DNA of 64,000 nucleotides from Candidatus Omnitrophota bacterium (GTDB lineage: Bacteria > Omnitrophota > Gorgyraeia > Zapsychrales > JAKLDJ01). The notes under the pieces are model-generated. The model did not search any database. It saw nothing but the letters and a program-made list of their open reading frames with translations, and was not told where the DNA came from. The translations under genes were made by a program, and so were the position numbers. How positions within the stretch are numbered: the first letter of the stretch is position 1; each line of letters starts with the position of its first letter. The stretch is taken from NCBI GenBank assembly GCA_022703585.1, contig JAKLDJ010000006.1, positions 5,696-69,695 of the forward strand, given 5' to 3'. This document shows, in pieces, positions 1-64,000 of this stretch.

Positions 1-291
1 AAAGATATTCTCGCTTTCGTCAAACCTGATACTTTCTTTCGTTGCCGGTCTTAGAGTAGCCTTGCTTGGGATGAGCACATTTTGGATAGCTCCACTTCTC
101 CCGGCCCAAGAGAAGTTGAATTTTTCAGAAGCGGTGTCGATATGTTCACCCAGAGCCAAGCGCATCTTATCGATGTTGACCTTGCCTTCGGATATCGCTT
201 CCGGAAGAATCGCCTTGAGCTTTCCAAGCAACTCTGCCTTGATATCTGTGGATTCCCTGACAGCCTTTTGGGTTTTATTTTTCTTTGCCAT
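1..291 (-). CDS. Adenine-specific DNA methyltransferase, N-terminal part (type III Mod / type IIG-like); gene continues off the left edge
   Basis: Hand translation of the minus strand from ATG at 291-289 gives MAKKNKTQKAVRESTDIKAELLGKLKAILPEAISEGKVNIDKMRLALGEHIDTASEKFNFSWAGRSGAIQNVLIPSKATLRPATKESIRFDESENIF. The FxFxWxG(K/R) ... PSKxTL(K/R)P ... SENxF run matches the conserved N-terminus of N6-adenine RM methylases (Mod / PglX-like). It is absent from the ORF track because it is truncated by the window edge. Confidence 0.55.
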   Translation of the reverse strand, partial: MAKKNKTQKAVRESTDIKAELLGKLKAILPEAISEGKVNIDKMRLALGEHIDTASEKFNFSWAGRSGAIQNVLIPSKATLRPATKESIRFDESENIF

Positions 292-322
292 GTTTAGCCT
301 CTTTTTATGTTATGCAAATTGG

Positions 323-664
323 TCATAATTTCTTTGCTAATTTCTTGTATGATGCGTGATTTAGTGCGCCCCCGCAAGACGTTTCTTGAGCCTTTGTTAT
401 TAAAATTGACATGCGTCTATTCATCTTTAAGCTCTTTGGAGTAATTTTAATGCTTTTTATTGGTTCTCTTTTGCCTCTCTTGTGGTCGTTGATTTTTCGG
501 AGCAACGCTTGAAGCTCATCTTTGGCATATAGCCGATAATTATTAAAGGGATGCCGGTATGATTTGAGTTTGCCAGAGGAATCCCATCTCCTGAGCGTCA
601 TTTCAGAGACCCCCAGAAGTTCAGAGGCTTCTTTGATTGTTATATAATCGTCTATTTTCTTCAT
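323..664 (-). CDS. MerR/excisionase(Xis)-family helix-turn-helix DNA-binding protein
   Basis: ORF 323-682. The true ATG is at 664 (MKKIDDYITIKEASELLGVSEMTLRRWDSSGKL...YRLYAKDELQALL); the first in-frame start is a TTG. It has an N-terminal MerR-type HTH followed by a basic tail, and lies directly upstream of the methylase gene on the same strand. Confidence 0.6.
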   Translation of the reverse strand: MKKIDDYITIKEASELLGVSEMTLRRWDSSGKLKSYRHPFNNYRLYAKDELQALLRKINDHKRGKREPIKSIKITPKSLKMNRRMSILITKAQETSCGGALNHASYKKLAKKL

Positions 665-973
665 GTATATAACCTTTAACAAGATTATACACAGAAAAAA
701 ATAGAAATCAACACGAAGCGTCCTATCGTCTGTTCGTTATATTAAAATATCTTCATCCAAAACCATGGCGTTATCAGAAATAAAATTTCGCCTGAATCAA
801 GTGACCAGTCCCTGACCTAAGGCAGGACAAGAGTCGTTTATCATATTTTATATAGTGCTTAGCTTAGCAAGTCTGCCTCTCTCGCAGACTCTTTCGCTTT
901 CTCTTTGCTTACTCTTTATTAAAACCTTTGCGTTAGAGAAGCGAACGCTTATTTTAAGGAAAGAATATATTTA

Positions 974-1020
974 GGCATAGCAGAAGCGTAGGGGATAGCC
1001 TCAGCTATGCCTAATATATA
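974..1020 (-). terminator. Hairpin just downstream of the 1023-1364 gene (possible intrinsic terminator)
   Basis: Inverted repeat ttaggcatagc...gctatgcctaa followed by an A/T-rich run on the minus strand. Confidence 0.35.
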
Positions 1021-1022
1021 GT

Positions 1023-1364
1023 CTATTCTTGGATAAGCCGAGTGAAGTATTTAGTTTGGTTGCCAACGCCGGTTTTCTTGATGCCGACCATTGAACCGAA
1101 CGGATAACGTGCCATTTGCTCGGCCAAAATTCGACTGCCCCTGTCCCAACTCTGCCGGACGCCATTCGATTCAAAGATATAGCGCAGGCATTCACTTTTC
1201 CCACCGTCAAAACGATTTGGGATTTTCTCGACACCAAGAAATTTAACAATTTTCTCGGTATCGTCTGGAAGGGTGAAGAACTTTGAGTTTTTATTTATAA
1301 AATCATCGAAAATATCGCTACCGACACTCATAAATCCTCCTTGCGTTTTCAAGACGTTTTTCAT
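1023..1364 (-). CDS. Hypothetical small protein (gene D of the four-gene small-protein operon)
   Basis: ORF of 113 aa. The ATG at 1364 overlaps the stop of the upstream SpoVG-like gene (ATGA), and an alternative ATG at 1331 is preceded by AAGGAGG. I recognise no family. Confidence 0.5.
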   Translation of the reverse strand: MKNVLKTQGGFMSVGSDIFDDFINKNSKFFTLPDDTEKIVKFLGVEKIPNRFDGGKSECLRYIFESNGVRQSWDRGSRILAEQMARYPFGSMVGIKKTGVGNQTKYFTRLIQE

Positions 1365-1684
1365 TCATCCAGATAAGGCACGTAGTAGGTGCTTTCTGGG
1401 CCTCTCTTTGAGCCTTTGGCGATTTTGTCGATTTTATCGACTACTGCATTTGTTAGGTCAAGGGCTGTCTCTTTGTCGATAGGACAGAATGACTCGACCA
1501 TCAGGCCATGTGGTAATCTGATGACCGGATAGACTAATCGAAAACCTGACCCGTCAAGGCGTGTGAACACGCCTACTCCCTGAACTTTGAACCTGCCATC
1601 GATTACAAAGCTCGTGACGCCTACACGCCCCTTTTCATTTGGGGCGAGAGGGAAGAACTTGACCTCTTTCACTTCCACTTTCAT
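1361..1684 (-). CDS. SpoVG-like nucleic-acid-binding protein
   Basis: ATG at 1684 is preceded by GGAGGTGA at a 6-nt spacing; the ORF-track start at 1690 is a TTG. MKVEVKEVKFFPLAPNEKGRVGVTSFVIDGRFKVQGVGVFTRLDGSGFRLVYP resembles the SpoVG fold pattern (V..V..V...G...A.A.V.LD..F.V..I.V...G.F...P). Confidence 0.45.
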   Translation of the reverse strand: MKVEVKEVKFFPLAPNEKGRVGVTSFVIDGRFKVQGVGVFTRLDGSGFRLVYPVIRLPHGLMVESFCPIDKETALDLTNAVVDKIDKIAKGSKRGPESTYYVPYLDE

Positions 1685-1838
1685 TCTCAATCACCTCCTC
1701 AAACTCATTCCATTTGCGTAATAACCCGAAAAAGCGGCGCAAGCCAGAGCAGATTTCCGCTATTTCTTGAGGACTTAGCGGTCTGCCGTAGGCTTGCGCC
1801 CATTCCTCCTTCAGGTTATTTTTAGAATTTTTAGCCAT
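1635..1838 (-). CDS. Hypothetical small protein (gene B), uncertain
   Basis: ATG at 1838 (MAKNSKNNLKEEWAQAYGRPLSPQEIAEICSGLRRFFGLLRKWNEFEE...). It overlaps the SpoVG-like start by about 50 nt and has a weak RBS, so it may be spurious. Confidence 0.25.
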   Translation of the reverse strand: MAKNSKNNLKEEWAQAYGRPLSPQEIAEICSGLRRFFGLLRKWNEFEEVIENESGSERGQVLPSRPK

Positions 1839-1900
1839 TAAGAAACGTCGTATTGGACACCTTTGGTCACCCTCGCAGAAATAAGATAACCTAATAAATT

Positions 1901-2188
1901 TCAATCGGTTAATTTCTGCGGGTCGGATTTGAGATACTTTTCATACTTTGCCACAAAGTTCTCCATTTCATCCGTGGTAAACTGTAAAACAATAAAGGCC
2001 ATAAAGAGTAGTGAGTGGCCTTTGAGTGCCCAATACGGACGGCTTTGAGGCAGAAAACGAAACACCATGTGAAGCGTTTCTTCAACAAGATTCTGGCGCT
2101 CGGCAGGTATTATGAAATTAACCTGTGCAGGATTCTCGCCAGCATTTTGGAGAAGTTCTGATTTGATTCTTCTGTATAGTTCGCTCAT
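1901..2188 (-). CDS. Hypothetical protein (gene A, first gene of the small-protein operon)
   Basis: ATG at 2188 is preceded by AAAGGAGGTG at a 7-nt spacing (MSELYRRIKSELLQNAGENPAQVNFIIPAERQNLVEETL...). I recognise no family. Confidence 0.5.
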   Translation of the reverse strand: MSELYRRIKSELLQNAGENPAQVNFIIPAERQNLVEETLHMVFRFLPQSRPYWALKGHSLLFMAFIVLQFTTDEMENFVAKYEKYLKSDPQKLTD

Positions 2189-2239
2189 ATTTTTCACCTC
2201 CTTTCTGGGGAAAAACCTGTTTATCATTACTGCAGGCAA

Positions 2240-2505
2240 TTCTTCCCTTGCACATATTTATAGCAAGAAGGTTATAAATCTATCACTTGACGCAAAATAG
2301 TTTTAATTGTCTGGAAATAAATAACTTATAAAGCATGAATTTTATGTTATTCAAAACTGATGTATAAGGTTTGTGAGGATTTTCTGGCCTAGAGGGGGTG
2401 ATAAGACCTTAAAACTGGCTTAGGAGGGTATTTTTATTGTTTATATAGCTTAAAAGCGTATAATATTAATTATTAAGTTGATTAAACTCTATCTATAACT
2501 ATGTC
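2240..2505. promoter_or_regulatory. AT-rich divergent promoter region between the minus-strand small-protein operon and the plus-strand nuclease/Schlafen module
   Basis: A 266-nt non-coding, very AT-rich stretch lying between divergently oriented gene starts (2188 minus, 2506 plus). Confidence 0.5.
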
Positions 2506-3324
2506 ATGAAAATGAAAAGTAAGATTTTAAGAAAACTTATCGACGTTGAAATTAGATTAGGTTTCCTTCACATCCCCGCCGCAGGAATCGATTTGTTCCC
2601 CGAGAAAAACACCAAAATAAACGCCCTTGTAGATGGGGAATCCCGTCAATTAACTTACAATGCCACACATAGAAGAATCTTTGGCCTTACAAAATGGTAT
2701 TCGGATTGTCATGTAAAGGTTGGCGATGAGATTGAAATCGAAAAAGCAGGCGAGGAATACAAGCTAATATTTAATGCCGGTAAACTCGCTGAAACGCCCT
2801 TAAAGGAAGCCGAGACCTTGATTGATATTTCCGGCTTATCATCTCAGGCAAAGGGCAATATCGTTGAGGAACGGGTCAAGGAGCTTATTCTTTTGCAGGG
2901 ACAAGGGCTTTTGAGCGTTTATAGGCCGGTGACGGATACTGAGGGCATCGATTTGATTGTGCTGAAAAGCGGGATGTTTCAGCCGTTATTCTTGCAGATA
3001 AAAGGGCGTTTTAATGTTCAGAAAACCGGATACTTTTTAATGGATATCAGCAAGAAGACATTTACGGTGCATCATTCATATTTTGTAGTAGGCGCTTACT
3101 TTAATCCTCGTGAAATGGAAATCGATGAGCATTTGTTATTTGTTCCGAGTGAAGAAGTCGTCAAAGCTCCCATCGTGAAGTCGAATGTGGGGGAACGATA
3201 CCGGATTGCGAATCATCTCAATATGGATTCCAAAGGCCGTTGGGCCCCGCATTTGATTAAGAAATCCGATTTGGCAAGTAAGTTGTTGGAAAAGTTTGAG
3301 GAAATAGGGAAATATATTAAATAG
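2506..3324 (+). CDS. Restriction-endonuclease-like protein: N-terminal B3/EcoRII-N-like DNA-binding domain fused to an Mrr-cat-like PD-(D/E)xK nuclease domain
   Basis: N-terminal half: IRLGFLHIPAAGIDLFPEKNTKINALVDGESRQLTYNATHRRIFGLTKWYSDCHVKVGDEIEIEK fits the B3-like pseudobarrel pattern (grLxIPk..a...fP.....i.l.D..G..w.f.y......r.vLt.GW..Fv....l..GD.v.F). C-terminal half: VTDTEGIDLIVLKSG...LFLQIKGRF resembles the Mrr_cat motif GIDxI...D...(Q/E)xK(R). Confidence 0.55.
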   Translation: MKMKSKILRKLIDVEIRLGFLHIPAAGIDLFPEKNTKINALVDGESRQLTYNATHRRIFGLTKWYSDCHVKVGDEIEIEKAGEEYKLIFNAGKLAETPLKEAETLIDISGLSSQAKGNIVEERVKELILLQGQGLLSVYRPVTDTEGIDLIVLKSGMFQPLFLQIKGRFNVQKTGYFLMDISKKTFTVHHSYFVVGAYFNPREMEIDEHLLFVPSEEVVKAPIVKSNVGERYRIANHLNMDSKGRWAPHLIKKSDLASKLLEKFEEIGKYIK

Positions 3325-3335
3325 GAAATTACTCA

Positions 3336-5057
3336 ATGATTGATTCAGTTGATTCGATATTAAAAGAAATAGAGAACACTTCTTTAGTTGAGCACCGGCA
3401 TCCGAATATTGAATTGAAATCCAGTTGGGATGTCGATTACGGAAGAAAAGTCTGTGGTCTTGCAAACAAAATCGGCTTCTCAAATGCTTGGCTTGTGATA
3501 GGCATGAAGGATGATGGAATTTTGGTAGGAAATAACGAGGCATGGGCTAAAAATTGTGAACAAGTAGTATCTCAACATGCCAACCAATTTCTGAATCCAA
3601 TTCAGGCGATTAAACAAATATCTTGTCATCAAATAAATCAATCTTGGATAGTCGTTATTCATGTTCAGCCGCCCGGTGCTGTTACATACTGGCAAGGCAT
3701 TCCTTACAAAGCTTCTGGCACAACTTTTGCCGCCATGATACCCGAAGAAATCATGCAGTTGACTGTATCTTTGCCCGGATTAGAAGATTTTTCCGCACAG
3801 GAATGGAAAGGGAGATGCGAAGCTTCTTTAGTCGCAGGTTTTGCAGAAACTGTCAGCACGAAACGCTCTGAGGCGCAATTTGTGGATTTATCGAAGAGAA
3901 CCGCCGATGATGTATTAACTCGTTTAGCAATTGTTGATAAAAATGTCGTTCGTATCTTGTTTGGAGATTTCAAATTTCGGATTGTTTATTACAATGATTC
4001 CAATGAGCCAGTTGAAAATTCTTCACAGCAAGGATTAATTCGCTTGCTGAGTAGCGAATTTATGCAATCAATTCAACGGTGGGGACTTAAAAATATTCAA
4101 ACAGAAAGTGGGGCGGAGATAACTTTAGAGTCTTACCCATCTAAAGCACTGCGGGAAGCTTTGGCCAACACGGTTGCGCATTGCGCTTATTTTGAAAGGC
4201 AAGGAGAGGTGGTTGTAGAAGTGTATCCCGCAAAGTTATCCATAAGTAATCTTTGTTTGCCTGAATCAGCGCATTTTGCTAATAAATGGTTTTCAAGAAG
4301 CAGAAATACCGTTAATCGTTTGTTGATGGAAACCTTGAGACTCGGCGGTTATGTTGATGAGTTAGGGAGAGGCAAGAATCTTATTTTCTGTGAAAGTATT
4401 AAGGCGGGATTAAAACCTCCCATTGTTGAAATTGAAAAAGCCGGACAATACAGCCGATGGAGATTGCAATTATTTGGAGCTTCCCGTGACCCAATCCAAT
4501 TAAAACTACTTCAACGGATTAAAGATTTATATAAGGACGAGTATAAAGCAATGGTTGCTTATGCTCTTGTTCTTTGGAGCAATTTACCTGTTTCAAGAAT
4601 TTCTCAATTTATCGATGGTGAATCAAGAGCATATTTTGAAGAAATTCTTCAAGATATTGATGGCCCGGTATTCTTTTATCAGAAAGAAGATAAACTTATC
4701 CTACATCGTTGGGTTAGGGTCTTGATGGAAGAAGGGAAGGATGCAAAGTCATTTACACTTGCGGAGGAAGAAGGGTTGAGGAATTTTGCTTATGAAATGT
4801 GCACAAAATATGAGCACGGATATATTACTCCTAAGGAATTGAGACGATTAGCGCATTTAGGCGAAAGCAACTCTGAGCAACAATTAAGCTCTGAATTGTT
4901 AAGTAAATGGCGGAAAGAAGGACATGTAGAATTTCTGAGGCGGGGGAAATACCGATTCAAAGAGCCGGTAAAACCACCGGAGGCTTGGTCAGCTCTCCTT
5001 GATAGGTTATTAAAAGATTCAACAAGTAGTGCATTAGGAAATACGGCCAATGAATAA
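3336..5057 (+). CDS. Schlafen-like AlbA_2 domain + HATPase_c_4 (RecG-C-terminal-like) + C-terminal winged-helix-like extension protein
   Basis: N-terminus: EHRHPNIELKSSWDV...VCGLANKIGFSNAWLVIGMKDDGILVG...VVIHVQPPGAVTYWQGIPYKASGTTFAAMIPEEIMQL matches the AlbA_2 (PF04326-type) pattern. Middle: ALREALANTVAHCAYFERQGEVVVEVYPAKLSISN...RNTVNRLLMETLRLGGYVDELGRGKNLIFCESIKAGLKPPIVE matches the HATPase_c_4 (PF13749-type) pattern. It starts 12 bp after the nuclease gene, so the two are probably one operon. Confidence 0.7.
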   Translation: MIDSVDSILKEIENTSLVEHRHPNIELKSSWDVDYGRKVCGLANKIGFSNAWLVIGMKDDGILVGNNEAWAKNCEQVVSQHANQFLNPIQAIKQISCHQINQSWIVVIHVQPPGAVTYWQGIPYKASGTTFAAMIPEEIMQLTVSLPGLEDFSAQEWKGRCEASLVAGFAETVSTKRSEAQFVDLSKRTADDVLTRLAIVDKNVVRILFGDFKFRIVYYNDSNEPVENSSQQGLIRLLSSEFMQSIQRWGLKNIQTESGAEITLESYPSKALREALANTVAHCAYFERQGEVVVEVYPAKLSISNLCLPESAHFANKWFSRSRNTVNRLLMETLRLGGYVDELGRGKNLIFCESIKAGLKPPIVEIEKAGQYSRWRLQLFGASRDPIQLKLLQRIKDLYKDEYKAMVAYALVLWSNLPVSRISQFIDGESRAYFEEILQDIDGPVFFYQKEDKLILHRWVRVLMEEGKDAKSFTLAEEEGLRNFAYEMCTKYEHGYITPKELRRLAHLGESNSEQQLSSELLSKWRKEGHVEFLRRGKYRFKEPVKPPEAWSALLDRLLKDSTSSALGNTANE

Positions 5058-5304
5058 GCAAGAAGCTGTTTACGCAATTGAACTGTTTTATGAAAAAGTC
5101 GATGAAGATTTAGCCTAAGTCCAAAGTAGGCCGAGGGTATCTTGAACGGCTTGACTCAAACCGTTCAAGGTGAGACGACTCGTCAGACCTTAAATTGAAA
5201 TTGCAAGCGACTCAACAAGCGAATCCGTAACATAGGCTTCTTCCGATACACAATAAGCCTTAAACTGCTCTAAGAAGTTCCTGAAATCGTCCGCTTGGGG
5301 GAGT

Positions 5305-5350
5305 ATTTAATAAAAAGGCCGCCTTGAAAGGCGGCCTTTTTATTAAATAG
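5305..5350. terminator. Bidirectional intrinsic terminator hairpin
   Basis: tatttaataaaaaGGCCGCCttgaaaGGCGGCCtttttattaaata: a GC stem flanked by an A-tract and a T-tract. Confidence 0.6.
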
Positions 5351-5460
5351 TTCCTCTGCGTTAAGAGGTACCCAGTACCCGAAGGGTGCGTTCGCCGGGA
5401 GCGAAGCGACCAGCACTTGTTACCCGGAGGGTAGAACAAGTGAGCCCTCGCGGGGGAGTT

Positions 5461-5506
5461 AATATTTAAAAGGGGCCACCCAAAGGGTGGCCCCTTTTAA
5501 ATATAA
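5461..5506. terminator. Bidirectional intrinsic terminator hairpin (end of repeat unit A)
   Basis: aaaaGGGGCCACCCaaaGGGTGGCCCCtttt. Confidence 0.55.
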
Positions 5507-5625
5507 TCCTTACGAGACGAAGAACCTGTCCGAAGGACGGGTTCGCTAGCGATCACGCCAAGGGCGGGGGAGCAGTCCCGAGGCGCAAAGCGACGAGGGA
5601 AGCCCTCGCGGGGGAGTCAAGTGAA

Positions 5626-5664
5626 ATAACAAGGGCCGCCTTTTAAGGCGGCCCTTGTTTGTAA
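5626..5664 (-). terminator. Intrinsic terminator downstream of the minus-strand 5684-6049 gene (end of repeat unit B)
   Basis: aacaaGGGCCGCCttttaaGGCGGCCCttgtt. Confidence 0.55.
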
Positions 5665-5683
5665 ATATCTATTGATAAACGGA

Positions 5684-6049
5684 CTACTTTTTCACTTTCT
5701 GTTCGTCACTCAAGAAGTGAGTCTGCACTCCTCTTTTAACGTATTCGGGCTGAATAACTGAGCCGTAGTTTTCGGGATTCGGAATCGGGCAGGTGACGAT
5801 GTCCCATACACCGGAAGCGCCGCGGGCTACTCCCCAAAACAGGCCTTTAAAAAGACCGACAACGATGCCGATACCGGCATTTTTGCTTTCCTTCCATTCG
5901 GTGTCGATATTCTGCGGTATTTCGAGTACAGCCGAAAGTACATTTGTTGCTCCGCGGGCCAATTTATCCTTCGGCTCACCGGCAGACGCGGATGTTACCA
6001 GACTGAAACACAACGCACCACACACCACCAACGCTACTAGAATCTTCAT
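5684..6049 (-). CDS. Small secreted protein, exosortase-system-associated TIGR04073-like family
   Basis: Signal peptide MKILVALVVCGALCFSLVTSASA, then KLARGATNVLSAVLEIPQNI...GIVVGLFKG...GVARGASGVWDIVTCP, which matches the R-G-x-N...E-I-P pattern I recall for that family. Confidence 0.45.
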   Translation of the reverse strand: MKILVALVVCGALCFSLVTSASAGEPKDKLARGATNVLSAVLEIPQNIDTEWKESKNAGIGIVVGLFKGLFWGVARGASGVWDIVTCPIPNPENYGSVIQPEYVKRGVQTHFLSDEQKVKK

Positions 6050-6204
6050 ATCTCCCTCCTTTTTAAAATAATTTAACAGAAATAAAAATTACCGTCAAGG
6101 AGTATTCTGTTATTTAAGCGAGAAGAGAATTTCTATTTTAAAGGCATCGTGTTATAATACATTCATGTTTTTGGTTAAGAAGAATAATTAAAAAGGAGAA
6201 CGAT

Positions 6205-6594
6205 ATGTCTAGAAAGATTGTTGCATTTGTCGGATTCGCTTTTCTGCTGCTTACTATTTACGGCTGTGTTGCGATTGTCGCCGGTGCGGTGGGGGGAGTA
6301 GGGACATCGGTGTGGCTTTCGGGCAAGTTGACCCAGGAATTTAATACTCCGTACGAGAAAACGATTAAGGCGGCCAGGTCGGCGCTGCAGTCGCTCAAAC
6401 TGAATATTACTAAAGAAACCAAGGACGATACGGTGGCCCAATTGCGCAGTGAGGATTCGAGCGGGAAGGACATCTGGGTCGATATCCGCAAGATTACCGA
6501 GACTTCGACCAGGGTGGAAGTCCGCGTGGGGGCAGTTAATTCGGACAAAGACGCGGCAACGACCATCCTTCAGAGAATCCAGAAGTATTTATAA
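6205..6594 (+). CDS. DUF3568-like lipoprotein
   Basis: AAAGGAGAA RBS. Signal peptide plus a lipobox (LLTIYGC). 129 aa with the overall DUF3568 pattern. A TATAAT -10 element sits at about 6154-6159. Confidence 0.55.
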   Translation: MSRKIVAFVGFAFLLLTIYGCVAIVAGAVGGVGTSVWLSGKLTQEFNTPYEKTIKAARSALQSLKLNITKETKDDTVAQLRSEDSSGKDIWVDIRKITETSTRVEVRVGAVNSDKDAATTILQRIQKYL

Positions 6595-6669
6595 GATAGC
6601 TCATATTGGTTTTTGCGGAAACGTGGTAAAGGTTTTTGTCCAGGCAAGCGTATAAACCGGAGATTAAAA

Positions 6670-6846
6670 ATGGTTGATATCGAGGCTTTGCGTTTGGCGT
6701 TATCGAAAGAGCAGGACGCCATAGAGATGTACCAAAAATTATTGCTGGAGCATCCTAATCTGGCGGATTTGATTAATTTCTTGATTACGGAAGAGCAGAA
6801 ACACAAGAAGCTGATAGAGAGAAAGATTACGGATTTAAGCCGATAG
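6670..6846 (+). CDS. Small ferritin-like / rubrerythrin-family protein
   Basis: ATG at 6670 (MVDIEALRLALSKEQDAIEMYQKLLLEHPNLADLINFLITEEQKHKKLIERKI): a short helical ferritin-like segment. A terminator follows at 6880-6918. Confidence 0.4.
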   Translation: MVDIEALRLALSKEQDAIEMYQKLLLEHPNLADLINFLITEEQKHKKLIERKITDLSR

Positions 6847-6879
6847 CAGGAAGCGAGCGAACGAAACGGTTCTGATTTG

Positions 6880-6918
6880 AAAAGGGGGCGCCCCGAAGGG
6901 GCGCCCCCTTTTTTCTCC
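6880..6918 (+). terminator. Intrinsic terminator
   Basis: GGGGGCGCCCCgaaGGGGCGCCCCCttttttct. Confidence 0.65.
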
Positions 6919-7032
6919 CCGCAGGGTTTTGAAGCGCATAATCTGCCGTAAAATACATTGCAAAAGATTTTTGATGAGATAGAATAAAAAAAACGCAACG
7001 GTTACCAAGTCTTCGTATCTAACCAAAGGAGC

Positions 7033-7368
7033 ATGTCCATGGCACAGGAGACCTTTATTGAGAAACAAGAGGAAAGTATCTCCATCCATATCTTTGCCGT
7101 ATCGGCTGCGCTGGTGGGGGTATGCCTGACCGTCATAGGTATTTTCAATATTGTTACGTCTCTTAAAAGAATGGAGACTTTTCTGGATGAGATGACTGCC
7201 GTCGATGCTGTTCTTTTTATGCTGGCCTGTATTTTTTCGTATATGGCGATTCGAACCAGGGAACGGCAGCCTAGGCTCCGTTTGGAAAAGATCGCAGACA
7301 GCGTGTTTTTGTCTGCGCTTTTTTTAATGGCTACAACCTGTGTGTTAATTGTTCTCCGATTGATCTAA
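7033..7368 (+). CDS. Hypothetical small membrane protein upstream of cstA
   Basis: 111 aa with 3-4 predicted hydrophobic helices. Ends 5 bp before the cstA start. Confidence 0.4.
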   Translation: MSMAQETFIEKQEESISIHIFAVSAALVGVCLTVIGIFNIVTSLKRMETFLDEMTAVDAVLFMLACIFSYMAIRTRERQPRLRLEKIADSVFLSALFLMATTCVLIVLRLI

Positions 7369-7372
7369 ACTC

Positions 7373-9169
7373 ATGCACGCCTTAACCCTGCTTACTGTCA
7401 GCTTGCTCGTATTTGCTCTAGCCTACCGGTTTTACGCGAAATTCATTATTACAAAAGTCCTTGTTTTTGACGACAAAAGACCGACGCCTGCCCATACCTT
7501 GCGCGACGGGCAGGATTATCACCCTACCAATAAATATGTTCTTTTTGGCCATCATTTTGCGGCAATTTCCGGGGCGGGGCCATTAGTCGGCCCGGTCCTG
7601 GCGGCGCAATTCGGATTTCTCCCCGGGTTTTTATGGATATTGATCGGCGCGGTCCTGGGAGGGGCGGTGCACGACATGGTGATTCTTTTTGCCTCGGTGA
7701 GGACTAAGGGGCTTTCATTAACCAGGCTGGCCCGAAAAAGTATTGGGCCGACGGCAGGGTTGGTGACAGGGATAGCCATCCTTTTTATCATTATTACGGC
7801 CTTGGCTGGGCTTGCCTTGGTCGTGGTCAATGCCCTTAATGAAAGTGCCTGGGCAACTTTTACCATCGTGATGACGATCCCGGCGGCTTTCTTGGTTGCC
7901 TTGTATATGTATAAACTACGCCCGGGAAAAATTATCGAGGCCTCGCTGCTGGGGATGGTTGTTGTTATGGCGGGGGTTGTATTCGGTGAGCCGTTATCAA
8001 GGTCGGGATTTGGGCAGTATTTCTTGCTTTCTAAACCCGCGCTTTCTGTTGCCTTGCCGGTGTACGGCTGTATTGCCTCAATCCTGCCGGTGTGGCTTTT
8101 GCTGTGCCCGCGCGATTATTTAAGTTCCTACATGAAAATCGGGACCATCGGTCTTTTAGCGGTTGGAATAGTCATTGTTAACCCTCAGCTTAAAATGCCG
8201 GCGGTGACAAGCTTCATACACGGCGGCGGGCCGATTATTCCGGGTAAGGTTTGGCCGTTTGTGTGCATAACCATTGCCTGCGGGGCGATTAGCGGCTTTC
8301 ACAGCTTGATCAGCTCGGGGACAACTCCCAAGATGATTAGCCGGGAATCGGAAATACGGATGATCGGTTTCGGGGCGATGCTTGTCGAGGCGGTTGTTTC
8401 TATCATGGCGTTGATTGCGGCTACCGTGCTTTTGCCGGGGGATTATTTTGCTATTAATGTGCCGGTGGAGGTATTTCATAAATTGGGATTAAGCACGGTG
8501 CATCTTGCGGAAATCGAAAAAATGACAGGCGAGGCCTTGGCCGGGCGCACCGGAGGCGCTGTTTCGTTGGCCGCGGGGATGTCGGTTATTTTATCGTCAA
8601 TCCCGGGAATGAAGCATCTCATGGGATATTGGTATCATTTTGCAATCATGTTTGAGGCGCTGTTTATTTTGACAACGGTGGATACCGGCACGCGGGTGGC
8701 CCGTTATATCCTTCAAGAACTTGCCAAGCTGGCAAGGCCCCGCTGGCAAGGGGCAAGCAGTTTGCCCGGGGTTATCACAACCAGCATTTTAATCAGTTTT
8801 CTCTGGGGATATTTAGTCTATAACGGAGATATTTCCACTATCTGGCCGATGTTTGGGGTGGCCAACCAGCTTTTGGCTACTCTGGCGCTATTAGTGGGGA
8901 CAATGTATATCCTCAAGCATTCCAAGCGATGGAGCTATGGATTGATCACATTTTTGCCGGCGTTATTTATGTTTGCAACAACCGTCGTTGCGGGAATATT
9001 AAATATTACGGGAAATTACTTACCCAAACACACCTTCCAGGGGAATCTCAATGCGGCCCTTTCGGGAATCATGATTATTCTCGTGGTTATCGTATTTCTT
9101 GAAACCTTAAAAAAGATGTATAGGCTGCGGATAACAGGCCTAGGCGTACCGAAAATAAAAGCAGCGTAA
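7373..9169 (+). CDS. cstA: Carbon starvation protein A (peptide transporter CstA family)
   Basis: FGHHFAAISGAGPLVGPVLAAQFGFLPGFLWILIGAVLGGAVHDMVILFASVR and the overall 598-aa polytopic membrane protein are typical of CstA. Confidence 0.9.
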   Translation: MHALTLLTVSLLVFALAYRFYAKFIITKVLVFDDKRPTPAHTLRDGQDYHPTNKYVLFGHHFAAISGAGPLVGPVLAAQFGFLPGFLWILIGAVLGGAVHDMVILFASVRTKGLSLTRLARKSIGPTAGLVTGIAILFIIITALAGLALVVVNALNESAWATFTIVMTIPAAFLVALYMYKLRPGKIIEASLLGMVVVMAGVVFGEPLSRSGFGQYFLLSKPALSVALPVYGCIASILPVWLLLCPRDYLSSYMKIGTIGLLAVGIVIVNPQLKMPAVTSFIHGGGPIIPGKVWPFVCITIACGAISGFHSLISSGTTPKMISRESEIRMIGFGAMLVEAVVSIMALIAATVLLPGDYFAINVPVEVFHKLGLSTVHLAEIEKMTGEALAGRTGGAVSLAAGMSVILSSIPGMKHLMGYWYHFAIMFEALFILTTVDTGTRVARYILQELAKLARPRWQGASSLPGVITTSILISFLWGYLVYNGDISTIWPMFGVANQLLATLALLVGTMYILKHSKRWSYGLITFLPALFMFATTVVAGILNITGNYLPKHTFQGNLNAALSGIMIILVVIVFLETLKKMYRLRITGLGVPKIKAA

Positions 9170-9183
9170 TCGAGAGTATTCGC

Positions 9184-10305
9184 ATGGAAAAAACGGATAT
9201 TGCGATCATAGGGGCGGGTGCCGTCGGGTTAGCGGTAGCTTTCCGGCTCTCGGAATTCTATAAAGATATTTTTATCATTGAAAGGAATTCCTCTTTCGGG
9301 CAGGAGACGAGCTCCCGCAACAGTGAAGTGATTCACGGCGGGATGTATTATCCTCCGGATTCCCTTAAAAAGAAAACATGTATTGAAGGAAGGCGTTTGT
9401 TGTATCAGTATTGCCGGGAAAACGATATTCCCCATAAGAAAGTCGGAAAATTGATCGTGGCGATTGATCCGGATGAAATCCGGGATTTAGAGGCCCTTTT
9501 TAAACAGGGTCAGGAAAACGGCGTGGAGGGTTTAAAACTTCTTTCGAAAGAGGAGATTAAGAAGATCGAACCGAACATAAGGGCCGAGGCGGCGATTTAT
9601 TCGCCCGAAACAGGCATTATTGACTCCCATAGTTTTATGAAAAATCTTGTTTTCCGGTTCGAGCGTAACAATGGATTTATCGTTTATAATTCCGAAGTCA
9701 CCGGTATCGATAAAACAAAAGAAGGATTTGAAATGACGCTTAAGAGTGCGCAGGAAGGAGAGCTTAAACTTGCGGCTCGTGTTGTCATTAATGCGGCGGG
9801 TTTGAATTCTGATAAAGTTGCCCGCATGGCCGGTTTGATGAAGGATGAATATACGCTTAAATATTGCAAGGGCGATTACTTTCGCTCGAACCAACGAAAG
9901 GCAAAATTCATCAACCACCTTATTTATCCGGTGCCGGTTAAAGACCATGCGGGGCTTGGGGTTCATGCGACCCTGGATTTGGCCGGGGGTTTGCGTTTTG
10001 GGCCCGATACGGAATACGTGAAAGAAATTTATTATGATATCGATCCCAAAAAAGGAAAATCTTTTTATGAAAGTATCCGCCGATTTCTGCCGTTTATGGA
10101 AGAGGGAGACTTAAGCCCTGATACGGCGGGCATGCGGCCGAAACTGCAGGGGGAGGGCGAGGGTTTTCGCGATTTCATCATTAAAGAGGAGTCCGCTAAT
10201 CACCTGCCAGGGCTTATCAATCTTATCGGTATTGAATCTCCCGGGCTCACGGGTGCTCTTTCAATAGGGGGGATGGTAAAGGGAATGGTTGACGCATTGT
10301 GTTAG
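9184..10305 (+). CDS. FAD-dependent oxidoreductase, L-2-hydroxyglutarate oxidase/dehydrogenase-like
   Basis: DIAIIGAGAVGLAVA Rossmann motif and the ERNSSFGQETSSRNSEVIHGGMYYP segment, characteristic of the LhgO/L2HGDH subgroup of the DAO family. Confidence 0.65.
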   Translation: MEKTDIAIIGAGAVGLAVAFRLSEFYKDIFIIERNSSFGQETSSRNSEVIHGGMYYPPDSLKKKTCIEGRRLLYQYCRENDIPHKKVGKLIVAIDPDEIRDLEALFKQGQENGVEGLKLLSKEEIKKIEPNIRAEAAIYSPETGIIDSHSFMKNLVFRFERNNGFIVYNSEVTGIDKTKEGFEMTLKSAQEGELKLAARVVINAAGLNSDKVARMAGLMKDEYTLKYCKGDYFRSNQRKAKFINHLIYPVPVKDHAGLGVHATLDLAGGLRFGPDTEYVKEIYYDIDPKKGKSFYESIRRFLPFMEEGDLSPDTAGMRPKLQGEGEGFRDFIIKEESANHLPGLINLIGIESPGLTGALSIGGMVKGMVDALC

Positions 10306-10317
10306 CTTTTTAAAGTG

Positions 10318-10346
10318 TTGACATTCCCGGAAATTGACGCTATAAA
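10318..10346 (+). promoter_or_regulatory. Sigma70-like promoter of the ferritin gene, with a palindromic candidate operator in the spacer
   Basis: TTGACA (10318-10323), a 17-nt spacer, then TATAAA (10341-10346). The spacer contains the palindrome aTTCCCGGAAt (10323-10334). Confidence 0.5.
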
Positions 10347-10388
10347 GTAGTCTATTCAATTTAAGATTGCGTACCTAAAGGAGGGTGT

Positions 10389-10880
10389 ATGGTTATCAAG
10401 GAGAAGTTACAAAAAGCTATCAATAAGCAAATCAACGCGGAGCTGTATTCGTCGTATCTGTATCTGTCCATGGCGGCGTATTTTGAATCAATGAATTTTA
10501 AAGGGTTTGCCCACTGGCTTCAGCTGCAGGCTAACGAGGAGAACCAGCACGCGATGAAATTCTACGCCTACGTTATCGAGCGGGGCGGAAAAGTCGTTTT
10601 GACCGAAATCGCGGCCCCTAAAGCCGAATGGAAATCACCTTTGGCTGCTTTTGAAGAGGTTTATGCCCACGAAATGAAGGTAACTTCACTGATCAACGAT
10701 TTAATGAAATTAGCCAAGGATGACAATGATTTTGCCACCGAATCACTTCTCAAGTGGTATGTCGATGAGCAGGTGGAAGAAGAAGCTAATGCGCTTTCAA
10801 TCGTCGAGAAACTAAAACTTATTAAGGATTCGAATAACGGTTTATTTATGTTGGACCACGAGCTGGGAGGGCGGAAGTAG
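10389..10880 (+). CDS. ftnA: Non-heme ferritin
   Basis: INAELYSSYLYLSMAAYFE...GFAHWLQLQANEENQHAMKFYAYV...LKWYVDEQVEEE: the canonical ferritin di-iron residues. AAAGGAGGG RBS. Confidence 0.85.
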   Translation: MVIKEKLQKAINKQINAELYSSYLYLSMAAYFESMNFKGFAHWLQLQANEENQHAMKFYAYVIERGGKVVLTEIAAPKAEWKSPLAAFEEVYAHEMKVTSLINDLMKLAKDDNDFATESLLKWYVDEQVEEEANALSIVEKLKLIKDSNNGLFMLDHELGGRK

Positions 10881-10920
10881 ATCGCGCCGATTTTTGTCAA
10901 AGGCATAGATTGTCTTTTTA

Positions 10921-10953
10921 AGGGGCCCCGTTGTCACGGGGCCCCTTTGTTTA
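10921..10953 (+). terminator. Intrinsic terminator after the ferritin gene
   Basis: GGGGCCCCGttgtcaCGGGGCCCCtttgttt. Confidence 0.65.
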
Positions 10954-11071
10954 ATCATGATTATTTTAAGAAGCTGTCCTTTGTTTTCCGTTGTTGTGAT
11001 ATAATACGTCGTTTTAGATAATAAGCACCAGTCTTTTTGAGGCAATTCAACAAACCCAATACCGGACAATA

Positions 11072-12490
11072 ATGGCTAGAATACTGCTGATACGTACCAG
11101 AAGCGAGAAATACGAAAAGGCCTATGGCGCACCGCCTTTAGGGCTTTTATATCTTGGCGCTGTTTTGCGGCAGAATCATGCGCATCAGGTCAAGATCTTG
11201 GATATGCGGGCGGATTTTCTTGCTGTTGCCGACGCGTCTAAAGAGTTTGTGTCGTTTCAGCCGGATATTGTCGGTATCAGCGGTTTTACCCTGGAAGTGA
11301 ACATGCTGCACCAGGTGGCCGCGGCCATCAAAAGGGAAAGCCCGGGTTGCCCGATTGTAGTCGGCGGGCCGCATGCCAATGCGTGTTCGCAAGAACTCCT
11401 GGATGATTTCCATATCAATTATGTTGTCTTAGGCGAGGGCGAGAAGACCCTTCCCGACTTGATCGAAGCGGTTGTTTTAAAAACCAAGGATGTTAATGCC
11501 GTCAGAGGAATTGTTTTTAAGAAAGACGGGAAGATTGTGCGTACAGGGCCCCGAGAACCCGTTTCAAATCTTGACGAACTCCCCTTTCCCGGCTGGGACC
11601 TGATCGACGTGGAAAAGTATTATGCATTACCGCGTTTTATGCCCTTTACGCCGGATGGCGGAACGCCCTATATGCCGATTATGACTTCGCGGGGCTGTCC
11701 TTACAGCTGTACCTATTGCCATAATATTTTGGGCAAACAATTTAGAGCCAGGTCTGCGGAGAATGTTTTTGCGGAAATTGAGGCGCTTTATCAGCGGTAT
11801 GGTATCACGGATTTTGAGTTTACGGATGATTGTTTCAACCTGGACAAAAAGCGAGTCCTTGCGATTTGCGAGCTTATTATTAAGTCGGGGGTAAAGATGA
11901 AACTGTCTTTCCCGAACGGCTTAAGAGGCGATGTCTTGGATGAGGAGATTTTAGGTAAATTACGCGATGCCGGAACGCGGCTGATTTGCCTGGCGCCCGA
12001 AACAGGTTCAAAACGATTGCAGAAGCTTATTAAGAAGAACATGGACCTGGAAAAACTGCAGCGGATGATTTCTGCGGCCGTTAAACTGGGGATTCATGTG
12101 CACGGATTTTTTATGCTGGGTTTTCCGACGGAGACGAAAAGCGATTTAAAAGAGACCTTAAGATTTATTGGGCGGACCAAGTTACATACTGCGGACTTTT
12201 TTATTGTCAATTTATTTCCCGATACCGAGATGTATCGCGCAGCCAAAGCAGCGGGAAAAAATGTCCCGGAACGGTTCGATGATATCGATTACCATGATAC
12301 GAATTTTAACATCAGTGATGTCTCGAATAAGGAGCTTATCGCGATCCAGAAGAAATTTTTTATGGCGTTCTACTTTGATCCCCGCAGGATATGGCGTATT
12401 TTGTTCAGCCCGGTTATTCAGAAGAGATTTTTGATTTATTACGCGGTTATTTTCTTAAGGCGGGTTATTTTAAGGCGACGGGAAAGCTAG
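11072..12490 (+). CDS. B12-binding domain radical SAM protein
   Basis: N-terminal B12-binding-like region (PPLGLLYLGAVL...) and the radical SAM CxxxCxxC motif in TSRGCPYSCTYCHN. Confidence 0.85.
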   Translation: MARILLIRTRSEKYEKAYGAPPLGLLYLGAVLRQNHAHQVKILDMRADFLAVADASKEFVSFQPDIVGISGFTLEVNMLHQVAAAIKRESPGCPIVVGGPHANACSQELLDDFHINYVVLGEGEKTLPDLIEAVVLKTKDVNAVRGIVFKKDGKIVRTGPREPVSNLDELPFPGWDLIDVEKYYALPRFMPFTPDGGTPYMPIMTSRGCPYSCTYCHNILGKQFRARSAENVFAEIEALYQRYGITDFEFTDDCFNLDKKRVLAICELIIKSGVKMKLSFPNGLRGDVLDEEILGKLRDAGTRLICLAPETGSKRLQKLIKKNMDLEKLQRMISAAVKLGIHVHGFFMLGFPTETKSDLKETLRFIGRTKLHTADFFIVNLFPDTEMYRAAKAAGKNVPERFDDIDYHDTNFNISDVSNKELIAIQKKFFMAFYFDPRRIWRILFSPVIQKRFLIYYAVIFLRRVILRRRES

Positions 12491-12536
12491 TGTCTTGAGA
12501 AGTTTATTCTGTGATGTTTTAAGAATATTTAATTTG

Positions 12537-12565
12537 TTGAGTAAAATTTTTGTTTGTGCTATATT
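12537..12565 (+). promoter_or_regulatory. Sigma70-like promoter
   Basis: TTGAGT, a 17-nt spacer, then TATATT, upstream of the 12612 gene. Confidence 0.45.
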
Positions 12566-12611
12566 AAAGCCCTAAACCAGCCAAATACATGTGGGTGAAA
12601 GGAGGAGGGGT

Positions 12612-13010
12612 ATGAAGAAAATATTAGCAGTGGTGATAGCGGTGATGGTTGTTTTTGCATTCGTATCCGTTAGTTCAGCCGGGCTATTGAAACATCCGCC
12701 AAAAGGTGGGACAGGCAAGCGTTATATTGACCCGGCTGCGGCCGCAGCGATGCAGGCAAAAGCAGCACAGGCTACGACAGCAACAAAGGCAGCTGCACCG
12801 AAAGCGGCAACAGCAGCTAAGGCTGCTCCTGTAACCATAGCGGGAACGGTCGTATCTGTTAATTCGATGAACGGGACGGTTGTGGTCAAGGATTCAATGG
12901 GGATCAATAGAACAGTTACCGCGGGAAGCAAAGCGCTGGCAGGAATCAAAGCCGGTGATTCAATTTCAGCCACGATCGATGGCACCGCAGTAAGCGTTAC
13001 GAAGCAGTAG
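12612..13010 (+). CDS. Secreted Ala-rich low-complexity protein, hypothetical
   Basis: AAAGGAGGAGGG RBS. Signal peptide MKKILAVVIAVMVVFAFVSVSSAG, an Ala/Lys/Thr-rich repeat region, and a C-terminal beta-rich segment. Confidence 0.5.
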   Translation: MKKILAVVIAVMVVFAFVSVSSAGLLKHPPKGGTGKRYIDPAAAAAMQAKAAQATTATKAAAPKAATAAKAAPVTIAGTVVSVNSMNGTVVVKDSMGINRTVTAGSKALAGIKAGDSISATIDGTAVSVTKQ

Positions 13011-13043
13011 TTGTCTAGGGAAAAAGATTTTAATTAAGCTGAA

Positions 13044-13088
13044 TGGCGGGCCAGCCGTCTTTAAAGACGGCTGGCCCGCTTTTAATTA
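13044..13088 (+). terminator. Intrinsic terminator
   Basis: GCGGGCCAGCCGTCTTTaaAGACGGCTGGCCCGCttttaatt. Confidence 0.65.
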
Positions 13089-13113
13089 TTTGCTCAAAAG
13101 TAAAAATTTCTTA

Positions 13114-13141
13114 TTGATTAATAGTGGTATTGCAGTATAAT
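13114..13141 (+). promoter_or_regulatory. Sigma70-like promoter
   Basis: TTGATT, a 16-nt spacer, then TATAAT, upstream of the 13203 gene. Confidence 0.45.
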
Positions 13142-13202
13142 CAGCATTTAAATTATCAAGATTTATTAAGCAGAATATTATTCAGGAAAGGGGGTGAATC
13201 AA

Positions 13203-13493
13203 ATGAAAAAAGTGATTTGGTTAGTGTTAGGGTTATGCTTTGTGGCTTCTTTAGCCTTGGCCCAAGGAATGGTTAAAGAAATGGCCGTCGATAAACCCGG
13301 GTCAGTAGCCGGGGGTGAAGTTGTTGCCGATACGGTTACTTCGCCTGTGGTGGAAGCAGAGGAAGTGGTTATCAATAAAGAAGTCATGCCTGCAGCTGAA
13401 ACAGACGAAATGGAAGCAGTGGAAGAGAAAGTAGCTGCACCCGAAGCAGTTGCTCCGGTTGTCGAAAGCAAAGAAGTGGAGCCGGCCAAGTAG
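13203..13493 (+). CDS. Secreted acidic Glu/Val/Ala-rich low-complexity protein, hypothetical
   Basis: Signal peptide MKKVIWLVLGLCFVASLALAQG followed by an acidic repetitive region. AAAGGGGGTGAA RBS. Confidence 0.45.
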   Translation: MKKVIWLVLGLCFVASLALAQGMVKEMAVDKPGSVAGGEVVADTVTSPVVEAEEVVINKEVMPAAETDEMEAVEEKVAAPEAVAPVVESKEVEPAK

Positions 13494-13644
13494 GGTTTTT
13501 TGCTGGAAATAGTGATTGAAGGTGAGATTAAGAGTTTCAAGAATATTCCGAGCGAAAATTACAGGTCGAGGTTGTCGCCAAAAAACTCGGTGAGAGCTCA
13601 AGCCTGATTTCCATAAAAGATCAGGAATAATCGCTATCGTTTCT

Positions 13645-13690
13645 CGAAAAGGGGCGTTTGGCCGGAAGGCCAAACGCCCCTTTTGTTTAA
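13645..13690. terminator. Bidirectional intrinsic terminator between convergent genes
   Basis: aaaaGGGGCGTTTGGCCggaaGGCCAAACGCCCCttttgttt. Confidence 0.65.
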
Positions 13691-13713
13691 TTTCTCAGGA
13701 ATTTAGAATGAAT

Positions 13714-13932
13714 CTATTTTAACGATTTTGTCAGCTGGTGGTATTTCTTCCAGTAGATGATATGATTGATGCCGTGCAGAATAAGTCCCAGGGCAAGAAA
13801 TATCCAGATCCAGATAGCGAGCGGCTCCAATTTTCCTGAAAGGACAAGGCCCAGACTTATGCCTAAGCACAGGAAGGTTGCCAGTTCAATAATGATGCAG
13901 GCCGAAAGGTCTTTTTTATTTATTGTATCCAT
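13714..13932 (-). CDS. Small membrane protein, hypothetical
   Basis: 72 aa with two hydrophobic helices. Confidence 0.4.
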   Translation of the reverse strand: MDTINKKDLSACIIIELATFLCLGISLGLVLSGKLEPLAIWIWIFLALGLILHGINHIIYWKKYHQLTKSLK

Positions 13933-13947
13933 TTTACAGAGCGATTA

Positions 13948-14559
13948 TTATGTTGCCTGTGATTTTGTGGCGGGAAAGTGGCGCTGTGTTATGGCCCGGA
14001 CTTCGTTTAGCCATTCCCTCCGCTGTTCGGCGGAGCTGATAATAACAACGCTGAATGTCCGCCGCACGAATTTTTCTACCCCGCAAAAATCAAAAATACA
14101 TTTTTTCCAGAGTGTTTCCAGGGGGTCGCCGAATGCCGTCATTTCCCGGTCTTCCGGAGTATTGGCGGTATTAAAAACGATCGCTGTCTTTGCTTTTAAT
14201 AATCCTTTCGGCACTCCTTCGCCGCTATCGGTTGTCGCAAATTCGTAAGCAACGCCCTGGCGCAAGACACGGTCTATCCAGCCTTTTAAGATAGCCGGTG
14301 GCTGGCCCCACCAGTTCGGGTGAATGATGATGATACCGTCGGCTTGGGTGATTTCGTCGCAATGTTTTTTAATCACATTTTCTAATTTTACGTTTTTAGC
14401 CAGTTCCTCGGGGGGCAAGAGAGGATTGAATCCTTCAGCGTAGAGATCGTGGCATGTGACCCCGTAACCGTTATCTCGTAAGGCCTGAGCGGCTGTTTCG
14501 GCAATGGCATGGTTAAAGCTTCCCTTTTGAGGCACTCCCAGAATGATAGAAATCTTCAC
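13948..14559 (-). CDS. NAD(P)H-dependent oxidoreductase, flavodoxin-like fold (NAD(P)H:quinone oxidoreductase / MdaB-like)
   Basis: MKISIILGVPQKGSFNHAIAE...IIIHPNWWGQPPAILKGWIDRV, typical of the Flavodoxin_2 family. Confidence 0.75.
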   Translation of the reverse strand: MKISIILGVPQKGSFNHAIAETAAQALRDNGYGVTCHDLYAEGFNPLLPPEELAKNVKLENVIKKHCDEITQADGIIIIHPNWWGQPPAILKGWIDRVLRQGVAYEFATTDSGEGVPKGLLKAKTAIVFNTANTPEDREMTAFGDPLETLWKKCIFDFCGVEKFVRRTFSVVIISSAEQRREWLNEVRAITQRHFPATKSQAT

Positions 14560-14749
14560 GTCTTTCTCCTTTAAAATGTCTATCGAATTATAGCAAGAAT
14601 TTCCCTTTTAAGAAATAGTGTTTAAGAAAATGAAGTTTACAATGGGCTCGGGCAGGAAATATGCCCCAACTTTCTTGACGCAGCCAGGTTTAGTTATTAC
14701 AATAAATTAAAGATAAAAGGTTTTTCAGCACAGCGGAGATTTATTCAAT

Positions 14750-15532
14750 ATGGATAGAAGGAAACTTGTTTATATCGGGATACTTCTGTTGTCAATTGTT
14801 CTTATCTGCTCTGCCTATTCGTCGGAGCTGTCCCGGTGGCTTTCTTTCGGCAAAGAAAATGCGCCCAAGGAGCGGAAAGAGGACGTTTTTAAAAATCCTG
14901 TATTCCATGATGTCAAGCCTCAGAAATGGTTTCCCTTCAACAGAGAAAATGCGCTTAAGGAATGGCAGGAGAAGGTTTTTAGAGGCCGCGTGCTCTATGC
15001 TGTTAAACCCCGCAAAGAAATCGGGTATCTTTCCGCGCAGAGTGATCAGACCTGCTCAGGATTAGTTTATCATATCAGATTTGATCCTAGAAAATTTCCT
15101 ATGATAAGCTGGAACTGGAAAGTGCTGAAATTTCCGGCTAAGAATGAGCCCCCGCAGAAAGGAAAAGGCAAAGAGAGGGGATGGATTGAGAGAGACGATT
15201 ATGCGGCAAGGGTCTATGTCATATTCTTAAGCTGGAATTTTATGAATATCCATAGTCTTGAGTATGTCTGGGATGAGAATTTGCCCGAAGAAACGATTAT
15301 TTCAAGTCCGTATTTCTCAAATCTTAAACTCATTGTTGTCGAGTCCGGCAAAAAAAACATGGATGATTGGGTGTTTGAGAAGCGCAATATCTATAACGAT
15401 TATAAGAAGGCGTTTGGGAGAGCCCCCAACCGCCCCGTCGGCGCCATTGCCCTGATGACTGATTCGGACAATACGGTGTCAACGGCTGAGGCGCTCTACA
15501 TGGATATAAAGGTGGGGTACAAAGATGAATAA
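14750..15532 (+). CDS. DUF3047 domain protein
   Basis: N-terminal TM/signal peptide and ...LYAVKPRKEIGYLSAQSDQTCSGLVYHIRFDPRKFPMISWNWKV..., matching the DUF3047 pattern. Confidence 0.55.
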   Translation: MDRRKLVYIGILLLSIVLICSAYSSELSRWLSFGKENAPKERKEDVFKNPVFHDVKPQKWFPFNRENALKEWQEKVFRGRVLYAVKPRKEIGYLSAQSDQTCSGLVYHIRFDPRKFPMISWNWKVLKFPAKNEPPQKGKGKERGWIERDDYAARVYVIFLSWNFMNIHSLEYVWDENLPEETIISSPYFSNLKLIVVESGKKNMDDWVFEKRNIYNDYKKAFGRAPNRPVGAIALMTDSDNTVSTAEALYMDIKVGYKDE

Positions 15533-15953
15533 AAAAAACCGAAGAGGCGGGAAGGCTTTTGCGAACACGTTGCACAGGGAAATATTTTTCTTAATATCTC
15601 TTACGGCTGTTGTGCCGGCGGCGGTTACCGCCTTTGCGCTTTTCTACCTAATTTTTAGCATTACCGCTGAGCAAATGGGGATACCGGAGGCCATTGGCTA
15701 TAATCTCATACCGGCGGCTCAGCGCACTGTCGGGGTTTTACTGGTTGCGGTTCCGATTTGCGTGGCGGTTCTGCTTTTTATTGCGCACCGCATTACCCAC
15801 AGGATCGTGGGGCCTTTTGACCGTATCGTGCGGGAATTGAGTGAGATAGCCCAGGGTACGCGCAAGGGGCATATTTTTCTGCGCAAGGGTGATAAATTTC
15901 AACCGCTGGTGGATAAGATCAACAATTTAATCGATAAAGCCCTGCGGGCTTAA
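15525..15953 (+). CDS. Two-TM membrane protein with a HAMP-like domain
   Basis: Overlaps the DUF3047 gene by 8 nt. HRIVGPFDRIVRELSEIAQG...LVDKINNLIDKA resembles HAMP. Confidence 0.45.
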   Translation: MNKKNRRGGKAFANTLHREIFFLISLTAVVPAAVTAFALFYLIFSITAEQMGIPEAIGYNLIPAAQRTVGVLLVAVPICVAVLLFIAHRITHRIVGPFDRIVRELSEIAQGTRKGHIFLRKGDKFQPLVDKINNLIDKALRA

Positions 15954-15991
15954 ATCCGTAAAATCAATCTAAAACGTGTCAGGTGTGTTTT

Positions 15992-16022
15992 TAAAGACCG
16001 CCTTAGAGAGACGGTCTTTTAA
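15992..16022 (+). terminator. Intrinsic terminator
   Basis: AAGACCGccttagagagaCGGTCTTtt. Confidence 0.5.
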
Positions 16023-16042
16023 TTTCTTTCAGGAAGGTGCCA

Positions 16043-17359
16043 ATGAGCGGCAAGTTAAATTCAGATAAGGAGATATCAACGCTTAATCATATTTTCCGGG
16101 CGCTGCACTATCGGAATTTTCGCCTATTTTTCTTCGGCCAGGGCGTATCGTTAGTCGGTACCTGGATACAGCAGATCGCTATGAGTTGGCTCGTTTATCG
16201 GCTGACTGGTTCGGCTTTTATTTTGGGTGTTGTTAGTTTCTCAAGCCAAATCCCCACTTTTCTTTTTAGTCCCTTTACCGGCGTCTTGGCGGACCGCTGG
16301 AACCGTCACCGCATGCTGCTGGTAACGCAAACCCTTTCAATGGTCCAGGCTCTTACTCTTGCGTTTTTAATATGGCAAGGGACCATTGCCGTGTGGCATA
16401 TTATTATTTTGGGATTTATGTTGGGGTGTATAAATTCTGTCGATATACCGGCGCGCCAGTCCTTCCTTATTGACATGGTTGAGCAAAAAGAACTTCTTGG
16501 TAATGCGATCGCCTTGAATTCTTTCATGTTCAATGGAGCAAGGTTAATCGGCCCTGTGATTGCGGGGGTTCTGATCACGCTTACCGGTGAGGGAGCGTGT
16601 TTTTTAATCAACGGCCTAAGTTTCCTGGCGGTTATTGCCTGTCTTTGGGCGATGGAAATCAAGAAACAGGAGGCAAGGTCAAAAAATGCCCACGCCTGGA
16701 GGGAATTACAGGAAGGCATCCGGTATACATTTGGTTTTGCACCTATCCGCTCGGTCTTAGCTCTTGTGGCTATGATAAGTTTAATGGGAGCGTCCTATGT
16801 CGTGCTTATGCCTGTTTTTGCCAAGAATATCCTTTACGGCGGGCCGAAAACCCTAGGATTCTTAATGGCCGCGGTCGGCGTGGGGGCTTTGATTGCAACG
16901 ATCTACCTTGCTTCACGCAGGAAAATATTGAAATTAGGGCCGATTATCCCGGTCGCGGCATCAATTTTTGCCTTTGGCTTGATTGCCTTCTCATTTTCGA
17001 GGGTTTTGTGGCTGTCGTTGTTTTTGCTGACGATCACAGGCTTCGGGTTTATGGTCCATATGGCAGCCAGTAACACTATTATCCAAACGATTGTCGAAGA
17101 CGATAAACGCGGTCGGGTTATGAGTTTTTATATGATGGCATTTATGGGGGTGGCGCCCATGGGTAGTCTGTTGGCGGGATTTTTGGCAAACATAATCGGG
17201 GCACCCAATGCCCTGGCCTTAGGCGGCGTGGCCTGTTTTTTGGCGGCATTGGCATTTGCTAGCCAAGTCCATGCCCTGCAAAGGGTTACCGGGCCGATCT
17301 ATGAAAAACTAAGCGCCGTACCCGAAGCCGTTACTGCTGTTGACACTGTAGCTGAATGA
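16043..17359 (+). CDS. MFS transporter
   Basis: 12-TM pattern, with GVLADRWNRHRMLL and other MFS signature loops. AGGAAGGTG RBS before the ATG at 16043. Confidence 0.8.
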   Translation: MSGKLNSDKEISTLNHIFRALHYRNFRLFFFGQGVSLVGTWIQQIAMSWLVYRLTGSAFILGVVSFSSQIPTFLFSPFTGVLADRWNRHRMLLVTQTLSMVQALTLAFLIWQGTIAVWHIIILGFMLGCINSVDIPARQSFLIDMVEQKELLGNAIALNSFMFNGARLIGPVIAGVLITLTGEGACFLINGLSFLAVIACLWAMEIKKQEARSKNAHAWRELQEGIRYTFGFAPIRSVLALVAMISLMGASYVVLMPVFAKNILYGGPKTLGFLMAAVGVGALIATIYLASRRKILKLGPIIPVAASIFAFGLIAFSFSRVLWLSLFLLTITGFGFMVHMAASNTIIQTIVEDDKRGRVMSFYMMAFMGVAPMGSLLAGFLANIIGAPNALALGGVACFLAALAFASQVHALQRVTGPIYEKLSAVPEAVTAVDTVAE

Positions 17360-17459
17360 GCTAAGGTAAGTCAAAATTCCCTTAGACCTGCCTAAAAATC
17401 AACGCTAAAAATATATTGACAGGAATTACTCTTCGCATTATCATGCTCCCTAATATGCT

Positions 17460-17745
17460 TAATCGATTTTGATACGTTCGACGGCGTCCGAACCCGCCTT
17501 AAGGGGTGGGGTTCGGACGCCGCTCAGTATCAACCCTGAGCAAACCCCGGGCTTTAGTCCGGGGAGCGTCGAATGGGTTGATTTCTGTGCCCTATAATTT
17601 ACAGAAATCAAATGAGAGCGGGGGATCCAGGAAATACGATCAATTAAGATCTTGGGGCGAATATGAAAATTAGGGCCCAACAGCCCGAGCCCGACAGCTA
17701 ACCCCGTCAGCCTAGTGTTGAGAGAGCAAGCCAAAGAAATCGCTC
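17460..17745 (+). ncRNA. Highly structured intergenic leader / candidate cis-regulatory RNA upstream of the amino-acid permease gene
   Basis: Nested inverted repeats: gacggcgtccgaaccc/gggttcggacgccg (17479-17522), tcaaccc...gggttga (17530-17590), ccccggg/ccgggg, atttctgt/acagaaat, and a weak hairpin plus T-run at 17719-17760. Confidence 0.3.
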
Positions 17746-17791
17746 TTTGGTTTTTTGCTTTTTAATGACCGCATCAATAAACGGCAATAAA

Positions 17792-19783
17792 ATGGAAAAT
17801 AAACCAAAAACATCTTTAGCGAAAAGAATCAAGACCGCCGTCATCGGACAAGCGCGCAGTCCGTTGGACCGGCATGTCTTTCACAGTCTTTCTCTGGTGG
17901 CTTTTTTTGCCTGGGTAGGCTTGGGCGCGGATGGGCTTTCGTCCTCTTGTTATGGCCCGGAGGAAGCCTTTTTAGCCCTGGGGAACTATCATTACTTGAG
18001 CATCTTTGTTGCTCTGGGAACGGTCCTCACGATATTCCTTATTAGCGCCAGCTATTCTCAGATTATTGAGCTTTTTCCGGCCGGAGGAGGAGGTTATTTA
18101 GTCGCCAGCAAGCTGCTGTCTCCGGGTGTAGGGATGGTTTCGGGTTGCGCGCTTTTGATTGATTACGTTTTTACTATAGCTATTTCTATTGCCAGCGGTT
18201 CGGATGCCTTGTTTAGCTTCCTTCCGGTCGAATGGCAGCCGTATAAAATCTATTTAGCTGTTTTTGGAGTTTTTCTGCTGACACTAATGAACATACGGGG
18301 GGTAAGGGAATCCGTTATTCCGCTTATTCCGATATTTCTCATTTTTGTCGGAACCCATCTTTTCGCGATTGTCTACGGAATATTTGTTCATGCGGGGAAT
18401 TTTCCCCACGTCTGGAATTCAACAGCTTCTGATATTCATCTTGCCGGAACAAATCTGGGCCTTTTTGGAATGATCTTCCTTATCTTGCGGGCCTACAGCA
18501 TGGGCGCGGGAACTTTTACGGGAATTGAGGCTGTTAGTAACGGTTTGCCTATTTTAAGAGATCCCAAGGTTGAAACCGGTAAAAAGACCATGCGCTATAT
18601 GTCTATTTCGCTCGCCGTCACCGTCCTGGGGCTTATGATTACGTATCTTCTTTTTGACGTTAATCGCGAAGCAGGAAAGACGTTAAACGCGGTTTTGATG
18701 GAAAATATTGTTTTGGGTTGGCCGAATCCCTATGGTTATTTCTTTATTCTGGTGACTTTGATTTCGGAAGCGATGATTTTATTTGTCGCTGCTCAAGCGG
18801 GATTTTTAGACGGTCCCCGTGTGTTGGCCAACATGGCTTCTGACCGCTGGTTTCCGACGAAATTTTCTTCACTAAGCGATCGTCTTGTTACCCAAAACGG
18901 ACTTTTACTTATGGGATTGGCTGCTTTGATGGCGATTGTCTTTACTCACGGGTCAGTCCACATCCTTGTTGTTCTTTACAGTATCAATGTCTTTATTACG
19001 TTTTGCCTTTCGCAGCTGGGGATGGTTCGTCATTGGTGGAATGTACGTGAAAGTGTCAGGACTTGGAAGAAAAAGATAGCGGTCAACGGCCTCGGGCTTA
19101 CCCTGACGTCATTTATTCTGATCTCGATTATTATAATAAAATTCAACCAAGGCGGGTGGATCACATTATTAATAACGGGAGCGCTGGTAGTGTTTGCGAT
19201 TATGGTCAAACGCCACTATCGCGAGACCGCGAAACTTTTAAATCGGTTAGATAGCCTGGTTCAAACAGCGTCTTCCGTGGGGAGCGTCGACTCTTCTGTA
19301 AAGACTGCCTGTGCATTTGACCCCGGAGCCAAGACAGCGGTTTTGCTGGTCAATGGATTTAACGGGTTAGGTTTACATACCTTATTTAACGTCATCCGGT
19401 TTTTTGGAAAAGAATTTAAGAATTTTGTATTTCTAGAGATAGGTGTTATTGATGCCGGAAATTTTAAAGGGGCACAGGAAGTCGACCGCCTTAAACTTCA
19501 GTCGGAAAAGGATATCGAGCGCTACGTTTCTTTTATGAACCATAGCGGTTATTATGCGCAAGGGTGTTGTGCTATCGGGATTGATGTTATTGAAGAGATC
19601 GAGAAAGTGTGCGCCCAAACCTTGGAACATTTCCCGGGAGCGGTGTTTTTCGGAGGCCAGCTAGTTTTCCCTCAGGAAACCGTATGGAACCGATGGTTGC
19701 ATAACTATACCGTTTTTGCCATACAGCGAAAGCTTTATCAAAAAGGAATTCCGTTTGTCATATTGCCTATTCGGGTTTACTAA
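17792..19783 (+). CDS. APC-superfamily amino acid permease with ~230-aa C-terminal cytoplasmic extension
   Basis: SQIIELFPAGGGGYLVASKLLSPGVGMVSGCALLIDYVFTIAISIASGSDALFSFLP and many TM segments. The start is placed at MENKPKT (17792); the ORF track begins at 17747. Confidence 0.7.
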   Translation: MENKPKTSLAKRIKTAVIGQARSPLDRHVFHSLSLVAFFAWVGLGADGLSSSCYGPEEAFLALGNYHYLSIFVALGTVLTIFLISASYSQIIELFPAGGGGYLVASKLLSPGVGMVSGCALLIDYVFTIAISIASGSDALFSFLPVEWQPYKIYLAVFGVFLLTLMNIRGVRESVIPLIPIFLIFVGTHLFAIVYGIFVHAGNFPHVWNSTASDIHLAGTNLGLFGMIFLILRAYSMGAGTFTGIEAVSNGLPILRDPKVETGKKTMRYMSISLAVTVLGLMITYLLFDVNREAGKTLNAVLMENIVLGWPNPYGYFFILVTLISEAMILFVAAQAGFLDGPRVLANMASDRWFPTKFSSLSDRLVTQNGLLLMGLAALMAIVFTHGSVHILVVLYSINVFITFCLSQLGMVRHWWNVRESVRTWKKKIAVNGLGLTLTSFILISIIIIKFNQGGWITLLITGALVVFAIMVKRHYRETAKLLNRLDSLVQTASSVGSVDSSVKTACAFDPGAKTAVLLVNGFNGLGLHTLFNVIRFFGKEFKNFVFLEIGVIDAGNFKGAQEVDRLKLQSEKDIERYVSFMNHSGYYAQGCCAIGIDVIEEIEKVCAQTLEHFPGAVFFGGQLVFPQETVWNRWLHNYTVFAIQRKLYQKGIPFVILPIRVY

Positions 19784-19868
19784 GGATGTGTTTTTTATTT
19801 CTTTGAGGGCGTATTGCGTAAAGGGTATTCTTACGGTAAAATAATCATTCACAGATAAGGAGTAGGGA

Positions 19869-20831
19869 ATGTTTTCACTGCAGTTAAGAATGTGGTTATT
19901 GGTAACACTTTTATTCGGCATCATCTATGCCATTGTGGTCGTTATCGGGACCTCGATGGGGGTAAACAATTTTTATTTTTACCTGGCCATTTCAGTCGGC
20001 ATGATGATTGTCCAGTATCTGATCGGGCCCAAACTCGTCGAATGGACCATGGGGGTTCGGTATACGACGAAAGAAGAGCGGCCGGATCTTTATCGCATGG
20101 TCGAGGATTTGTCCCAAAAGGCCCGGATACCGATGCCAAAAATCGGAATTTCGCAAGCCGGGATACCAAATGCCTTTGCATTTGGACGAGGGGTTCGTGA
20201 CGGGCGTGTTTGCGTTACCGAGGGAATCTTGAATTTGCTCAACGAAGAAGAACTTAAGGCAGTCTTAGGTCATGAAATTAGTCACCTTAAAAACCGCGAT
20301 GTTTTAACAATTACTCTGTTATCGGTTATTCCTATGGTGCTCTATCGGCTTGCCTGGAGCTTTTTGTTTTACGGGCGCAGGCGTGACGGACGGGACAATA
20401 CAATGCTGATCGGGCTGGCGGCGCTAATTTTTTATTTTATTACAAACCTCTTGGTGCTTTATGCCTCAAGGATACGGGAATATTTTGCCGATCGAGGTTC
20501 GGTCGCGCTGGGTAATAAACCTGCGGCACTTGCCTCGGCACTTTATAAGCTTGTTTACGGCTCTGCTCGTGTCGACAGGGAGTCGATCAGGGAAGCGGAG
20601 GGCTTGAAGGCATTTTTTGTTAATGACCCTTCTCGGGCGTCGCATGAGATAAGGGAGTTGGTTCAGCTGGACTTGGACCGCAGCGGTACGATTGACAGTT
20701 CTGAGCTTGCCTTATTACGGAATAAAACCATCCACGTGACATTTGCGGATAGGCTCATGGAACTTTTAAGCACACATCCGAATATGCTCAAGCGTATCCG
20801 GCATCTTTCTCAAACCGACATGGCCGGGTAA
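19869..20831 (+). CDS. htpX: M48-family zinc metalloprotease (HtpX-like) with C-terminal EF-hand-like loop
   Basis: HEISH zinc-binding motif (LGHEISHLKNRD) and four TM helices. The C-terminus contains DLDRSGTIDSSE, which matches the EF-hand loop consensus DxDx(D/S)GxIxxxE. Confidence 0.75.
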   Translation: MFSLQLRMWLLVTLLFGIIYAIVVVIGTSMGVNNFYFYLAISVGMMIVQYLIGPKLVEWTMGVRYTTKEERPDLYRMVEDLSQKARIPMPKIGISQAGIPNAFAFGRGVRDGRVCVTEGILNLLNEEELKAVLGHEISHLKNRDVLTITLLSVIPMVLYRLAWSFLFYGRRRDGRDNTMLIGLAALIFYFITNLLVLYASRIREYFADRGSVALGNKPAALASALYKLVYGSARVDRESIREAEGLKAFFVNDPSRASHEIRELVQLDLDRSGTIDSSELALLRNKTIHVTFADRLMELLSTHPNMLKRIRHLSQTDMAG

Positions 20832-20838
20832 GGATAGA

Positions 20839-21603
20839 ATGGACTTTTGGCATGCGATTGTTTTTGGGGTAGTGGAAGGCATCACGGAATTCCTTCCTGT
20901 ATCTTCGACGGGGCACTTGATTCTGACCGCTCGCGTTTTAAATTTCCCTCAAACCGAATTCCTTAAAAGCTTTGAAATTACCATACAGCTGGGGGCAATT
21001 CTTTCGGTTGTTGTCCTGTACGGACGGTCGTTACTCATTAACGGCGCGGTTATAAAAAAGGTGCTGGCTGCTTTTGTTCCTACGGCGGTGGCGGGGCTTG
21101 CTCTTTACAAGGTTGTTAAACAAACGTTGTTAGGAAGCGCGGATGTTGTTCTCTGGTCTTTGTTTTTAGGAGGGATATTCTTAATTATCTTTGATTTATT
21201 CCATCGGGAGCCTAGGGATGCAACGGAGGAGATCGCATGCATTTCCTATAAACAGGCGATTCTTATCGGGTTTTTCCAGGCGATTGCGATTATCCCCGGA
21301 GTGTCGCGTGCGGCTGCGACGATAATCGGAGGGTTGATTTTGGGGCTTCGTCGCAAGACAATCGTTGAATTCTCATTTCTTTTAGCTGTGCCGACAATGC
21401 TGGCGGCAACGGCGTTAGATTTATTTAAAAGTGCCGCATCTTTTTCGGCAGACCAGTTTGGATTTCTGGCGGTAGGATTTCTGACGTCATTTGTTGTCGC
21501 TCTGGCCAGCATTAAGTTTTTGTTGTATTTTATCAAGCGCCATAATTTTCTTAGTTTCGGTATTTATCGGATTGCAATAGCGTTGTTATTCTGGCTTCGA
21601 TAG
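20839..21603 (+). CDS. uppP: Undecaprenyl-diphosphate phosphatase
   Basis: MDFWHAIVFGVVEGITEFLPVSSTGHLIL...PGVSRSG-like motifs of BacA/UppP. Confidence 0.9.
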   Translation: MDFWHAIVFGVVEGITEFLPVSSTGHLILTARVLNFPQTEFLKSFEITIQLGAILSVVVLYGRSLLINGAVIKKVLAAFVPTAVAGLALYKVVKQTLLGSADVVLWSLFLGGIFLIIFDLFHREPRDATEEIACISYKQAILIGFFQAIAIIPGVSRAAATIIGGLILGLRRKTIVEFSFLLAVPTMLAATALDLFKSAASFSADQFGFLAVGFLTSFVVALASIKFLLYFIKRHNFLSFGIYRIAIALLFWLR

Positions 21604-21615
21604 GGAGGTGTGAGG

Positions 21616-23049
21616 ATGCGGAGGATAAGATTTGTTTTTTGGGTATGCCTTTTTCTTGCGTTAAACGTATTCAATACACCAGTATCGGCACAACAGGCCT
21701 GGCCTGAGGTCAAGCTTGAGGCCAGTGACCGCATTCTTATTCTGGCCCCGCATCCCGATGACGAGGTCTTGGGCTGTGGAGGCATCATCCAGAAGGCGGT
21801 GGCGTTGAAATTGCCGGTTCACATTGTTTTTTATACATATGGGGACAACAACCAATGGTCTTTTTTGGTCTATCGTAAACATCCGGTGCTTGTTCCGGGG
21901 GCAGTGAAAAAGATGGGGCTTATGAGGCATGATGAAGCCCTTGCCGCATCCAAGGCGCTGGGGGTGCCTGCTGAAAATCTGACATTTTTAGGGTATCCTG
22001 ATTTTGGGACGATGAGTATCTGGTACGCCCACTGGGGGAATCGTCCGGCGCTGCGTAGCATGCTGACTAGGGTCAATAAAGTTCCTTATGCGGGTGCTCT
22101 GCGGCCCGGTGCCCCGTATAAAGGAGAAGAGATTGTCAAAGATCTCACTGCAGTGTTGCGCGGTTTTAGGCCGACAAAGATTTTTGTTTCTCATCCGACC
22201 GACCATAATGGCGACCACCTGTCGCTGTATCTTTTTACCCGTGTAGCCCTTTGGAATTTAGGGGAGGATTTTACGCCGCAAATCTATCCCTATCTTATCC
22301 ATCGCGCTCACTGGCCTCATCCTAAGGGATACCGTCCTGAAGAGGCCTTAGTGCCGCCTGAACCTCTAAAAGAGGAAGTCTCTTGGTTTGTGTCGCCATT
22401 GAGCCCTGAGGAAATAAGCCGCAAGGAGGCCGCACTCAAGGCCCATCGGTCGCAGTATCGTTCCAGCGAGAAGTACCTGCTTTCTTTTGTGCGTGCTAAC
22501 GAGTTGTTCGGCGACTTTCCGGTGATTAAACTTAAAAAAAGCGAGACCGGAGAATCATCACTGTGGCCTGGGGCAAAGGAGTATTCTGTGCAGGTGCCCG
22601 AAGAGTTGACGGATTCGGAACGATCTGCCTTTGTCGGCCTTGAATGGCGTTTTGTGAGGCTGGAGGGAGACAATTTGGTTCTTTCTATCGAACTTTCTCG
22701 GCCGTTGGCAGAAGGTGTCGTTGCCTCGATTTACGCTTTTGGGTACCGCAGTGACCTCCCCTTTGGAAAAATGCCTAAACTGCACGTGAAGCTGGGTGTG
22801 ACCAACCACTCGATTTACGACCAGAATCGAAGATTGCCCGGTGATACAATTAAGGTGGTGCGTTCTGCGAAAGAAATCTCAATCAGTGTGCCGCTTGCGG
22901 TTCTTGGGGACCCTCAAAAGATTCTCACCAGTGCCAGGACGTATTTAAGCGAAATTCCATTAGGATGGGTTGCGTGGCGGGTATTGGAATTGCCCGGGCA
23001 GGAGAAGCCGTTGCCGGCAAAGAATCCGTTTTGGTTCTGGCCCCGTTAA
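21616..23049 (+). CDS. Secreted PIG-L family deacetylase (LmbE-like) with long C-terminal extension
   Basis: GGGAGG RBS. Signal peptide, then LILAPHPDDEVLGCGGIIQK...HPTDHNGDH...H, typical of PIG-L/LmbE. The ~230-aa C-terminal domain is unassigned. Confidence 0.7.
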   Translation: MRRIRFVFWVCLFLALNVFNTPVSAQQAWPEVKLEASDRILILAPHPDDEVLGCGGIIQKAVALKLPVHIVFYTYGDNNQWSFLVYRKHPVLVPGAVKKMGLMRHDEALAASKALGVPAENLTFLGYPDFGTMSIWYAHWGNRPALRSMLTRVNKVPYAGALRPGAPYKGEEIVKDLTAVLRGFRPTKIFVSHPTDHNGDHLSLYLFTRVALWNLGEDFTPQIYPYLIHRAHWPHPKGYRPEEALVPPEPLKEEVSWFVSPLSPEEISRKEAALKAHRSQYRSSEKYLLSFVRANELFGDFPVIKLKKSETGESSLWPGAKEYSVQVPEELTDSERSAFVGLEWRFVRLEGDNLVLSIELSRPLAEGVVASIYAFGYRSDLPFGKMPKLHVKLGVTNHSIYDQNRRLPGDTIKVVRSAKEISISVPLAVLGDPQKILTSARTYLSEIPLGWVAWRVLELPGQEKPLPAKNPFWFWPR

Positions 23050-23064
23050 ATGAGAAACTATTAT

Positions 23065-23093
23065 TTGACAAGTCAGGCAAATATATGTATAGT
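23065..23093 (+). promoter_or_regulatory. Sigma70-like promoter of cspA with ~120-nt 5' UTR
   Basis: TTGACA (23065-23070), a 17-nt spacer, then TATAGT (23088-23093). A long leader before the start is typical of cold-shock genes. Confidence 0.5.
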
Positions 23094-23212
23094 TTTGAAA
23101 AGTTAGTAGTAAATAAAGGGAAGAAAGGCAATGCTGCAGGAGAAGGTTGCCCTACGTTTTTAGGTCTTCTGCCGTTATTTACTACAATGTTCATGAAAGG
23201 AGGTAGTAAGTA

Positions 23213-23413
23213 ATGGTTAGAGGAAAAGTGAAGTGGTTTAATAACCAGAAGGGCTACGGGTTTATCACCCCGGAGTCAGGCAGCGATGTTTTTGTGCACC
23301 ATAGCGCGATTCAGGGTGAGGGCTACAAGTCGTTAGCGGAGGGCCAAGAGGTTGAATTTGAAGTCGAAAAAGGCCCCAAGGGCGAACAAGCCAAAAATGT
23401 TGTAAAATTATAA
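23213..23413 (+). CDS. cspA: Cold-shock protein (CspA family)
   Basis: [34 protein letters not shown]: the RNP1/RNP2 motifs. AAAGGAGGT RBS. Confidence 0.9.
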
Positions 23414-23421
23414 CCGGAAAC

Positions 23422-23459
23422 CCACGGGCCCGGCAACAAGTTGCCGGGCCCGTTTTGTT
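23422..23459 (+). terminator. Intrinsic terminator after cspA
   Basis: ACGGGCCCGGCAACaaGTTGCCGGGCCCGTtttgtt. Confidence 0.7.
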
Positions 23460-23481
23460 ACAGCGAAAGAAGAGGCATATT

Positions 23482-23985
23482 ATGAAACGTTTTTTAAGTT
23501 TGGCGCTTTGCGGCGTCTTATTCTTTATGTTTGCGGGGATTTCGATTTCAAGGGCTGAAAGCGCAAAGATTACCGACGGCAGCAAGGTGTCATTCGATTA
23601 TACGCTGACGGTTGACGGAAAAGTAATTGATAGCTCCAGCGGACGCGGTCCGATTCAATACACCCAAGGCAAAAGCGAGATTGTTCCGGGCCTTGAAAAA
23701 GAGTTGGCCGGAATGAAAGTTGGCGATGAAAAAACCGTTATCGTGAAACCGGAAGAAGGCTACGGGCTAGTGAGTCCTGAGGCGCTTAAGGAAGTATCCA
23801 GGGCTAATTTACCTGCCGACATTCAACCTCAAGTCGGAATGGTTCTGCAAATTCATGGCGCGGACGGACGTGCGTTCCCGGCGATGATTGCGAAGGTGGA
23901 TACCGATACGGTTGTCTTAAACTTCAACCATCCGCTTGCGGGAAAAGAATTAAATTTTCAGGTAAAAATTGTTTCCATAAACTAA
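23482..23985 (+). CDS. FKBP-type peptidyl-prolyl cis-trans isomerase with signal peptide
   Basis: VSFDYTLTVDGKVIDSS...PIQYTQGKSEIVPGLEKELAGMKVGDEKTV...GMVLQIHGADGRAFPAMIAKVDTDTVVLNFNHPLAGKELNFQVKIVSI: an FKBP fold with an IF-like insertion, SlyD-like. Confidence 0.8.
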   Translation: MKRFLSLALCGVLFFMFAGISISRAESAKITDGSKVSFDYTLTVDGKVIDSSSGRGPIQYTQGKSEIVPGLEKELAGMKVGDEKTVIVKPEEGYGLVSPEALKEVSRANLPADIQPQVGMVLQIHGADGRAFPAMIAKVDTDTVVLNFNHPLAGKELNFQVKIVSIN

Positions 23986-24011
23986 GTTTTTTGACATTCT
24001 TACTTTGAATT

Positions 24012-24053
24012 AAAAACCCACTGTGATATAATTTCTTGCAGTGGGTTTTTTAT
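24012..24053 (+). terminator. Intrinsic terminator
   Basis: AAAACCCACTGtgatataatttcttgCAGTGGGTTTTttat. Confidence 0.6.
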
Positions 24054-24516
24054 GGAGATTTTTATGGAAGAGCGGCGAGTTCGCCCCAAAAAATTTTTTT
24101 ACCGGTCAACCCTTCAATGGCAGAATGAGCGCAAGGCAATTCTCTCTAGTGCCGGCAAGCCTTCTCTGGAGGTAACGCCGCCTCCCGAATTTAAAGGGCC
24201 GGACGGATTCTGGACACCCGAGGATTTGCTTGTTGCCGCTGCGAATAGCTGTTTTCTGATGACTTTTTTGGCTTACGCGGAGCGCGATCAAATTGCCCTG
24301 GCCGGTTATGAGGGCGAGGCGGAAGGGGTCTTGGAATTAGTTGATCGGAAAATGATTGTTACTCAAATTAAGCTGATTGTACGTATTTCTCTAAAATCAT
24401 CTTCAGATATCCCTCGCGCAGAAGCTGTCTTAAAATCTTCCAAAGAGAATTGCATTATCTCAAATTCCGTAAAATCAAGCATAGATGTGGAGTCCCAAAT
24501 AACGGTTGCCCATTAA
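24052..24516 (+). CDS. OsmC/Ohr family peroxiredoxin-like protein
   Basis: WTPEDLLVAAANSCFLMTFLAYAE and a C-terminal ...NCIISNS: the OsmC pattern with a conserved Cys pair. Confidence 0.7.
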   Translation: MEIFMEERRVRPKKFFYRSTLQWQNERKAILSSAGKPSLEVTPPPEFKGPDGFWTPEDLLVAAANSCFLMTFLAYAERDQIALAGYEGEAEGVLELVDRKMIVTQIKLIVRISLKSSSDIPRAEAVLKSSKENCIISNSVKSSIDVESQITVAH

Positions 24517-24529
24517 CCGGAGTCTTTCA

Positions 24530-26140
24530 GTGCCTCATTCCGAAAAAAAAGTACCGCCTCCTGCTGAGCCCTCCAGGAAATTTCGCATTCGCGACAGCTG
24601 GGGATCCCGACTGGGGATCATTATGGCTGTCGCCGGTTCTGCGATAGGGTTGGGAAATTTTCTTAGGTTTCCGGCTAAGGCGGTAGCCAATGGCGGTGGA
24701 GCGTTTCTGATCCCATATTTTGTGTCGCTCTTTTTACTGGGAATACCGTTGATGTGGATTGAATGGACGCTGGGCCGTTACGGCGGAGGCTTTGGGCACG
24801 GGACGGCTCCGGGGATATTTCACAGCATCTGGCAGAAAAACCGCTTTATTAAATATTTTGGTGTTATCGGTATTTTTGGACCGCTGGTTATTTTTATTTA
24901 CTATACCTACATCGAATCCTGGACTTTGGCTTACAGTTTTTTTGCTTTGGCAGGGAAATATGCCCAACTGAATGACCAAGGGATGATGCAAAATTTCTTA
25001 AGAGGGTTTCAGGGCATAGAAAATAATCAATTCTTTGGCGGTTTGGGGACGGCGTATTTCTTTTTTCTGGCGACATTCGCCGTAAATATAACAGTCATTT
25101 ATTACGGGATCAAAGGGGGCATTGAACGTCTATGCAAGTGGGCGATGCCGCTTTTATTTATCTGCGGTATTGTGCTGATGGTTCGGGTTATGACACTGGG
25201 AACTCCGGATGCATTAAAGCCGGACTGGAATATTTCTAACGGATTCGGGTTTCTGTGGAATCCGGATTTTTCGGCGTTAAAATCCGCCAAGGTTTGGCTT
25301 GAGGCGGCCGGGCAAATATTCTTTACATTAAGCGTTGGGATTGGCGTTATCCTCACCTATGCCAGCTATCTATCCAAAGGGGATGACGTGGCGCTTTCCG
25401 GAACAACAGCGGCCAGTACCAACGAGATCGCCGAAGTTATTCTCGGGGGCAGCATTGTTATTCCGGCAGCGTTTGTTTTCTTTGGGCCTGTCGAGATCAA
25501 ATCCATTGCAGCGTCGGGGACATTTAATCTGGGTTTTGTTACAATGCCGTTAGTTTTACAGCATTTGCCGTTGGCGCAATTTTTTGGCTTTATCTGGTTC
25601 CTGCTTTTATTTTTAGCGGGAATAACTTCTTCCGTTTCGTTGGCCCAGCCGGCAGTTGCTTTTCTGGAGGACGAATTTGACATTAGCCGGAAAAAAGCGG
25701 TCGGAATATTTGCCGTTGTTTCATTCATCCTCTGTCAGCCGGCGATATTTTTCTTAAAAAACGGCGTTGTCGACGAGCTGGATTTCTGGGGCGGGACATT
25801 CTTTTTGGTTGTCTTTGCAGCTATTGAAACCGTCCTTTTTGTCTGGGTTTTTGGCATGGACAAGGCTTGGGATGAAATCCATAAGGGTGCGGATATCCGT
25901 ATACCCAGGATCTATAAATTCATTATCAAATATATTACGCCTTTGTTCTTGTCCCTTATTTTGGGGATATGGCTTTGGCAGGAGTGGCTTCCGATTATTT
26001 TTATGAATAATGTTGCCTCCGAAAATAAAATGTACGTTTTGGCCACGCGCGTGGGGTTACTGGCGGTTCTGTTTATCCTTGCTCTGCTGGTTAAAATTGC
26101 CTGGAGACGCAAAAAGCTTCAAGGGGAGGACATGCGATGA
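24530..26140 (+). CDS. Sodium-dependent transporter, NSS (SNF) family
   Basis: RDSWGSRLGIIMAVAGSAIGLGNFLRFPAKAVANGGGAFLIPYFVSLFLLGIPLMWIEWTLGRYGG: the canonical NSS TM1 signature. The start is uncertain: GTG at 24530 after GGAG, versus the ORF-track TTG at 24506. Confidence 0.8.
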   Translation: MPHSEKKVPPPAEPSRKFRIRDSWGSRLGIIMAVAGSAIGLGNFLRFPAKAVANGGGAFLIPYFVSLFLLGIPLMWIEWTLGRYGGGFGHGTAPGIFHSIWQKNRFIKYFGVIGIFGPLVIFIYYTYIESWTLAYSFFALAGKYAQLNDQGMMQNFLRGFQGIENNQFFGGLGTAYFFFLATFAVNITVIYYGIKGGIERLCKWAMPLLFICGIVLMVRVMTLGTPDALKPDWNISNGFGFLWNPDFSALKSAKVWLEAAGQIFFTLSVGIGVILTYASYLSKGDDVALSGTTAASTNEIAEVILGGSIVIPAAFVFFGPVEIKSIAASGTFNLGFVTMPLVLQHLPLAQFFGFIWFLLLFLAGITSSVSLAQPAVAFLEDEFDISRKKAVGIFAVVSFILCQPAIFFLKNGVVDELDFWGGTFFLVVFAAIETVLFVWVFGMDKAWDEIHKGADIRIPRIYKFIIKYITPLFLSLILGIWLWQEWLPIIFMNNVASENKMYVLATRVGLLAVLFILALLVKIAWRRKKLQGEDMR

Positions 26141-26241
26141 GGCCGGACGGATGGTTGTTTCTTTTGGTTTCTTGGGGAATTATTTTAGGGCTTGCAGCAT
26201 TCTGCTTTATAAAAGTGCTATCAAAGAAACGGCTGAAGTGA
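26137..26241 (+). CDS. Candidate 34-aa single-TM micro-protein translationally coupled to the NSS transporter gene
   Basis: ATGA start/stop overlap with the NSS gene. Encodes MRPDGWLFLLVSWGIILGLAAFCFIKVLSKKRLK, a hydrophobic helix plus a basic tail. Below the ORF-track size cutoff. Confidence 0.3.
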   Translation: MRPDGWLFLLVSWGIILGLAAFCFIKVLSKKRLK

Positions 26242-26552
26242 AACAGTTGATTCTGCCGGAATGTAATCCTGAGATAGAAAAGCCTTGAAAAATATCGTTT
26301 GTAACTGCGTGAAAATGCTACAAATTTATTGACAAGCAAGTAAAATCCTGTTTTAATTCTTATTATAACTGACTATCTCGCATGCCGTAGGATAGGCATA
26401 GTTATCCAAATCAAAAAATAACGCTGCTTTAAGATATAGATTCAGCTGAAAGGGGGTAGAAAAAACAAGGTAGGTTATGATTAGCAGGAGGGATGTTGTT
26501 TGGCGGGCAGTTAATGGCATTTTAAAATTTTTTTATTTTTAAGGAGGATCCA

Positions 26553-26987
26553 ATGTATCGAAGTCTCGCTGTATTGATTGTTCTCGCAATCTTTGTTATT
26601 GGTTGCGGCCAGAAATCTCAAAAGGAAAGTTACCTTTCGACAACAGAAGAACTACTGAATGAATCCGCCGCAACAGGCACCATTCAAACGCTGCCCTCCC
26701 CCGCAGCAAGTGAAACAGTGGTTTCTCCCGTTGACCAAGCCCCCGTCGTAGAAACATCGTTTACTGCCCCCACCGTTAATGAGATTCAACAGGCGTTAAA
26801 GAGCGCTAATCTCTACACAGGAAAGATCGACGGTGATCTTGGGCCAAAGACCAAGAAAGCCATAAGGGATTTCCAGGAGCAGAATGGTCTTACGGTTGAC
26901 GGAAAAGTAGGCCCCAAGACATGGATGAAGCTTAAGGCATTTCTTAACGCTGCCGAGCAAGCGGATTCCTCGACTGTCCAGGACTAA
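26553..26987 (+). CDS. Lipoprotein with C-terminal peptidoglycan-binding domain (PG_binding_1-like)
   Basis: AAGGAGG RBS. Lipobox VIGCG. IQQALKSANLYTGKIDGDLGPKTKKAIRDFQEQNGLTVDGKVGPKTWMKL matches the PG-binding repeat. Confidence 0.65.
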   Translation: MYRSLAVLIVLAIFVIGCGQKSQKESYLSTTEELLNESAATGTIQTLPSPAASETVVSPVDQAPVVETSFTAPTVNEIQQALKSANLYTGKIDGDLGPKTKKAIRDFQEQNGLTVDGKVGPKTWMKLKAFLNAAEQADSSTVQD

Positions 26988-27099
26988 CAATAGAACGGTT
27001 TAATTCCTGAGAGATATTCTGCAATCTACGGAGAGGGAGTTTGTCTTCAGGGCACGGGCTTCCCCTTAGTAGCGTTGTCTGTTTTTAAGGTCGGTTGTC

Positions 27100-28401
27100 A
27101 TGTCGGATTTAACTCCCCACAAGGTTAATCAAAGCTTGAGGTTTTCCGTGCTGGACGGTATTTTTGCCAGCGGCATGGTGGGGCTTACCCAGGACTACTT
27201 TACGCCGTTTTTGTTGCTTCTGGGTGCGACGGTAAGGCAGGTTGGTATTTTAGGAGCCTTGCCGAATCTTGTCTCTGCGCTTTTGCAGGTTAAAAGCGCT
27301 GACTTGACCGCTCATTTTGAATCCCGCAAGAAAATCTTTTCTCTTTTTGTTTTTCTCCAAGCGTTGATGCTGCTGCCCATGATCTTTGTTTCCTCCCTAG
27401 GTTCATGTAAGCCGATGTTCTTTATTCTCATGGTTACCCTCTTTACCTCGTTTGGTGCTTTCGCGTTGCCGCCGTGGGGAAGCCTTATGTCGGATCTCGT
27501 ACATGAACATAAAAGGGGGGAGTATTTTGGGTGGCGCAATAAGGTCTTGGGGATTCTTCTTGTTGCCTTTAGTTTTCTCGCCGGGGTGATCCTTCATTTT
27601 ATGAAGCCGCATGATATTTTCTCTGGTTTTTCGATCATATTCACGCTTGCATTCTTATGCCGGTTGGCATCACTGCATTTCTTAGCTAAAATGCACGAAC
27701 CGTATTTAAGCCACAAAAAAGAGAATTCCTTTACGCTGTTGATGTTTCTCAGGCGGGTGAAAGAAAGCAATTTTGCAAAATTCGTTTTTTTCGTGGCCTT
27801 TTTCAATTTTTCGGTTAATCTGGCAGCGCCGTTTTTTGCGGTCTTCATGTTGAAGGATATGCATTTTAGTTATCTTACCTATACCGTGATTACGGCTACT
27901 GCAACGCTGATGGTTTATCTGATGATGGGCCGCTGGGGAAGGCATGCGGATAGGGTCGGCAATGTCAAGGTGATTCGGTTGACTGCGCCTATAATTATAA
28001 CGCTGCCGTTGTTGTGGATTATCAGTCAAAATCCTGTATTCTTACTTTTTGCGCAGATTGTTTCAGGCTTTGCTTGGGCAGGATTTAATCTATGCGCCAG
28101 TAATTTTATTTACGATTCGACAACCCCTGAGAAACGAACGCGTTGCATTGCCTATTTTAATGTGATTAACGGGTTAGCGATCTGTTTTGGCGCACTTATC
28201 GGAGGGTTCTTAGTCGACTGGTTGCCGCCGTTTCTCGGATACAAGATCTTAACGCTTTTTTGGCTTACTTCGCTATGCCGTTTGCTGGTTGTTGTCTTTA
28301 TTGCACCTAAAATAAAAGAGGTCCGTCCAGTTCGTGCTGTGAGCAACATTGAACTTCTCTCAAGCATGGTCGGTATTCACCCCATCTTAAAAACAAATTA
28401 A
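27100..28401 (+). CDS. MFS transporter
   Basis: 12 predicted TM segments. GRWGRHADRVG matches the MFS signature loop between TM8 and TM9. Confidence 0.75.
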   Translation: MSDLTPHKVNQSLRFSVLDGIFASGMVGLTQDYFTPFLLLLGATVRQVGILGALPNLVSALLQVKSADLTAHFESRKKIFSLFVFLQALMLLPMIFVSSLGSCKPMFFILMVTLFTSFGAFALPPWGSLMSDLVHEHKRGEYFGWRNKVLGILLVAFSFLAGVILHFMKPHDIFSGFSIIFTLAFLCRLASLHFLAKMHEPYLSHKKENSFTLLMFLRRVKESNFAKFVFFVAFFNFSVNLAAPFFAVFMLKDMHFSYLTYTVITATATLMVYLMMGRWGRHADRVGNVKVIRLTAPIIITLPLLWIISQNPVFLLFAQIVSGFAWAGFNLCASNFIYDSTTPEKRTRCIAYFNVINGLAICFGALIGGFLVDWLPPFLGYKILTLFWLTSLCRLLVVVFIAPKIKEVRPVRAVSNIELLSSMVGIHPILKTN

Positions 28402-28459
28402 AATTAATTAGTTTGTGTTATAAATAAGTGGTAATATAAGGCTGCTAAAAACAGATAAA

Positions 28460-29980
28460 ATGACTAAGAAAAAACAAGAAACTAAAAAACGCGGGTGCGG
28501 TATCCTGCTCCATATATCATCGTTGCCTTCCGCATACGGCATCGGCGATTTCGGAGAGGATGCATACCGCTTTGTTGATTTTCTCGCCGAGACAAGGCAA
28601 ATCTTTTGGCAAATCCTTCCCTTAAGTCCGGTATCGTCAGTCATGAGCAACTCTCCGTATAGCAGTTTTTCTGCTTTTGCCGGAAATTATCTTTTTATTA
28701 ATCCCGATATGCTGGTAAAAGAGGGGTTTATTTCAAAATCCGACCTTGAAGGACGCCCAGCTTTTTCTAATGACAAGGTTGATTATAATGCGGTTAGCGA
28801 ATACAAAACTAAGGTCCTTCGGCTTGCCTATCAAAAATATAAAAATAAGATCGGTAAAGATAAAGATTTTCAAACGTTTTATGCAAAAAACTCGCATTGG
28901 CTTGATGATTACAGTCTGTTCGTAGCCCTCAAAGAACATCTTAACGGGGCAATGTGGAGCGACTGGCCCAAAGAGTTACGCGACAGAAAGAAGGCCGCGC
29001 TTGATGCAATTAAGGGGAAATTGGGCGAGCGTATTTTCTTAGAATTCTTTTTGCAATATTTATTCTTTAGGCAATGGACAGCGCTTAAAAGCTATTGCAA
29101 TTCCAAAAATATTAAAATCATTGGCGACATACCGATTTATGTTAGTTACGATAGCTGTGATGTCTGGGTTAATCCGAACATTTTTAAACTTGATAAACAA
29201 AAAAAGCCCACCTTCGTGGCGGGCGTACCGCCTGATTTCTTTAGCTCGACGGGGCAGCTATGGGGAAATCCGGTTTACCGCTGGGATACTTTAAAAAAGG
29301 AAAATTATGCATGGTGGATTGAACGCTTCGATCATAATTTAACCTTATATGACATCATCCGGGTCGATCATTTCCGAGGTTTTGTCGGATTTTGGCAGGT
29401 GCCGGCGGAAGAAAAAACCGCGATCAAAGGTAAATGGGTTAAAGTGGCGGCAAAAGATTTCTTTTCAAAATTGTTAAAGCATTTTCCGCATATGCCCATC
29501 ATTGCCGAAGACTTAGGAATAATTACAGATGACGTGCGCGAGGTTATGACTCAGTTTAATATTCCGGGGATGAAACTGCTTCTTTTCGCATTTGACGATA
29601 AGCCGGCTAAGCATCCTTACATGCCGCATAACCATGTCAAAAACTGCCTTGTCTACACGGGAACCCATGACAACAATACCGTTCGAGGCTGGTTTGAAAA
29701 AGAGGCAAGGCCGGAGGACCGCAGCCGGGTCCTACGTTATATAGGCCGTGACGTTCCGTCTCACGAAATCGGCTGGGAATTTGTCAGAATTGCCATGATG
29801 TCGGTTGCGGATACGATTGTTTTACCTCTGCAGGATGTCTTGGGGTTAGGCGAAGAAGGCCGTATGAACCGGCCGGGCACAACCGAAAACAATTGGCAAT
29901 GGCGGCTTTCACCAAATGCAATTAATCCTTCCGTAATTTCTAGGCTCAAAGAGGCAACTGAAATTTACGGCCGTTGCTAA
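28460..29980 (+). CDS. malQ: 4-alpha-glucanotransferase (amylomaltase)
   Basis: GILLHISSLPSAYGIGDFGEDAYRFVDFLAETRQIFWQILPL...RVDHFRGF...GDLGI, conserved GH77 motifs. Confidence 0.9.
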   Translation: MTKKKQETKKRGCGILLHISSLPSAYGIGDFGEDAYRFVDFLAETRQIFWQILPLSPVSSVMSNSPYSSFSAFAGNYLFINPDMLVKEGFISKSDLEGRPAFSNDKVDYNAVSEYKTKVLRLAYQKYKNKIGKDKDFQTFYAKNSHWLDDYSLFVALKEHLNGAMWSDWPKELRDRKKAALDAIKGKLGERIFLEFFLQYLFFRQWTALKSYCNSKNIKIIGDIPIYVSYDSCDVWVNPNIFKLDKQKKPTFVAGVPPDFFSSTGQLWGNPVYRWDTLKKENYAWWIERFDHNLTLYDIIRVDHFRGFVGFWQVPAEEKTAIKGKWVKVAAKDFFSKLLKHFPHMPIIAEDLGIITDDVREVMTQFNIPGMKLLLFAFDDKPAKHPYMPHNHVKNCLVYTGTHDNNTVRGWFEKEARPEDRSRVLRYIGRDVPSHEIGWEFVRIAMMSVADTIVLPLQDVLGLGEEGRMNRPGTTENNWQWRLSPNAINPSVISRLKEATEIYGRC

Positions 29981-30136
29981 ACGGTCTTTGGTTCGGTGCC
30001 TTGGGCTCTTACACATTGTCCTTGTTTTACCAGCTGGATAATACTTCGCTGGAACGTCACCAAAATACTTGACAGTCAATTTTCTTATTTATATAGTATT
30101 GAAAAACAGGATAATACTTAAGCCATAAAAGGGTGG

Positions 30137-30583
30137 GTGGAATCCGTGAAAAAGCTTCTAAACTTTAGCGCTGTATCTTTGGTTTTTTTTGCCGGGGTCT
30201 TCGCGGCGCTGTCGCTTGCCCCAAAGGCATCTTTAGCCCAAGGAAAGGAAATAATGGCCTTCTCTTACGGGACGGTGCTGGACATATCTAAAAACCAAAT
30301 TGTGGTCAGTGAATACGATTATGACAAAGATGAGGAGTCCGAGGCCTCCTACGTGATCGATCGGAAAACGGAATTTAAGAATGTCAAATCGGCTACGGAT
30401 ATCGTTGCCGGAGATAGCGCGGATATTGTTTATGTGATTTCAGACGGCGAGAGAGTCGCCCAGAGTATTTCAATCGAAAGGCAGGCGAATGACGAAGAAG
30501 TTGACCTTGAGGATAGCGGTATCGAACCCGCCGGGGAAAACAGCCTGCCGCCTTCAGCGATTGTGACGGAGAATAAAATCTAA
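30137..30583 (+). CDS. Secreted hypothetical protein
   Basis: Signal peptide and an acidic C-terminus. No family recognised. Confidence 0.4.
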   Translation: MESVKKLLNFSAVSLVFFAGVFAALSLAPKASLAQGKEIMAFSYGTVLDISKNQIVVSEYDYDKDEESEASYVIDRKTEFKNVKSATDIVAGDSADIVYVISDGERVAQSISIERQANDEEVDLEDSGIEPAGENSLPPSAIVTENKI

Positions 30584-31164
30584 TGAAAAATTTCCTTCTG
30601 GCTTTTGTGCCTATTTTTGTGGCGGTTGATGCCCTGGGCGTTTTACCCATCTTTTGTTCTTTAACTCAGGGGCTCAAGAAAATAGAGAGGGCGCGTATCA
30701 TCGCCCAGTCGGTATTTACCGCTTTGTGTTTGGCCGTGGCGTTTATATTTTTAGGGAAAGCGACTTTTAAATTTCTTGGGATTACGGTCGGAGATTTTAT
30801 GATAGCAGGAGGGGTCATTTTATTTTGCATCGCGATCGTTGATATTATGAATCCGCAGAAGCATCATCAAATTTCTGCGCAGTCTTTAGGCGCGGTTCCC
30901 CTGGGAACGCCTCTGATCGTCGGTCCGGCAGTCCTGACGACCTCGCTTATTATCATGGATCAATGCGGGATATTCGCGACGCTGGTCTCCGTTTTTGTCA
31001 ATGTCCTTTTGGCGGGATTTATTTTTCTTCTTTCCGGTGTGCTTATAAAGATCTTAGGAGAGGCCGGTGCGAGGGCGATTTCGAAAGTTACCAGCCTGTT
31101 TCTGGCGGCCATAGCCGTTATGATGATCCGAAAGGGCCTCATGCTGATCCTCCTCATTCCCTAA
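30583..31164 (+). CDS. MarC family (UPF0056) membrane protein
   Basis: MKNFLLAFVPIFVAVDALGVLPIFCSL: the characteristic MarC N-terminus. Six TM segments. Confidence 0.8.
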   Translation: MKNFLLAFVPIFVAVDALGVLPIFCSLTQGLKKIERARIIAQSVFTALCLAVAFIFLGKATFKFLGITVGDFMIAGGVILFCIAIVDIMNPQKHHQISAQSLGAVPLGTPLIVGPAVLTTSLIIMDQCGIFATLVSVFVNVLLAGFIFLLSGVLIKILGEAGARAISKVTSLFLAAIAVMMIRKGLMLILLIP

Positions 31165-31208
31165 GGCCTGCCAACCTATTTTTCTAAATCCAAAATAATA
31201 AAATATAA

Positions 31209-31865
31209 ATGAAGATCAAGGCGGAAGCGATCATTTTTGACATGGATGGTGTTATTACCAACACCATGCCTGACCATTTTTGTGCATGGAAGATTATCTT
31301 TAGACAGGAAGGTATCCGGGTCAGCCATCTGGATGTTTACAAAAGAGAAGGCCAGCGGGGGATTAATAGCGTCAAAGAAATCTTTAAAGAGCATCATCTT
31401 CCTTTGGAGAAACGCAAAGCGAGGGAAATTCTTGCGCGCAAAGAGGAATTATTTAAAAAGATTGTTAAAGTCCGGTTTATTTCCGGCGCCAGAAGATTTT
31501 TAAAGTTTCTGCACCGGAATGATTTTAAGTTAGCGCTGGTAACGGGTACGGCACGCCACGAGGTTCGCAAAATCCTTCCTGACGGTATATACAATCTCTT
31601 TGATGTTGTGGTTACCGGAAGCGATGTCCGGTTCGGTAAGCCGCACCCGGAACCATTTTTAAAAGCCGTAAAGAAACTCAAAGTCAAGCCTGGTGCCGCC
31701 GTTGTCATTGAAAATGCGCCTTTTGGTATTCGCTCGGCAAAGGCAGCCGGCTTAAAATGCTTGGCGGTCGCGACCTCGCTTCCCGGCCGGTATCTGCACG
31801 ATGCCGATGCAATTTTCTCATCGATTCATGACTTGCAAGGAAAAGTGAGGTTTTTGAAAGATTAA
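31209..31865 (+). CDS. HAD-IA family hydrolase (beta-phosphoglucomutase-like)
   Basis: IIFDMDGVITNT motif I, ...LVTGT... motif II, and GKPHPEPF plus VIENAPFGIRSAKAAG motifs III/IV. Confidence 0.8.
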   Translation: MKIKAEAIIFDMDGVITNTMPDHFCAWKIIFRQEGIRVSHLDVYKREGQRGINSVKEIFKEHHLPLEKRKAREILARKEELFKKIVKVRFISGARRFLKFLHRNDFKLALVTGTARHEVRKILPDGIYNLFDVVVTGSDVRFGKPHPEPFLKAVKKLKVKPGAAVVIENAPFGIRSAKAAGLKCLAVATSLPGRYLHDADAIFSSIHDLQGKVRFLKD

Positions 31866-31923
31866 GAATCAAAATTTATGCGGATTGCGGTATAATCAAA
31901 ATAAATTTGAGGTTTAAAAAACG

Positions 31924-32799
31924 ATGGCGGTTACGATTAAAAACGCGCTCATTCTTTGCAAGAAGAGTTTTTACCAAATCTATTTTCTCCGGAGAAGAAA
32001 CTCTTCGGTAAAAGAATTCTTGCGTATTGAAACTTCAACGCAAACGGATTTTAAAAAAAGTCACGAAGAGCATTATCGGGCGCTGGCGGAGGTTCAGCGG
32101 GTTATGCGGGCACGCGGCATTCGGTTTAAAATACGTTATCGCGGCCAAAAAATCGATTATACCCCGTTTGATTTTGTGATTTCGGTCGGCGGTGACGGGA
32201 CTTTCCTTGAGGCTGCTCGTCATATTGGAAAACAAATAATTCTGGGGGTTAATTCGGATCCCAAACGCAGCGTGGGCCGTTTTTGCTCCACGGATCGGAA
32301 AGGATTTAGCAAAGCTTTAGCATCTGTTCTTTCCGGCCGGTGCAAGATTTCATCATTAAACAGGATAAGGTTAAAATTAAATAATACCGGCCGCACGGCT
32401 AATGTGCTAAACGACATTTTGGTATGCCATAAAAATCCCGCCGCCATGAGCCGGTATTGTTTTACAATTAACGGCGTTAAAGAAGAACAGCGCAGTTCCG
32501 GCTTGTGGATTGCGACTGCCGCCGGTTCATCCGGGGCCATTCATTCGGCAGGAGGCAAGCTGATTCCCCGAGATTCAAAACTGATCCAGTATATGCCCAG
32601 GGAATTATTTCAAAGTCATGGGATAAAATGCTGCCTTAAGGGGGATGTTCTCATGCTTCGACAGCCCATGATAGTACGTTCCATGATGCGTAGCGGCGTG
32701 ATTTATGTTGACGGCGCCCATTTAAAATTTTCTTTTGGCTTCGGCGATATTGTCAGTATTTCTCTTTCCAAAGAGCCTCTTCGGGTTATTGATTTTTAA
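31924..32799 (+). CDS. nadK: NAD(+) kinase
   Basis: DFVISVGGDGTFLEAAR and the downstream NDxxV...G...ATxxGSTAYSxSAGG-like segments. Confidence 0.8.
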   Translation: MAVTIKNALILCKKSFYQIYFLRRRNSSVKEFLRIETSTQTDFKKSHEEHYRALAEVQRVMRARGIRFKIRYRGQKIDYTPFDFVISVGGDGTFLEAARHIGKQIILGVNSDPKRSVGRFCSTDRKGFSKALASVLSGRCKISSLNRIRLKLNNTGRTANVLNDILVCHKNPAAMSRYCFTINGVKEEQRSSGLWIATAAGSSGAIHSAGGKLIPRDSKLIQYMPRELFQSHGIKCCLKGDVLMLRQPMIVRSMMRSGVIYVDGAHLKFSFGFGDIVSISLSKEPLRVIDF

Positions 32800-32819
32800 G
32801 GCGAATTATCGCTCTTCCC

Positions 32820-33881
32820 ATGACAAAAGCACTCCCATTTACCCAAAAATTGCTTTTCTGGTACCGTCGCAATGCCCGCGACTTACCCTGGCGCCGCACC
32901 AAAGACCCCTACAAGATATGGATCTCGGAAATAATGCTCCAGCAGACGACCGTCAACGCGGTTATTCCGTATTACAAACGGTGGGTGAAAGAATTTCCCT
33001 CAATTCAAAGTGTCGCCGATGCGCCGCTACAAAAAATCCTCCGATTTTGGCAAGGGCTGGGTTATTACCAGAGAGCCAGAAATATTCATAAATCTGCCAA
33101 GACCATTTCTAAGAACTATTTTAGGAGAATTCCGCGTGATCTGAATATCCTTAAAAAACTTCCCGGATTTGGCGCCTACACGGTCGGGGCGGTTTTAAGT
33201 ATCGCATTTGACTATCCCATGACGATTATCGATGCCAATATCCGACGGGTTGTCATGCGGCAGTTGGCAATTAAGGGGAGGGCGGACAACTCTCATGACG
33301 GAAAAATTTCATTATTTCTTAAAGGAGTTTTGCCTGGCGAGCATTGTGGAGATTTTAATCAGGCATTGATGGAGTTAGGGGCTTTGGTTTGCCGTAATAA
33401 AGAACCGCTCTGTTCTGTATGTCCGGTTAAAGGCGGATGCGCGGCTTATAAAAAAGGCATTCAGGAAATTATTCCGCAGCCAAAGAATAGGCGCATAAAA
33501 GAAATTGACGTTTCCGTGGCGGTTATCAAAAGAAATAACCGATATTTTATCCAAAAGAGGCCTTCTCGGGGGCTGCTTGCGGATCTATGGGAATTTCCGG
33601 GGGGAAAAATTATTCCCGGGGAAACACAAAAACAGGCTCTCGAAAGAGAGTTGCTGGAAGAGCTGGGAATCCGCGTGTATGGCCTAAGGCATTTTGCGGA
33701 TGTCCAGCATTTTTATACGCAGTTTCGGGTAAAATTGCATGTTTGGATTTGCGGGGTTGCCTCAGGAATACCTTCCGATAAAACTCACCGCTGGGTGAGG
33801 CCGGATGATTTTTCTAAATATCCGATGCCTTCCGGCAGCGCTAAAATCGTTGATCTTATTTCTTCCGGGAAAGTGCGCTAA
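32820..33881 (+). CDS. mutY: A/G-specific adenine DNA glycosylase
   Basis: LLFWYRRNARDLPWRRTKDPYKIWISEIMLQQTTV. HhH-GPD: LPGFGAYTVGAVLSIAF. A 4Fe-4S Cys cluster (CxxxxxxCxxCxxxxxC) and a C-terminal NUDIX-like domain. Confidence 0.85.
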   Translation: MTKALPFTQKLLFWYRRNARDLPWRRTKDPYKIWISEIMLQQTTVNAVIPYYKRWVKEFPSIQSVADAPLQKILRFWQGLGYYQRARNIHKSAKTISKNYFRRIPRDLNILKKLPGFGAYTVGAVLSIAFDYPMTIIDANIRRVVMRQLAIKGRADNSHDGKISLFLKGVLPGEHCGDFNQALMELGALVCRNKEPLCSVCPVKGGCAAYKKGIQEIIPQPKNRRIKEIDVSVAVIKRNNRYFIQKRPSRGLLADLWEFPGGKIIPGETQKQALERELLEELGIRVYGLRHFADVQHFYTQFRVKLHVWICGVASGIPSDKTHRWVRPDDFSKYPMPSGSAKIVDLISSGKVR

Positions 33882-34022
33882 AAGACCGGCTAGCCACTTC
33901 TGTTTATAAACTTAATACTGTGAAATAGATAAGGTGGAAATTGACATTTTTCGGGGTTGGGTTAAAATCTTTATGGTGCATAAGATGCCCCATTTTGGGT
34001 CTGAAAAACCAATAATACGACG

Positions 34023-34781
34023 ATGAAAATTCTTCTTACTAACGATGACGGGATTTACGCGGAAGGCATTTTTGCGCTTTACGCTGAGCTTAAGAAAATC
34101 GGCAAGGTGACGGTTGTCGCGCCTGATTCCGAGCGCAGTTCGATCGGACATGCGATTACCCTGGCGCACCCGATTCTGATGAAGAAAGTTAACCGTGGGG
34201 GGAAATTTTTTGGCTTCGGCATTACCGGGACTCCGGCTGATTGCGTGAAGTTTGCGGTCGGAATTATCCTAAAGCAAAAACCGGACCTGGTCGTTTCCGG
34301 GATCAATTTAGGCCCCAATGACGGATGCAGCGTTTTTTATTCGGGAACGATTGCCGGGGCAAGGGAAGGGGCCATCTTAGGGATTCCTTCAATTGCAGTC
34401 TCCTTGGGGACATTTGTTAATCCGGATTTTTCGTGCGCGGCCAAATTTGCCGCTCGCGTGGCGAAACGTATTCACAAGATGAATTTGCCTCCCAAAACCT
34501 TTCTGAGCCTTAACGTGCCTAATAAGAAACCTAAAGAAATCAAAGGAATTCGAATGACACGCCAAGGGATGGAGCCGATTCACGGCTATTTTACCAAGCG
34601 CGTCGACCCAAATCAGCGTACCTATTACTGGATGTCCGGCAGGTCTCCGGCGATGAAAAGTGATTTAAGCGTTGACACGTATGCACTAAACCGCAATTAT
34701 ATTACTATAACGCCGATGCGTTGCGACCTGACGGACGAGTCGGTTCTTGCGGATTTAGAAAAGTGGGACGTTAGGCTTTAA
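34023..34781 (+). CDS. surE: 5'/3'-nucleotidase SurE
   Basis: MKILLTNDDGIYAEGIFAL...VVAPDSERSSIGHAITL...SGINLGPN, characteristic SurE motifs. Confidence 0.9.
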   Translation: MKILLTNDDGIYAEGIFALYAELKKIGKVTVVAPDSERSSIGHAITLAHPILMKKVNRGGKFFGFGITGTPADCVKFAVGIILKQKPDLVVSGINLGPNDGCSVFYSGTIAGAREGAILGIPSIAVSLGTFVNPDFSCAAKFAARVAKRIHKMNLPPKTFLSLNVPNKKPKEIKGIRMTRQGMEPIHGYFTKRVDPNQRTYYWMSGRSPAMKSDLSVDTYALNRNYITITPMRCDLTDESVLADLEKWDVRL

Positions 34782-34794
34782 GGTCAAGTGGCCG

Positions 34795-35856
34795 ATGATT
34801 ACACAAGAGCAAATTCTCAACACCAAGATTCTGATCGTGGATGACCAAAAACTCCACGTTCTTTTGCTTGAGAAAATACTCAAGACGGCCGGGTACGTTC
34901 ATCTTTACAGCACTACGGATCCACGGCAGGTTATTTCGGCCTACCATAGCTTTCAGCCGGATTTGATTCTTTTGGACCTTAAGATGCCGAATATTGATGG
35001 ATTCCAAATCATGGAGCAGCTTAAAGATCTAAAAAAAGACCGGTATCTTCCGGTTTTAGCGATTTCGGCTGATAAGGGCCAGGAGATACGCTTGAGGGCT
35101 TTGGAGGCGGGGGCAACCGATTTTTTGAGCAAACCGTACGAAAATGTCGAAGTCCTGGTGCGTATCCGCAACATGATTGAAATTCATGTTTTGGATGAGC
35201 AGGTGCGTAGCCAAAATAAAATATTGGAAACAAAGGTCGCTGAGCGCACCAAGGAGCTTTATGACACCCGGCTTGACATTGTTCATCGTCTGGCACGCGC
35301 GGCTGAATACCGCGATAATGATACCGGCATGCATGTTATCCGCATGAGCCAGTATTGCGCCAAATTAGGCCAGGCTGCGGGTTTAAGCGATGCACAATGC
35401 GAGTTGTTGCTTACAGCAAGCCCCCTGCACGATATCGGTAAGATTGGCATTCCTGACAGCATTCTTCTCAAGCCCGGGAAGTTGACTCCGGAAGAATGGG
35501 AAATTATGAAAACTCATGCGCTTATCGGCGGCGAGTTATTGTCCGGAAGTACGTCGCCGTTAATGAAAATGGCTGAAATGATCGCCGTATCTCATCATGA
35601 AAAATGGGACGGGACGGGTTATCCAAAAGGTCTTAAGGGTGAAGACATCCCTTTGGTAGGGCGTATCTGCGCGATATGCGATGTTTTTGATGCCCTGACC
35701 TCAGAGCGGCCTTACAAAAAGGCCTGGGCGATTGGGGATGCCGCAAATGAGATCAAAAATCAAAGCGGAAAACAATTTGATCCCCATCTGGTTGAATGCT
35801 TTCTTAAGATTCTTCCCGAAATTGATAATATTAATCAGGCTCATTCGGAAAAATAA
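34795..35856 (+). CDS. Response regulator with HD-GYP c-di-GMP phosphodiesterase domain
   Basis: REC domain (ILIVDDQ...ILLDLKMPNIDGF) and HD-GYP (HVIRMSQYC...HDIGKIGIP...HHEKWDGTGYPKGL...DVFDALTSERPYKKA). Confidence 0.85.
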   Translation: MITQEQILNTKILIVDDQKLHVLLLEKILKTAGYVHLYSTTDPRQVISAYHSFQPDLILLDLKMPNIDGFQIMEQLKDLKKDRYLPVLAISADKGQEIRLRALEAGATDFLSKPYENVEVLVRIRNMIEIHVLDEQVRSQNKILETKVAERTKELYDTRLDIVHRLARAAEYRDNDTGMHVIRMSQYCAKLGQAAGLSDAQCELLLTASPLHDIGKIGIPDSILLKPGKLTPEEWEIMKTHALIGGELLSGSTSPLMKMAEMIAVSHHEKWDGTGYPKGLKGEDIPLVGRICAICDVFDALTSERPYKKAWAIGDAANEIKNQSGKQFDPHLVECFLKILPEIDNINQAHSEK

Positions 35857-35880
35857 CTGAGAAAAGAATCGAAGATACCC

Positions 35881-37773
35881 ATGGCCAGCAAACCGCAACA
35901 ATTTAAATCAAGAATTCCGGAACTTAACCTGTCGGAGAATTTAGGGATGCTGGGGGAGTTTACCTCGGAGGCCCTGAATCATCTGGTCAGCGCGCAAAAT
36001 TCTCTTCTTGCGCTCGAGATGGCCCCTAATGATCAGGAGGCGATTGACAGCCTCTTCAAGGTATTTCATACGATTGCCGGGCTGGCCGGATTTCTTAGCC
36101 TGGACGATATTCAAATTCTGTCATCCGAAGTCCAAGTGTTGCTGGATATGGCGCGCAAGGGCACAGTGCCTTTTGAAGGCGATGTTGCCGAGGTGGTATT
36201 ACAGGCGGTTGACGGTTTACGCCAGCTGTTGATATTGCTCAATGAACAAATTGATAATGAAGGGGAGCTCAAAAGCCCTTACCTTGATGTCGGCGGGATT
36301 ATTGCGCTAATCCGGGATATCTCAGAAAATAAGAAAATCACCCGGACCGTTAAGCCCAAACAGCAATTCCGGGAGAAGCTTAATCTTGTTGCTTCCCGGC
36401 TCATGATTCGATATCAGCAGGTGGAAGAGGGGGTTAGAGATAAGTCGGGAGACGTCACTATCAATGCTGACGTTTTAAGAAGTATGATTGGCGACATGAA
36501 GGCCGCATACGAAGAATTGCAGCATATGAAAGAAACGCTTTTGCAGCGCCAGCGGGAGATTATTCGAGAACGAGAGTTTGCTATGCAATTGAACCAGCGC
36601 GCGCAGGATACCGCGCGGATGAAGAGCGACTTTCTGGCAAGCATGTCTCACGAGATCCGTACGCTTATCAATACCATTCTTGGCTTTTCCGATCTTCTGA
36701 TTAAAAGCCCGCTCGAGGAGAAACAGAAAGAGCATCTCAAGGCGGTTGTTACCAGCGGAAAACTTCTCCTGGATGTGGTGAATAATATTCTTGATTTCTC
36801 AAAAATCGAGAAAGGAAAACTCACCCTTGAAAATATTGACTTTCGGATGGACGTCTTGGTCCAGGATGTTTTTAAGATTTTAGGGCCCCGGAGCGAAGGC
36901 AAGGCAATCAAACTTTATTTTGAAATTGAACCAAATGTTCCGGTCAATCTTATTGGAGACCCTACGAAGTTAAAGCAAATTTTGATTAACCTTATTGACA
37001 ATGCCATCAAATTTACCGATAAAGGCGAGGTGGCGCTCTTTGTGAAAAGCGGCGAACTCGCGCTCGGGGCAACGGTAACTTCGGAGCGGACATTGCGTTT
37101 TACGGTTAAAGACACCGGGATCGGTATTCCCGACAATAAAAGAGACCTTATTTTTGAGTCTTTTACTCAGGCGGATAACACCATGGCTCGACGGTTTGGC
37201 GGGAGCGGCCTGGGATTAGCCATTTGCAAGAGTTATGTTGAAGCCATGGGAGGAAAAATTTGGGTTGAGTCCCAGATGGGAGAAGGAAGCAAATTTATTT
37301 TTACCGCCAGGCTAAAAGAGGGTAAAATTAAGGCCGCGGATACGGTGGGTGATTCAACGGAATCCGAAAGAAATATTCCTTCGGATGCGGAGCTGGAGTC
37401 GTCCTGTAAGGGAATCAAGGTTTTGGTTGTCGATGACAGCGTGCCCAACCAGGAATTGGTAAAGGCCTATTTCGATTTTCTGGGCTGTGACGGTGATTTT
37501 GCTTCGAACGGGCAGGAGGCGATCGAAAAAGTCAGAATGAATCAATACGATGTTTGCTTTATGGATCTTCAGATGCCGTTTATGGGCGGTTTGGAGGCAA
37601 CCCAGGTTATACGGCAGAATATCAAAAAGACATTACCAATTATTGCCTTGACGGCAACGACAATGGAAGAGAAGAAGGGCGAGTCCCAGAAGGCGGGGAT
37701 TACGGACTTTCTGGAGAAGCCTTTTGATATTGTCCAACTAAAAGAAAAGATTTTGCAATACGCAAAGAGATAA
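35881..37773 (+). CDS. Hybrid sensor histidine kinase: N-terminal CheA-P1-like Hpt, HisKA, HATPase_c, C-terminal REC
   Basis: Hpt: FKVFHTIAGLAGFLSLDDIQ. H-box: SHEIRTLINTILGFSDLL. G-boxes: DTGIGIP...GGSGLGLAICKSYVEAMGG. REC: VLVVDDSVPNQ...FMDLQMPFMGG. Confidence 0.85.
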   Translation: MASKPQQFKSRIPELNLSENLGMLGEFTSEALNHLVSAQNSLLALEMAPNDQEAIDSLFKVFHTIAGLAGFLSLDDIQILSSEVQVLLDMARKGTVPFEGDVAEVVLQAVDGLRQLLILLNEQIDNEGELKSPYLDVGGIIALIRDISENKKITRTVKPKQQFREKLNLVASRLMIRYQQVEEGVRDKSGDVTINADVLRSMIGDMKAAYEELQHMKETLLQRQREIIREREFAMQLNQRAQDTARMKSDFLASMSHEIRTLINTILGFSDLLIKSPLEEKQKEHLKAVVTSGKLLLDVVNNILDFSKIEKGKLTLENIDFRMDVLVQDVFKILGPRSEGKAIKLYFEIEPNVPVNLIGDPTKLKQILINLIDNAIKFTDKGEVALFVKSGELALGATVTSERTLRFTVKDTGIGIPDNKRDLIFESFTQADNTMARRFGGSGLGLAICKSYVEAMGGKIWVESQMGEGSKFIFTARLKEGKIKAADTVGDSTESERNIPSDAELESSCKGIKVLVVDDSVPNQELVKAYFDFLGCDGDFASNGQEAIEKVRMNQYDVCFMDLQMPFMGGLEATQVIRQNIKKTLPIIALTATTMEEKKGESQKAGITDFLEKPFDIVQLKEKILQYAKR

Positions 37774-37780
37774 GGCATTA

Positions 37781-38167
37781 ATGGCATTAATGAAAATTCT
37801 TGTGGTCGATGATTCGGATTTGGAACGCGAGCTTTTAATCGAGGTGCTTAAGGGCTCCGGCATCAAAAATGAATTTCTCCATGCCAAAAGCGGCGAAGAG
37901 GCCATCAGGGTTTTGGGGACAAATTTTAAAGATATCTGTGTGATCCTTTTGGATTGGCAAATGCCAGACATGTCGGGGATGGAATTTATGGAAGGGGTTG
38001 TCAAGGTTCCGGCGGTGGCCTTGATTCCGATTGTGATGGTAACGGCATCGGGTTCGGAGGAGAACAAGAATAAAGCGAAAGCTGTCAATCCCAAGTTGGG
38101 CGGTTATGTCGTTAAGCCGTACGACCCGGATGTCTTAGCGCGAACGATTAAGCCGTTTGTAAAGTAA
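37781..38167 (+). CDS. Single-domain response regulator (CheY-like receiver)
   Basis: KILVVDDSDLEREL...ILLDWQMPDMSGMEF...K: conserved Asp/Lys positions. Confidence 0.8.
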   Translation: MALMKILVVDDSDLERELLIEVLKGSGIKNEFLHAKSGEEAIRVLGTNFKDICVILLDWQMPDMSGMEFMEGVVKVPAVALIPIVMVTASGSEENKNKAKAVNPKLGGYVVKPYDPDVLARTIKPFVK

Positions 38168-38182
38168 CGGAGGGAAAAACGT

Positions 38183-38752
38183 ATGGGCAGAGAAGAAGAG
38201 CTAAAAAAACTTGCCGTGGCCCTTGCACAGGCGGTCACGAATATTTTTAAAGAGAAAGCGGATATTACTTTTTCGAAGGAACCCGTTATTGTTAAAAAGA
38301 ATATTCTCGAATATAACGGACGCATGCGTGCCGACGGGATGGAGAAGTTCAACAATCCCACCTTTGTTTCTTTTGTCAATTATTACGCAAATACCAAAGA
38401 TTTGGAGAAACACAGTGCCTTGGGCGCTCTTGTTGTTTACGTCGAACAAAACCAAGTTCCCGGTTTGCTGAAGATGCTCAAGTATCCCCCTATTGATGAC
38501 GAGGATGAAAATGCCATGAAGGACGGGTGCGGGACGTTATCCAATATCATCGCCGGTAAATTTAAATCGCAAATATCTGCTCTAGGGCATGCGGAGCTGG
38601 AGATGTCCCCGTTTTCTAACTACCGCAATAGCGCTGCGAACGGCGTTCCTTTTTGCTTTAAGGAGTATGATAAATACGAAATCAGTTTTTATATTGAAAA
38701 TCAAAAACGCCTGGTCGTGGAGATGACGATGGGGGTTATTCCGCGCAAATAA
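38183..38752 (+). CDS. CheC/CheX/FliY-family-like protein (putative phosphatase-like, catalytic Glu not conserved)
   Basis: GTLSNIIAGKFKSQISALGHAELEMSPFSNYRNS aligns by eye with the CheX segment ELGNMTAGKLAMKLEHLGKHVDITPPTVVSGRD. The ExxN glutamate is replaced by Thr/Ser. Confidence 0.4.
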   Translation: MGREEELKKLAVALAQAVTNIFKEKADITFSKEPVIVKKNILEYNGRMRADGMEKFNNPTFVSFVNYYANTKDLEKHSALGALVVYVEQNQVPGLLKMLKYPPIDDEDENAMKDGCGTLSNIIAGKFKSQISALGHAELEMSPFSNYRNSAANGVPFCFKEYDKYEISFYIENQKRLVVEMTMGVIPRK

Positions 38753-38776
38753 ATCTTTTATGAAAGCGAGACTCTG

Positions 38777-39160
38777 ATGGGGAATCCCGAAGGAAATGCT
38801 TTAGCTGTTGATGTTGATGCTATTAGCCGCGAACTGCGCGTGCGGCCGGAGATATTAAAAAGGATCATTATAAGCTTTTCGAAGACGCTTACAGAAAAAA
38901 TGTTTCAGCTTGAAGGGGCGCTGGCCGATGATAATGCTGTGTTCATGCGGGCCCTGCTGCATGAGATCAGGGGGACATCCGGAAACCTAAGGCTGGCGGT
39001 AGTCTACGAAACAGCTAAAACGCTCCACGAGGCGGTTAAGGCCGGGGAGGAAAAAAAGAGATTGCAGGAATATTTTGATGCGCTCAAAGTATGTTCGAGT
39101 CAACTTACCGAATACGCAAAGAATGAGGAGAGTAAAAATGTGGAAAATACTAATCGTTGA
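38777..39160 (+). CDS. Hpt (histidine phosphotransfer) domain protein
   Basis: LLHEIRGTSGNLRLAVVYETAKTLHE fits the Hpt helix consensus HxlKGsagnlGa...l...E. Confidence 0.5.
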   Translation: MGNPEGNALAVDVDAISRELRVRPEILKRIIISFSKTLTEKMFQLEGALADDNAVFMRALLHEIRGTSGNLRLAVVYETAKTLHEAVKAGEEKKRLQEYFDALKVCSSQLTEYAKNEESKNVENTNR

Positions 39161-39536
39161 CGATAATTCCGAAAATCGCCAGTTGCTGGTCGAAATCCTT
39201 CGTGATATGGCACAGTGCACGGCTGTGAGCGGCGGAAAAGAGGCTATCGAGGAGTATGGTCGCTCCCTGACAAAAGAGCCGTACCACTTGATTTTGCTGG
39301 ACATCGAAATGCCCGAGATTGACGGTCTCGAAATCTTAAGAAATATCAGAGAAAATGAGAAATCAAGAGGAATTGATCTTGGGGACGGGATTCCGGTTAT
39401 TATGGTTACCGTTCACAAAAAACCTTTTTTGAATGCTTTTTACCAGGGTTGCACCGATTACATTTTAAAGCCTATTGATCCTGACAAGCTTAGGAAGAAA
39501 ATACAGGAAAAACTGGATAAATTTAATAGTTTTTGA
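39138..39536 (+). CDS. Response regulator receiver protein
   Basis: ATG at 39138 after GGAGAG (MWKILIVDDNSENRQLL...ILLDIEMPEIDGLE...K). Overlaps the Hpt gene end by 23 nt. Confidence 0.75.
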   Translation: MWKILIVDDNSENRQLLVEILRDMAQCTAVSGGKEAIEEYGRSLTKEPYHLILLDIEMPEIDGLEILRNIRENEKSRGIDLGDGIPVIMVTVHKKPFLNAFYQGCTDYILKPIDPDKLRKKIQEKLDKFNSF

Positions 39537-39667
39537 TCCGTTTCTAAAGATTTATTTTTCATTCTATTTAAAGAAGTGTTCTGTCCTTGAAATTAGCTCG
39601 ACTTCATATTATTATACTAGTGCTGTTTCGTAGCATGAAAGAACAATTCAGCTGAGAGAGGGTGACC

Positions 39668-40960
39668 ATGGATAAAACCGCTAAAATAATAATTGATAAT
39701 AAAACTTACGAATTTCCCATTGTGGTCGGAGCCGAGAACGAAAAGGCCATTGACATATCAAAACTACGGGATGAAACCGGGCATATCACTCTGGATGCGG
39801 GGCTGGCCAATACCGGCACATGCACCAGCGCGATTACCTATGTCGATGGGGAAAAAGGGATTTTACGCTATCGCGGTTATCCGGTTGAGCAGATTGCTGA
39901 GAATACCACTTTTGTAGAAGTGGCCTATTTGCTTATTTACGGTGAATTGCCGACTCGGGCTCAACTGGATAAGTTTTCTAATTCCTTTACCGAACAGGCG
40001 ATGATCCATGAGGACATGAAGAATTTTTTTGACGGCTACCCTTCCACGGGGCATCCGATGGGGATTCTGTCGGCCATGGTCTGTTCGCTTTCCGCGTATT
40101 ATCCGGAAATGCAGAATCCCGAGCCGAGTAAAGAAGAGATTGATAAGATCGCCGTCGAATTGCTCTCTAAGGTACGAACGATCAGCGCCTTTTCCTATAA
40201 GAAATCTATTGGCCAGCCGTTTGTCTATCCCCGGCCTGATTTGAAATACGTGCCGAATTTTCTTAATATGCTGTTTTCTTCTCCGGCACGCGAGTATAAA
40301 ATCGACGAAGACATCGTCAGCGCCTTAAGGACGCTTTTGATCCTGCATGCTGATCACGAACAGAATTGCAGCACCTCAACGGTACGATTGGTGGGCAGTT
40401 CCCGGGCAAATCTCTTTGCTTCTATATCGGCGGGTATTTGTGCGCTTTGGGGGCCGTTGCACGGAGGAGCAAATCAGGCGGTTATTGAGATGCTCAAAGA
40501 AATTCAGAGAGATGGCGGTAATGTAAAAAAGTATGTTGATATGGCGAAGGACAAGTCCAACGCCTTCCGTCTTATGGGTTTTGGCCACCGTATCTACAAG
40601 AATTTTGACCCCCGGGCAAAGATTATCAAGAAACAGGCGGATAAGATTCTAAATAAATTAGGCATACACGATCCTTTGCTAGACATTGCGGTTAAACTTG
40701 AAGAAATTGCCCTCAAGGATTCGTATTTTATCGAGCGCAAACTTTATCCGAACGTTGATTTTTATAGCGGTATTATCTATAAGGCAATTGGTATTCCGGT
40801 TGAAATGTTTACGGTTATGTTTGCCATCGGCCGGATGCCGGGCTGGATTGCCCACTGGAAGGAAATGATTGAAACCCCGTCTTTAAAAATTGGCCGTCCG
40901 CGCCAGGTCTATACGGGGCAGCACCAGCGTAACTTTATCCCTATCGAACAGCGTAGATAA
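39668..40960 (+). CDS. gltA: Citrate synthase (type II)
   Basis: GILRYRGYPVEQIAE...HADHEQNCSTSTVRLVGSS...GPLHGGANQAV...MGFGHRIYKNFDPRAKI: the catalytic His/His/Asp context. Confidence 0.9.
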   Translation: MDKTAKIIIDNKTYEFPIVVGAENEKAIDISKLRDETGHITLDAGLANTGTCTSAITYVDGEKGILRYRGYPVEQIAENTTFVEVAYLLIYGELPTRAQLDKFSNSFTEQAMIHEDMKNFFDGYPSTGHPMGILSAMVCSLSAYYPEMQNPEPSKEEIDKIAVELLSKVRTISAFSYKKSIGQPFVYPRPDLKYVPNFLNMLFSSPAREYKIDEDIVSALRTLLILHADHEQNCSTSTVRLVGSSRANLFASISAGICALWGPLHGGANQAVIEMLKEIQRDGGNVKKYVDMAKDKSNAFRLMGFGHRIYKNFDPRAKIIKKQADKILNKLGIHDPLLDIAVKLEEIALKDSYFIERKLYPNVDFYSGIIYKAIGIPVEMFTVMFAIGRMPGWIAHWKEMIETPSLKIGRPRQVYTGQHQRNFIPIEQRR

Positions 40961-40996
40961 GGCTTAAAGTGTAATAATCTTTTGAGGTAAATTCAC

Positions 40997-42448
40997 TTGA
41001 TTGCATTTCGTTCCCCCGCAAGATTTGACAAGTCTGCTGTTATTCTCATCTGCGAAAAAGAAGCCCTAAAGGGGAATCGTTCCCAACTCTCGGGATTACG
41101 CCTTCCCGGTGAGGTTATGAGTGTTTTAAAATCCGGCAGATTTACGGCGGATAACGGTGAGCTTTTCCCTGTTCTTCTAAAAGGGAAAATTATTTTGCTG
41201 GTTGGTGCCGGAAAGAGCTCGGAGTTGTCGATGACTGCTCTTCGCACGGCCGTGCGCAAGGCGCTTCTTTCTCCGTTTTTAAACAAGATAAAAGATATTG
41301 AGATTATTCCGTATTCTCAGGCCGAGGAAACGATTAGGGCGGTCATCGAGGCTGCCGTGATTGGGGGTTATGTCTGGCGGAAATATATCACCAAAGACCA
41401 AAGCCCCGTTTCCGTCGATACTAAGAATATTTTTATCGCAACCTTGCCCAAGAGGATCTATCAAGAAACTTTGCTGGTATGTCAGGGGGTAAATTTTTCC
41501 CGGAATCTGGTCAATGACAATGCGGATACGGTTAATTCGGCTTTTATCGAAAAAACGGTTCGAGGGATAATTAAGGGAAAACGGAACCTTTCTATTTCTG
41601 TCTTGAACCGAAAAGAATTAAAGGCCAAAGGTTTAAACCTACATCTTGCGGTTAATCAGGGCAGCCGAAATGAACCCAAACTCATTTTTATAAAATATAA
41701 CGGTGCAGGTAGTAAAGAGGGTTACACCGCTATGATCGGCAAAGGAATAACTTTTGACACCGGCGGATTAAATTTAAAGCCTACCGGTTCGATTGAGACA
41801 ATGCGCACCGACATGAGTGGCGCTGCGGCCGTTATCGGCGTCTTAAAGAATACGATTGCGCTTAACCTGAAGAAAAATATCCTGTTTGTCTGCGCCTTGG
41901 CCGAGAATGCTATCGGATCCGGAGCGTACAAGCCCGGAGATGTTTTAACCGGCTATAGCGGAACAACCGTTGAAATTGCCAACACGGACGCGGAGGGGCG
42001 CCTGGTCTTGGCCGATGCCCTTGCCTATACGGTTAAAAATTACAAACCTAAATGCATTATTGATATCGCGACTCTAACCGGTGCCTGCGTGGTTGCTTTG
42101 GGCCATGATTATTCGGGGCTCATGAGCAATGATGATTCTATGGCGGAAAAGTTTTTAGCGCTATCCCGCGAGACGGACGATCGTGTTTGGCGCCTTCCTA
42201 TTTATCCGGAACTCAAAGATGCTATTAAATCCCAGATTGCCGATATCAAAAATACAGGGCTTCCTAAGGGTGCGGCAGGGACTTGTTCGGCAGCCGAGTT
42301 TCTGCGGCAATTTGTCGGCGAGACAAAATGGCTGCATTTGGATATCGCCGGAACAGCCTTTGCGGATAATCAGGGGCGTTTGTATTTTGGTTACGGCGCT
42401 ACCGGTGCCGGGGTAAGGCTATTGACTGAGTACTTAAGAAAAAATTAG
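40997..42448 (+). CDS. pepA: Leucyl aminopeptidase (M17 family)
   Basis: GKGITFDTGGLNLKP...MRTDMSGAAAVIG...NTDAEGRLVLADAL...GATGAGV: the M17 signature. Probable TTG start. Confidence 0.85.
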   Translation: MIAFRSPARFDKSAVILICEKEALKGNRSQLSGLRLPGEVMSVLKSGRFTADNGELFPVLLKGKIILLVGAGKSSELSMTALRTAVRKALLSPFLNKIKDIEIIPYSQAEETIRAVIEAAVIGGYVWRKYITKDQSPVSVDTKNIFIATLPKRIYQETLLVCQGVNFSRNLVNDNADTVNSAFIEKTVRGIIKGKRNLSISVLNRKELKAKGLNLHLAVNQGSRNEPKLIFIKYNGAGSKEGYTAMIGKGITFDTGGLNLKPTGSIETMRTDMSGAAAVIGVLKNTIALNLKKNILFVCALAENAIGSGAYKPGDVLTGYSGTTVEIANTDAEGRLVLADALAYTVKNYKPKCIIDIATLTGACVVALGHDYSGLMSNDDSMAEKFLALSRETDDRVWRLPIYPELKDAIKSQIADIKNTGLPKGAAGTCSAAEFLRQFVGETKWLHLDIAGTAFADNQGRLYFGYGATGAGVRLLTEYLRKN

Positions 42449-42505
42449 GAGCGTCGTCAGTGTTGTTATTTCTAATTTAGCTTGGTAATTAAAAAGGAGG
42501 ATACT

Positions 42506-42907
42506 ATGATTTCTGCAAAGATCGGTCAGCAACTGATGATTTCCGTTGACAACCAGGTGGGTGTTCTGGCAGAGGCGGCCAGGATTGTTTCGGATGCCGG
42601 TATCAATCTCGTCGCTGTTTGTGCTTATGTCATTGACAGCAAGGGTTTTATTCTCTTTGTAACCGAGGATAATGAAAAAGCCAAAAGTATTCTCAAAGCA
42701 AAGAAATACGACGTGAGGGAAGAAGAAATTGTTTTGGTTTCTCTGGACAATAAACCGGGTACGCTTAAAACGGTAACCGAAAAGATTGCGGAAGCGGGTG
42801 TTGACCTAACTCTTCTTTACGGCAGTGTTGAGGAGAAGGGAAAGAAAAGCAAAATCGTTATTGTTTCCGAAAATAATAAAGCCGCACTTGCCGCCATCGG
42901 AGTATAA
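42506..42907 (+). CDS. Tandem ACT-domain protein
   Basis: AAGGAGG RBS. Two segments with the ACT pattern: QVGVLAEAARIVSDAGINL and KPGTLKTVTEKIAEAGVDL. Confidence 0.6.
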   Translation: MISAKIGQQLMISVDNQVGVLAEAARIVSDAGINLVAVCAYVIDSKGFILFVTEDNEKAKSILKAKKYDVREEEIVLVSLDNKPGTLKTVTEKIAEAGVDLTLLYGSVEEKGKKSKIVIVSENNKAALAAIGV

Positions 42908-42910
42908 GCC

Positions 42911-44362
42911 ATGAGCTTGGGTAAGAAAATTATAGTTTATAGCGTTTTTTGTTTATCTTTTTTGTTGTCAGGATTGTCGGACCTTCCTGAAAATTCGTTC
43001 CTGCATGCCGCAGCGAATACGGTTGATGTCATTGAGCTTAACGACGATACCATCAACCCTGTTACTGCGGATTATATCATGAGTGCTGTTGATGAGGCGG
43101 AGCGGCAGGGTGCACAATGCCTGATTATAAAATTGGATACCCCCGGAGGCCTTTTAAGCTCAACACGTTCAATCGTTAAGAAAATCTTGGGTTCTTCGGT
43201 TCCGGTTGTTGTTTATATATCACCCAGCGGCTCCAGGGCCGGCTCGGCTGGTGTTTTTATTACCTACGCCAGCCATGTTGCGGCCATGGCGCCATCAACC
43301 AATATCGGGGCTGCTCATCCGGTTGAGATGGGAGGGCGTAGCGGCGAACAGAGGACGATTTGGGATGCCTTGCGTGATATGATTGATTCTACCCGGGATC
43401 GAAACAAGAAAAATGCAGATGGTGTGTCAAAAGAAACAAAAACGGCAACGGAAAAGAATCCTGAATCGGCTGCAGAAGACCCTATGTCAAGTAAGATTCT
43501 TAACGATACAGTCGCATTTATCCAGTCGATGGCCAAAGAAAGAGGCCGTAACATTGAATGGGCTAAAGAGAGCGTTACGAAAAGTTATTCCATAACCGAA
43601 AAGGAGGCTCTGGAGAGAAACGTTATCGAAATTATTGCTACCGATGACCGGGATTTGCTTGCCCAGCTGGACGGAAGAACCGTTACCATAGGTGATCGGT
43701 CAGTGGTTCTTCGCACAAAAGATGCTTCGCTGCGACATATTGCGATGGACATGCGGCAGAGAATTTTAAACATTCTCGCCAATCCCAATATCGCCTATAT
43801 TTTCTTTATTTTAGGATTCTACGGCCTTTTGTTTGAGGTGACGCATACGGGCGCGGTTGTGCCGGGTGTTTTGGGGACGATATTTATTATCTTGGCATTC
43901 TTTAGTATGCAGATGCTACCGACAAATTATGCAGGTCTGGCGCTTATTGTTTTGGCTATTATCTTATTTATCGCCGAGGCCAAGACGGCCGGATTTGGAT
44001 TATTCACGTTAGGAGGGTTGGTTTGTATGGTTCTAGGATCGTTGATGCTTTTTGATTCCACTGTTCCTTTGATGAGAGTTTCTTTGGGAATTATTTTTGC
44101 GTTTTCGTTTACGACTGCCGCCATAACGATTTTTCTCGTCCGCCTGGTCATTATCTCCCATCGAAAGAAAGTCGTCAGCGGTAAAGAAGGACTTATCGGG
44201 GAGAAGGGTTCTGCTCAGACGCATCTTTTGCCCGGTGTTGAGGGGATGGTTTTTGTGCATGGGGAAATGTGGACTGCGGTTTCCCAGGAAGAAATAAAGA
44301 AGGACGCTGCCATTGTGGTTGCCGGAATTGACGGTATGACTTTGAAAGTTAAGAAGGCCTGA
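42911..44362 (+). CDS. NfeD-family membrane-bound ClpP-class serine protease with C-terminal OB-fold
   Basis: ClpP-like N-terminus ([14 protein letters not shown]...[18 protein letters not shown]...[13 protein letters not shown]), a central TM bundle, and a C-terminal NfeD beta-barrel. Followed by an SPFH gene, the classic pairing. Confidence 0.8.
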
Positions 44363-44378
44363 CGAAAGGAGAAGGGGT

Positions 44379-45122
44379 ATGCCGACGTTGATTATTGTTG
44401 CGCTGGTGGTTGTATATCTTTTAAATTGTATCAGGATATTAAATGAGTATGAACGAGGTGTTGTATTTCGCTTAGGCCGCGTTTGCGAGAAACCCAAGGG
44501 CCCGGGGGTGGTCCTTATTTTTTGGCCGATCGATAAAATTGTTATCGTGAGTCTGCGCACGATTGTTTTAGACGTGCCCCCGCAGGATATTATCACTCGT
44601 GATAATGTTTCGGCTAAAGTGAATGCCGTCGTCTATTTTAGGGTCATGGACCCGATCAAGGCGACGGTTGAGGTTCAGAATTACGAGTATGCTACTTCCC
44701 AGATGTCCCAGACGACACTGCGGAGTGTGATCGGCCAAATGGAGCTGGATGACCTGTTGTCCCAAAGGGAGAAAATCAATATAACCCTACAGCATATCCT
44801 GGACAAGCAAACGGATCCGTGGGGGATCAAAGTCGCCAACGTTGAGGTTAAACATGTCGATCTCTCCGAAGACCTAAGAAAGGCTATGGCGCGTCAGGCC
44901 GAGGCAGAAAGAGAGCGGAGGGGCAAGGTTATCGCCGCGGAAGGGGAATTTCAGGCAGCTGAAAAAATCTGTCAGGCCGCGGAACTGATGCAAAAATCTC
45001 CGATGGCGTTACAGCTGCGCTATCTTCAGACGCTGGTTGAGATAGGAAAAGAGAACAATACCACAACACTTTTTCCTGTCCCGGTTGATTTTTTAAGTGC
45101 GTTAATCAATAAAAAGTCGTAG
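44379..45122 (+). CDS. SPFH/band-7 (stomatin-like) protein
   Basis: [13 protein letters not shown]...[23 protein letters not shown]...AEAERERR, an SPFH domain with a coiled coil. Confidence 0.85.
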
Positions 45123-45144
45123 TCAATGGTGTGAAAGTTTTATG

Positions 45145-45186
45145 TGGGCGCCCCCGCCAAAGGCAGGGGCGCCCATCTTTATTTTC
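45145..45186 (+). terminator. Intrinsic terminator; its GC palindrome is nearly identical to the one at 55590-55630
   Basis: GGGCGCCCCCGCCaaaGGCAGGGGCGCCCatctttatttt. Confidence 0.6.
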
Positions 45187-45287
45187 TATCATTCGTAAAA
45201 ATTTGTTTAAAACAATTGAAGCGTCGAATACGAAGGTGTAATATAAATCGTCTGTTGAATGTCTCCCGACAACCTGGAAGGTGAGAG

Positions 45288-46676
45288 ATGGCTGACCGTA
45301 TTGAATATGACAGCTTGGGCCCGGTTAAAGTCCCCAAAGAAAAGCTCTACGGAGCTCAAACCGCGCGTTCGTGTAAGAACTTTAAAATAGGTTCGGAGAA
45401 ATTCCCCCGGGCCTTTATTCGTGCCTTAGGAATTGTTAAGAAGGCAGCCGCTCTGGCCAACAAAGAACTTAAGGTGTTGCCCTCAAAAAAGGCGAATCTT
45501 ATCGCGCGTGCAGCCAGCGAAGTTATCGCCGGTGTGCTTGACGGGCATTTTCCGCTGGTGATCTGGCAGACCGGAAGCGGTACCCAGACGAACATGAACG
45601 CGAATGAGGTTATTGCCAATCGCGCGATTCAGCTCGCGAGAGGCAAAATCGGCAGTAAAAATCCTGTCCACCCCAACGATGATGTTAATAAGGGGCAGTC
45701 CTCAAATGATGTCTTTCCAACAGCCATGCATATTGCCGCGGTTGAGGAAATCCATCAAAAATTAATTCCCGCGATTACAAGCTTGCGCGATGCCTTCAAG
45801 GCCAAATCAAGAGAATTCAGTGGAATCGTTAAAATCGGACGCACACACCTGATGGACGCAACACCCTTAACCTTGGGCCAGGAATTTTCGGGATATTCCC
45901 AGCAGTTGACGAATGGCCTGGAACGGATTGATGCCTGTTTGCCGCGATTGTATGAATTAGCTATCGGGGGAACAGCGGTGGGAACAGGGCTGAATACTCA
46001 TCCTCGATTTGCGGTTAAGGCGGTAAAGAAAATCTCCCAAATAACCGGCAAGCCGTTTGTCGGCGCCCGAAACAGGTTTGAGTCCCTGGCGGCTCACGAT
46101 GCCATGGTTGAGACTAGCGGCACACTAAAGACTCTTGCCGTGTCGTTGATGAAGATTTCCAATGATATACGGTGGTTGGGTTCGGGGCCCCGTTGCGGTA
46201 TCGGAGAGATTGTCTTGTCGGAAAACGAGCCCGGAAGTTCCATTATGCCGGGTAAGGTTAATCCGACCCAGTGTGAAGCCATGCTGATGGTGTGTGCGCA
46301 AGTTATCGGAAACGATATCGCGGTGACGGTAGCAGGTTCCGGGGGCAATTTTGAGCTGAATGTTTTTAAGCCGGTTATTATTTATAATGTTCTGCAATCC
46401 ATTGAACTTCTCTCGGATGCCGCCTGGAGCCTTAAGAAAAATTGTATTATCGGGATAAAGCCAAACCGGGCGCAGATTAAGAAAAACCTTGATAGTTCGC
46501 TGATGCTGGTAACGGCCCTAAATCCGCACATTGGCTATGATAAAGCGGCAAAAGTCGCCCGAAAAGCCCATCAAAAAAATATGACCCTTAAAGAGGCGGC
46601 GGTTTCGCTTGGATTTCTAACCGCCAAGCAATTCGATTCTATTGTCAAGCCGGAGAAAATGATTGGGCCAAGTTAA
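45288..46676 (+). CDS. fumC: Class II fumarate hydratase
   Basis: [17 protein letters not shown] signature, and the N-terminus [25 protein letters not shown]. Confidence 0.9.
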
Positions 46677-47034
46677 ACTGCCGAGATCGGCTAAAAGAAA
46701 AAAGCTCGAAAGAAGGCGCCATGTCCGTGTGAAACGGAGCCTTGCTATCGAACACCGTCTTTATAGGCGAAAAGGTGTTTTAGTCGATGGGAATTGGCAG
46801 ATTTCCACAACGAAAGATATGAGTATTGTCGGGATCTTGTTTCATTCCGACATCCCGTATTTGATCGGTGATTTGATCCAATTGCGCGTTGTGATGAACG
46901 GGGCGCTGGATGTTTTTAAAGGATTCGGCAGGGCCGTTCGCTGCGAGAAGAAAAAGGCCAAACAGCCGTTTCTGATAGCCGTTGCGTTCATTGATGAAAA
47001 CAGCAAATTTCTTAAGTCCTCGAAATCCTCCTGA
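46663..47034 (+). CDS. PilZ domain protein
   Basis: RRRHVRVKR (RxxxR) and DMSIVGI (DxSxxG), the c-di-GMP-binding motifs. The start is uncertain. Confidence 0.55.
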
Positions 47035-47110
47035 CAGCACGTTTATTATTCCAAAGCCGCATACCGGCGTTGGCGTTATTGAATACCGAGATTCTGTTTA
47101 GATCGAAGAG

Positions 47111-48841
47111 TTGTTTATGCTTTTAAGGGAAAAATACATTCTCCTGCTTGTTGTCCTCGCCTGCTGTCTCTCTTTTCTATATTTCAATACCGAAAAAGGA
47201 AGCCAATTTTGGGAAAATTATTTTGGGTCTCCTGATCGGTATGCCATTATGCAGAATTCCAAGATCGGCTACGTCAATGCCCGGGGGGATGTTGTCATCC
47301 GTCCTCAATTTAATGATGGGATACATTATTTTTCGGGAGGATTAGCTCCGGTTGTCATCGGCAATCAATGGGGATTTATCGACGGGAGGGGGAATACGGT
47401 TATTGCGCCCCAGTTTACCTGGGCGGATAAATTTTCTGAAGATTTAGCCGTTGTTGCCGTACCGGTTAAGACTATCTCAATGTACGGCTACATTGATTCG
47501 TCCGGCGGGTATGCCATCGAGCCGAAATTCTTAAAAGCGAACGGATTTTCTGAAGGATTGGCATGCGTAAATTTTCAGGGTGCATGGGGGTATATCAACA
47601 AGGCAGGGGAATGGGTTATTCAGCCTAAGTTTGATGAGGCGCGGGATTTTTCACAAGGGTTGGCGGCTATAAGAAGCGGCCGTCACTGGGGTTTTATTGA
47701 CAGAAAAGGTACGATTGTTATTGAGCCGAGTTTTTATGAGGCAGGGTTATTTAAAGACGGTTTGGCGCCGGTTGCGATGACCCAGAATTGGTGGGCGTAT
47801 ATTGATCAGCAGGGCCAAATTGCGATTGGCTGGCAATTTGATTCTGCTCATGCTTTTCGCGAAGGGCTGGCGGCTGTATCCAAAAAATACTCTAAAGGAT
47901 ATGTCGACACGGCCGGAAAAATGGTTATTGAGAAGAACTACTTTTCGGATGTTAAAGATTTTTCACAAGGATTGGCGGCGGTAAGAGTGAATGCCGGATA
48001 TGACGCTATGCATGACGGTCAATGGGGCTATATCGATCGATCGGGTGAAATTGTCATTGAGCCTCGTTTTGACTGGGCTTCGGACTTTCACGGCGGCTTA
48101 GCCCGGGTGGGTATCGGTCAAAATGATGTTCGGAGGGGTTATTGTAATCCGAAGGGAAAACTGATCTGGGATCCGGCGAATTGGGAGGTCGGCAGTCATA
48201 TACGCCAGAACACTCTGATCTCTATCGGTACGCTTGTGCTGCTGTATTTTATATTCCTTTTTGTGTCTTACGGGATACGGGCGCATAAGGCTTCTCGTTA
48301 TGAGGTAGCTTTGCTTAAGGAGCAAGCTGCTATGCGAAAAGGCGCAGTGTCAGGAGGGGGCATGTTCTCGGATGCATCGCTCTCTTTTGAGCAGGGTACA
48401 GCAAGATTCAGGTTGTATCTCGTGAAATATTTTATTCCGCATTTTCACGAAGAAACATATCTTGAGGCTGATCTGCTATCAGCGCAGGAGCGCGATATAA
48501 AGTTTTTTGTTAATCTAGACTTCGGCCGTGTGTCTTCAATGAACCTGGTTCCTCCGGCGGTTATCCAGACCGGCAATGCTTCTTTTGACCAGATGGTCAA
48601 GATCCCTAAAGCCGGAGATGAAAAATATGTCCTGGGTCTTTTTAATGATGTGGTCCAAAAAAGATTATTAGAATCAAGATTATTAGACTCTGTCTTTATC
48701 GTCGGAATCACGAAGGGCAAGTTTATGTTTCGGATTAACCGGGTGCCTGTGTTTCGGGGTGAGTGTGACTGGATTATTGACACGGCATTTATATTTTATG
48801 AACGCATAAAAGAATTAGAAAAAAACAGGACTCTCCTGTAA
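47111..48841 (+). CDS. WG-repeat (KWG-type) membrane protein with cytoplasmic C-terminal domain
   Basis: N-terminal TM, then ~8 repeats of WG(F/Y)ID..G..VI.P.F, a second TM (LISIGTLVLLYFIFLFVSYGI), and a ~190-aa C-terminal domain of unknown function. Confidence 0.6.
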   Translation: MFMLLREKYILLLVVLACCLSFLYFNTEKGSQFWENYFGSPDRYAIMQNSKIGYVNARGDVVIRPQFNDGIHYFSGGLAPVVIGNQWGFIDGRGNTVIAPQFTWADKFSEDLAVVAVPVKTISMYGYIDSSGGYAIEPKFLKANGFSEGLACVNFQGAWGYINKAGEWVIQPKFDEARDFSQGLAAIRSGRHWGFIDRKGTIVIEPSFYEAGLFKDGLAPVAMTQNWWAYIDQQGQIAIGWQFDSAHAFREGLAAVSKKYSKGYVDTAGKMVIEKNYFSDVKDFSQGLAAVRVNAGYDAMHDGQWGYIDRSGEIVIEPRFDWASDFHGGLARVGIGQNDVRRGYCNPKGKLIWDPANWEVGSHIRQNTLISIGTLVLLYFIFLFVSYGIRAHKASRYEVALLKEQAAMRKGAVSGGGMFSDASLSFEQGTARFRLYLVKYFIPHFHEETYLEADLLSAQERDIKFFVNLDFGRVSSMNLVPPAVIQTGNASFDQMVKIPKAGDEKYVLGLFNDVVQKRLLESRLLDSVFIVGITKGKFMFRINRVPVFRGECDWIIDTAFIFYERIKELEKNRTLL

Positions 48842-48888
48842 AATAGTAACCCTGAAGCGCGTTGGATGTATCAAGCAAAGGAGCTGAA

Positions 48889-49053
48889 ATGGATTGGCAG
48901 ACGATCGTGCTGGTCGTGGTGGTTATTGTCGGAGCTTTTTGGTTCGTGAAAAGAGGCGGTTGTTGCTGCGGTACGCACAAGGACGACGATCAGAAGAACG
49001 ATGACAATGCCAAAAAGGACGATGGCAAGAAAAGTAGTTGCGGTTGTCATTAA
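48889..49053 (+). CDS. Small Cys-rich membrane peptide (resembles FeoB-associated Cys-rich membrane protein family)
   Basis: AAAGGAG RBS. MDWQTIVLVVVVIVGAFWFVKRGGCCCGTHKDDDQKNDDNAKKDDGKKSSCGCH: one TM helix plus a CCCG...CGCH tail. Confidence 0.45.
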   Translation: MDWQTIVLVVVVIVGAFWFVKRGGCCCGTHKDDDQKNDDNAKKDDGKKSSCGCH

Positions 49054-49086
49054 TCTGATTACTGGACAGCACGAGGAATTAATTCT

Positions 49087-49596
49087 ATGAAAATTATTGA
49101 AACCGAGCGTAGGCGATACGCGCGTTACGACACGGAGGCGAAGGTATATTTTCGTGTTACCTACGATATCAAGACTCGTGTCAAATTCCGGGTTATTGAC
49201 CAGGGCGAAGGGAAAATTTCTCCCGCGGAATATTCTGCGCTAAGTAAAAACGTCAGCGCGGAAGGCTTATGCTTTACGGCAGGCAAGAAGCTGAATGGGG
49301 GAGATATTCTTTATATCGAGGTTTATTTACCCGGCCGTGAGGAGCCGATCCGCATGGAGGGAGAGGTGCGCTGGTGTCACCCGGACAGGGTCGCCCGAAA
49401 AAAGGTTGGCCGATTCAACACGGGAGTAAAGCTTATGACGATTAACGGGTTTTCCGTGGCGAAATCTATTTACAGAGATACGGCTAATCATATTGTCTGG
49501 AGTAAAGTCCTAGATTCTATTTTCAGCAATTTTAAGAATTTTGTTAAAGAGCAAAACAAACCTAATCGTTCTGTGCGAAAATCGGCAAAAAAGTAG
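49087..49596 (+). CDS. PilZ-like domain protein
   Basis: ERRRYARYDTEAKVYFRV (RxxxR) and a beta-rich fold. A DxSxxG motif is not clear, hence the low confidence. Confidence 0.4.
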   Translation: MKIIETERRRYARYDTEAKVYFRVTYDIKTRVKFRVIDQGEGKISPAEYSALSKNVSAEGLCFTAGKKLNGGDILYIEVYLPGREEPIRMEGEVRWCHPDRVARKKVGRFNTGVKLMTINGFSVAKSIYRDTANHIVWSKVLDSIFSNFKNFVKEQNKPNRSVRKSAKK

Positions 49597-49602
49597 AATT
49601 TT

Positions 49603-50682
49603 ATGGCCGCTCAGAGCCGAGAGAATTTTGTCGGTCGATTTTGGAAAAAGCTCGAGAATAATAAGGTTGCATGCCAGCTTTGCCCCCGCTTTTGTATATT
49701 AGGAGAAAATCAGCGGGGTTTTTGTTTTGTGCGGGAGAATGTCGGCGGAGAGCTTATCCTAACCACCTACGGACGCAGCAGCGGATTTTGCATCGATCCG
49801 ATTGAAAAAAAGCCGCTCAATCACTTTTATCCGGGAACCGGCATCTTGTCGTTCGGGACAGCCGGGTGTAACCTGGGCTGCAAATTCTGCCAGAATTGGG
49901 ATTTGAGTAAGTCTGCTGAATCTGACCGTCTAACTGAGAAGGTGACCCCCAAGCAAATCGCTCAATATGCTAAGCAGACAGGATGCAAAAGTGTTGCCTT
50001 TACCTACAATGACCCGGTTGTTTTCGCGGAATATGCGATTGCTGTCGCTGATGCCTGTCATGCAGCCGGAGTTTTAACCGTTGCGGTTACCGCCGGATAT
50101 ATTGCCCCGGAGGCGAGGAAAGAGTTTTTTGGCTGCATGGATGCTGCCAACGTTGACTTAAAGGCATTTACGGACCGATTTTATCGTGAAATTGCCTCAG
50201 GAACTCTAAAGCCGGTTTTGGACACACTGGTTTACTTAAAGCAAAAAACAAAAGTATGGCTGGAGATTACCACGCTTATCATTCCGGGTGAGAACGATAG
50301 CGATAACGAGCTTGCGCAAATGACCGAATGGATTGTTGAAAATCTGGGGAATGATGTCCCGCTGCATTTTACGGCTTTTCATCCTGATTTTAAAATGCGT
50401 AATGTTCCCGCCACGCCAACCGGTACTTTAAAACGGGCGCGTGACATTGCTATTTCGAAAGGTATCCGGTATGTTTATACCGGCAATATCCATGACCAGG
50501 AAGGGCAGAGCACCTATTGCCATGCCTGCAAAAAGATGCTAATTGAGCGTAATTGGTACGAATTAGGCGAGTATCATATCAACAACGGCCGGTGTGCCTA
50601 TTGTGGCGTTGTTTGCTCCGGCCATTTTGAAAATACTCCCGGAGGCTGGGGTTCGAAACGGCAGCCGGTCTATTTTCAATAA
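49603..50682 (+). CDS. AmmeMemoRadiSam-system radical SAM enzyme
   Basis: CQLCPRFC...GFC...GCNLGCKFCQNWDLSKS, and the overall length and order of motifs typical of this PflA-like subfamily. Confidence 0.75.
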   Translation: MAAQSRENFVGRFWKKLENNKVACQLCPRFCILGENQRGFCFVRENVGGELILTTYGRSSGFCIDPIEKKPLNHFYPGTGILSFGTAGCNLGCKFCQNWDLSKSAESDRLTEKVTPKQIAQYAKQTGCKSVAFTYNDPVVFAEYAIAVADACHAAGVLTVAVTAGYIAPEARKEFFGCMDAANVDLKAFTDRFYREIASGTLKPVLDTLVYLKQKTKVWLEITTLIIPGENDSDNELAQMTEWIVENLGNDVPLHFTAFHPDFKMRNVPATPTGTLKRARDIAISKGIRYVYTGNIHDQEGQSTYCHACKKMLIERNWYELGEYHINNGRCAYCGVVCSGHFENTPGGWGSKRQPVYFQ

Positions 50683-50717
50683 ACTTTCTTATAACTAAAG
50701 CAGCGAGGAGTCATTGA

Positions 50718-51485
50718 GTGAAAATTCTAAGTTGGAACGTGAACGGTATACGCTCCGTCGAGAAAAAGGGTTTCTTGGAATGGGTTTATGCTGAATCTCC
50801 CGATATTCTGTGCCTCCAGGAGACAAAAGCGCACCCGGACCAACTAAGCGATAATTTATTAAATCCAAGAGGATATAAAACATACTGGTCAGCGGCGCAG
50901 AAAAAAGGATACAGCGGGGTCGCCTTATTTGCAAAAGTCACCCCTCAAAAGGTTGATACAGGTATCGGTGTTAAGAAATTTGATATTGAAGGGCGTACGC
51001 TCATTGCCGATTTTGGCCCGTTTGTTCTTTTTAATATTTATTATCCAAACGGCGGAGCAGGCAACAAGCGGGTTCCTTTTAAAATGTCTTTCTATGACAC
51101 CTTTCTTAAAGTCGCGGATGATTTGAGAAAGAAAGGCAAGAAGCTTGTTATTTGCGGTGACCTGAATACGGCTCACGCAGAAATCGATTTGGCGCGGCCC
51201 AAGGAAAATGAGAAAAATACCGGATTTTTACCCGAAGAACGAGCCTGGGTCAGCAAATTTATTTCCAGGGGCTATATTGATACATTCCGCCACTTTAATC
51301 AGGAGCCGGGGTACTATACCTGGTGGGATTATAAGACCGGCGCGCGGGCTCGGAATGTCGGATGGCGGATTGATTATTTCTTCGTCACGACAAATCTGCT
51401 GGCTAATCTTAAATCCGCATTTATTTTAAAAGACGTGATGGGCTCTGACCATTGCCCGGTTGGAATTGAGCTGGAAAAATTATAG
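50718..51485 (+). CDS. xth: Exodeoxyribonuclease III
   Basis: KILSWNVNGIRS...DILCLQETK...GDLNTAHAEIDL...DHCPV: EEP nuclease motifs. GTG start. Confidence 0.9.
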   Translation: MKILSWNVNGIRSVEKKGFLEWVYAESPDILCLQETKAHPDQLSDNLLNPRGYKTYWSAAQKKGYSGVALFAKVTPQKVDTGIGVKKFDIEGRTLIADFGPFVLFNIYYPNGGAGNKRVPFKMSFYDTFLKVADDLRKKGKKLVICGDLNTAHAEIDLARPKENEKNTGFLPEERAWVSKFISRGYIDTFRHFNQEPGYYTWWDYKTGARARNVGWRIDYFFVTTNLLANLKSAFILKDVMGSDHCPVGIELEKL

Positions 51486-51513
51486 GAAGTTTTTCAAAGA
51501 AACGGAGGAAAAG

Positions 51514-51702
51514 ATGAAGAAACTGTATCTTTCGGATGCAGACCGTAAAATAGGCGGGGTATGCGGCGGTTTAGGAGAGCACTTTGAGAAAGATCCTATT
51601 ATTTTCAGGATTATTTTTGTTATCCTGTTTCTTACCGGCGGGGTGGGCTTATTGGCTTATATTATTATGTGGCTGGTTATTCCCCGCAGGCCAAAAGGGT
51701 AA
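51514..51702 (+). CDS. PspC-domain protein
   Basis: ACGGAGGAAAAG RBS. KKLYLSDADRKIGGVCGGLGEHFEKDPIIFRIIFVIL matches the PspC domain, followed by one TM. Confidence 0.6.
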   Translation: MKKLYLSDADRKIGGVCGGLGEHFEKDPIIFRIIFVILFLTGGVGLLAYIIMWLVIPRRPKG

Positions 51703-51775
51703 TATTTAGTTTTACGGCAGCCTTCATCCGGTAGTATGTTTGTTGATTTTGATCGAACGAAAAATGGATTTTGCC

Positions 51776-51804
51776 TTGACAGTATTTTACGCGGTTGTTA
51801 TATT
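51776..51804 (+). promoter_or_regulatory. Near-consensus sigma70 promoter
   Basis: TTGACA (51776-51781), a 17-nt spacer, then TATATT (51799-51804). Confidence 0.6.
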
Positions 51805-51810
51805 AACACA

Positions 51811-51863
51811 ACGAAACCAGGGCACAGACGTCCTCGTGTTTAGGGGGTCTGTGTCTTTTTTTA
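51811..51863 (+). ncRNA. Candidate ~50-nt leader/attenuator or short sRNA ending in an intrinsic terminator, upstream of the nfnAB-gdhA cluster
   Basis: The predicted TSS at ~51811 is followed by the hairpin CACAGAC(18-nt loop)GTCTGTG and then TCTTTTTTT (51855-51863). The next gene starts at 51912. Confidence 0.3.
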
Positions 51864-51911
51864 ACCATTTTTTACGGACAGTAACTCGTACCGACAATTA
51901 ACCGGGTAGAA

Positions 51912-52741
51912 ATGAAAATTTTAAGTAAAAAAAGCTTAGTCAGCGTGCCGGGATCGAAAGTTACCCAGATAGTGCTCTCTTCTCCCGATATAGCAGCCAA
52001 AGCCTTGCCGGGGGAATTTGTGGTAATTATGGCGGATAAAAAAGGCGAGCGGGTTCCTTTAACTATTGTCAATGCCGACAAAAAGAACGGGACAGTTACG
52101 CTTATTTTTCAAGAGGCAGGCTTAAGTACCACCCTCCTGGGAAAGATGAATGTCGGCGATTCGCTTTATGCCATGGTGGGCCCATTGGGACATGCGACTC
52201 CGATCAAGAATTACGGAAAAATCATTCTTGTCGGCGGAGGCGTGGGCATTGCCGAAATTTACCCTGTCGCGGCAGCGCTTAAGGACGCGGGGAATCACGT
52301 TACTACCATATTGGGTGCCCGCAGTAAAGATATTTTGATCCTGGAGCAAGAGCTTAAGAAAGCCTCCGATGAATTTTACGTAGCGACGGATGACGGGTCT
52401 TACGGGGTAAAGGGATTTACGACAGATCTATTACGCGAGAGGCTTTCCAAGGGTTCCTATGATGTTGTGTATGCGGTCGGCCCTATTCCTATGATGAAAA
52501 AAGTCACCGCGGTCACGAAGGAATTTAATGTCAAAACGGTTGTCTCCTTAAATGCCTTGATGGTGGATGGGACGGGAATGTGCGGCGGCTGCCGGGTGAC
52601 CATAGGCGGGCAGGTGAAGTTTACCTGCGTGGACGGGCCGGAGTTTGACGGGCAGCTGGTTGATTGGAACGAATTAGAAAAAAGAAATAAGGTTTATTTT
52701 GGCAAAGAAAAACATGTCTGCGAGTTGGACAAGGTAGCTAA

Positions 52742-52745
<4 letters not shown>
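51912..52745 (+). CDS. PyrK-like FAD/NAD-binding ferredoxin-reductase subunit (NfnA / sulfide dehydrogenase SudB-like)
   Basis: FAD/NAD-binding fold (RVPLTIVN...; ILVGGGVGIAE) and a C-terminal 2Fe-2S site (CGGCRVTIGGQVKFTCVDGPEF). Followed by a GltD-like gene that overlaps it by 4 nt. Confidence 0.75.
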
Positions 52746-55565
<2,820 letters not shown>

Positions 55566-55589
55566 GGTTTAGCTGTATACAGTGAAGTA

Positions 55590-55630
55590 AAAGGGCGCCC
55601 CCGCCAAAAGGCGGGGGCGCCCTTTTTTGG
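55590..55630 (+). terminator. Intrinsic terminator after gdhA
   Basis: GGGCGCCCCCGCCaaaaGGCGGGGGCGCCCttttttgg. Confidence 0.7.
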
Positions 55631-55740
55631 TCTCCGACGGTTATTATGTCACAGAATGTCATTTTACCTTGTCTGGCTTTACTGTAAGTAGTAAAATAAA
55701 TTTATAGTTAAAATTTGTATATTGTTTACAATTAGCTGGC

Positions 55741-56274
55741 ATGGGAAAAATTATTATAAAACAAGGCGACATTACTTGGGAAGAAGTGGATGTTATCGTT
55801 AACGCCGCCAATTCAACGCTGCGCGGCGGCGGAGGCGTGGATGGGGCTATTCACCGGGCCGCCGGAGAATCAGTTCTCTCGGAATGCATTAAGATGGACC
55901 ATTGCCTGACAGGGGAATGCGTTATCACTAACGCCGGTAGGCTTAAGGCAAAGAAGATTATTCATGCTGTCGGTCCCGTTTGGTCGGGAGGCACACGTGG
56001 TGAAGCCCAGCTTCTTAAAAACTGTTACCGAAAAAGCCTTGAGCTTGCTTTAGCGCATAATCTTAAGACCATTGCCTTTCCGGCGATTAGCACCGGTGCT
56101 TATCGGTATCCGATTGAAGCAGCAACCGAAATTGCTTTAACGCAGGGTTTTCAATTTAAAGAGAAATTTGACTGCATAATTTTCGTATGTTTTTCTCGGG
56201 ATGATCTGGCGATTTATCAATCCGTTTACGAAAGGATGGCCAATGATGAAAATAAGACACTTGGTTCTGGTTAG
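55741..56274 (+). CDS. Macro-domain protein (O-acetyl-ADP-ribose deacetylase, YmdB-like)
   Basis: IIKQGDITWEEVDVIVNAANSTLRGGGGVDGAIHRAAG...IAFPAISTGAYRYP. Confidence 0.85.
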   Translation: MGKIIIKQGDITWEEVDVIVNAANSTLRGGGGVDGAIHRAAGESVLSECIKMDHCLTGECVITNAGRLKAKKIIHAVGPVWSGGTRGEAQLLKNCYRKSLELALAHNLKTIAFPAISTGAYRYPIEAATEIALTQGFQFKEKFDCIIFVCFSRDDLAIYQSVYERMANDENKTLGSG

Positions 56275-56773
56275 TCTTTTTCTTTTTGTAGCCGCCGCAA
56301 TCTTTCTCTCCGGACGGGTTTTAGGAGATGGTGAAATGGATATCAGCAGCCCTGCTTTTAAGCATAATCAAACGATTCCGAATAAATATACCTGCCATGG
56401 CAAAAACATAAATCCGCCCTTAACCATTAGCTATATTCCCGAACGTACAAAAAGCCTGGTGCTCATCATTGATGACCCTGATGCCCCATCCGGAGACTGG
56501 GTGCATTGGGTTGTCTATAATATCCCGGTCACAAAGCGTATCGCGGAAGGGAGTGTTCCCGGGCTCCAGGGGATGAATGATTTCAGGAAACAGAATTACG
56601 GGGGGCCGTGTCCTCCCAGCGGTGTGCATCACTATTTCCATAAAGTCTACGCCCTCGATACCATGCTTGATTTAAAAGGATTTGTAAATAAACAGACAGT
56701 ATTAAGGGCGGCTCAAGGTCATATTTTAGCCAAGGCTGTTTTGGTTGGACTTTGTCGAGGGCCATCTCGATGA
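56243..56773 (+). CDS. YbhB/YbcL-family PEBP (Raf-kinase-inhibitor-like) protein with signal peptide
   Basis: ATG at 56243 after AAGGA. LVLIIDDPDAPSGDWVHWVVYNIP...GVHHYFHKVYALD: PEBP motifs. Confidence 0.75.
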   Translation: MMKIRHLVLVSLFLFVAAAIFLSGRVLGDGEMDISSPAFKHNQTIPNKYTCHGKNINPPLTISYIPERTKSLVLIIDDPDAPSGDWVHWVVYNIPVTKRIAEGSVPGLQGMNDFRKQNYGGPCPPSGVHHYFHKVYALDTMLDLKGFVNKQTVLRAAQGHILAKAVLVGLCRGPSR

Positions 56774-56899
56774 CGCGGCCGCAATGTACCAGGAGACAGA
56801 AAAATATTTCCAGGGTTCTACAGGAAAAACACGCCCTCATCCGGGATAAAATCCGTACCAAACGGCAGAAAAAGCCTTTTTGATTACAGGGCGTATTTA

Positions 56900-57165
56900 T
56901 TATGATACAGCGGGTTCGACAGAATCCAAAAGGAGGGTGGCGTTATTCTTAAGGATTTCTAAGAATCCCTTTCCGTTTAAATAAAATGTCTTCGTGTCAT
57001 TTGCTGCAGTTTTTAATACAATCTTTCCCGCCTTTAGGTTCGCGATTAAGGGTGCATGGTCGACTAAAACCCCCATGTAACCCAGCTCGGAGGGGGCAAC
57101 CAGCGAAGAAACCTCGCCTTCATAAATTGCTTTTTCCGGGGTCAGTATCGAAACATGAAATGTTT
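56900..57165 (-). CDS. atpC: F1Fo ATP synthase epsilon subunit
   Basis: GTG start at 57165 after AAGGGA. VNSKTFHVSILTPEKAIYEGEVSSLVAPSELGYMGVLVDHAPLIANLKAGKIVL matches the epsilon N-terminal beta-sandwich. Directly downstream of atpD. Confidence 0.75.
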
Positions 57166-57179
57166 TGCTATTCACGCGC

Positions 57180-59438
<2,259 letters not shown>

Positions 59439-59442
<4 letters not shown>

Positions 59443-60965
59443 TTCTTTGCACTATTGATAAATTCTTTCTTAAAGGCTGCGATAACACTATTGAGTTTCT
59501 GCATAAGAGATTCACTCAATTCCGTCTTAGTGGCTATTTCCTGCTCGATATCAAGGTGGTTTTTATCGAGGTATGTATATAAATTCTCCTCGAATTCCTT
59601 TATCGAATTTACGGGCATATCATCCAGGAATCCGTGAACGCCGGCGTAAATGATGATGACCTGCCGGGCCAGGGAGAGGGGGTTGTATTGGCCTTGTTTT
59701 AAGATCTCCGTCATTCGCTCGCCTCGCGTCAGCTGGGCTTGTGTGGCTTTGTCGAGCTCTGAGCCGAATTGGGCAAACACGGCAAGCTCGCGGTATTGGG
59801 CTAAATCCAGCCGCAGTCGCCCCGCAACCTGTTTCATGGCTTTTGTTTGGGCTTTTCCTCCGACGCGGGATACGGACAGGCCCACATTGATCGCCGGGCG
59901 GATACCCGCATAAAAGAGATCATTTTCAAGATAAATTTGTCCGTCCGTAATCGAAATAACGTTGGTGGGAATATAGCTGGTAACATCCCCGGCCTGGGTC
60001 TCGATAATGGGAAGCGCGGTCAAAGAACCTCCGCCTAACTCATCCGTTAGTTTAGCGGCGCGTTCAAGCAAGCGCGCATGAAGATAAAACACGTCACCCG
60101 GATAGGCCTCGCGGCCCGGCGGACGGCGCAGAAGCAGTGAAAGCTGGCGATAAGCCTGGGCATGCTTTGAGAGGTCATCGTATATGACCAAAGCATGCCG
60201 GCCGGAATACAGGGCATCTTCGCCGATGGCGCAGCCGGCGTAAGGGGCGATATACTGCATGGACGCCGCGGCGTTGGAGGAGGCATTGACGATTGTTGTG
60301 TAATCCATGGCCCCGTATTTTGCTAAAGTTTCCGAGACCGCCACAACATTTGAGATTTTCTGTCCGATAGCAACATAAATGCAATGAACGTCGGTATTTT
60401 TCTGGTTGATAATCGTATCGATGGCAATCGCGGTTTTTCCGGTCTGCCGGTCGGCAATAATTAATTCGCGCTGACCGCGGCCTATGGGAATCATCGAGTC
60501 GATGGCCTTAATGCCGGTTTGTAGAGGCATTTTAACCGGTTGCCGCTCAATAACGCTGGGCGCGCGCGTCTCGATAGGGCGATATCGGTCGGTGACAATA
60601 GGGCCTTTGCCGTCAATTGGTTCCCCTAAGGCGTTCACGACACGCCCCAAGAGGGCGCGACCTACGGGAACTTGGGTGATTTTTCCGGTGCGCTTAACGG
60701 TGTCGCCTTCTTTAATGTTTTCGCTGGCTTCATCCCCGGAGAAGATGATAACGCCGACGCTGTCTTCTTCGAGATTAAGGGCCATTCCCATAACATTGCC
60801 GGGAAATTCCACAATTTCCCCGGCCATGACATCGTCGAGCCCGTAAACTCGGGCAATACCGTCGCCGACCTGGATAACAGTGCCGACTGATTCCATTCGT
60901 AGCTTGGTTTTAAATTTATCAAGCTCTTGTTTTATAACCGATGTGACTTCGTCTGGCCTAAGCAT
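59439..60965 (-). CDS. atpA: F1Fo ATP synthase alpha subunit
   Basis: [19 protein letters not shown]-loop and overall conservation. Confidence 0.95.
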
Positions 60966-60966
60966 T

Positions 60967-61512
60967 TTATGAGATCCTTATAGCAGTCAGTTGTTCTCTA
61001 AGATCGGCAAGGGTGCGCTGGATCGAGCCATCCAGATGGCTGTTGCCGATCACTATTCTCACTCCGCCGATGAGCGCCGGGGATAATTCCATCCGTAAAT
61101 TTATTTTTTTGTTGAGTTTTTTAGACAATTTTTCCTTTATGGCTTCGATAAATTTATCATCCAGGGGAAAAGCGGTTTGGACGACGGCTTCGGCCTCTTT
61201 GTCCTGGCTGTAAATTGCGCGGGCATACCGGGCAATCGCTGCCGCATAGGTAAGACGTTTTTTGTTGATCAATAGTTTTAGAAATCGGCGGATTTCTTCC
61301 GAAAATCCTTCTTTGAAGATATTATCGGATAGAGCCTGTTTTTCCTGTGCCGTGATTTGCCAGCCGGCTAGAAGTTTTCTGATGCCGGGGTTATTCTCGA
61401 TGATACCGGCCATTTTCTCAAACTCAAAGATGCCTTTTTCGACGCCTATCGTTTCGTTAAGATAGGAGAGGAGGCCTTCGGCATAACGTTTGGCAATGAT
61501 TGCTTCTCTCAT
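60967..61512 (-). CDS. atpH: F1Fo ATP synthase delta (OSCP) subunit
   Basis: Position between atpF and atpA. 181 aa, the right size and helical pattern for delta/OSCP ([12 protein letters not shown]...). Confidence 0.8.
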
Positions 61513-62006
61513 GATGACTTTTCAATTTCGCTGACCAAGTCCGCAATGAGCTTTTTGTCGGTTTCCTTGGTCAATTTTTCTTTAATAATTCGTTCGGTTG
61601 CGGCAATGGTTAAATCGACAACTTGCGTTTTAAGTTCCTGCTTGGCCTTAGAAAGTTCCTGTTTGATATTTTCCTTGGCGGTTTCGAGTATTTTCTGCGC
61701 ATCGTCCCGGGCCTTTCCCTGGATGTCACGCGATAGTGCCTGGCCGGCAGAGACGGCCTCCTGAATTCTTGCTCTCGCTGTTTCCTCGATGGTGTTTAGT
61801 CGAGTGTCATAATCGGCTTTGATTCGGGCAATTTCTGCTTTTGCCTCTTCGATGCTCCTAAAATCAGAGGCGATGCGTTCTTTGCGGTCATCTAAGATTT
61901 TCAGGAATTTTTTCCAGGCAAAGGCGCGCAAGATAAAAAACAGCAGCAGAAAACAGATCAGCTGTGCAACAATTTCATTGGCGCTTAAAAGTTTCAGCAG
62001 TTCCAT
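61509..62006 (-). CDS. atpF: F1Fo ATP synthase subunit b
   Basis: N-terminal TM helix followed by a long charged coiled coil. Position in the operon. Confidence 0.8.
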   Translation of the reverse strand: MELLKLLSANEIVAQLICFLLLFFILRAFAWKKFLKILDDRKERIASDFRSIEEAKAEIARIKADYDTRLNTIEETARARIQEAVSAGQALSRDIQGKARDDAQKILETAKENIKQELSKAKQELKTQVVDLTIAATERIIKEKLTKETDKKLIADLVSEIEKSS

Positions 62007-62020
62007 GGCGGTTTACAGGT

Positions 62021-62251
62021 TTATATTTTTCCGGCAAGGCTGAATGCCAAAACCAGCACGTAAATGGTTAACGCCTCGATAAAGGCGCAACCGGTGGCCA
62101 TGGCAACCAAGATCTTGGTCAGGGCATCCGGCTGGCGCCCGATAGCGTCCATCGCCGAGCCAACCGCCCGTCCTAATCCGATACCGCAGCCAAAGGCGGC
62201 CAAGCCTAAGCCTAATGGCAACCCCAAGGCAAGTGCGAATTTATAATCCAT
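62021..62251 (-). CDS. atpE: F1Fo ATP synthase subunit c
   Basis: ATG at 62251 after GGAGGA (MDYKFALALGLPLGLGLAAFGCGIGLGRAVGSAMDAIGRQPDALTKILVAMATGCAFIEALTIYVLVLAFSLAGKI): a two-helix hairpin with a conserved carboxylate (E in FIEALTIY). The ORF-track entry is over-extended upstream. Confidence 0.85.
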   Translation of the reverse strand: MDYKFALALGLPLGLGLAAFGCGIGLGRAVGSAMDAIGRQPDALTKILVAMATGCAFIEALTIYVLVLAFSLAGKI

Positions 62252-62273
62252 TGTATTTCCTCCTTTTTTTGTT

Positions 62274-63026
62274 TTATTCTTCGTGAGCCAAAAACAACGC
62301 AAAGTATATAGTCGAGAGCGTGCTAAAAACCAATGCCTGTACGGTGGTCGCGATAAGGACAAGCAACACGCTGAAAAAAAGAAGCGGTATCCCCGGGATT
62401 CCAAAGTTGGCCAGTGTTGCCAGGAGCATATCGTCTCCCCAGACATTGCTGCGAAGACGAAGCGAGAGGGTCAGAGGCTTGATTAATTCTGTCATCAAAT
62501 GCATGGCAAACATAAACAGAGGGAGGACGACCGAGAATGCCATGACGCCTCGGGGTTTCCCCATCAAATGGTCGATGTATCCGAGGATTCCAAGCTCTTT
62601 AAAGGCCGTGTACTGGACGTAAACAAAAACACAGATAGCCAGCGCGGCAGTTGTCGACCAGTCGGCGGTAGGTGATTTTAAAAATGGGATCAAGCCAATC
62701 AAGTTCATAAACAAGATGTAGATAAAAAGCGTGCCGATAAATGGAGTGAATCTTCTTCCTGTGGGCCCTAAAATTCCGCAAATAAAATCATCCATGCCGC
62801 CGACCAGAAGTTCAACCGCGCTCTGCAGCCGTCCGGGAATTGGTTTGGCATTTCGGCTGGCATAAAAGGCAATGCCGGTCAAGATTCCGGCGACTAGCAG
62901 AGAAAAAATAAGGCTTTCCCATAGGTACAGCGACTGGGAAAAAGGCGTTCCTTCAAACTTTTTTGCCAGAATCGTTACGATATTAGGGAACTCGGGAATG
63001 CTTACGCCTGTTTCGGACACAGCCAC
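62274..63026 (-). CDS. atpB: F1Fo ATP synthase subunit a
   Basis: A 250-aa polytopic protein with a conserved Arg in LTLSLRLRSNV... and the operon position. Confidence 0.9.
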   Translation of the reverse strand: MAVSETGVSIPEFPNIVTILAKKFEGTPFSQSLYLWESLIFSLLVAGILTGIAFYASRNAKPIPGRLQSAVELLVGGMDDFICGILGPTGRRFTPFIGTLFIYILFMNLIGLIPFLKSPTADWSTTAALAICVFVYVQYTAFKELGILGYIDHLMGKPRGVMAFSVVLPLFMFAMHLMTELIKPLTLSLRLRSNVWGDDMLLATLANFGIPGIPLLFFSVLLVLIATTVQALVFSTLSTIYFALFLAHEE

Positions 63027-63349
63027 AATCCTCCGATTGCTACAAAAATTGCCGATGCGCCCAGTCCGAGGCTAGCCAGGGGAAAGGCGCGGGAAATCAA
63101 GATGCCGAAGGCCAGTAAATACAGAAAAGGAAATTTGATTAATAGAATTCCCGGGAGTTTCTTTTTGTCCTGGGCGGTGATTGCCATTTTAATGATATGC
63201 GCGGTTAGGTATATGCTGGTGGTCATCCAAGCGGCGCCAATGACAAGCCCGGCTGACCAACGCCAATCCTGAAAAGTCAGCAGCATTAAAGCGGCCGTGA
63301 TAACGGCAATGGCGGTAAGCCGCATTGATTTTATTAACAAATGATCCAT
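63002..63349 (-). CDS. atpI: ATP synthase protein I (AtpI-like)
   Basis: 115-aa hydrophobic protein immediately upstream of atpB, overlapping it by 25 nt. Confidence 0.5.
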   Translation of the reverse strand: MDHLLIKSMRLTAIAVITAALMLLTFQDWRWSAGLVIGAAWMTTSIYLTAHIIKMAITAQDKKKLPGILLIKFPFLYLLAFGILISRAFPLASLGLGASAIFVAIGGLWLCPKQA

Positions 63350-63362
63350 ATCAGAGGGGATG

Positions 63363-63608
63363 CTAATCTTTTTTGTCCATTTTTATGATTAACCGGATAA
63401 TTCGGATTGTCTCGTTTACGCTTGCGATAAAACCGAATGCTGCCAAGAGAAAAGGAAGATGCGAGGGGAGGTTAAATCTTTTTTCCAAATACTCTCCCGC
63501 ATAATATCCTGCCAAAGGCCCCAGGGCTAAAATCGCGGGTATAAACCCGATAAACCCGCCGATTTTAATCCAGCTGTAAATCTGTTTCTTTTGTCTGTTC
63601 GGAGCCAC
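63363..63608 (-). CDS. atpZ: AtpZ/AtpR-like small membrane protein (ATPase_gene1 family)
   Basis: 81 aa with two TM helices and a basic N-terminus. It is the first gene of the atp operon. Confidence 0.5.
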   Translation of the reverse strand: MAPNRQKKQIYSWIKIGGFIGFIPAILALGPLAGYYAGEYLEKRFNLPSHLPFLLAAFGFIASVNETIRIIRLIIKMDKKD

Positions 63609-63913
63609 TAGTGCATCGTCAAATAATTTAATAGTTTATTGGGCACAGTACCCGCTCGATTTTCTAGAAAATAACTGAAACGAATTAATTTTGCGGGGTA
63701 CGGTTTTACTCGAATCAAGTTTACCTAACTTCATATTTTACTACAATCTGTGACTTCGTCACGATTTTTCATCTTTTTCTTTTTATCTTCAAGCCTATAC
63801 GGCGCAGATGCAGAATTATTCGATAACAGCATTGACAGTGCATCAAACATTTGTTAAATTCAAATTAGAACAACTCGAAATAGAAGGCATCGTATTTAGG
63901 CCACGTACATCCC

Positions 63914-64000
63914 ATGCCCAATTTAGGCGAAAACGCAGTATTCATTTTTATCACCCAGCTTGGTGTTATTATCTTTGCGGCCCGTTTCTGCGGAGAGGTT
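63914..64000 (+). CDS. Partial CDS: N-terminus of a cation:proton antiporter (CPA-family)-like membrane protein, continues off the right edge
   Basis: ATG at 63914 gives MPNLGENAVFIFITQLGVIIFAARFCGEV, which matches the typical Kef/NhaP-type first TM helix (L.QLAVILLAARLLGEL). Confidence 0.35.
   Translation, partial: MPNLGENAVFIFITQLGVIIFAARFCGEV

Follow-up and report, generated by a model that had tools for sequence, protein, structure and literature searches.

The window analysed here, the whole 64,000-nt stretch of DNA from a Candidatus Omnitrophota bacterium, opens with a block of AT-rich genes for a methylase, a helix-turn-helix (HTH) protein, small proteins and a nuclease, which raises the question of whether this block is a mobile island, where it begins and ends, and which enzyme inserted it. 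The island is real and belongs to a known type, and its integrase is unusual. A mobile defence island of ~11.2 kb very probably occupies the 3' end of a tRNA-Asn gene, where the gene of a large serine recombinase (LSR) is located, and positions 1-5700 are its far half. The host of the island is the Candidatus Omnitrophota chromosome, and the site is a tRNA-Asn(GTT) gene downstream of dnaX-recR.

Composition and Extent of the Island

The original prediction described 1-5057 as more AT-rich than the genes that follow, and this was confirmed by a GC content of 40.5%, compared with 46.4% in the flanks (sd 1.2, minimum 0.437, all 5,057-nt flank windows). The whole island (11,137 nt) revealed a GC of 0.421, with 11-kb flank windows at 0.461 (sd 0.006, minimum 0.448). 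When the five long island ORFs were compared with the other ORFs, whole-ORF GC differed with p=0.0009, but the contrast in GC3 was only marginal (p=0.06). The compositional shift of the island is real but modest, and GC is back at background level from the first chromosomal gene past the island onward:

5684-6049, minus strand: gene of a TIGR04073 exosortase-associated protein (NCBIfam TIGR04073, 4.8e-21)

Public contigs L001-L005, displaying 100% identity with the window over at least 15 kb, extended the sequence leftwards through the rest of the methyltransferase gene (Mod), the restriction subunit (Res), the LSR, tRNA-Asn(GTT), recR and dnaX. Just left of the window, Res, a recombinase and a tRNA/att site had been expected, and all three are present; together they support the proposed horizontally acquired mobile or defence island ending at a repeat array. 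Window 1-5459 is very likely the distal half of this island, which would begin at the 3' terminus of tRNA-Asn, 5.7 kb to the left of position 1. Read from the tRNA, the LSR, Res, Mod and HTH genes, a hairpin and the small ORFs sm113, sm109, sm89 and sm112 follow one another, the genes all pointing towards the tRNA; then come a divergent intergenic region, the rightward genes of a B3/PD-(D/E)xK nuclease and an AlbA_2/HATPase_c_4 protein, the array and the chromosome. All island ORFs are intact.

Among the contigs and GTDB relatives compared, no genome with an empty site (attB) was found: all 13-14 contigs that encode the exact flanking proteins also have the island, and for this reason we infer the insertion from the att structure and the composition. 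The island sequences of conspecific contigs are 100% identical to one another, and no synteny was shared with GTDB relatives.

The tRNA-Asn Junction and the Repeat Array

At the left junction, two features were identified:

L001:904-977: tRNA-Asn(GTT), intact
L001:938-2443, minus strand: LSR, 501 aa (Pfam PF00239 6e-22, PF07508 4e-13, PF13408 2e-9)

The LSR comprises Resolvase, Recombinase and Zn_ribbon_recom domains and carries the nucleophilic-serine motif RVSS at its N-terminus (YFRVSSQEQ). Its identity to deposited phage integrases is at most 31%, and about 25% to those of the U153/A118 type. The 3' end of its gene overlaps the convergent tRNA-Asn by 40 nt, with the stop of the reading frame at 938, inside the tRNA, and the island sequence begins at L001:971-977. 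The recombinase foreseen left of the window is thus present, but its class is that of a large serine recombinase and not of a tyrosine integrase; no tyrosine recombinase gene was found in the island.

At the opposite end, 5290-5660 is a strongly structured repeat region (RNA fold z-score -11) with three perfect or near-perfect palindromic hairpins (5299-5354, 5462-5504 and 5628-5659) and a direct repeat of 16-20 nt at 5443 and 5601. A BLAST search of the tRNA flank against the window revealed that the end of tRNA-Asn recurs exactly, over 17 nt at 5443-5459 and over 16 nt at 5601-5616, while a given 16-mer is expected by chance about 3e-5 times in 64 kb, counting two strands. Both copies sit exactly where GC and gene content change. 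The array can be divided into three units:

5290-5354, plus strand: unit U1, a degenerate copy of the tRNA end with the core GGGGGAG at 5297-5303
5443-5504, plus strand: unit U2, GAGCCCTCGCGGGGGAG (5443-5459), equal to the last 17 nt of tRNA-Asn, then the terminator hairpin 5462-5504
5601-5659, plus strand: unit U3, AGCCCTCGCGGGGGAG (5601-5616), equal to the last 16 nt of the tRNA, then the terminator hairpin 5628-5659; an extra fragment, GCGGGGGAGCA, lies at 5562-5572

The hairpin of U1 (5299-5354) has 27-bp arms, and the unit is paralogous to U2 and U3 over the core, an AT-rich stretch and a GC hairpin. Since a terminator hairpin follows each copy of the tRNA end, the array can be read as a stack of attR-type scars, in which U2 is most likely the attR of the present island and U3 probably the tRNA end that was originally displaced, still followed by its native terminator. 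The array had been described as a structured boundary of the island; both structure and boundary hold, but it is not a generic boundary, as it contains tRNA 3'-end copies and terminators. With an intact tRNA at one end, a distal repeat of the tRNA end, a tRNA-proximal integrase and a deviant composition, the locus displays four features of tRNA-integrated islands.

Relatives of the Recombinase at Other tRNA and tmRNA Genes

In nine further fetched loci, representing eight distinct islands and five different target genes, the 3' end of an LSR homologue overlaps or abuts a convergent tRNA or tmRNA gene:

L192: tRNA-Asn, with recR-dnaX also within ~4.6 kb; closest LSR
L168, L170 and L171: tRNA-Gln (TTG)
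L212 and L213 (one island, two assemblies): tRNA-Gln (CTG)
L174: tRNA-Leu
L175 and L177: tmRNA

L213 is an independent island built on the same plan, in which the tRNA is followed by the LSR, restriction-modification (R-M) and HTH genes, all directed towards it, and, further on, by a rightward gene for a homologue of the 272-aa nuclease described below. On its far side the tRNA end recurs twice as a direct repeat, once over 17 nt and once over 18 nt; a T-run or a terminator accompanies each copy, and GC is low in between.

Gene Content of the Island

The genes between the LSR and the small ORFs, together with the region upstream of them, are as follows:

L001:2440-5070: Res, 876 aa (PADLOC REase_III 2e-231; Pfam ResIII, DEAD, RE_endonuc)
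1-291, minus strand: first 97 codons of the Mod methyltransferase (PADLOC MTase_III 2e-19 for the fragment)
323-664, minus strand: HTH protein, 113 aa (Pfam MerR 3e-11, HTH_17 6e-10; TIGR01764 1.4e-8; PADLOC mad1 2.8e-14)
665-1022: intergenic region with a sigma-70-like promoter match and a long hairpin

The full Mod gene encodes 629 aa (PADLOC MTase_III 6e-174) and continues for 1,598 nt left of the window; DPPY at residue 123 lies ahead of FAGSG at 421, which corresponds to motif IV before motif I, as in beta-class N6-adenine methyltransferases. The N-terminus of an RM-type adenine methylase, previously noticed to run off the window, is therefore that of a type III Mod. Res carries DEPQ at residue 209, and its gene shares an ATGA overlap with mod. 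Judged by gene content, HTH-Mod-Res is a complete type III R-M cassette.

The HTH gene is located 31 nt upstream of Mod. Its assignment as an Xis/MerR-type protein was right as to the excisionase-type domain (TIGR01764, HTH_17), but the gene does not travel with the integrase: no homologue was found in L192, which lacks R-M genes but contains the closest LSR together with small ORFs. In L212/L214, an HTH_17/MerR gene stands directly upstream of an R-M gene, as here, and the R-M gene below the HTH gene in L213 is a different one from the Mod of our island. A role as excisionase or recombination directionality factor is disfavoured by this association with R-M genes and by the absence from L192, and the protein is probably a regulator of the R-M cassette. 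The promoter, a consensus match only, runs from 711 to 684 on the minus strand, ahead of the HTH-Mod-Res-LSR genes. The hairpin (951-1035; MFE -35.8 kcal/mol, z=-4.8) lies just past the stop codon of sm113; mir-31 matches to it on both strands were spurious and reflect the palindrome.

Four small ORFs span 1023-2239 on the minus strand:

1023-1364, minus strand: sm113, OB-fold protein of 113 aa, putative backbone gene of the LSR element
1361-1684, minus strand: sm109, 107 aa, with 37% aa identity to L192:223-543, putative backbone gene
1635-1904, minus strand: sm89, 89 aa, overlapping sm109, with 35% aa identity over 63 residues to L192:78-263
1901-2239, minus strand: sm112, first ORF of the operon, present in the ORF list and in gene calls, there called as 95-108 aa

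While sm109 weakly resembles SpoVG (Pfam E=0.005, under the cut-off), no sequence match to it was found in the PDB. sm89 is called by some gene callers only, with calls varying among contigs. For sm112, profile searches yielded no family matches, and L192 stops short of the corresponding position. sm89, sm109 and sm113 are conserved beside the LSR in L192, itself without HTH-Mod-Res. The small-protein operon had been called correctly as to its ORFs, but this conservation contradicts its reading as accessory cargo; by its sequence relationships, the operon is a conserved backbone of the LSR element.

Two genes are directed rightward:

2506-3324, plus strand: 272-aa nuclease with an N-terminal B3 DNA-binding pseudobarrel and a C-terminal PD-(D/E)xK domain
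3336-5057, plus strand: 573-aa protein (Pfam AlbA_2 8e-6, above the cut-off; PHROG 12156 7.5e-17)

The 272-aa protein has no family match by sequence and is a nuclease by fold: a B3 pseudobarrel is predicted together with a PD-(D/E)xK fold bearing the conserved acidic and lysine residues, in agreement with the restriction-like nuclease proposed for this gene. As no methyltransferase gene adjoins it here or beside its homologues in L202, L203 and L213, its role as a restriction enzyme is putative, and the nuclease may be modification-dependent. The 573-aa protein combines AlbA_2 (Schlafen-like), HATPase_c_4 (Pfam 4e-4) and a winged-HTH-like C-terminal region, with a further match to AbiEi_4 (7e-4), the latter two Pfam matches being below the cut-off; its function is putative, and it has no sequence relative in the PDB.

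Integration Model and Alternatives

We propose that the attP of the element was located at the very 3' end of the LSR gene and carried a copy of the last ~17 nt of the tRNA, and that the LSR recombined it with the T-arm/acceptor end of tRNA-Asn. At attL this would leave the tRNA intact, with the LSR reading frame running antisense across its last 40 nt; at the far end, attR would consist of the 17-nt repeat (5443-5459) and, behind it, the trailer and terminator that were displaced. The remaining array units (5290-5354 and 5601-5659) would be scars of earlier occupants of the tRNA-Asn site. Small ORFs and LSR would form the backbone of the element, with HTH-Mod-Res inserted between them and translationally coupled to the LSR via ATGA overlaps, and the two rightward genes would be further nucleic-acid-targeting cargo.

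A second, attP-like left junction was observed in L002, where the LSR has 637 aa compared with 501 aa at attL. Its P arm differs, showing AGTCCAACGT in place of AGCCCTCGCG, and runs on into a 146-aa extension of the LSR and then a lipoprotein gene; the sequences of the two junction states diverge within GGGGAG(CA). This arm is shared with an attR-like junction in L194 (94% nt identity) and is missing from the window. It was not found at the right end of the island, which means that the island does not come from that attP, or that its distal part was lost. It is possible, though doubtful, that this LSR lineage consists of dedicated integrases of tRNA/tmRNA ends with the attP inside the integrase gene, and that integration splits this gene in some members. 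An intact protein of 625-637 aa with a C-terminal HTH-like domain would then be confined to the attP state (L002, L006), the product of the integrated copy would be the 501-aa protein with its final residues encoded antisense to the tRNA, and the 146-aa piece would be stranded at attR, as in L194. If true, the element would possess a built-in switch of integrase form between the free and the integrated state, and the coexistence of tRNA-joined and attP-like junctions within an otherwise clonal population (several assemblies) would indicate that it is currently active.

The missing P arm is also an argument for regarding the block as an immobile, partly deleted island that lost its own attR, which on the L002/L194 model should have carried the lipoprotein gene and the 146-aa LSR piece, the array consisting of scars left by other, earlier elements. 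The uniform presence of the island at 100% identity in every conspecific contig would fit this view, which we nevertheless consider unlikely, as the island ORFs are all intact and L213 shows the LSR family leaving 17-18-nt tRNA-end repeats at the far side, as here. Moreover, most members of the family have ~500 aa without the C-terminal extension, so that a P arm both short and non-coding would be nothing unusual in this family's attP.

Much less plausible is that the array merely represents bidirectional terminators or a structured RNA insulating the convergent genes of the 573-aa and TIGR04073 proteins, its likeness to the tRNA being coincidental. Its hairpins with their flanking A/T runs, the fold z-score and weak sub-threshold Rfam matches to models of terminator-containing sRNAs and leaders would be compatible with such a role, but no Rfam family reached its gathering score in the array, the two exact tRNA-end matches would be left unexplained, L213 pairs tRNA end and terminator likewise, and terminators are expected anyway as displaced native tRNA trailers.

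Integration by a tyrosine integrase no longer present, with the LSR as mere cargo or as a resolvase/invertase, is more improbable still. tRNA genes are classic targets of tyrosine integrases and direct repeats of 16-17 nt are typical of their systems, while serine integrases were found at t(m)RNA genes in only 14/297 islands by Mageeney et al. 2020 (PMC7192596), who termed this use previously unreported and in need of experimental proof. The island holds no gene of a tyrosine recombinase, however, and the LSR frame ends inside the tRNA, with homologues placed likewise on five tRNA/tmRNA genes; a frame running into an RNA gene in this way would make little sense if the LSR were not the integrase. 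That the block is native chromosome whose low GC merely reflects its gene content, as a GC deficit of only 4-6 points, a marginal GC3 and the lack of an empty site might suggest, is scarcely credible in view of the att repeats, the integrase on the tRNA, the defence genes and the recurrence of parts of the block in unrelated contexts in other organisms.

Comparison with Known Systems

[quoted passage not shown] The order of Resolvase, Recombinase and zinc-ribbon domains and the RVSS motif are shared with the serine integrases of Listeria phage A118/U153, phiC31 and Bxb1, whose targets are mostly protein-coding or intergenic with short common cores, whereas here a tRNA end with a 16-18-nt repeat is used. 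Tyrosine integrases of the SSV1 type and intP/intX of Myxococcus phage Mx8 have their attP inside their own gene, and integration changes or removes the C-terminus. A crossover within the integrase frame would be similar here (501 aa at attL vs 637 aa in the attP-like state), if the two states are linked by integration; unlike in those tyrosine recombinases, the change would be confined to an optional HTH-like extension of 146 aa, leaving both the catalytic and the DNA-binding domains whole. Among tycheposons, an LSR was reported in 27/937 elements (bioRxiv 10.1101/2020.12.28.424599).

As in the type III systems EcoP15I and EcoP1I, DPPY precedes FxGxG in Mod, Res combines an SF2 helicase with a C-terminal endonuclease domain, and mod is followed by res with overlapping stop and start codons; in contrast to them, a MerR/HTH_17 gene comes first and a translationally coupled integrase gene last. 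The match of the HTH protein to mad1 and its position ahead of a methyltransferase gene recall MADS, but no other island protein matches a mad profile and the neighbours are standard type III Mod/Res, so that a MADS system was rejected. The 272-aa protein has no sequence-level relation to the B3 restriction endonucleases EcoRII, UbaLAI, BfiI and NgoAVII, and its catalytic domain resembles I-Ssp6803I, NhoI and Hjc.

A mobile defence island in a tRNA gene is an ordinary kind of finding. This one has clear limits and comes from Candidatus Omnitrophota, a phylum that is little known and has no cultured members, and it supplies a complete type III R-M system, as judged from its genes, together with an unannotated family of predicted B3/PD-(D/E)xK nucleases. 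Less ordinary is a coherent LSR family on the ends of tRNA-Asn, tRNA-Gln, tRNA-Leu and tmRNA, with the frame running into the RNA gene, as serine integrases are hardly documented at tRNA genes. If confirmed, this would widen the target range of the enzyme class most used in genome engineering and provide natural integrase/att pairs aimed at universally conserved sites, and it may reveal a serine-integrase counterpart of SSV1 and Mx8, with the attP inside the int gene.

Integration site and extent of the island

The region originally predicted as a low-GC accessory and defence island is an accessory island of known kind, namely a tRNA-integrated mobile defence island, as supported by its composition, its tRNA-end repeats, a large serine recombinase (LSR), and a type III restriction-modification (R-M) system; this accounts for its boundaries, its site of integration, and the array. 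Exact-protein look-ups retrieved public metagenome contigs that match the window without a difference (100% identity) across 15 kb or more (L001 and L003 from JGI 3300009776, 268 kb; L004 from ENA, 412 kb; L001 position minus 6665 gives the window position). Outward from the left edge of the window, they display Mod, Res, LSR, tRNA-Asn(GTT), recR, and dnaX, in this order. The full Mod has 629 aa, with DPPY preceding FAGSG; Res has 876 aa (ResIII/DEAD and RE_endonuc; PADLOC REase_III, 2e-231); and the LSR has 501 aa, revealing Resolvase, Recombinase, and Zn_ribbon_recom domains and an N-terminal YFRVSSQEQ. ATGA overlaps join Mod to Res and Res to LSR. The expectation that extending the contig leftwards would yield Res, a recombinase, and a tRNA or att site was borne out, the recombinase being of the large serine type. 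The tRNA gene is located at L001:904-977 on the strand opposite to the LSR, whose reading frame extends 40 nt into the tRNA. The host belongs to Candidatus Omnitrophota, as CstA shares 86% identity with MAGs of this phylum and NCBI assigns the identical RecR and LSR proteins to Omnitrophota.

Just downstream of the tRNA, at L001:985-1030 (about window -5680 to -5635), the coding sequence of the conserved LSR motif PTYRRPFDLLAKG contains an inverted repeat, AGAAGGCCCTT ... AAGGGCCTTCT, with TGTATGTGGGG after it, whose DNA sequence is conserved in 4/4 loci (L001, L192, L213, and L006). It could be a P' half-site of the LSR or a surrogate terminator of the tRNA.

The low GC content was confirmed: window 1-5057 shows 40.5%, below the minimum of the flanking 5,057-nt windows (mean 46.4%, sd 1.2, minimum 43.7), a background which includes 10.8 kb recovered to the left. 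The complete island of 11,137 nt has 42.1% in comparison to 46.1% (sd 0.6, minimum 44.8). The five long island ORFs differ from 47 other ORFs in whole-ORF GC with p=0.0009, but in GC3 only with p=0.06. The GC deficit is real but small. The island was expected to span 1-5700 and to end at the array; the latter is correct, but the island is best read as beginning at the end of the tRNA, near window -5700, and extending to 5459.

We uncovered no island-free site. The contigs found with the exact 573-aa, HTH, TIGR04073, and RecR proteins are all either island-bearing or end one k-mer past the junction. A GTDB scan with CstA revealed relatives with up to 86% aa identity, none with TIGR04073, DUF3568, ferritin, or recR beside cstA, while a metagenome scan with RecR gave 71% as the best among the matches listed; in two distant relatives, a tRNA-Asn is situated about 2 kb downstream of recR.

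Genes of the distal half

According to the ORF list and profile searches, every original gene call at the window start is correct.

Genes at the start of the window (coordinates, strand, description)
1-291, minus: type III Mod N-terminus (PADLOC MTase_III, 2e-19)
323-664, minus: MerR/HTH_17/'excise' HTH (profile matches)
1023-2239, minus: four small ORFs (ORF list)
2506-3324, plus: 272-aa ORF without family match
3336-5057, plus: 573-aa AlbA_2/HATPase_c_4/winged-HTH-like protein (domain matches)
5684-6049, minus: TIGR04073 gene (profile match)

Homologues of three of the small ORFs, sm89 (35% aa identity), sm109 (37%), and sm113 (56%), keep their order directly upstream of the LSR in L192, an Omnitrophota locus from which HTH, Mod, and Res are all missing. 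This means that these small ORFs, formerly considered unrecognisable, are backbone genes of the LSR element, and the R-M cassette would have been inserted between them and the LSR. The likeness of sm109 to SpoVG stayed below threshold, and a PDB sequence search with it gave nothing significant. Since the HTH protein accompanies the R-M genes rather than the LSR, it is probably a regulator of the cassette rather than an excisionase, as initially proposed. It also matches PADLOC mad1 (2.8e-14), though no other mad genes are present. For the 573-aa protein, assignment by Pfam, PHROG, and PDB sequence searches stops at its domains, and PDB sequence searches with this protein and the 272-aa family returned nothing significant. 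A fixed module of both genes was rejected, as 272-aa homologues occur without a 573-aa-type neighbour. At L006:5506-9181, a DUF4062 and HATPase_c_4 protein and a KAP NTPase come after a full-length LSR relative of 625 aa; together with the 573-aa protein, this indicates that HATPase_c_4 proteins recur beside the LSR family.

A long, near-perfect hairpin at window 951-1035 (RNA z=-4.8), situated between the stop codon of sm113, which it directly follows, and the promoter region of the HTH gene, gives rise to spurious mir-31 matches on both strands and may serve as a terminator or an insulator where the backbone operon meets the R-M cassette. A perfect 34-nt palindrome at 13046-13079 (BLAST self-hit), is intergenic between a 132-aa and a 96-aa ORF. 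Searching window 1-9000 against Rfam (E<=1) gave sub-threshold matches alone, stemming from terminator hairpins and palindromes, and no known RNA family. A promoter and terminator scan showed no enrichment in comparison to shuffles, megablast of 1-5700 against plasmids gave zero matches, and the 64-kb window contains no tRNA gene, the tRNA sitting outside.

The array as a probable series of tRNA-end scars

The region 5290-5660 comprises three hairpins, all palindromic, with arm lengths of 27, 20, and 15 nt, and a direct repeat of 16-20 nt; its predicted fold is much more stable than those of shuffled sequences (z=-11), and it has no Rfam family at threshold. The 3'-terminal 17 nt of the tRNA, GAGCCCTCGCGGGGGAG, are copied exactly at 5443-5459, and the terminal 16 nt at 5601-5616; by chance, a given 16-mer would be expected about 3e-5 times in 64 kb when both strands are counted. 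The two copies coincide with a shift in composition and gene content, and downstream of each come an AT-rich stretch and then a GC-rich terminator hairpin. The third unit (5290-5354) retains GGGGGAG and the hairpin alone, and an additional fragment, GCGGGGGAGCA, is located at 5562-5572. Aligned to the tRNA, the three units are paralogous over core, AT stretch, and hairpin. Decayed tandem tRNA genes were rejected as their origin, as any similarity to the tRNA body is absent upstream of the 16-17-nt cores. With each copy carrying its AT stretch and terminator, the array is best read as stacked attR-type scars, each of which would be a tRNA 3' end displaced together with its trailer and terminator; the original one is probably represented by the outer unit.

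A second left junction

One contig, represented by L002, L005, and L193 (ENA ERZ27257456 k141_34393), is identical to the others from the LSR rightwards, but differs at the junction itself (L002:970/971, window about -5695). At the tRNA position, L002 reads ...TCGAGTCCAACGTGGGGAG/CATTTCG, its junction arm resembling a degenerate tRNA T-arm plus acceptor, and the LSR frame runs on to 637 aa. This extension of 146 aa, containing a weak HTH-like stretch, is homologous to the C-terminus of P0005, the 625-aa relative in L006. Beyond it follows a convergent Sel1/LprI lipoprotein gene, 6 nt before whose start codon the contig stops. From its sequence, the L002 left junction looks attP-like. In at least three assemblies, the recR-side contigs run only one k-mer (55 or 123 nt) beyond the junction, and the NCBI entry of the LSR is marked 'partial' at residue 491; the assembly graphs thus have two ways into the LSR and one out of the tRNA.

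The L002-type arm recurs in L194 (94% nt identity), joined to GGGGAG/CCA, trailer, and hairpin. At this joint (L194:12035-12451), a stranded copy of the C-terminal LSR extension meets a tRNA-like ...GGGGAGCCA end and trailer, and the whole looks like an attR that closes a large defence island. The island itself (L194:1-21224; ENA ERZ27247099 k141_551888; also L195 and L196) harbors MvaI/BcnI-type R-M, SIR2 and DUF87, ThsB-TIR, a 1,501-aa HSP70-trypsin protein, HD, Eco57I-type and BsuBI/PstI-type R-M, and patatin with CD-NTase (CBASS), besides an LprI lipoprotein, a PBP transpeptidase, and a second LSR with DUF2924.

Three origins fit the two junctions: some cells may carry a second, related element in tandem; the same LSR module may also reside in another replicon or host; or integration may split the LSR gene, in which case the distal part that belongs to it would have been lost here. 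The L002 left flank, LSR extension, and lipoprotein are absent from the window; the lipoprotein had no exact-sequence match in the collection searched, its best homologue (93%) residing in a different defence island.

An independent parallel island

L213:2094-16600 (ENA ERZ909578 k127_676736; also L212 and L214) is an independent parallel to the entire island. Inserted in tRNA-Gln(CTG) and about 12-14 kb long, it starts with an LSR overlapping the tRNA, preceded in its reading direction by a type IIG R-M gene and an HTH_17/MerR gene; in the opposite orientation follow an 85-aa gene and a homologue of the 272-aa protein (71% identical), a putative nuclease. GC is 0.33-0.42 inside versus 0.47-0.50 outside. 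Its far side displays tRNA-end direct repeats of 17 nt at 13721 and of 18 nt with CCA and terminator at 14551, separated by a HigB/HigA-like pair. This LSR family therefore leaves long tRNA-end-identical repeats, and doubled scars recur.

An integrase family on tRNA and tmRNA genes

LSR homologues number in the thousands; the best 120 of them are almost all 480-547 aa long, and their alignments cover only residues 1 to ~491. Known phage serine integrases show at most 31% identity to the LSR. Among the fetched loci, nine more, representing eight distinct islands, have a homologue whose reading frame overlaps or abuts a convergent RNA gene at its 3' end.

RNA genes at the 3' ends of LSR homologues
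L192 (Omnitrophota MAG): tRNA-Asn; LSR 64% identical; within about 4.6 kb of recR-dnaX
L168, L170, L171: tRNA-Gln (TTG)
L212 and L213: tRNA-Gln (CTG); LSR 36% identical; two assemblies of one island
L174: tRNA-Leu
L175, L177: tmRNA

The overlaps range from 41 to 131 nt, and the tails of the homologues (...LDSN..., ...REGSN...) are the antisense T-arm translated in a conserved frame. In IMG/VR contigs with LSR homologues, the tRNA-Gln end was found once per contig, with no second copy and no readable attR. At L192:10157-12200, a few kb beyond dnaX-recR, a tyrosine integrase gene lies beside tRNA-Arg and tRNA-Ser, which looks like a second island hotspot close to the recR-dnaX/tRNA-Asn locus.

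Serine integrases at t(m)RNA genes were reported for 14 of 297 islands, a use described there as not reported before and as requiring experimental proof (PMC7192596), and LSRs for 27 of 937 tycheposons (bioRxiv 10.1101/2020.12.28.424599). The unusual part of the island is its putative tRNA/tmRNA-targeting serine integrase family together with the two-state junction, both mostly outside the window.

Follow-up and report, generated by a model that had tools for sequence, protein, structure and literature searches.

This locus raises the question of whether four small genes packed beside a restriction system in a Candidatus Omnitrophota genome work for those neighbours or for something else. In the window, which is the whole 64,000-nucleotide stretch of DNA that we analysed, an earlier note had described four minus-strand ORFs between positions 1023 and 2188, here called genes A, B, C and D, and had tied them to the adjoining restriction-modification (R-M) and defence genes as an anti-defence, toxin-antitoxin or regulatory module. 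All four ORFs are present there. Of these three proposals the regulatory module comes closest to what we found, but as a module of the mobile element itself. We consider it fairly probable that B, C and D stand first in a co-directional core operon belonging to the island itself and would serve the life cycle of the element and not the neighbouring defence genes.

The genes belong to an 11.1-kb island, and the start of the window falls inside it. Three contigs (L001-L003) that are 100% identical to the window carry the sequence beyond this start, and the minus-strand gene order was found to be A-B-C-D, an HTH gene, a type III Mod-Res pair and a large serine recombinase (LSR) gene overlapping a tRNA-Asn gene at its 3' end. 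The LSR (L002 15907-17412, 501 aa) contains the Resolvase (6e-22), Recombinase (4e-13) and Zn_ribbon_recom (2e-9) domains, and the tRNA-Asn gene (L002 17373-17446) marks this end of the island. The far border lies at a 17-nt direct repeat of the tRNA-Asn 3' end (5442-5458, plus strand), 11,146 bp from the tRNA gene, where 0 matches are expected by chance; the insertion site is thus duplicated at both borders. A second copy of the repeat, matching at 16/17 positions, is found at 5600-5616, and at the far border the GC content changes from about 0.40 to 0.45-0.49. Most likely, the island is a mobile element that was put into the tRNA-Asn gene by the LSR. This supports the earlier view of a horizontally acquired island of compact, real genes, and the object as a whole is of a familiar kind, a small integrative tRNA-gene island carrying a restriction system. 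Contig L003 was considered as an excised circle and rejected, its tail being a variant junction unlike the other island end; from this comparison no circular junction of the excised island was obtained.

The recombinase has at least 392 metagenomic relatives. Among 83 related LSR loci, 48 have an opposite-strand tRNA gene at the 3' end of the LSR gene; this is tRNA-Asn in L012, L007 and 17 further loci, and tRNA-Pro, Arg, Gln, Asp or Glu in the other 29. Unrelated genomes thus carry the same core at equivalent sites. Far-border direct repeats were found, within the available flank, only in L040 besides the window's own island. IMG/VR holds few LSR relatives, only one of which has a B, C or D match (L093, on the same contig as L052), and nothing similar to D was found there or in the JGI metagenome collection, which argues that the element is not a recognised prophage type.

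Between the four genes and the LSR lies a MerR/HTH_17 'excisionase-family' DNA-binding protein (323-682, minus strand; 119 aa, or 113 aa from its ATG), with matches to Pfam MerR (3.4e-11) and HTH_17 (6.6e-10) and to the TIGR01764 excisionase domain (1.6e-8). Next comes the start of the type III methyltransferase gene (Mod; 1-322, minus strand), which leaves the window. Gene calls and Pfam give Mod as a 629-aa N6_N4_Mtase protein and Res, outside the window, as an 876-aa ResIII/DEAD/RE_endonuc protein, so the HTH-methylase pair named previously is a real neighbour. Homologues of the HTH protein (58-67% identity) stand directly upstream of the LSR in L078 and L019, and this genetic linkage indicates that Mod-Res is an insertion inside the core. 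The HTH gene is a core gene of the element and the conventional candidate for its excision factor. On the other side, a divergent cargo pair (2506-5057, plus strand) encodes proteins of 272 and 573 aa. The larger one matches AlbA_2/HATPase_c_4/AbiEi_4, whereas the call of a nuclease module for this neighbour depends, for the 272-aa protein, on a non-significant PDDEXK_5 match (E 0.066). Neither protein of the pair has a homologue in the 83 related loci.

Gene B (1635-1838, minus strand) had been put, with some uncertainty, at about 67 aa. The ORF itself spans 1904-1635 and reaches a TTG at 1904, but in the B homologues (L012, L014, L005, L006 and L007) the start corresponds to ATG 1838, for a length of 67 aa, and B probably starts at this ATG, 62 nt after A. 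The TTGA overlap of A and B arises only with a start at TTG 1904. The overlapping ATGA junctions that had been described are consequently real only in part: an ATGA is present between C and D, and the 3' end of B overlaps C by 50 nt and bears the ribosome-binding site of C, but A and B are separated by a gap and the junction of B and C is not of the ATGA type, the TGA within the ATGA at the C start being out of frame for B, which continues. C lies in the +1 frame of B in 7/7 elements, and a B-C frameshift fusion was therefore considered; translational coupling is the simpler reading because C has its own ATG, with an SD sequence inside B in 4/7 elements. C would be translated from a GGAGG site within the E-E-V codons of B, and the location of this site inside B would mean that the two proteins are made together. 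Neither B nor any of its homologues has an SD sequence of its own. In both the window and L012 a conserved motif precedes the B ATG by 57 nt, which suggests that B has its own promoter, from which it would be transcribed. As a general operator this ATTAGG motif was rejected, since only the window and L012 have it.

With an iterated profile, B-family members were found at 37 of the 83 LSR loci, in 35 of these 37 upstream and on the LSR strand, and for nine matches the LSR start is no more than about 115 nt away. B is missing from about 45% of the related LSR loci with at least 1 kb of upstream sequence, and so it is not obligatory for the recombinase family. C follows B in only five of the 37 B-positive loci. 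Neither Pfam nor the PDB returned a match to B, including a PDB search with the B profile. By these profile matches, B belongs to a family of uncharacterised small proteins found in company with this LSR family. The HTH_17 'excisionase-family' protein described above is a more conventional candidate for an excision factor than B.

The third gene, C (1361-1684, minus strand, 107 aa), had been called SpoVG-like, and this is confirmed for its relatives as a family and for its predicted fold. On its own, C matches the Pfam SpoVG family (PF04026) over positions 2-79 of 82 with 17.5 bits (E 0.0047), below the cutoff of 29.6 bits; it gave nothing significant against the PDB, and a word-indexed homology search returned only copies of itself. 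An exhaustive HMMER search, however, found 174 relatives. PF04026 is matched by 61/68 members of the C family (best E 1.2e-12), and the family profile matches three PDB SpoVG sequences with E values of 1.7e-9 to 2.5e-8. An AF2 model built from an 87-sequence alignment reached a pLDDT of 92.2, and we used it in place of a single-sequence model with a pLDDT of 53, which was discarded. In Foldseek searches of the PDB with this model, the best ten matches were all SpoVG chains (probability 1.00, TM 0.63-0.82), so that C is predicted to have the three-dimensional fold of SpoVG. The model of C resembles SpoVG of B. subtilis (2IA9) and S. epidermidis (2I9X/2I9Z) in fold, in size and in having an N-terminal beta-sheet and a C-terminal helix, with an rmsd of about 2-3 A; the structural Pro/Gly positions of a '...P-x-K-x-x-x-x-G ... 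H-P-I' core are common to both. In contrast, the identity is only about 20%, and C scores below the Pfam gathering threshold. C also differs in Arg49, which is invariant in its family and specific to it, and in a C-terminal tail of aromatic and acidic residues, YYVPYLDE, that is common to its closest relatives.

Orthology of C with the chromosomal regulator spoVG is not indicated, as C sits in an 11-kb island, translationally coupled to a small upstream gene, and its relatives are found beside recombinases or replication genes. The top viral matches of C are phage SpoVG-like proteins. Outside the LSR set, SpoVG-like genes immediately precede the gene for an AAA_25 ATPase in L010, for an HTH_36 winged-helix protein in L006 and for a P-loop protein without a Pfam match in L011. 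As its relatives and their surroundings indicate, C is a divergent, mobile-element-associated relative of SpoVG and not a housekeeping gene. A, B and D match no named family, as had already been noticed. SpoVG proteins bind RNA, ssDNA and dsDNA (PMC4959528, PMC11086051), and by analogy with the characterised proteins C would bind nucleic acid.

Gene D (1023-1331, minus strand) encodes a basic protein (pI 9.1) for which 102-113 aa had been given. The longer ORF, 1364-1023, exists and reaches an ATG at 1364, but the homologues and the SD sequence favour the 102-aa form: 4/4 D homologues begin at the position equivalent to 1331 and have AGGAGG-type SDs, and in the window ATG 1331 has an AAGGAGG SD whereas ATG 1364 has none. 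D most likely starts at the second ATG, and the ATGA at 1364-1361 is probably not its start. The homologues are those of L012 (57% identity) and L014 (51%) and two proteins from short contigs, P0003 and P0004 (61-64%), which a word-indexed search gave; D is found in five elements only, always just after C. Searches of Pfam, PHROG and the PDB gave no match to D, including a PDB search with the D profile, and there are no relatives among 50,697 phage or 72,556 plasmid records. A Pfam EcoRV match on D (E 0.033) lay mostly within the unconserved N-terminal extension, and it was rejected because it disappears with the 102-aa form and with the homologues. The match of an SSB PHROG to one D homologue (E 0.32) is noise.

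A long, near-perfect inverted repeat (966-1020, minus strand) starts 3 nt after the D stop, and the fold of 850-1040 has a z of -4.6 against shuffles. In L005, L012 and L014, too, D is followed by a comparable long stem, though of another sequence, so that 4/4 elements have one when the window is included. We regard this repeat as a candidate terminator, protein-binding site or origin-like site. A second small hairpin, AGTCTGC...GCAGACT followed by TTGCTAAGC (870-891, minus strand), has a sequence that L005 and L012 share in part. Rfam searches around the repeat and the island-end terminators gave only sub-threshold hairpin look-alikes.

Gene A (1901-2188, minus strand, 95 aa) differs from the other three, and here it has to be asked whether some of the ORFs, notably this one, are not genes at all. 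A word search of 5.8 billion proteins gave only identical copies of A. No homologue was found among the 83 related LSR loci, no match in Pfam, PHROG, NCBIfam, PADLOC or the PDB, and no relative in the 50,697 phage and 72,556 plasmid records by tblastn. In addition, about 12% of the 80-130-aa ORFs in the window equal the codon-usage score of A. However, the strong ribosome-binding site reported for A is indeed a perfect AAAGGAGGTG SD at ideal spacing, its own frame scores best of the six with a codon-usage score comparable to those of B to D, and A is called by three independent gene callers. A is probably expressed. For B, C and D, diverged homologues occur in conserved order on other contigs, and these are therefore not chance ORFs; a lack of conservation elsewhere, which would have pointed to spurious ORFs, concerns A only. 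That any of the four is not a gene strikes us as improbable. By sequence comparison A is outside the conserved B-C-D unit, and it may be an unrelated orphan acquired upstream of it. Together with the motif that suggests a separate promoter for B, this makes the proposed four-gene operon doubtful. Upstream of A, the AT-rich divergent intergenic region that leads to the 272-aa gene (2189-2505) contains one weak promoter-like site on the minus strand (2366-2339), which is not above chance expectation.

Comparison with sister elements bears directly on the supposed tie to defence. In L012, from another Omnitrophota genome, an LSR (64% identity) begins 250 nt after B, C and D and is followed by tRNA-Asn; R-M genes are absent. 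In L014 the three genes lie upstream of an orthologous LSR (about 55% identity), and no Mod/Res-sized ORF is present between them. In a Legionella adelaidensis replicon, a B-like gene overlaps a SpoVG gene and is followed by an HTH_17 protein and a tyrosine recombinase, and then by a collinear LSR of 30% identity and tRNA-Asn. Judged from these gene contents, B-C-D travels with the LSR and not with the restriction system, and its link to the neighbouring R-M genes as an anti-defence or toxin-antitoxin set is not supported.

Nevertheless, early or leading-region genes of plasmids and phages protect these elements on entry, anti-defence genes also occur in early operons of mobile elements, and one or more of A to D might in the same way be early inhibitors of host restriction or immunity. 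The proteins are small, fast-evolving and without a family, they open an operon of a mobile element whose cargo includes defence genes, A is an orphan with a strong SD, and between sister elements C and B have only 26-40% identity, as against 55-64% for the LSRs. Yet anti-defence genes are usually patchy accessory genes, whereas conservation of the B family is broad and its position relative to the LSR is fixed in many contexts at the level of phyla, and SpoVG-like genes recur beside replication genes. A and D are without a match in sequenced phages or plasmids, and there are no PHROG or PADLOC matches; PHROG, Pfam, the phage and plasmid records (for A and D) and IMG/VR (for D) gave nothing resembling a known family of anti-restriction or anti-CRISPR proteins and no phage or plasmid early context. 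Such inhibitors seem unlikely to us, though D or A may still have this role. A toxin-antitoxin or addiction module, with for example D as the toxin and upstream genes as antitoxins stabilising the island, would suit small, compact, overlapping genes within an island, and the basic D does come tightly after C in an order conserved in five elements. On the other hand, no toxin, antitoxin or defence profile (Pfam, NCBIfam, PADLOC) matches any of A to D, and the predicted fold of C is that of SpoVG and not of a known antitoxin. B, moreover, is in many loci the only one of these genes beside the LSR, while other loci combine it with replication genes in place of C-D, which does not suit a fixed toxin-antitoxin pair. 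We consider an addiction module very improbable.

The core operon that we favour would have the order B-C-D, hairpin, HTH gene, inserted type III Mod-Res, LSR and tRNA-Asn, and the roles of B, C and D would lie in regulation, excision or replication. B might act as a family-wide partner of the recombinase, either as a directionality (excision) cofactor or as a regulator of the operon; serine integrases have excision cofactors of diverse structure, many of them moonlighting replication proteins (PMC12286644; bioRxiv 10.1101/2024.08.21.608926). C and D are linked to the LSR only in a sub-clade. In other loci the slot between B and the LSR is occupied by a CHC2/Toprim primase (L015; L016 and L059 encode homologues of about 680 aa), by an AAA_25 helicase-like ATPase (L023 and L054) or by a small HTH gene adjoining the LSR. 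C and D would thus fill the slot of the primase or helicase genes of sister elements, and from this they may well support or control replication or maintenance of the excised circle, with the hairpin after D as an obvious candidate target for C. No gene for replication or transfer can be recognised in the 11-kb element, and a replication role of C and D would therefore follow from their position only.

Perhaps replication is the whole function, with C and D as a minimal initiator/ssDNA-binding pair, the repeat after D as the origin of the circle, B as a regulator and the HTH_17 protein as the excision factor. This would agree with the slot of C-D, with the SpoVG-like genes directly upstream of the AAA_25 ATPase, the P-loop protein and the HTH_36 protein, with the structural conservation of the long inverted repeat in 4/4 elements, and with an excisionase-family HTH adjoining the LSR in relatives. 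However, C and D have no similarity to a known initiator, SSB or primase, the inverted repeat may be a plain terminator, and replication of the excised element is itself assumed. We hold a purely replicative function to be possible but rather unlikely. Within the core-operon reading, a joint and more specific proposal can be made, although only tentatively: B, alone or with C and D, would be an unrecognised directionality or control factor for a widespread clade of tRNA-3'-end serine integrases whose genes enter the attachment site, and in the Omnitrophota sub-clade C and D would have replaced the primase/helicase module, acting on the hairpin after D and coupling excision to maintenance of the circle.

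The B family consists of small proteins without a database entry, and its linkage to a large family of serine integrases that target tRNA genes is tight. What chiefly hinders the reversible use of such integrases in genome engineering is the search for their excision cofactors, and B is a concrete, testable candidate. SpoVG-fold proteins are enriched in mobile elements, where we found no described role for them in the literature; here they gain a defined context, translationally coupled to B and beside recombination and replication genes. Small genes beside R-M genes can also be the machinery of the carrier element, with the R-M system in this case wedged between the HTH gene and the integrase.

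Among known systems, tycheposons (Hackl et al., bioRxiv 10.1101/2020.12.28.424599) and similar integrative elements target tRNA genes and combine replication modules with cargo. Tycheposons are defined in Prochlorococcus; 97% of them have tyrosine recombinases and a minority a large serine recombinase (bioRxiv 10.1101/2020.12.28.424599). Like them, the island combines a tRNA-targeted, site-specific integrase acting at the tRNA 3' end with a modular core and variable cargo, here the R-M system, and its core is similar in having an integrase and small excision or regulatory genes, with a primase or helicase in its sister elements. It differs in that the LSR gene itself overlaps the tRNA gene, in the lack of a tyrosine recombinase of the tycheposon clade and of a recognisable replication gene from a primase/helicase/polymerase module, and in the set of B, SpoVG-like gene and D, which is undescribed in that work.

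For B, the first comparison is with the recombination directionality factors (RDFs) of large serine integrases, such as SPbeta SprB, TP901-1 Orf7, phiRv1 Xis, TG1 gp25 and Bxb1 gp47. RDFs share no fold; they are small or have a second job, and their genes lie in the element that encodes the integrase, in many cases amid replication genes (PMC12286644; 10.1101/2024.08.21.608926). The tight, same-strand linkage of B to the LSR is what would be expected of an RDF for its cognate integrase, whereas B has no sequence similarity to any known RDF and is missing from many related LSR loci. The second comparison is with the Xis/AlpA-type regulators of P4-like and PICI-like islands. Their genes resemble that of B in being small and in opening an operon of co-directional genes that runs into replication genes, and the islands resemble the island of B in bearing an integrase and defence cargo; B, in contrast, has no HTH or AlpA/Xis profile match, and its island uses a serine and not a tyrosine recombinase, with the integrase downstream in the same orientation.

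The four small open reading frames that the earlier note placed on the minus strand at window 2188-1023 are all there; its description of their junctions as ATGA or overlapping holds only in part once the starts are revised and the frame of a TGA is considered. Gene A (2188-1901, minus strand, 95 aa) has AAAGGAGGTG before its start at ideal spacing, and C, the SpoVG-like gene, lies at 1684-1361 (minus strand, 107 aa). The starts of B and D, both also on the minus strand, were set by their homologues. The B frame opens at TTG 1904 and runs to 1635, and every homologue uses the position of ATG 1838, which gives a protein of 67 aa. The D frame runs from ATG 1364 to 1023, and all four homologues use the position of the second ATG at 1331 (102 aa), where an AAGGAGG site is present as in the homologues; none is found at ATG 1364. 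The gaps are therefore probably 62 nt between A and B and 29 nt between C and D. As the 'ATGA' at the start of C has its TGA out of B's frame, B reads past it and overlaps C by 50 nt.

The protein sequences of B, C and D and the order of their genes are conserved in diverged elements. All three are found in the single-cell genome of a different Omnitrophota bacterium, L012 (B 35%, C 37% and D 57% identity to the window proteins), and in the metagenomic locus L014, while the related locus L005 has the tail of B with C and D, L006 has B and C, and the Legionella adelaidensis locus L007 has a B-like gene and a SpoVG gene. For A, no relative other than identical copies was found in a 5.8-billion-protein collection, phages, plasmids or 83 related loci; its support consists of the ribosome-binding site and of its codon usage, which scores highest in A's own frame and at about the level of B-D. 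D is the best conserved of the other three (51-64% identity) and is a basic protein (pI 9.1) with abundant invariant Arg, Lys and aromatic residues, for which no family match was found.

The reading frame of C is +1 relative to B in all seven elements, and in four of them the GGAGG ribosome-binding site of C is formed by B's conserved E-E-V codons. This placement within B points to coupled translation of B and C, and a B-C fusion was set aside for the same reason. B itself has no Shine-Dalgarno sequence in any element. Exactly 57 nt 5' of B's ATG, TTATTAGGTWAT is found in the window (1884-1895) and in L012 (12-27), followed in both by TGAC at an equal offset; it was not found in L005, L006 or L014. 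Judging from its position, TTATTAGGTWAT is likely a promoter or operator for B-C-D, and as it lies at the very end of A, it leaves A outside the conserved unit. At the other end of the unit, a long, near-perfect inverted repeat (1020-966, z -4.6) starts 3 nt past the stop of D. Long inverted repeats begin just past the stop of D in the window (966-1020), L005 (~784-833), L012 (~902-973) and L014 (~5835-5915), with the stem kept and the sequences different. A second small hairpin at 891-870, AGTCTGC..GCAGACT with TTGCTAAGC, is partly conserved in sequence. Terminator, binding site and origin are candidate roles for these hairpins.

The naming of C as SpoVG-like was borne out. C covers nearly the whole Pfam SpoVG model with a score below threshold, and when 1.84 billion representatives were searched exhaustively with HMMER, 174 relatives of ~100 aa each were returned. 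PF04026 was matched by 61 of 68 relatives, and a profile of the relatives matches the three SpoVG sequences of the PDB (E ~1e-9). An alignment-based AF2 model of C (pLDDT 92.2) has SpoVG chains as all ten of its best PDB matches (TM 0.63-0.82), and the best viral matches of C are phage 'putative SpoVG' proteins. These results show that C is a SpoVG-fold protein, with ~20% identity to characterised ones, and it is not a housekeeping SpoVG orthologue. C ends in an aromatic-acidic tail (YYVPYLDE, window 1361-1390) resembling the tails by which SSB-type proteins recruit other proteins. Among C and the relatives closest to it (L005, L004, L006, L012) the tail reads YYVPYLDE, YYEPILDE, YYEPYQD or LYLDD, and more distant SpoVG-like proteins have no such tail. 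Outside the recombinase loci described below, SpoVG-like genes lie directly 5' of an AAA_25 ATPase (L010), of a P-loop protein without Pfam match (L011) and of an HTH_36 winged-helix protein (L006), and one is held by the phage-like contig L008. PF04026 is reported to be enriched in mobile elements of gut Firmicutes (PMC6907783). In the literature we found no role assigned to mobile-element SpoVG proteins and no link between SpoVG and serine recombinases.

Three public contigs, 100% identical to the window, extend it leftwards; NCBI assigns the proteins to Candidatus Omnitrophota bacterium. On D's strand and 3' of D, from window 682 to beyond position 1 (contig L002, 11021-17412), there is a MerR/HTH_17 'excisionase-family' protein (682-323, minus strand), followed by a type III-like methyltransferase subunit, Mod (N6_N4_Mtase, 629 aa), the restriction subunit Res (ResIII/DEAD/RE_endonuc, 876 aa) and a large serine recombinase (LSR; Resolvase, Recombinase and Zn ribbon). 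The HTH protein also matches PADLOC 'mad1' (E 3e-14). The start of the LSR overlaps the stop of Res and its 3' end overlaps a tRNA-Asn gene on the opposite strand; since Mod/Res and Res/LSR overlap by 4 nt each, translation of the recombinase appears to be coupled to that of the restriction subunit. The 3' end of the tRNA-Asn recurs as an exact 17-nt copy 11,146 bp away at window 5442-5458, where GC rises from ~0.40 to 0.45-0.49, and as a second copy (16/17) at 5600-5616; by chance, no such copy would be expected. There is a possible third, partial copy at 5563-5576, and a strong hairpin follows each full copy. The repeated copies suggest remnants of successive insertions at this place. The tRNA-Asn, the LSR, the 17-nt repeat and the GC shift together place A-D centrally within an integrative island of 11.1 kb. 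Divergent from A, on the plus strand within 2506-5057, are genes for a 272-aa protein with a non-significant PD-(D/E)XK hint and a 573-aa AlbA_2/HATPase_c_4/AbiEi_4 protein, which, as A, have no counterpart in any of the 83 related loci. The pair is probably island cargo and possibly a two-gene defence system. Contig L003 (17380-19039, sample ERZ27257456) is identical to the others as far as 7 nt into the tRNA position; beyond that point it diverges, its recombinase frame extends to 637 aa and it has no tRNA. No match to its tail exists in the window or in L002, and an excised circle was therefore rejected; L003 may be a second tandem element or an alternative junction.

In L012, an LSR of 64% identity lies 250 nt past B-C-D and likewise overlaps tRNA-Asn, and the locus has neither HTH nor restriction-modification genes. 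The island's neighbour there (2801-4828) is a 675-aa 2-oxoacid:ferredoxin oxidoreductase subunit, whose translation, inspected by eye, seems to include an intein-like insertion. L007 (NZ_LR134433, 244549-256794), on a 365-kb replicon recorded as 'plasmid 24', has a 59-aa B-like gene overlapping the SpoVG gene, an HTH_17/zinc-ribbon protein, a tyrosine recombinase, a collinear LSR (30% identity) and tRNA-Asn, with AbiE (AbiEi/AbiEii) and an Eco57I-type methylase as upstream cargo; uvrB and other housekeeping genes of the replicon adjoin this island. L014 has two different LSRs (2626-4077 and 7606-9123) with B-C-D in between, an arrangement suggestive of nested or tandem elements.

A metagenome scan with the three LSRs of the window's island, L012 and L007 (at L002 15907-17446, L012 1142-2672 and L007 7913-9458, tRNA genes included in these spans) yielded at least 392 relatives, and 80 loci were retained (L013-L092). 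In 48 of 83 loci the 3' end of the LSR has a tRNA gene no more than 150 nt away, without exception on the other strand (Asn 19, Pro 9, Arg 8, Gln 8, Asp 2, Glu 2), and many of the others have a contig edge there. As the LSR overlaps or abuts the tRNA 3' end, the attachment site falls within the integrase gene or at its end. When a profile of B was iterated on the six-frame ORFs from these loci, it recovered a coherent family of ~50 aa (T..xWQPRxxRxLSDEDAREIxxNxxxFFxLLxEW), with neither Pfam nor PDB match for B. It is present in 37 of the 83 loci, and in 34 of the 61 with at least 1 kb of upstream sequence; 35 of the 37 matches are on the LSR strand and 5' of it, nine within ~115 nt of its start. 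Where B does not adjoin the LSR, the interval holds a CHC2/Toprim primase (L015; homologues of ~680 aa in L016 and L059), an AAA_25 helicase-like ATPase (L023, L054) or the SpoVG-like protein and D (window, L012, L014), and six loci have a small HTH just 5' of the LSR. Homologues of the window HTH (58-67% identity) lie directly 5' of the LSR in L078 and L019, so Mod-Res has been inserted between two genes of the core.

This evidence assigns B-C-D to the core of the element, running in the direction of the integrase and ending in it, and does not tie the unit to restriction-modification or defence cargo. Of the roles offered by the earlier note, anti-defence is not supported and we consider it unlikely, A and D being the likeliest genes for it; a toxin-antitoxin module is not supported either and is very improbable. 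The remaining suggestion, a regulatory unit, comes closest. From position and fold, we propose that B is the family-wide partner of the integrase, as excision cofactor or operon regulator. C would bind nucleic acid by analogy with characterised SpoVG proteins, which bind RNA, ssDNA and dsDNA (PMC4959528, PMC11086051). C and D would stand where sister elements have their replication module, with the hairpin after D as their candidate target. Serine-integrase excision cofactors do not share a fold, and some of them are replication proteins that double in this role (PMC12286644; 10.1101/2024.08.21.608926), so B, C, D and the HTH_17 protein are all legitimate candidates, the last being the conventional one. 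The most useful lead is the B family, a candidate cofactor for a large clade of tRNA-targeting serine integrases.

Tycheposons, a minority of which have been noted to carry large serine recombinases (10.1101/2020.12.28.424599), are likewise tRNA-targeting integrative islands with cargo; however, the present element has neither the tyrosine recombinase nor the replication genes by which they are defined.

Follow-up and report, generated by a model that had tools for sequence, protein, structure and literature searches.

The PrrC anticodon nuclease lies inside the EcoprrI type I RM locus. EcoRII and UbaLAI are type IIE restriction endonucleases that carry an N-terminal B3-like effector domain (PMC5766183, PMC2770665). 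Both PD-(D/E)xK endoDNases and Schlafen RNases adjoin BREX loci (PMC12839542). Proteins that combine a Schlafen domain, a GHKL or minimal histidine kinase domain, and a wHTH domain ("Schlatpase" or pSlfn-HisKinase-HTH) are described in three papers that date from 2026 (PMC13056530; bioRxiv 10.64898/2026.05.29.728809; PMC12839542). In the literature, this architecture is the commonest prokaryotic Schlafen class and is often located beside RM or BREX loci. When HisKinase-type Schlafens were assayed in E. coli, they did not protect against phage, and 30% of pSlfn genes lie away from defence genes (PMC13056530).

Here we analyse two neighbouring genes, gene 1 and gene 2, in a stretch of 64,000 nt from a Candidatus Omnitrophota genome (hereafter, the window). 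A sequence-only reading of the window recognised no named system, a statement that the papers above make outdated for gene 2, and proposed that the two genes form a dedicated novel nuclease–Schlafen module in which one product may be the sensor and the other the effector. A new two-gene defence system of this kind would be notable if true; the pairing is not conserved.

Organisation of the island

An island of ~11 kb beside dnaX-recR carries genes 1 and 2 as cargo, along with genes for a type III RM system and a serine recombinase (Table 1). The order is large serine recombinase, type III Res and Mod, Xis-like HTH gene, small ORFs, gene 1, and gene 2. An extended contig (L125/L126), which matches the window letter for letter (subtracting 6665 from a locus position gives the window position), contains the complete Mod gene, which encodes a 629-residue protein with an N6_N4_Mtase domain. 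To its left are Res (876 residues) and the large serine recombinase (637 residues), which matches a PHROG integrase with an E-value of 1e-70. The GC content of positions 1–5057 is 0.405, compared with 0.463 in the remainder of the window (5-kb windows: mean 0.459, s.d. 0.017). The low-GC island, the RM methylase, the Xis/MerR HTH gene, and the defence-island setting that the sequence-only reading described are all present.

Table 1 Features of the island within the window
Feature	Position	Strand	Length	Remark
Type III RM Mod methyltransferase, N-terminus	1..291	−		First 97 codons; the window edge cuts the gene
MerR/HTH_17 excisionase-type DNA-binding protein	323..682	−		Pfam, NCBIfam, PADLOC, and PHROG matches
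Three to four small genes	1023..2239	−	~89–113 aa	Divergent from gene 1
AT-rich divergent intergenic region	2240..2505			GC 0.289; presumed promoter region of both divergent units
Gene 1	2506..3324	+	272 aa
Gene 2	3336..5057	+	573 aa
Hairpin-rich spacer	5299..5659			Closes the island

The product of the excisionase-type gene matches MerR (3e-11) and HTH_17 (7e-10) of Pfam, 'excise' of NCBIfam (1.6e-8), mad1 of PADLOC (3e-14), and a PHROG excisionase; in the source contig, it is called as a protein of 113 residues starting from the ATG at position 664. The small genes match no family of Pfam, NCBIfam, PADLOC, or PHROGs, the only hit being a weak SpoVG-like match (E = 0.005), and their homologues are absent from every related locus. 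Together with their opposite strand, this rules them out as members of a module with genes 1 and 2.

Genes 1 and 2 are on the same strand, as proposed, and are separated by 11 nt rather than 12 bp. This spacing suggests that they form an operon here, and they are probably co-transcribed. The intergenic region is AT-rich, as claimed, and is the presumed promoter region of both divergent units; a scan of positions 2240–2505 for the sigma-70 consensus finds no plus-strand site upstream of gene 1. The RM genes are on the strand opposite to genes 1 and 2, with the HTH gene and the small ORFs in between, and Mod is 2.2 kb from gene 1.

The spacer that closes the island contains perfect or near-perfect inverted repeats of 27 and 20 nt (positions 5299–5354 and 5462–5504), a 20-nt direct repeat (copies at 5443–5462 and 5601–5620), and a terminator-like hairpin on the minus strand (5628–5659). 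Housekeeping-type genes lie beyond it. At the left end of the island, two versions of the contig part ways inside the recombinase gene, in its 3′-terminal part. A direct-repeat search of the island ends gave no convincing att-type pair, and the window contains no tRNA gene as an integration site.

Gene 1 combines a B3-like pseudobarrel with a PD-(D/E)xK fold

Gene 1 has 267 full-length homologue matches (E-values down to ~1e-73 or better among the matches listed), and its family, with 527 representatives after clustering at 50% identity, occurs in bacteria and archaea. Residues ~1–92 (nt 2506–2781) adopt the seven-stranded open pseudobarrel fold common to plant B3, EcoRII-N, and BfiI-C. A linker joins this domain to a PD-(D/E)xK nuclease domain (residues ~113–272, nt 2842–3321) with the α/β core fold of restriction endonucleases. 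Both peptide motifs quoted in the sequence-only reading are found in gene 1, and the combination of the two folds bears out its view of a restriction-enzyme architecture. Its B3/EcoRII-N assignment stands at the level of the fold only, as the Pfam B3 model does not match gene 1 at E ≤ 0.1. Similarly, the PD-(D/E)xK build of the nuclease domain is confirmed, but Mrr_cat (PF04471) gives no match and is rejected; the nearest folds are those of I-Ssp6803I and Hjc.

The sole nuclease-family match of gene 1 is PDDEXK_5 (E = 0.066; 13.7 bits versus a threshold of 26.1), which the relatives of gene 1 match as well, every score being below the Pfam gathering threshold. Searches of Pfam, NCBIfam, PADLOC, PHROGs, and plasmid and phage collections give nothing significant, and searches of the PDB with phmmer and a profile give no significant match to solved structures. 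Gene 1 is classifiable by fold comparison alone. Because it has no significant match to a curated nuclease family or a solved structure, its predicted catalysis is argued from the model and from motif conservation. Residues E121, D144, D149, Q164, and K166 are invariant across 31 homologues (47–73% identity), and the conserved (E)...D...(D/E/Q)xK pattern is present. Of these, E121, D149, Q164, and K166 are candidate catalytic residues. The B3 domain is highly conserved as well (45–73% identity among the full-length homologues in the alignment, whose source MAGs carry the labels of different phyla), and its residues N52, R57, and G60 are invariant in the aligned homologues.

A modular pattern of reader and nuclease is typical of restriction enzymes. 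To our knowledge, B3 has not been described as a modification reader. Of ten relatives of ~250–275 residues that were tested, eight have the nuclease domain of gene 1 fused to HARE-HTH, which has been proposed to be a DNA-modification reader (PMC11037411). The same nuclease domain is also found alone or in tandem.

Gene-1 relatives usually lie at the 3′ end of RM operons

Relatives of gene 1 usually occupy the 3′-terminal position in RM operons, which are of type I or, sometimes, of type III or type II. Among 18 loci of full-length homologues with at least 6 kb of upstream sequence, 13 contain hsdM/hsdS/hsdR genes, on the same strand in 12. YgjP is often positioned between the hsd genes and the gene-1 relative, with gaps of −13 to ~70 nt. 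On independent Pfam-annotated contigs, RM genes of one of these three types are upstream at eight of nine places. The genes on the 3′ side change from locus to locus and include the defence genes HamA, AbiV, TIR, RhuM, methylases, and DUF6361.

Gene 2 is a Schlafen–GHKL–winged-helix protein

Gene 2 has 258 full-length homologue matches (E-values down to ~1e-157 or better among the matches listed). It is a Schlafen(AlbA_2)–GHKL–winged-helix protein, an architecture that is already catalogued and that the sequence-only reading identified correctly. The Schlafen/AlbA_2 domain (residues ~1–135) is followed by a middle region, the GHKL (HATPase_c_4) ATP-binding domain (residues ~265–380), and a winged-helix C-terminal tail (residues ~386–566). 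The Pfam HATPase_c_4 model scores 20.8 bits on gene 2 (threshold 26), and many family members carry PF13749. The tail has a weak AbiEi_4 antitoxin-type match, and public annotations of the relatives read 'predicted HTH transcriptional regulator'.

The motif E19-x6-E26-x-K28 is invariant in 36 diverse family members. Its spacing is Ex6ExK, whereas the published spacing is Ex4(E/D)xK (PMC13056530), which the Schlafen proteins of loci L012 and L131 (see below) have. E26-L-K28 is positioned on the first β-strand, as is the canonical 'lEfK'. In the GHKL domain, E274, N278, and the DELGRGK motif are invariant in the family, and E274 and N278 are the counterparts of the ATP/Mg ligands E314 and N318 of RzAgo. 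The neighbours of the family are hypervariable, and no neighbouring target gene is conserved. The two closest relatives of gene 2 (69% and 53% identity) are flanked by different genes; around the latter, these include genes for polysaccharide synthesis, Fic, and other non-RM functions.

The gene pair is not conserved

Gene-1 relatives are present at none of 80 gene-2-family loci (tblastn and hmmsearch, E ≤ 10), 51 of which have at least 900 nt of upstream sequence. Conversely, gene-2-family proteins are present at none of 48 gene-1 loci with sequence (tblastn, family HMM, and phmmer), and none is recorded at one further place for which there is an annotation record only. The pair is never together at the loci examined elsewhere, an outcome that the sequence-only reading had itself named as a refutation, and the proposed dedicated module with its division into sensor and effector is not supported. 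In other genomes, each gene turns up without the other, as independent cargo of RM defence islands. PADLOC has no model for gene 1 or gene 2.

At 3 of ~47 other loci, a gene-1 relative is followed, as the next gene or the one after, by a Schlafen-domain gene of different architecture: at a distance of 36 nt in L012, at 352 nt in L131, and as the second gene downstream in L021. As the canonical Schlafen protein of L012 had escaped tblastn, neighbours were rechecked with Pfam and phmmer on all six-frame ORFs; by phmmer on these ORFs, Schlafen matches are absent elsewhere in the flanks of the three loci. The four nuclease–Schlafen loci, the window included, are scattered in a rough nuclease tree and are not monophyletic. 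A single accident of inheritance would not suffice to explain this scattered recurrence. The recurrence at the three other loci is weak, and a shared preference for islands explains it most simply.

Discussion

We favour, at a probability of about 0.68, the reading that each of the two genes is, in its own right, a single-gene candidate for nucleic-acid-targeting defence and that they are chance neighbours on the recombinase-borne island. The analysis shows the folds, the conserved residues, the gene contexts, and the absence of a conserved pairing; the substrates, triggers, and anti-phage activity of the two products are what we infer here. The B3-type pseudobarrel of gene 1 would bind duplex DNA, and the PD-(D/E)xK domain (E121/D149/Q164-x-K166) would cut the bound DNA. 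Gene 1 would most likely serve as a restriction nuclease, either auxiliary or type IV/IIE-like, that has no dedicated methylase of its own. Gene 2 would be a 'Schlatpase-HTH' protein, with the winged-helix tail as a sensing or DNA-binding part. By analogy with its relatives, it may oligomerise in an ATP-dependent manner, cleave tRNA, and act in phage defence.

The recurrence of Schlafen genes next to gene-1 relatives could instead mean that a clade of B3 nucleases has a downstream, interchangeable Schlafen-domain RNase, forming either a two-layer DNase and RNase module or a pair of sensor and effector. At all four loci, the Schlafen gene is the first or second gene downstream of the nuclease gene (gene 1 or a relative that is at least 67% identical to it), and the tight spacing in the window, the lack of other Schlafen matches in the flanks, and the lack of monophyly among the four nucleases are consistent with such a module. 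The partners have three architectures, namely long Slfn-GHKL-wH, canonical Slfn-GHKL-HTH_24, and DUF262-Slfn, and these, being unrelated, speak against a specific protein complex. Moreover, ~44 of the ~47 other gene-1 loci are without any Schlafen gene, and the nuclease is missing from the gene-2-family loci. Both types of genes accumulate independently at RM/BREX loci, so that occasional adjacency is expected; of the three contigs that support the module, two are short or truncated, which makes the estimate of positional enrichment weak (p ~0.04, a rough count). A module of this kind is therefore unlikely.

The position of gene-1 relatives in RM operons also bears on whether gene 1 is the nuclease of a methylase-protected type II/IIE system, the neighbouring RM methyltransferase (here, the type III Mod) being protective. 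The order of B3 and PD-(D/E)xK domains is that of EcoRII and UbaLAI (PMC5766183, PMC2770665), and a methyltransferase is located within a few kb in most gene-1 loci. A small N6_N4 methylase lies 4 nt after the gene-1 relative in L023, a related one lies near it in L015, and a C5 methylase follows it in L003. However, the methylases across loci are of unrelated classes (HsdM with variable HsdS, type III Mod, N4/N6, C5, and MmeI-like) and positions, none being a consistently adjacent cognate, and L130 and L134 have no dedicated methylase beyond a type I system, or none whatever. A single fixed B3 recognition domain could not match such varied methylation specificities, making protection by a neighbouring methylase quite improbable. 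As to gene 2, its C-terminal winged-helix domains, the AbiEi_4 match, the annotation of its relatives as HTH regulators, the non-canonical motif spacing, the non-RM setting of the 53%-identical relative, and the reported lack of defence by HisKinase-type Schlafens and of nearby defence genes for part of the class (PMC13056530) would agree with a DNA-binding transcription regulator that is not a nuclease and perhaps controls gene 1 or other island genes. Yet the invariance of E19, E26, K28, and the GHKL ATP-binding residues in 36 members is not easily reconciled with a simple repressor, a conserved neighbouring target gene was not found, and related Schlafen–GHKL modules are ATP-dependent tRNases. 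We regard a purely regulatory role as very improbable.

With genes 1 and 2 read as separate candidates, the gene-1 family is a compact B3 nuclease that lacks a Pfam, NCBIfam, or PADLOC model and is linked to RM operons. Its placement as the last gene in type I RM operons, the alternative fusion to HARE-HTH, the absence of a family model, and the spread over bacteria and archaea make it a candidate for a new restriction enzyme, solitary or auxiliary, and for inclusion in defence-annotation libraries. It is conceivable, if doubtful, that this ~270-residue family is an unrecognised accessory restriction nuclease that serves ATP-dependent (type I/III) RM systems, perhaps as a 'fourth component' that is guided by B3 or senses modification, and that one clade cooperates with interchangeable Schlafen RNases encoded just downstream to give a layered DNase and tRNase cassette. 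The divergent Ex6ExK subfamily of Schlafen–GHKL–winged-helix proteins could help to define the role of stand-alone 'Schlatpase-HTH' proteins.

Compared with EcoRII and UbaLAI, gene 1 has no detectable sequence similarity, is much smaller (272 residues), has a catalytic domain nearest to I-Ssp6803I and Hjc rather than of the EcoRII-C or MvaI type, and comes last in type I/III RM operons without a dedicated cognate methylase. Unlike I-Ssp6803I, PDDEXK_5 proteins, and Hjc, it has an extra B3 domain and is not intron-encoded, and its context is an RM island rather than introns or recombination genes. Gene 2 resembles pSlfn-HisKinase-HTH proteins (PMC13056530; 3lmm, DIP2311) in the succession of AlbA_2, PF13749 GHKL, and C-terminal winged-helix domains, in the acidic/lysine triad and the GHKL E/N and DxGxG-type motifs, and in adjoining an RM system, as reported for the class. 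Its subfamily differs in length (~560–590 versus ~440–490 residues), in the extended winged-helix tail with the AbiEi_4 match, and in the Ex6ExK rather than Ex4(E/D)xK spacing of pSlfn, and gene 2 is only ~14% identical to the crystal structure 3lmm. The locus as a whole differs from the RM and BREX loci with auxiliary nucleases in that the RM genes are on the opposite strand and are separated from genes 1 and 2 by the HTH gene and small ORFs; it resembles them in that a type III RM system is accompanied by two genes of predicted nuclease type, one a DNase and the other a Schlafen RNase.

The island and its two genes

The sequence-only reading described two same-strand ORFs in a low-GC island that also holds an RM methylase and a Xis/MerR HTH gene, and all of these features are present (Table). 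The peptide motifs it quoted occur in the translation of gene 1, which is separated from gene 2 by 11 nt. Each protein has more than 250 homologues in a large protein collection and a 100%-identical entry, labelled "hypothetical protein", from a Candidatus Omnitrophota MAG. Gene 1 and gene 2 are real genes. The GC content is 0.405 over positions 1-5057 versus 0.463 in the remaining window, a difference of about 3 sd of 5-kb windows. The small ORFs of the island match no family in any library, save a weak SpoVG-like match of 1361..1690 (E=0.005), and have no homologues at any related locus. The sole Rfam family match in the window is a c-di-AMP riboswitch.

Table. Features of the island and of the compared loci.
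Feature	Location	Strand	Description
Methylase gene start	window 1..291	-	from translation
HTH gene	window 323..682	-	MerR/HTH_17/excisionase-like, from family matches
Small ORFs (3-4)	window 1023-2239	-	89-113 aa; between Xis-like HTH gene and gene 1
Divergent intergenic region	window 2240-2505		GC 0.289
Gene 1	window 2506..3324	+	ORF, 272 aa
Gene 2	window 3336..5057	+	ORF, 573 aa
Palindrome, near-perfect	window 5299-5354		27 nt
Palindrome, near-perfect	window 5462-5504		20 nt
Direct repeat, 20 nt	window 5443-5462 and 5601-5620		AGCCCTCGCGGGGGAGT(T/C)AA
Riboswitch RF00379	window 17590-17729	+	56.6 bits, E=2e-10
Mod, complete	left extension	-	629 aa, N6_N4_Mtase
Res	left extension	-	876 aa, ResIII/DEAD/RE_endonuc
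Large serine recombinase	left extension	-	637 aa; PHROG integrase, E=1e-70
Schlafen gene	L012		canonical AlbA_2-HATPase_c_4-HTH_24, 444 aa; gap 36 nt
Schlafen-type fragment	L021		HATPase_c_4-HTH_24, same cluster as L012 protein; after RlaP gene
Schlafen fusion	L131 6162-7940	+	GmrSD_N(DUF262)-Schlafen, 592 aa, canonical ETARYECK; gap 352 nt
Small protein gene	L013 10830-11321	+	163 aa
ThsB-type TIR gene and QueC / Ogg-HhH / TGT-like cluster	L128 11200-14057	-	adjoining gene-1 relative
Gene-1 relative near dnaX-recR	L134 1-5813		62% identical; cf. L125 1-691

A contig with identical gene 1 and gene 2 proteins reaches 6.7 kb to the left of the window, where Mod and Res constitute a type III RM system next to a recombinase gene. 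This contig exists in two versions (L125 and L126), each found in several samples. They show 100% identity to the right of position 971 and diverge over positions 1-971, which lie ~5.7-6.7 kb before window position 1; the break falls within the 3' end of the recombinase gene. In one version dnaX-recR is present and the recombinase ORF is truncated to 501 aa, and the other carries the full-length gene with different flanking DNA. A rearrangement mediated by the recombinase, a second insertion or a chimeric assembly could account for the divergence. To the right of gene 2, hairpins and terminators are followed by housekeeping-type genes; the repeats in the spacer (5299-5659) look like REP-like elements or bidirectional terminators.

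The island layout (RM methylase, Xis-like HTH, recombinase/integrase, small ORFs, then the nuclease gene divergently) recurs at two close gene-1 relatives, L127 and the place of protein P0013, and no Schlafen gene is found at either. In another metagenome (L134), dnaX-recR precedes a gene-1 relative by a few kb, and a TIR-domain gene begins 1 nt after this relative. The site downstream of recR may be a hotspot at which defence islands recur in this lineage.

Gene 1 encodes a predicted B3-nuclease of an unannotated family

The proposed B3 plus PD-(D/E)xK architecture of gene 1 is correct, because the AlphaFold model (pLDDT 80) has two domains, a beta-rich one (residues 1-92) and an alpha/beta one (residues 113-272), and residues E121, D144, D149, Q164, and K166 are invariant in an alignment of 31 homologues (47-73% identity). 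The same alignment shows a conserved N-terminal block (G19, F20, N52, R57, G60, and L61). The accompanying label "Mrr_cat" does not hold: gene 1 has no significant match in Pfam, NCBIfam, PADLOC, or PHROGs, its sole match being PDDEXK_5 (E=0.066). No PDB chain matches by sequence, profile search included.

An exhaustive profile search for relatives of the nuclease domain yields 527 representatives. The domain is modular, occurring in stand-alone (~160 aa, loci L031-L040), tandem double (~340-360 aa), and ~250-275 aa forms. HARE-HTH (PF05066), a proposed reader of DNA modification (PMC11037411), replaces the N-terminal B3 domain in 8 of 10 tested ~250-275 aa paralogues (proteins P0285-P0325).

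Genes hsdM/hsdS/hsdR lie upstream in 13 of the 18 full-length gene-1 loci with at least 6 kb of upstream sequence, on the same strand in 12. A YgjP metallopeptidase gene is often positioned between hsdR and the gene-1 relative, with gaps of -13 to ~70 nt. Other loci carry an N6_N4 methylase with a UvrD/PDDEXK_1 gene, an MmeI-like methylase with a DEAD/MZB helicase, or AAA_13/SMC-like or KAP ATPases. Of nine more places, judged by precomputed Pfam labels, eight agree with an RM context: type I RM (HsdM/HsdS; L129, L130, L133, and the P0013 place), type III Res (L132), and methylases with or without HinfI (L127, L128, and L131). Downstream, the set changes: HamA (Hachiman), AbiV, a TIR protein, RhuM, DUF6361, a NOV_C/Sacsin protein, a Cas4-like protein, N4/N6 and C5 methylases, and a transposase. 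RM genes upstream and changing defence genes downstream are what is expected of a gene that closes RM operons within defence islands, and not of half of a fixed pair.

Two neighbours of gene-1 relatives are worth recording. At L013, a complete hsdM-hsdS-hsdR-ygjP operon ends with a gene-1 relative. The 163-aa protein encoded 16 nt after it matches PDDEXK_5 weakly (E=0.008) and may represent a further copy of the nuclease domain that lacks B3. At L128, the QueC / Ogg-HhH / TGT-like cluster recalls 7-deazaguanine DNA-modification (Dpd-like) systems.

We infer that gene 1 would be a DNA endonuclease aimed by its B3 domain, probably serving restriction on its own or in an auxiliary role. It is unlikely to act as a classical type II enzyme protected by a methylase, because the B3 domain shows strong conservation while the adjoining methylases are unrelated in class and specificity.

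Gene 2 encodes a Schlafen-GHKL-winged-helix protein

Gene 2 matches SLFN_AlbA_2 above the Pfam threshold, and HATPase_c_4 and AbiEi_4 below it. It also matches SLFN11-N (10.1), the AlbA_2 domain of SAMD9 (9.9), SLFN5 (9.2), anti-sigma-factor and histidine-kinase ATP-binding domains (8-9.7), and winged-helix domains (~8.5). In its family (36 members), E19, E26, and K28 are invariant, as are E274, N278, and a DELGRGK segment. E274 and N278 correspond to E314 and N318 of RzAgo, a Schlafen-GHKL-Argonaute, which are ligands of the ATP gamma-phosphate/Mg. The acidic/lysine triad is spaced Ex6ExK; the published pSlfn catalytic motif is Ex4(E/D)xK (PMC13056530). Judged from these residues, gene 2 is likely, though not certain, to be catalytically competent. 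Its winged-helix tail would serve sensing or DNA binding. In E. coli, the HisKinase-type Schlafens assayed to date did not confer defence (PMC13056530).

The two genes do not form a conserved pair

We compared 40 genome loci with gene-1 relatives and 80 metagenome loci with gene-2 relatives. A gene-1 relative occurs in none of the 80 gene-2-family loci (tblastn E<=10, hmmsearch E<=10), 51 of which have at least 900 nt of upstream sequence, and no gene-1 locus carries a gene-2-family protein. Gene-2 relatives stand in hypervariable surroundings that lack a recurring partner gene; the two closest (69% and 53% identity) lie beside other genes, the 53% relative between DUF1330 and Fic genes. The nuclease-Schlafen module put forward from sequence is thus not supported, relatives of its two genes being never syntenic in the loci examined.

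A looser functional link between the B3-nuclease and downstream Schlafen genes would fit three other loci (L012, L021, and L131) that have a Schlafen-domain gene at most two genes downstream and, with the window, are scattered inside a close clade (>=62% identity) of a rough NJ tree of the nuclease. We consider this link improbable. The three are all that was found among ~47 loci, with no further Schlafen match in the flanks of the 48 sequence-bearing gene-1 loci, and together with the window they show three unrelated Schlafen architectures. At L131, where the gene-1 relative is 67% identical, the fusion shares its architecture with EcoSlfn7, shown to defend against T7 (PMC13056530). Moreover, Schlafen-GHKL-wHTH genes are independently reported to gather at type I RM and BREX loci (BREX link: PMC12839542). 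Co-residence at RM loci therefore explains these cases most simply.

Relation to known systems

The class to which gene 2 belongs, as a divergent member, was already described in 2026, as pSlfn-HisKinase-HTH (PMC13056530), as "Schlatpase" (bioRxiv 10.64898/2026.05.29.728809), and as BREX-linked Schlafen with a minimal histidine kinase and wHTH (PMC12839542). Gene 1 is a new family of a known kind: it resembles EcoRII and UbaLAI in domain logic, but at the sequence level it belongs to neither of these families nor to Mrr_cat.

Follow-up and report, generated by a model that had tools for sequence, protein, structure and literature searches.

The window analysed here (the whole stretch of DNA, 64,000 nt) begins inside a genomic island of a Candidatus Omnitrophota bacterium. 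The region upstream of the window was read on contig JGI 3300009776 Ga0116154_10000034 (L206rc), recovered by exact-protein look-ups and confirmed as Omnitrophota by RecR homologues, on which window position x corresponds to position x + 9678, and it gave the gene order dnaX, recR, tRNA-Asn and then a 10,992-bp island that runs to window 5303. An intact, intronless tRNA-Asn(gtt) occupies L206rc 3917–3990, immediately 3′ of recR, and the island starts directly after it, 5,688 nt before window position 1. The tRNA gene thus lies ~5.7 kb upstream of the window start and ~11 kb upstream of the repeats considered below. GC content is low within the island, at 0.39–0.40 over 2001–5000 as compared to ~0.46 for most other window DNA. 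The features of the locus are as follows, with related loci in other genomes referred to by L numbers.

1–5296, no strand: right-hand 5.3 kb of the island, delimited by gene calls, Pfam matches and the tRNA and junction positions
1–291, minus strand: N-terminus of a Type III Mod protein
323–664, minus strand: HTH_17/MerR excisionase-like gene
2506–3324, plus strand: ORF of 272 aa
3336–5057, plus strand: Schlafen AlbA_2/AbiEi-like ORF
5275–5296, plus strand: island-side half of the distal junction (P arm), aagttcctgaaatcgtccgcttg, of motif class CCAGTTGCAAAAYTCGTCCACTWG
5297–5303, plus strand: GGGGGAG core of the distal junction, a direct repeat of the tRNA-Asn acceptor 3′ strand and discriminator
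5304–5350, no strand: terminator 1, a bidirectional palindromic intrinsic terminator (inverted repeat I1)
5351–5442, plus strand: body of unit A, from its minimum free energy (MFE) fold and by-eye likeness to L053
5443–5459, plus strand: box A, an exact match to tRNA-Asn nt 58–73 (AGCCCTCGCGGGGGAG) followed by T
5460–5506, no strand: terminator 2, a perfect palindrome with 20-nt arms (inverted repeat I3)
5506–5600, plus strand: body of unit B, beta class, from covariation of its hairpin H1 and BLASTN
5601–5617, plus strand: box B, an exact match to tRNA-Asn nt 58–73 followed by T
5618–5664, no strand: terminator 3, bidirectional (inverted repeat I4, a minus-strand terminator prediction and a match to L209 8455–8495)
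5684–6049, minus strand: first chromosomal gene past the array, convergent, of the exosortase-associated TIGR04073 family

An inverted-repeat search revealed three near-perfect palindromes at 5299–5354, 5462–5504 and 5628–5659, each a GC core between an A-tract and a T-tract. Their arms are 93–100% complementary: 27 nt and 93% for the first (5299–5325/5328–5354), 20 nt and 100% for the second (5462–5481/5485–5504), and 15 nt and 100% for the third (5628–5642/5645–5659). The three hairpins of the preliminary description are thereby borne out. Its proposal that tandem, diverged units precede the last two holds as well, these units (A and B) measuring ~158 nt. The first is preceded by the right junction of the island; upstream of that hairpin we found only ...TCGTCCGCTTG-GGGGGAG-T (5275–5304), a different kind of element, and no third full unit.

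The short conserved boxes said to link the two units are indeed shared. The 17-mer AGCCCTCGCGGGGGAGT is present in exactly two copies in the 64-kb window, at 5443–5459 and 5601–5617, with a spacing of 158 nt; at up to three mismatches 0.14 matches are expected by chance, and two or more were seen in 1 of 100 shuffles. Units A and B also have CCGAAGGNNGSGTTCGC in common (5379–5395 and 5530–5546; expectation 0.34, with two copies reached in 4 of 100 shuffles), and GCRAAGCGAC occurs in both alike (repeat family D3). Outside the 17-mer, the two bodies align over 59 of 104 columns (z = 3.0 against shuffles, of which 1 in 500 scored as high). From this alignment, A and B are evidently homologues, old and strongly diverged, in agreement with the earlier view that they do not stem from a recent duplication. 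Neither unit contains an ORF, and the window, searched with mismatches allowed, holds these two tandem copies only.

To what the shared box corresponds is apparent from the tRNA gene upstream: the 17-mer matches nt 58–73 of this genome's tRNA-Asn(GUU) plus one more base and is evidently a copy of them, the tRNA limits in this numbering having been set by Rfam RF00005 in L045 (tRNA at 6953–7025). It comprises the T-loop end, the T-stem 3′ strand, the acceptor 3′ strand and the discriminator G, and its final T is the first base beyond the gene. When 185,579 species genomes were scanned for the 17-mer, 84 stretches were returned, of which ~45 belong to Candidatus Omnitrophota MAGs (some under the label 'uncultured Planctomycetales') and about half are chance matches in high-GC coding DNA of Streptomyces and similar genomes. 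In Omnitrophota the sequence has three roles: firstly, it is the 3′ end of tRNA-Asn(GUU); secondly, it is the 3′ end of a tRNA-Asn with a group I intron (RF00028; L009, L083 and L209); thirdly, it is the 3′ end of non-tRNA units of 85–185 nt that follow the tRNA and its terminator. Altogether, the source contig and more than 30 Omnitrophota loci have the box as the 3′ end of tRNA-Asn. Viral contigs gave no match to the 17-mer. A metagenome scan used the pattern minus its final T, and among the matches listed nearly all were chance occurrences in high-GC coding DNA, the real ones being L157 and L204 only. An origin of the units from the group I intron of tRNA-Asn was rejected, inspection having revealed no similarity.

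This identity removes the idea that the box is an sRNA-specific motif, as it is the tRNA-Asn 3′ end and the recombination target of the island. It also bears on whether the units are REP/MITE-like dispersed repeats, as had been suggested. They are short, ORF-less and palindrome-rich and have ends able to pair, as such elements do; however, the supposed terminal repeat is the end of a tRNA, the window contains no more copies even with mismatches allowed, and the Omnitrophota-type copies elsewhere are tied to tRNA-Asn loci, adjoining the tRNA or sitting in GGGGAG-bounded arrays (the tRNA being absent from some retrieved loci). We consider a REP/MITE family very improbable.

Neither known RNA families nor tRNA models account for the units. 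ARAGORN found no tRNA in the window and none over the units of related loci even with introns allowed, and RF00005 gave no match over 4950–5800 at E ≤ 10. The Rfam check that had been advised for this region yielded no family above threshold: Rfam 15 had no match to the units at gathering score in the window and six related loci, and at E ≤ 10 over 4950–5800 it returned only sub-threshold, terminator-driven matches (STnc430, Thr/Phe leaders and similar). A further suggestion was that the repeats are remnants of a riboswitch-like leader, or attenuators of the downstream gene. GC-rich folds followed by terminators would suit that role, but the next gene (5684–6049) is convergent, on the opposite strand, the Rfam matches amount to terminator-driven noise, and the one real riboswitch of the window (c-di-AMP) lies elsewhere; we give this explanation almost no credence. 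Terminator 3 would also end the convergent gene, by its predicted minus-strand terminator, and an exact-protein look-up of that ORF gave no record.

We located both ends of the island. The proximal junction reads ...GAGCCCTCGCG-GGGGGAG|CATTTCG... followed by a hairpin, with attL as ...gagccctcgcgGGGGAG|Catttcg (L206rc 3974–3990); the distal junction reads ...AAATCGTCCGCTT-GGGGGAG|TATTTAATAAAAAGG..., with attR as ...gcttgGGGGAG|Tatttaat (L206rc 14976). The 7-nt direct repeat GGGGGAG is thus found at both island ends, in the tRNA end and at window 5297–5303, and the crossover is placed by the two junctions somewhere inside this core. Comparison of the ends shows an 11-kb large serine recombinase (LSR) island that is inserted at the GGGGGAG ending tRNA-Asn and has its far junction at 5275–5303. 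That the repeats mark an island boundary was therefore correctly surmised, the junction at window 5303 falling exactly there. The first hairpin element (5275–5350) is accordingly readable as the distal junction, made up of the GGGGGAG core and what is evidently the native terminator of the tRNA. We infer that terminator 1 is the original tRNA-Asn terminator, displaced by the island; a near-identical TATTTAATAAAAAAGSC... stands directly 3′ of intact tRNA-Asn genes in L077 and L073.

The attL-adjacent LSR (501 aa; L207:14887–16392) has Resolvase, Recombinase and Zn_ribbon_recom domains, and its best NCBIfam matches are XisF and CcrB. The island further carries Type III Res and Mod, the HTH_17 excisionase-like gene, small ORFs and the Schlafen AlbA_2/AbiEi-like protein. 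The recombinase ORF runs across the core, and in an excised circle the antisense strand of the P arm (5275–5296) would encode the C-terminal tail of the recombinase. After ...EMLP this tail reads REGSNLGPIG at the tRNA and would read QADDFRNF... in the circle. The P arm is of a motif class, CCAGTTGCAAAAYTCGTCCACTWG (~25 nt), that other Omnitrophota also have at island or cassette right ends, where it is followed by GGGGAG-T and a terminator in L003, L049, L066, L074 and L027. Other types of island right end are an ~80-nt motif ending GGATTTTGGGGGTGACC and the short alpha body of L053. The island is present in each of the 14 contigs of this species; among three shown, it adjoins the tRNA in L206 and L207 and the right end of another island in L208.

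Three comparisons show, at the level of sequence, that such islands are mobile. Firstly, L209 has the same locus without the island (recR-tRNA-Asn...DUF3568-CstA). Its RecR is 98% identical to that of the source and its flanks have ~82–83% nucleotide identity, the two being different species. In L209 the tRNA and a terminator are followed by a B-like unit whose 3′ end is degenerate, then by two ORFs, a hairpin like terminator 3 (8455–8495, upstream of the DUF3568 gene) and DUF3568. Secondly, L212 is an empty site and L213 an occupied one, with the same RecR protein in both. Thirdly, a different island, encoding a serine recombinase and a primase, occupies this place in L218. Between relatives the stretch from tRNA-Asn to DUF3568 is hypervariable, the flanks being 82–83% identical.

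In other genomes, unit ends as well as tRNA ends receive islands. The loci L055 and L204, from different assemblies, consist of three 100%-identical segments whose order differs: L204 has the tRNA, then CCA-terminator B with the island and its right arm, then terminator A with a beta unit, then terminator C, and L055 has the tRNA, then terminator A with the beta unit, then CCA-terminator B with the island. The island common to both encodes a serine recombinase, HindIII restriction-modification and GmrSD. This one LSR island adjoins the tRNA in L204 and the end of the beta unit in L055, and the two junctions are base-for-base alike. Among Omnitrophota-type junctions, the island-type C/CCA junction follows 5 of 41 tRNA ends and 5 of 19 unit ends. 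Judged from these junctions, unit ends are shown to be reused as docking sites in other genomes, and islands at unit ends appear about as frequent as those at tRNA ends in other Omnitrophota; no sample had an island at A or B of the window itself.

The cargo of these arrays includes HigBA-like, BrnTA-like and Zeta toxin-antitoxin modules, restriction-modification systems, SMODS, RhuM and Bro-N, and is that of typical defence and addiction cassettes. Pfam counts over 150 + 145 ORFs revealed no enrichment of integrases around the arrays: Phage_integrase was found in only 2 of the 145 cargo-side ORFs (L055:921–1961, confirmed, and its counterpart L204:3887–4927 in a 100%-identical segment). No intI was found, the sole tyrosine integrase seen being Xer-like, at 23.5 bits against an integrase_gron cut-off of 265.

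Of the tRNA-Asn loci with sufficient sequence downstream, 33 are non-redundant, and 10 of these have a GGGGAG-ended unit no more than 400 nt away; further units occur deeper in the arrays. They fall into an alpha class of ~142 nt (L009 twice, L054 twice, L075, L081 and L085, with variants in L037, L073 and L077), a short alpha form represented by L053 and similar to unit A, and a beta class (L003 = L055 = L204, L045/L049, L069, L083 and L209), which includes unit B. The alpha class folds as a three-way junction in which 18 of 43 pairs have compensatory changes, the observed values being reached by 0 of 500 shuffles, and 91% of cells are paired as compared to 33–46% when partners are slid. Because G-U cells number 30 against a single A-C cell, and the consensus energy is -49.2 kcal/mol on the plus strand against -37.8 on the minus strand, the predicted alpha fold is specific to the tRNA-sense (plus) strand, as for an RNA.

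In the beta class, covariation centres on hairpin H1, which in unit B (5522–5544) is GAACCTGTCC-GAA-GGACGGGTTC and is accompanied by a second stem-loop around GGCGCAAAGCG. H1 exists in six different sequences, all still paired, and has been retained through compensatory changes in L003, L045, L069, L083 and L209; BLASTN matches unit B to L003 and L055 over H1 (E = 1e-4). The preliminary description had argued for structure under covariation-tolerant selection, and relatives in other genomes do keep their hairpins by compensatory change. As to the folding it called for, covariation is strong in the alpha class of other genomes and good in beta H1, which unit B has; units A and B on their own have single-sequence fold z-scores of about -2.

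Unit A shares with L053, its only close relative, CGAAGGG, an apical GC hairpin, CGACC and GGAGGG, as judged by eye, and has an extra hairpin at 5414–5442. In its predicted fold the 5′ strand TTCCTCTGCG (5351–5360) pairs with CGCGGGGGAG in the box, internal hairpins form at ~5389–5407 (GTTCGC/GCGAA) and 5414–5442 (CACTTGTT/AACAAGTG), and the MFE structure has a 10-bp closing helix (z = -2.25). By RNAduplex the 5′/3′ duplex of unit A has -19.4 kcal/mol, which is marginal (2.4% of shuffles are as good), and the closing helix of unit B is weak and not significant (21% of shuffles as good); the same pairing of 5′ end and box is highly significant against shuffles in the alpha units, L045 and L157. 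A search for ungapped helices that would join the G-rich box to the unit 5′ ends gave results indistinguishable from those of shuffles. As the alpha covariance model R1 detected neither A nor B at E ≤ 10, we do not call them members of the alpha class.

These structures raise the possibility that the units are structured sRNAs that mimic the tRNA-Asn acceptor helix and are processed by RNase P, RNase Z and the CCA-adding enzyme; they would be made by co-transcription with the tRNA or by read-through and act at the RNA level, their use by recombinases being a side effect of the mimicry. Such a role would fit the strand-specific covarying structure of the alpha class and the covariation of beta H1, the intrinsic terminator that caps every unit, the co-orientation of every unit with the tRNA, and the tRNA-like unit 5′ ends (TCCTCTG in A, TCCCCTG in the tRNA). 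In some units (L055, L073 and L075) CCA follows the discriminator, although this could equally be explained as an island-side junction. Moreover, the transcribed leader of tRNA-Asn in the same clade contains hairpins, one in the source contig and four in L045, that start with the 5′ strand of the tRNA itself, TTCCCCTG, and are closed by CTGGGGAA; recombination scars cannot account for these. By contrast, a promoter search for the units gave nothing convincing: matches were weak and badly placed, and a transcript begun at the only -10-like hexamers would have its first base within the 5′ strand. Neither ARAGORN nor Rfam recognises a tRNA-like fold, the 3′ strand does not covary but is invariant, and the fold z-scores of A and B alone are modest. 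We regard processed tRNA mimics as a tentative and rather unlikely explanation. Independent tandem sRNA genes, one of the identities first proposed, are possible.

A second alternative is that the units are inert scars, namely right-end arms of earlier elements that integrated at the T-loop and have lost their cargo and have no present function, each arm still joined to the displaced tRNA-Asn 3′ end and terminator. The tRNA identity of the units breaks off sharply at nt 56–58, inside the T-loop, and on its position this stop looks more like an old T-loop crossover by a different type of element than like half-site selection. A like body is also the right end of a cargo island in L053, where a short alpha body and core form the immediate end of a restriction-modification island. 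In units of L209, L069 and L081 the core is lost or degenerate, as expected of decaying relics, and hypervariability between tRNA-Asn and DUF3568 amid 82–83% identical flanks agrees with such turnover. Dehalococcoides islands that are without integration modules have been termed cis-mobilizable or fixed (PMC3146451). However, compensatory substitutions keep the hairpins across genomes, which neutral decay would not do, the layout of terminator, body and box is always kept tight, and unit ends are still in use for integration. Functionless remnants are, in our estimate, a doubtful account of the units.

We favour a third explanation and think it somewhat likely to be correct: that 5275–5670 is the distal edge of an integration hot spot anchored on tRNA-Asn(GUU), and that modules A and B are spare docking sites, a role in which the repeats probably serve islands such as the one described here. 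As read from the window, both modules are shown to consist of a ~95-nt GC-rich, ORF-less body, then a copy of tRNA-Asn nt 58–73 and a palindromic terminator of its own. Boxes A and B are identical to the tRNA over 16 nt (5443–5458 and 5601–5616), on the left side through the core, and continue with T and an A/T-rich palindrome arm. The recombinase would recognise the box, as the tRNA-side attB half, together with the A/T-rich arm of the next terminator, and the box would be conserved since it copies that half. If the box copies one attB half and the terminator arm gives the other, A and B would serve as spare attB sites, and excision and re-integration would reorder islands and modules into a cassette-like array. 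The palindromes would act as bidirectional Rho-independent terminators that insulate the modules and neighbouring genes, and the bodies would fold on the plus strand, most likely as RNA, the 5′ end pairing with the tRNA-like 3′ strand. Since like bodies form the right ends of cargo islands in some genomes, A and B are perhaps cargo-less relatives of cargo-bearing islands and not host inventions. Against the docking-site explanation count the lack of any sample with an island at A or B, the half-sites to the right of A and B, which are unlike that after the tRNA, the sharp end of tRNA identity at nt 56–58, the core-less units of L209, L069 and L081, the non-significant closing helix of unit B, and the negative result of the alpha covariance model for A and B.

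The closest described system is that of the Dehalococcoides ssrA genomic islands. There, a CcrB-like serine integrase (DsiB) is encoded next to attL, the target is the T-loop/3′ end of the tmRNA gene, and islands stack in tandem with 20-bp repeats between them, some being without recombinases (PMC3146451). The locus studied here likewise has a CcrB/XisF-type LSR by attL on the reverse strand, integration in the 3′ end (T-loop to acceptor) of a single-copy tRNA-like gene, tandem islands split by repeats of that gene, and some islands without recombinases. It differs in that its 16–17-nt repeats are embedded in ~95-nt ORF-less, terminator-capped bodies, none of which is described for Dehalococcoides (PMC3146451). 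Further differences are the target, tRNA-Asn here and tmRNA there, the island's own repeat, which is only 7 nt here, and the recombinase ORF, which here spans the core.

Stacking at one chromosomal site, with integration-site repeats between cassettes, is likewise a feature of SCCmec. At rlmH, SCCmec and pseudo-SCC elements (CcrAB/CcrC) form stacks of serine-recombinase cassettes with repeated sites between them, each reusable as a target. Unlike the present locus, SCC elements target the end of a protein gene, and their repeat is not known to include structured RNA-like spacers or terminators. Islands targeted to tRNA genes, with accretion or cis-mobilizable elements, mostly use tyrosine recombinases with long identity segments. 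Such islands, and the Prochlorococcus tycheposons (10.1101/2020.12.28.424599), resemble our arrays in having a tRNA 3′ end as attachment site, partial tRNA repeats at their borders, and decayed, recombinase-less element arrays with defence and toxin-antitoxin cargo. They differ in that the repeats of the present locus form part of folded modules that are conserved. The outcome of SCCmec stacking and of tRNA-island accretion is similar to that seen here. A module of this kind, folded, capped by a terminator and bearing the repeat, is absent from the Dehalococcoides description and is not known from SCCmec or from tRNA-island accretion.

Two further systems resemble the modules in structure. Like integron attC arrays, these loci have small cassettes (toxin-antitoxin, defence and ORF-less) between sites with conserved ends and a variable folded middle, and the fold is strand-specific; here, however, there is no IntI and, on inspection, there are no R/L boxes (GTTRRRY/RYYYAAC ends), terminators come after the sites, and the array is anchored on a tRNA gene. 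An acceptor-like helix without D or anticodon arms is also found in tRNA minihelices and in tRNA-like processing elements (RNase P substrates, plant mitochondrial t-elements). The units share with them the acceptor-like helix, the discriminator G and sometimes CCA, but have no T-loop, and their helix continues into the former T-stem strand.

A bolder proposal would treat the units and the leader hairpins together as a new class of folded tRNA-Asn acceptor-stem mimics, in either of two forms; we hold it to be speculative and probably mistaken. In the first form, the mimics could be tRNA-like processed RNAs with a role of their own, as decoys or as processing or insulation signals. In the second, they could be attC-like folded recombination sites that make the tRNA-Asn locus an integron-like cassette platform, which could be operated by serine recombinases whose own C-terminal tail changes with every docking site.

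Taken as an att-site array at a tRNA integration hot spot, the finding is largely explained by known biology, and its structured-module component appears to be undescribed. An odd repeat now has an explanation in ordinary terms, as tRNA-end copies in a hot spot of integration, and a defence island of an uncultured phylum has been located together with its recombinase and its two junctions. The locus further suggests that structured modules with terminator caps, associated with tRNA-Asn across the Omnitrophota, make up a family not yet described. Should selection maintain these modules, either as docking pads or as RNAs that mimic tRNA, they would show how a host locus can turn into a cassette platform without an integron integrase, and would also offer a new clade of serine integrases a set of natural attB variants.

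The att core is crossed antisense by the island's serine recombinase ORF, which extends into tRNA-Asn; the C-terminal residues of the recombinase, ...EMLP-REGSNLGPIG*, are encoded by the T-arm and acceptor of tRNA-Asn, read on the antisense strand. Serine recombinase ORFs were located on the source contig (L206; rc, reverse complement), at two other island loci (L204, L218) and on a contig from another sample of the same population (L208):

L206:14887-16392, + strand (L206rc 3951-5456, - strand)
L204:40-1542, - strand
L218:4991-6649, - strand
L208:14887-16800

The recombinase tail varies with the docking site. With its docking-site tail the L208 recombinase has 637 aa; in the excised circle the predicted tail is QADDFRNF...+35 aa, and units A and B as docking sites would give different tails. 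Two recombinases that are 38% identical share the C-terminal end LPREGSNLGP.

Between promoter and tRNA-Asn, the transcribed leader carries long hairpins:

L206rc 3828-3885
L209 6679-6735
L045 6688-6950, four copies
L218 4655-4715

These hairpins open with TTCCCCTG, which is the 5' acceptor strand of the tRNA itself, close with CTGGGGAA, and are therefore acceptor-stem mimics upstream of tRNA-Asn. The differences between the L206 and L209 hairpins are compensatory changes. An Rfam scan of the L045 leader, the sole leader scanned, returned no match.

In many Omnitrophota a group I intron interrupts tRNA-Asn(GUU) at the anticodon loop, and several of these introns contain an HNH-like ORF with CxxCH motifs. 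Rfam confirmed the intron as RF00028 for L009, L083 and L209; the tRNA-Asn of the window genome is without an intron. Loci with the intron:

L009, L015, L021, L039, L050, L058, L060, L061, L065
L069, L073, L081, L083, L209, L212, L213, L218, L221

Within the window, we mapped the last island genes ahead of the junction and, elsewhere, a riboswitch:

2506-3324, + strand, 272-aa ORF
3336-5057, + strand, 573-aa protein gene
17590-17729, + strand, c-di-AMP riboswitch (RF00379), 56.6 bits (gathering score, 38)

The 573-aa protein matched Schlafen AlbA_2, HATPase_c_4 and AbiEi_4 weakly, and no family matched the 272-aa ORF; together they may form a defence pair.

Recombinase-less small cassettes, such as DUF4160/DUF2442, have at their right ends a conserved ~80-nt motif in which CCCAAAATGAC...GGATTTTGGG form a hairpin and whose last bases are GGTGACC-GGGGAG. 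This motif and a direct repeat lie at:

L009 5130-5213 and 7860-7951, - strand, right-end motif
L075 3650-3714, right-end motif
L215 5570-5660, right-end motif
L217 2070-2160, right-end motif
L054 5990-7260, 1,044-bp direct repeat

Each L054 repeat copy comprises, in order, a CCA-terminator, an alpha unit (the ~142-nt structured module), a terminator, a conserved leader in which TCCGATT...AATCGGA form an inverted repeat, and an ORF6N-type ORF. L085 has the same alpha unit and leader, but a different ORF behind them. These two layouts suggest that the alpha unit can occupy the 5' side of cassettes.

On L208 the proximal side of the island lies at:

L208rc 1-1667

There it adjoins the right end of another element (...CTCGAGTCCAACGT-GGGGAG) rather than the tRNA, which indicates that a second island has accreted in tandem.
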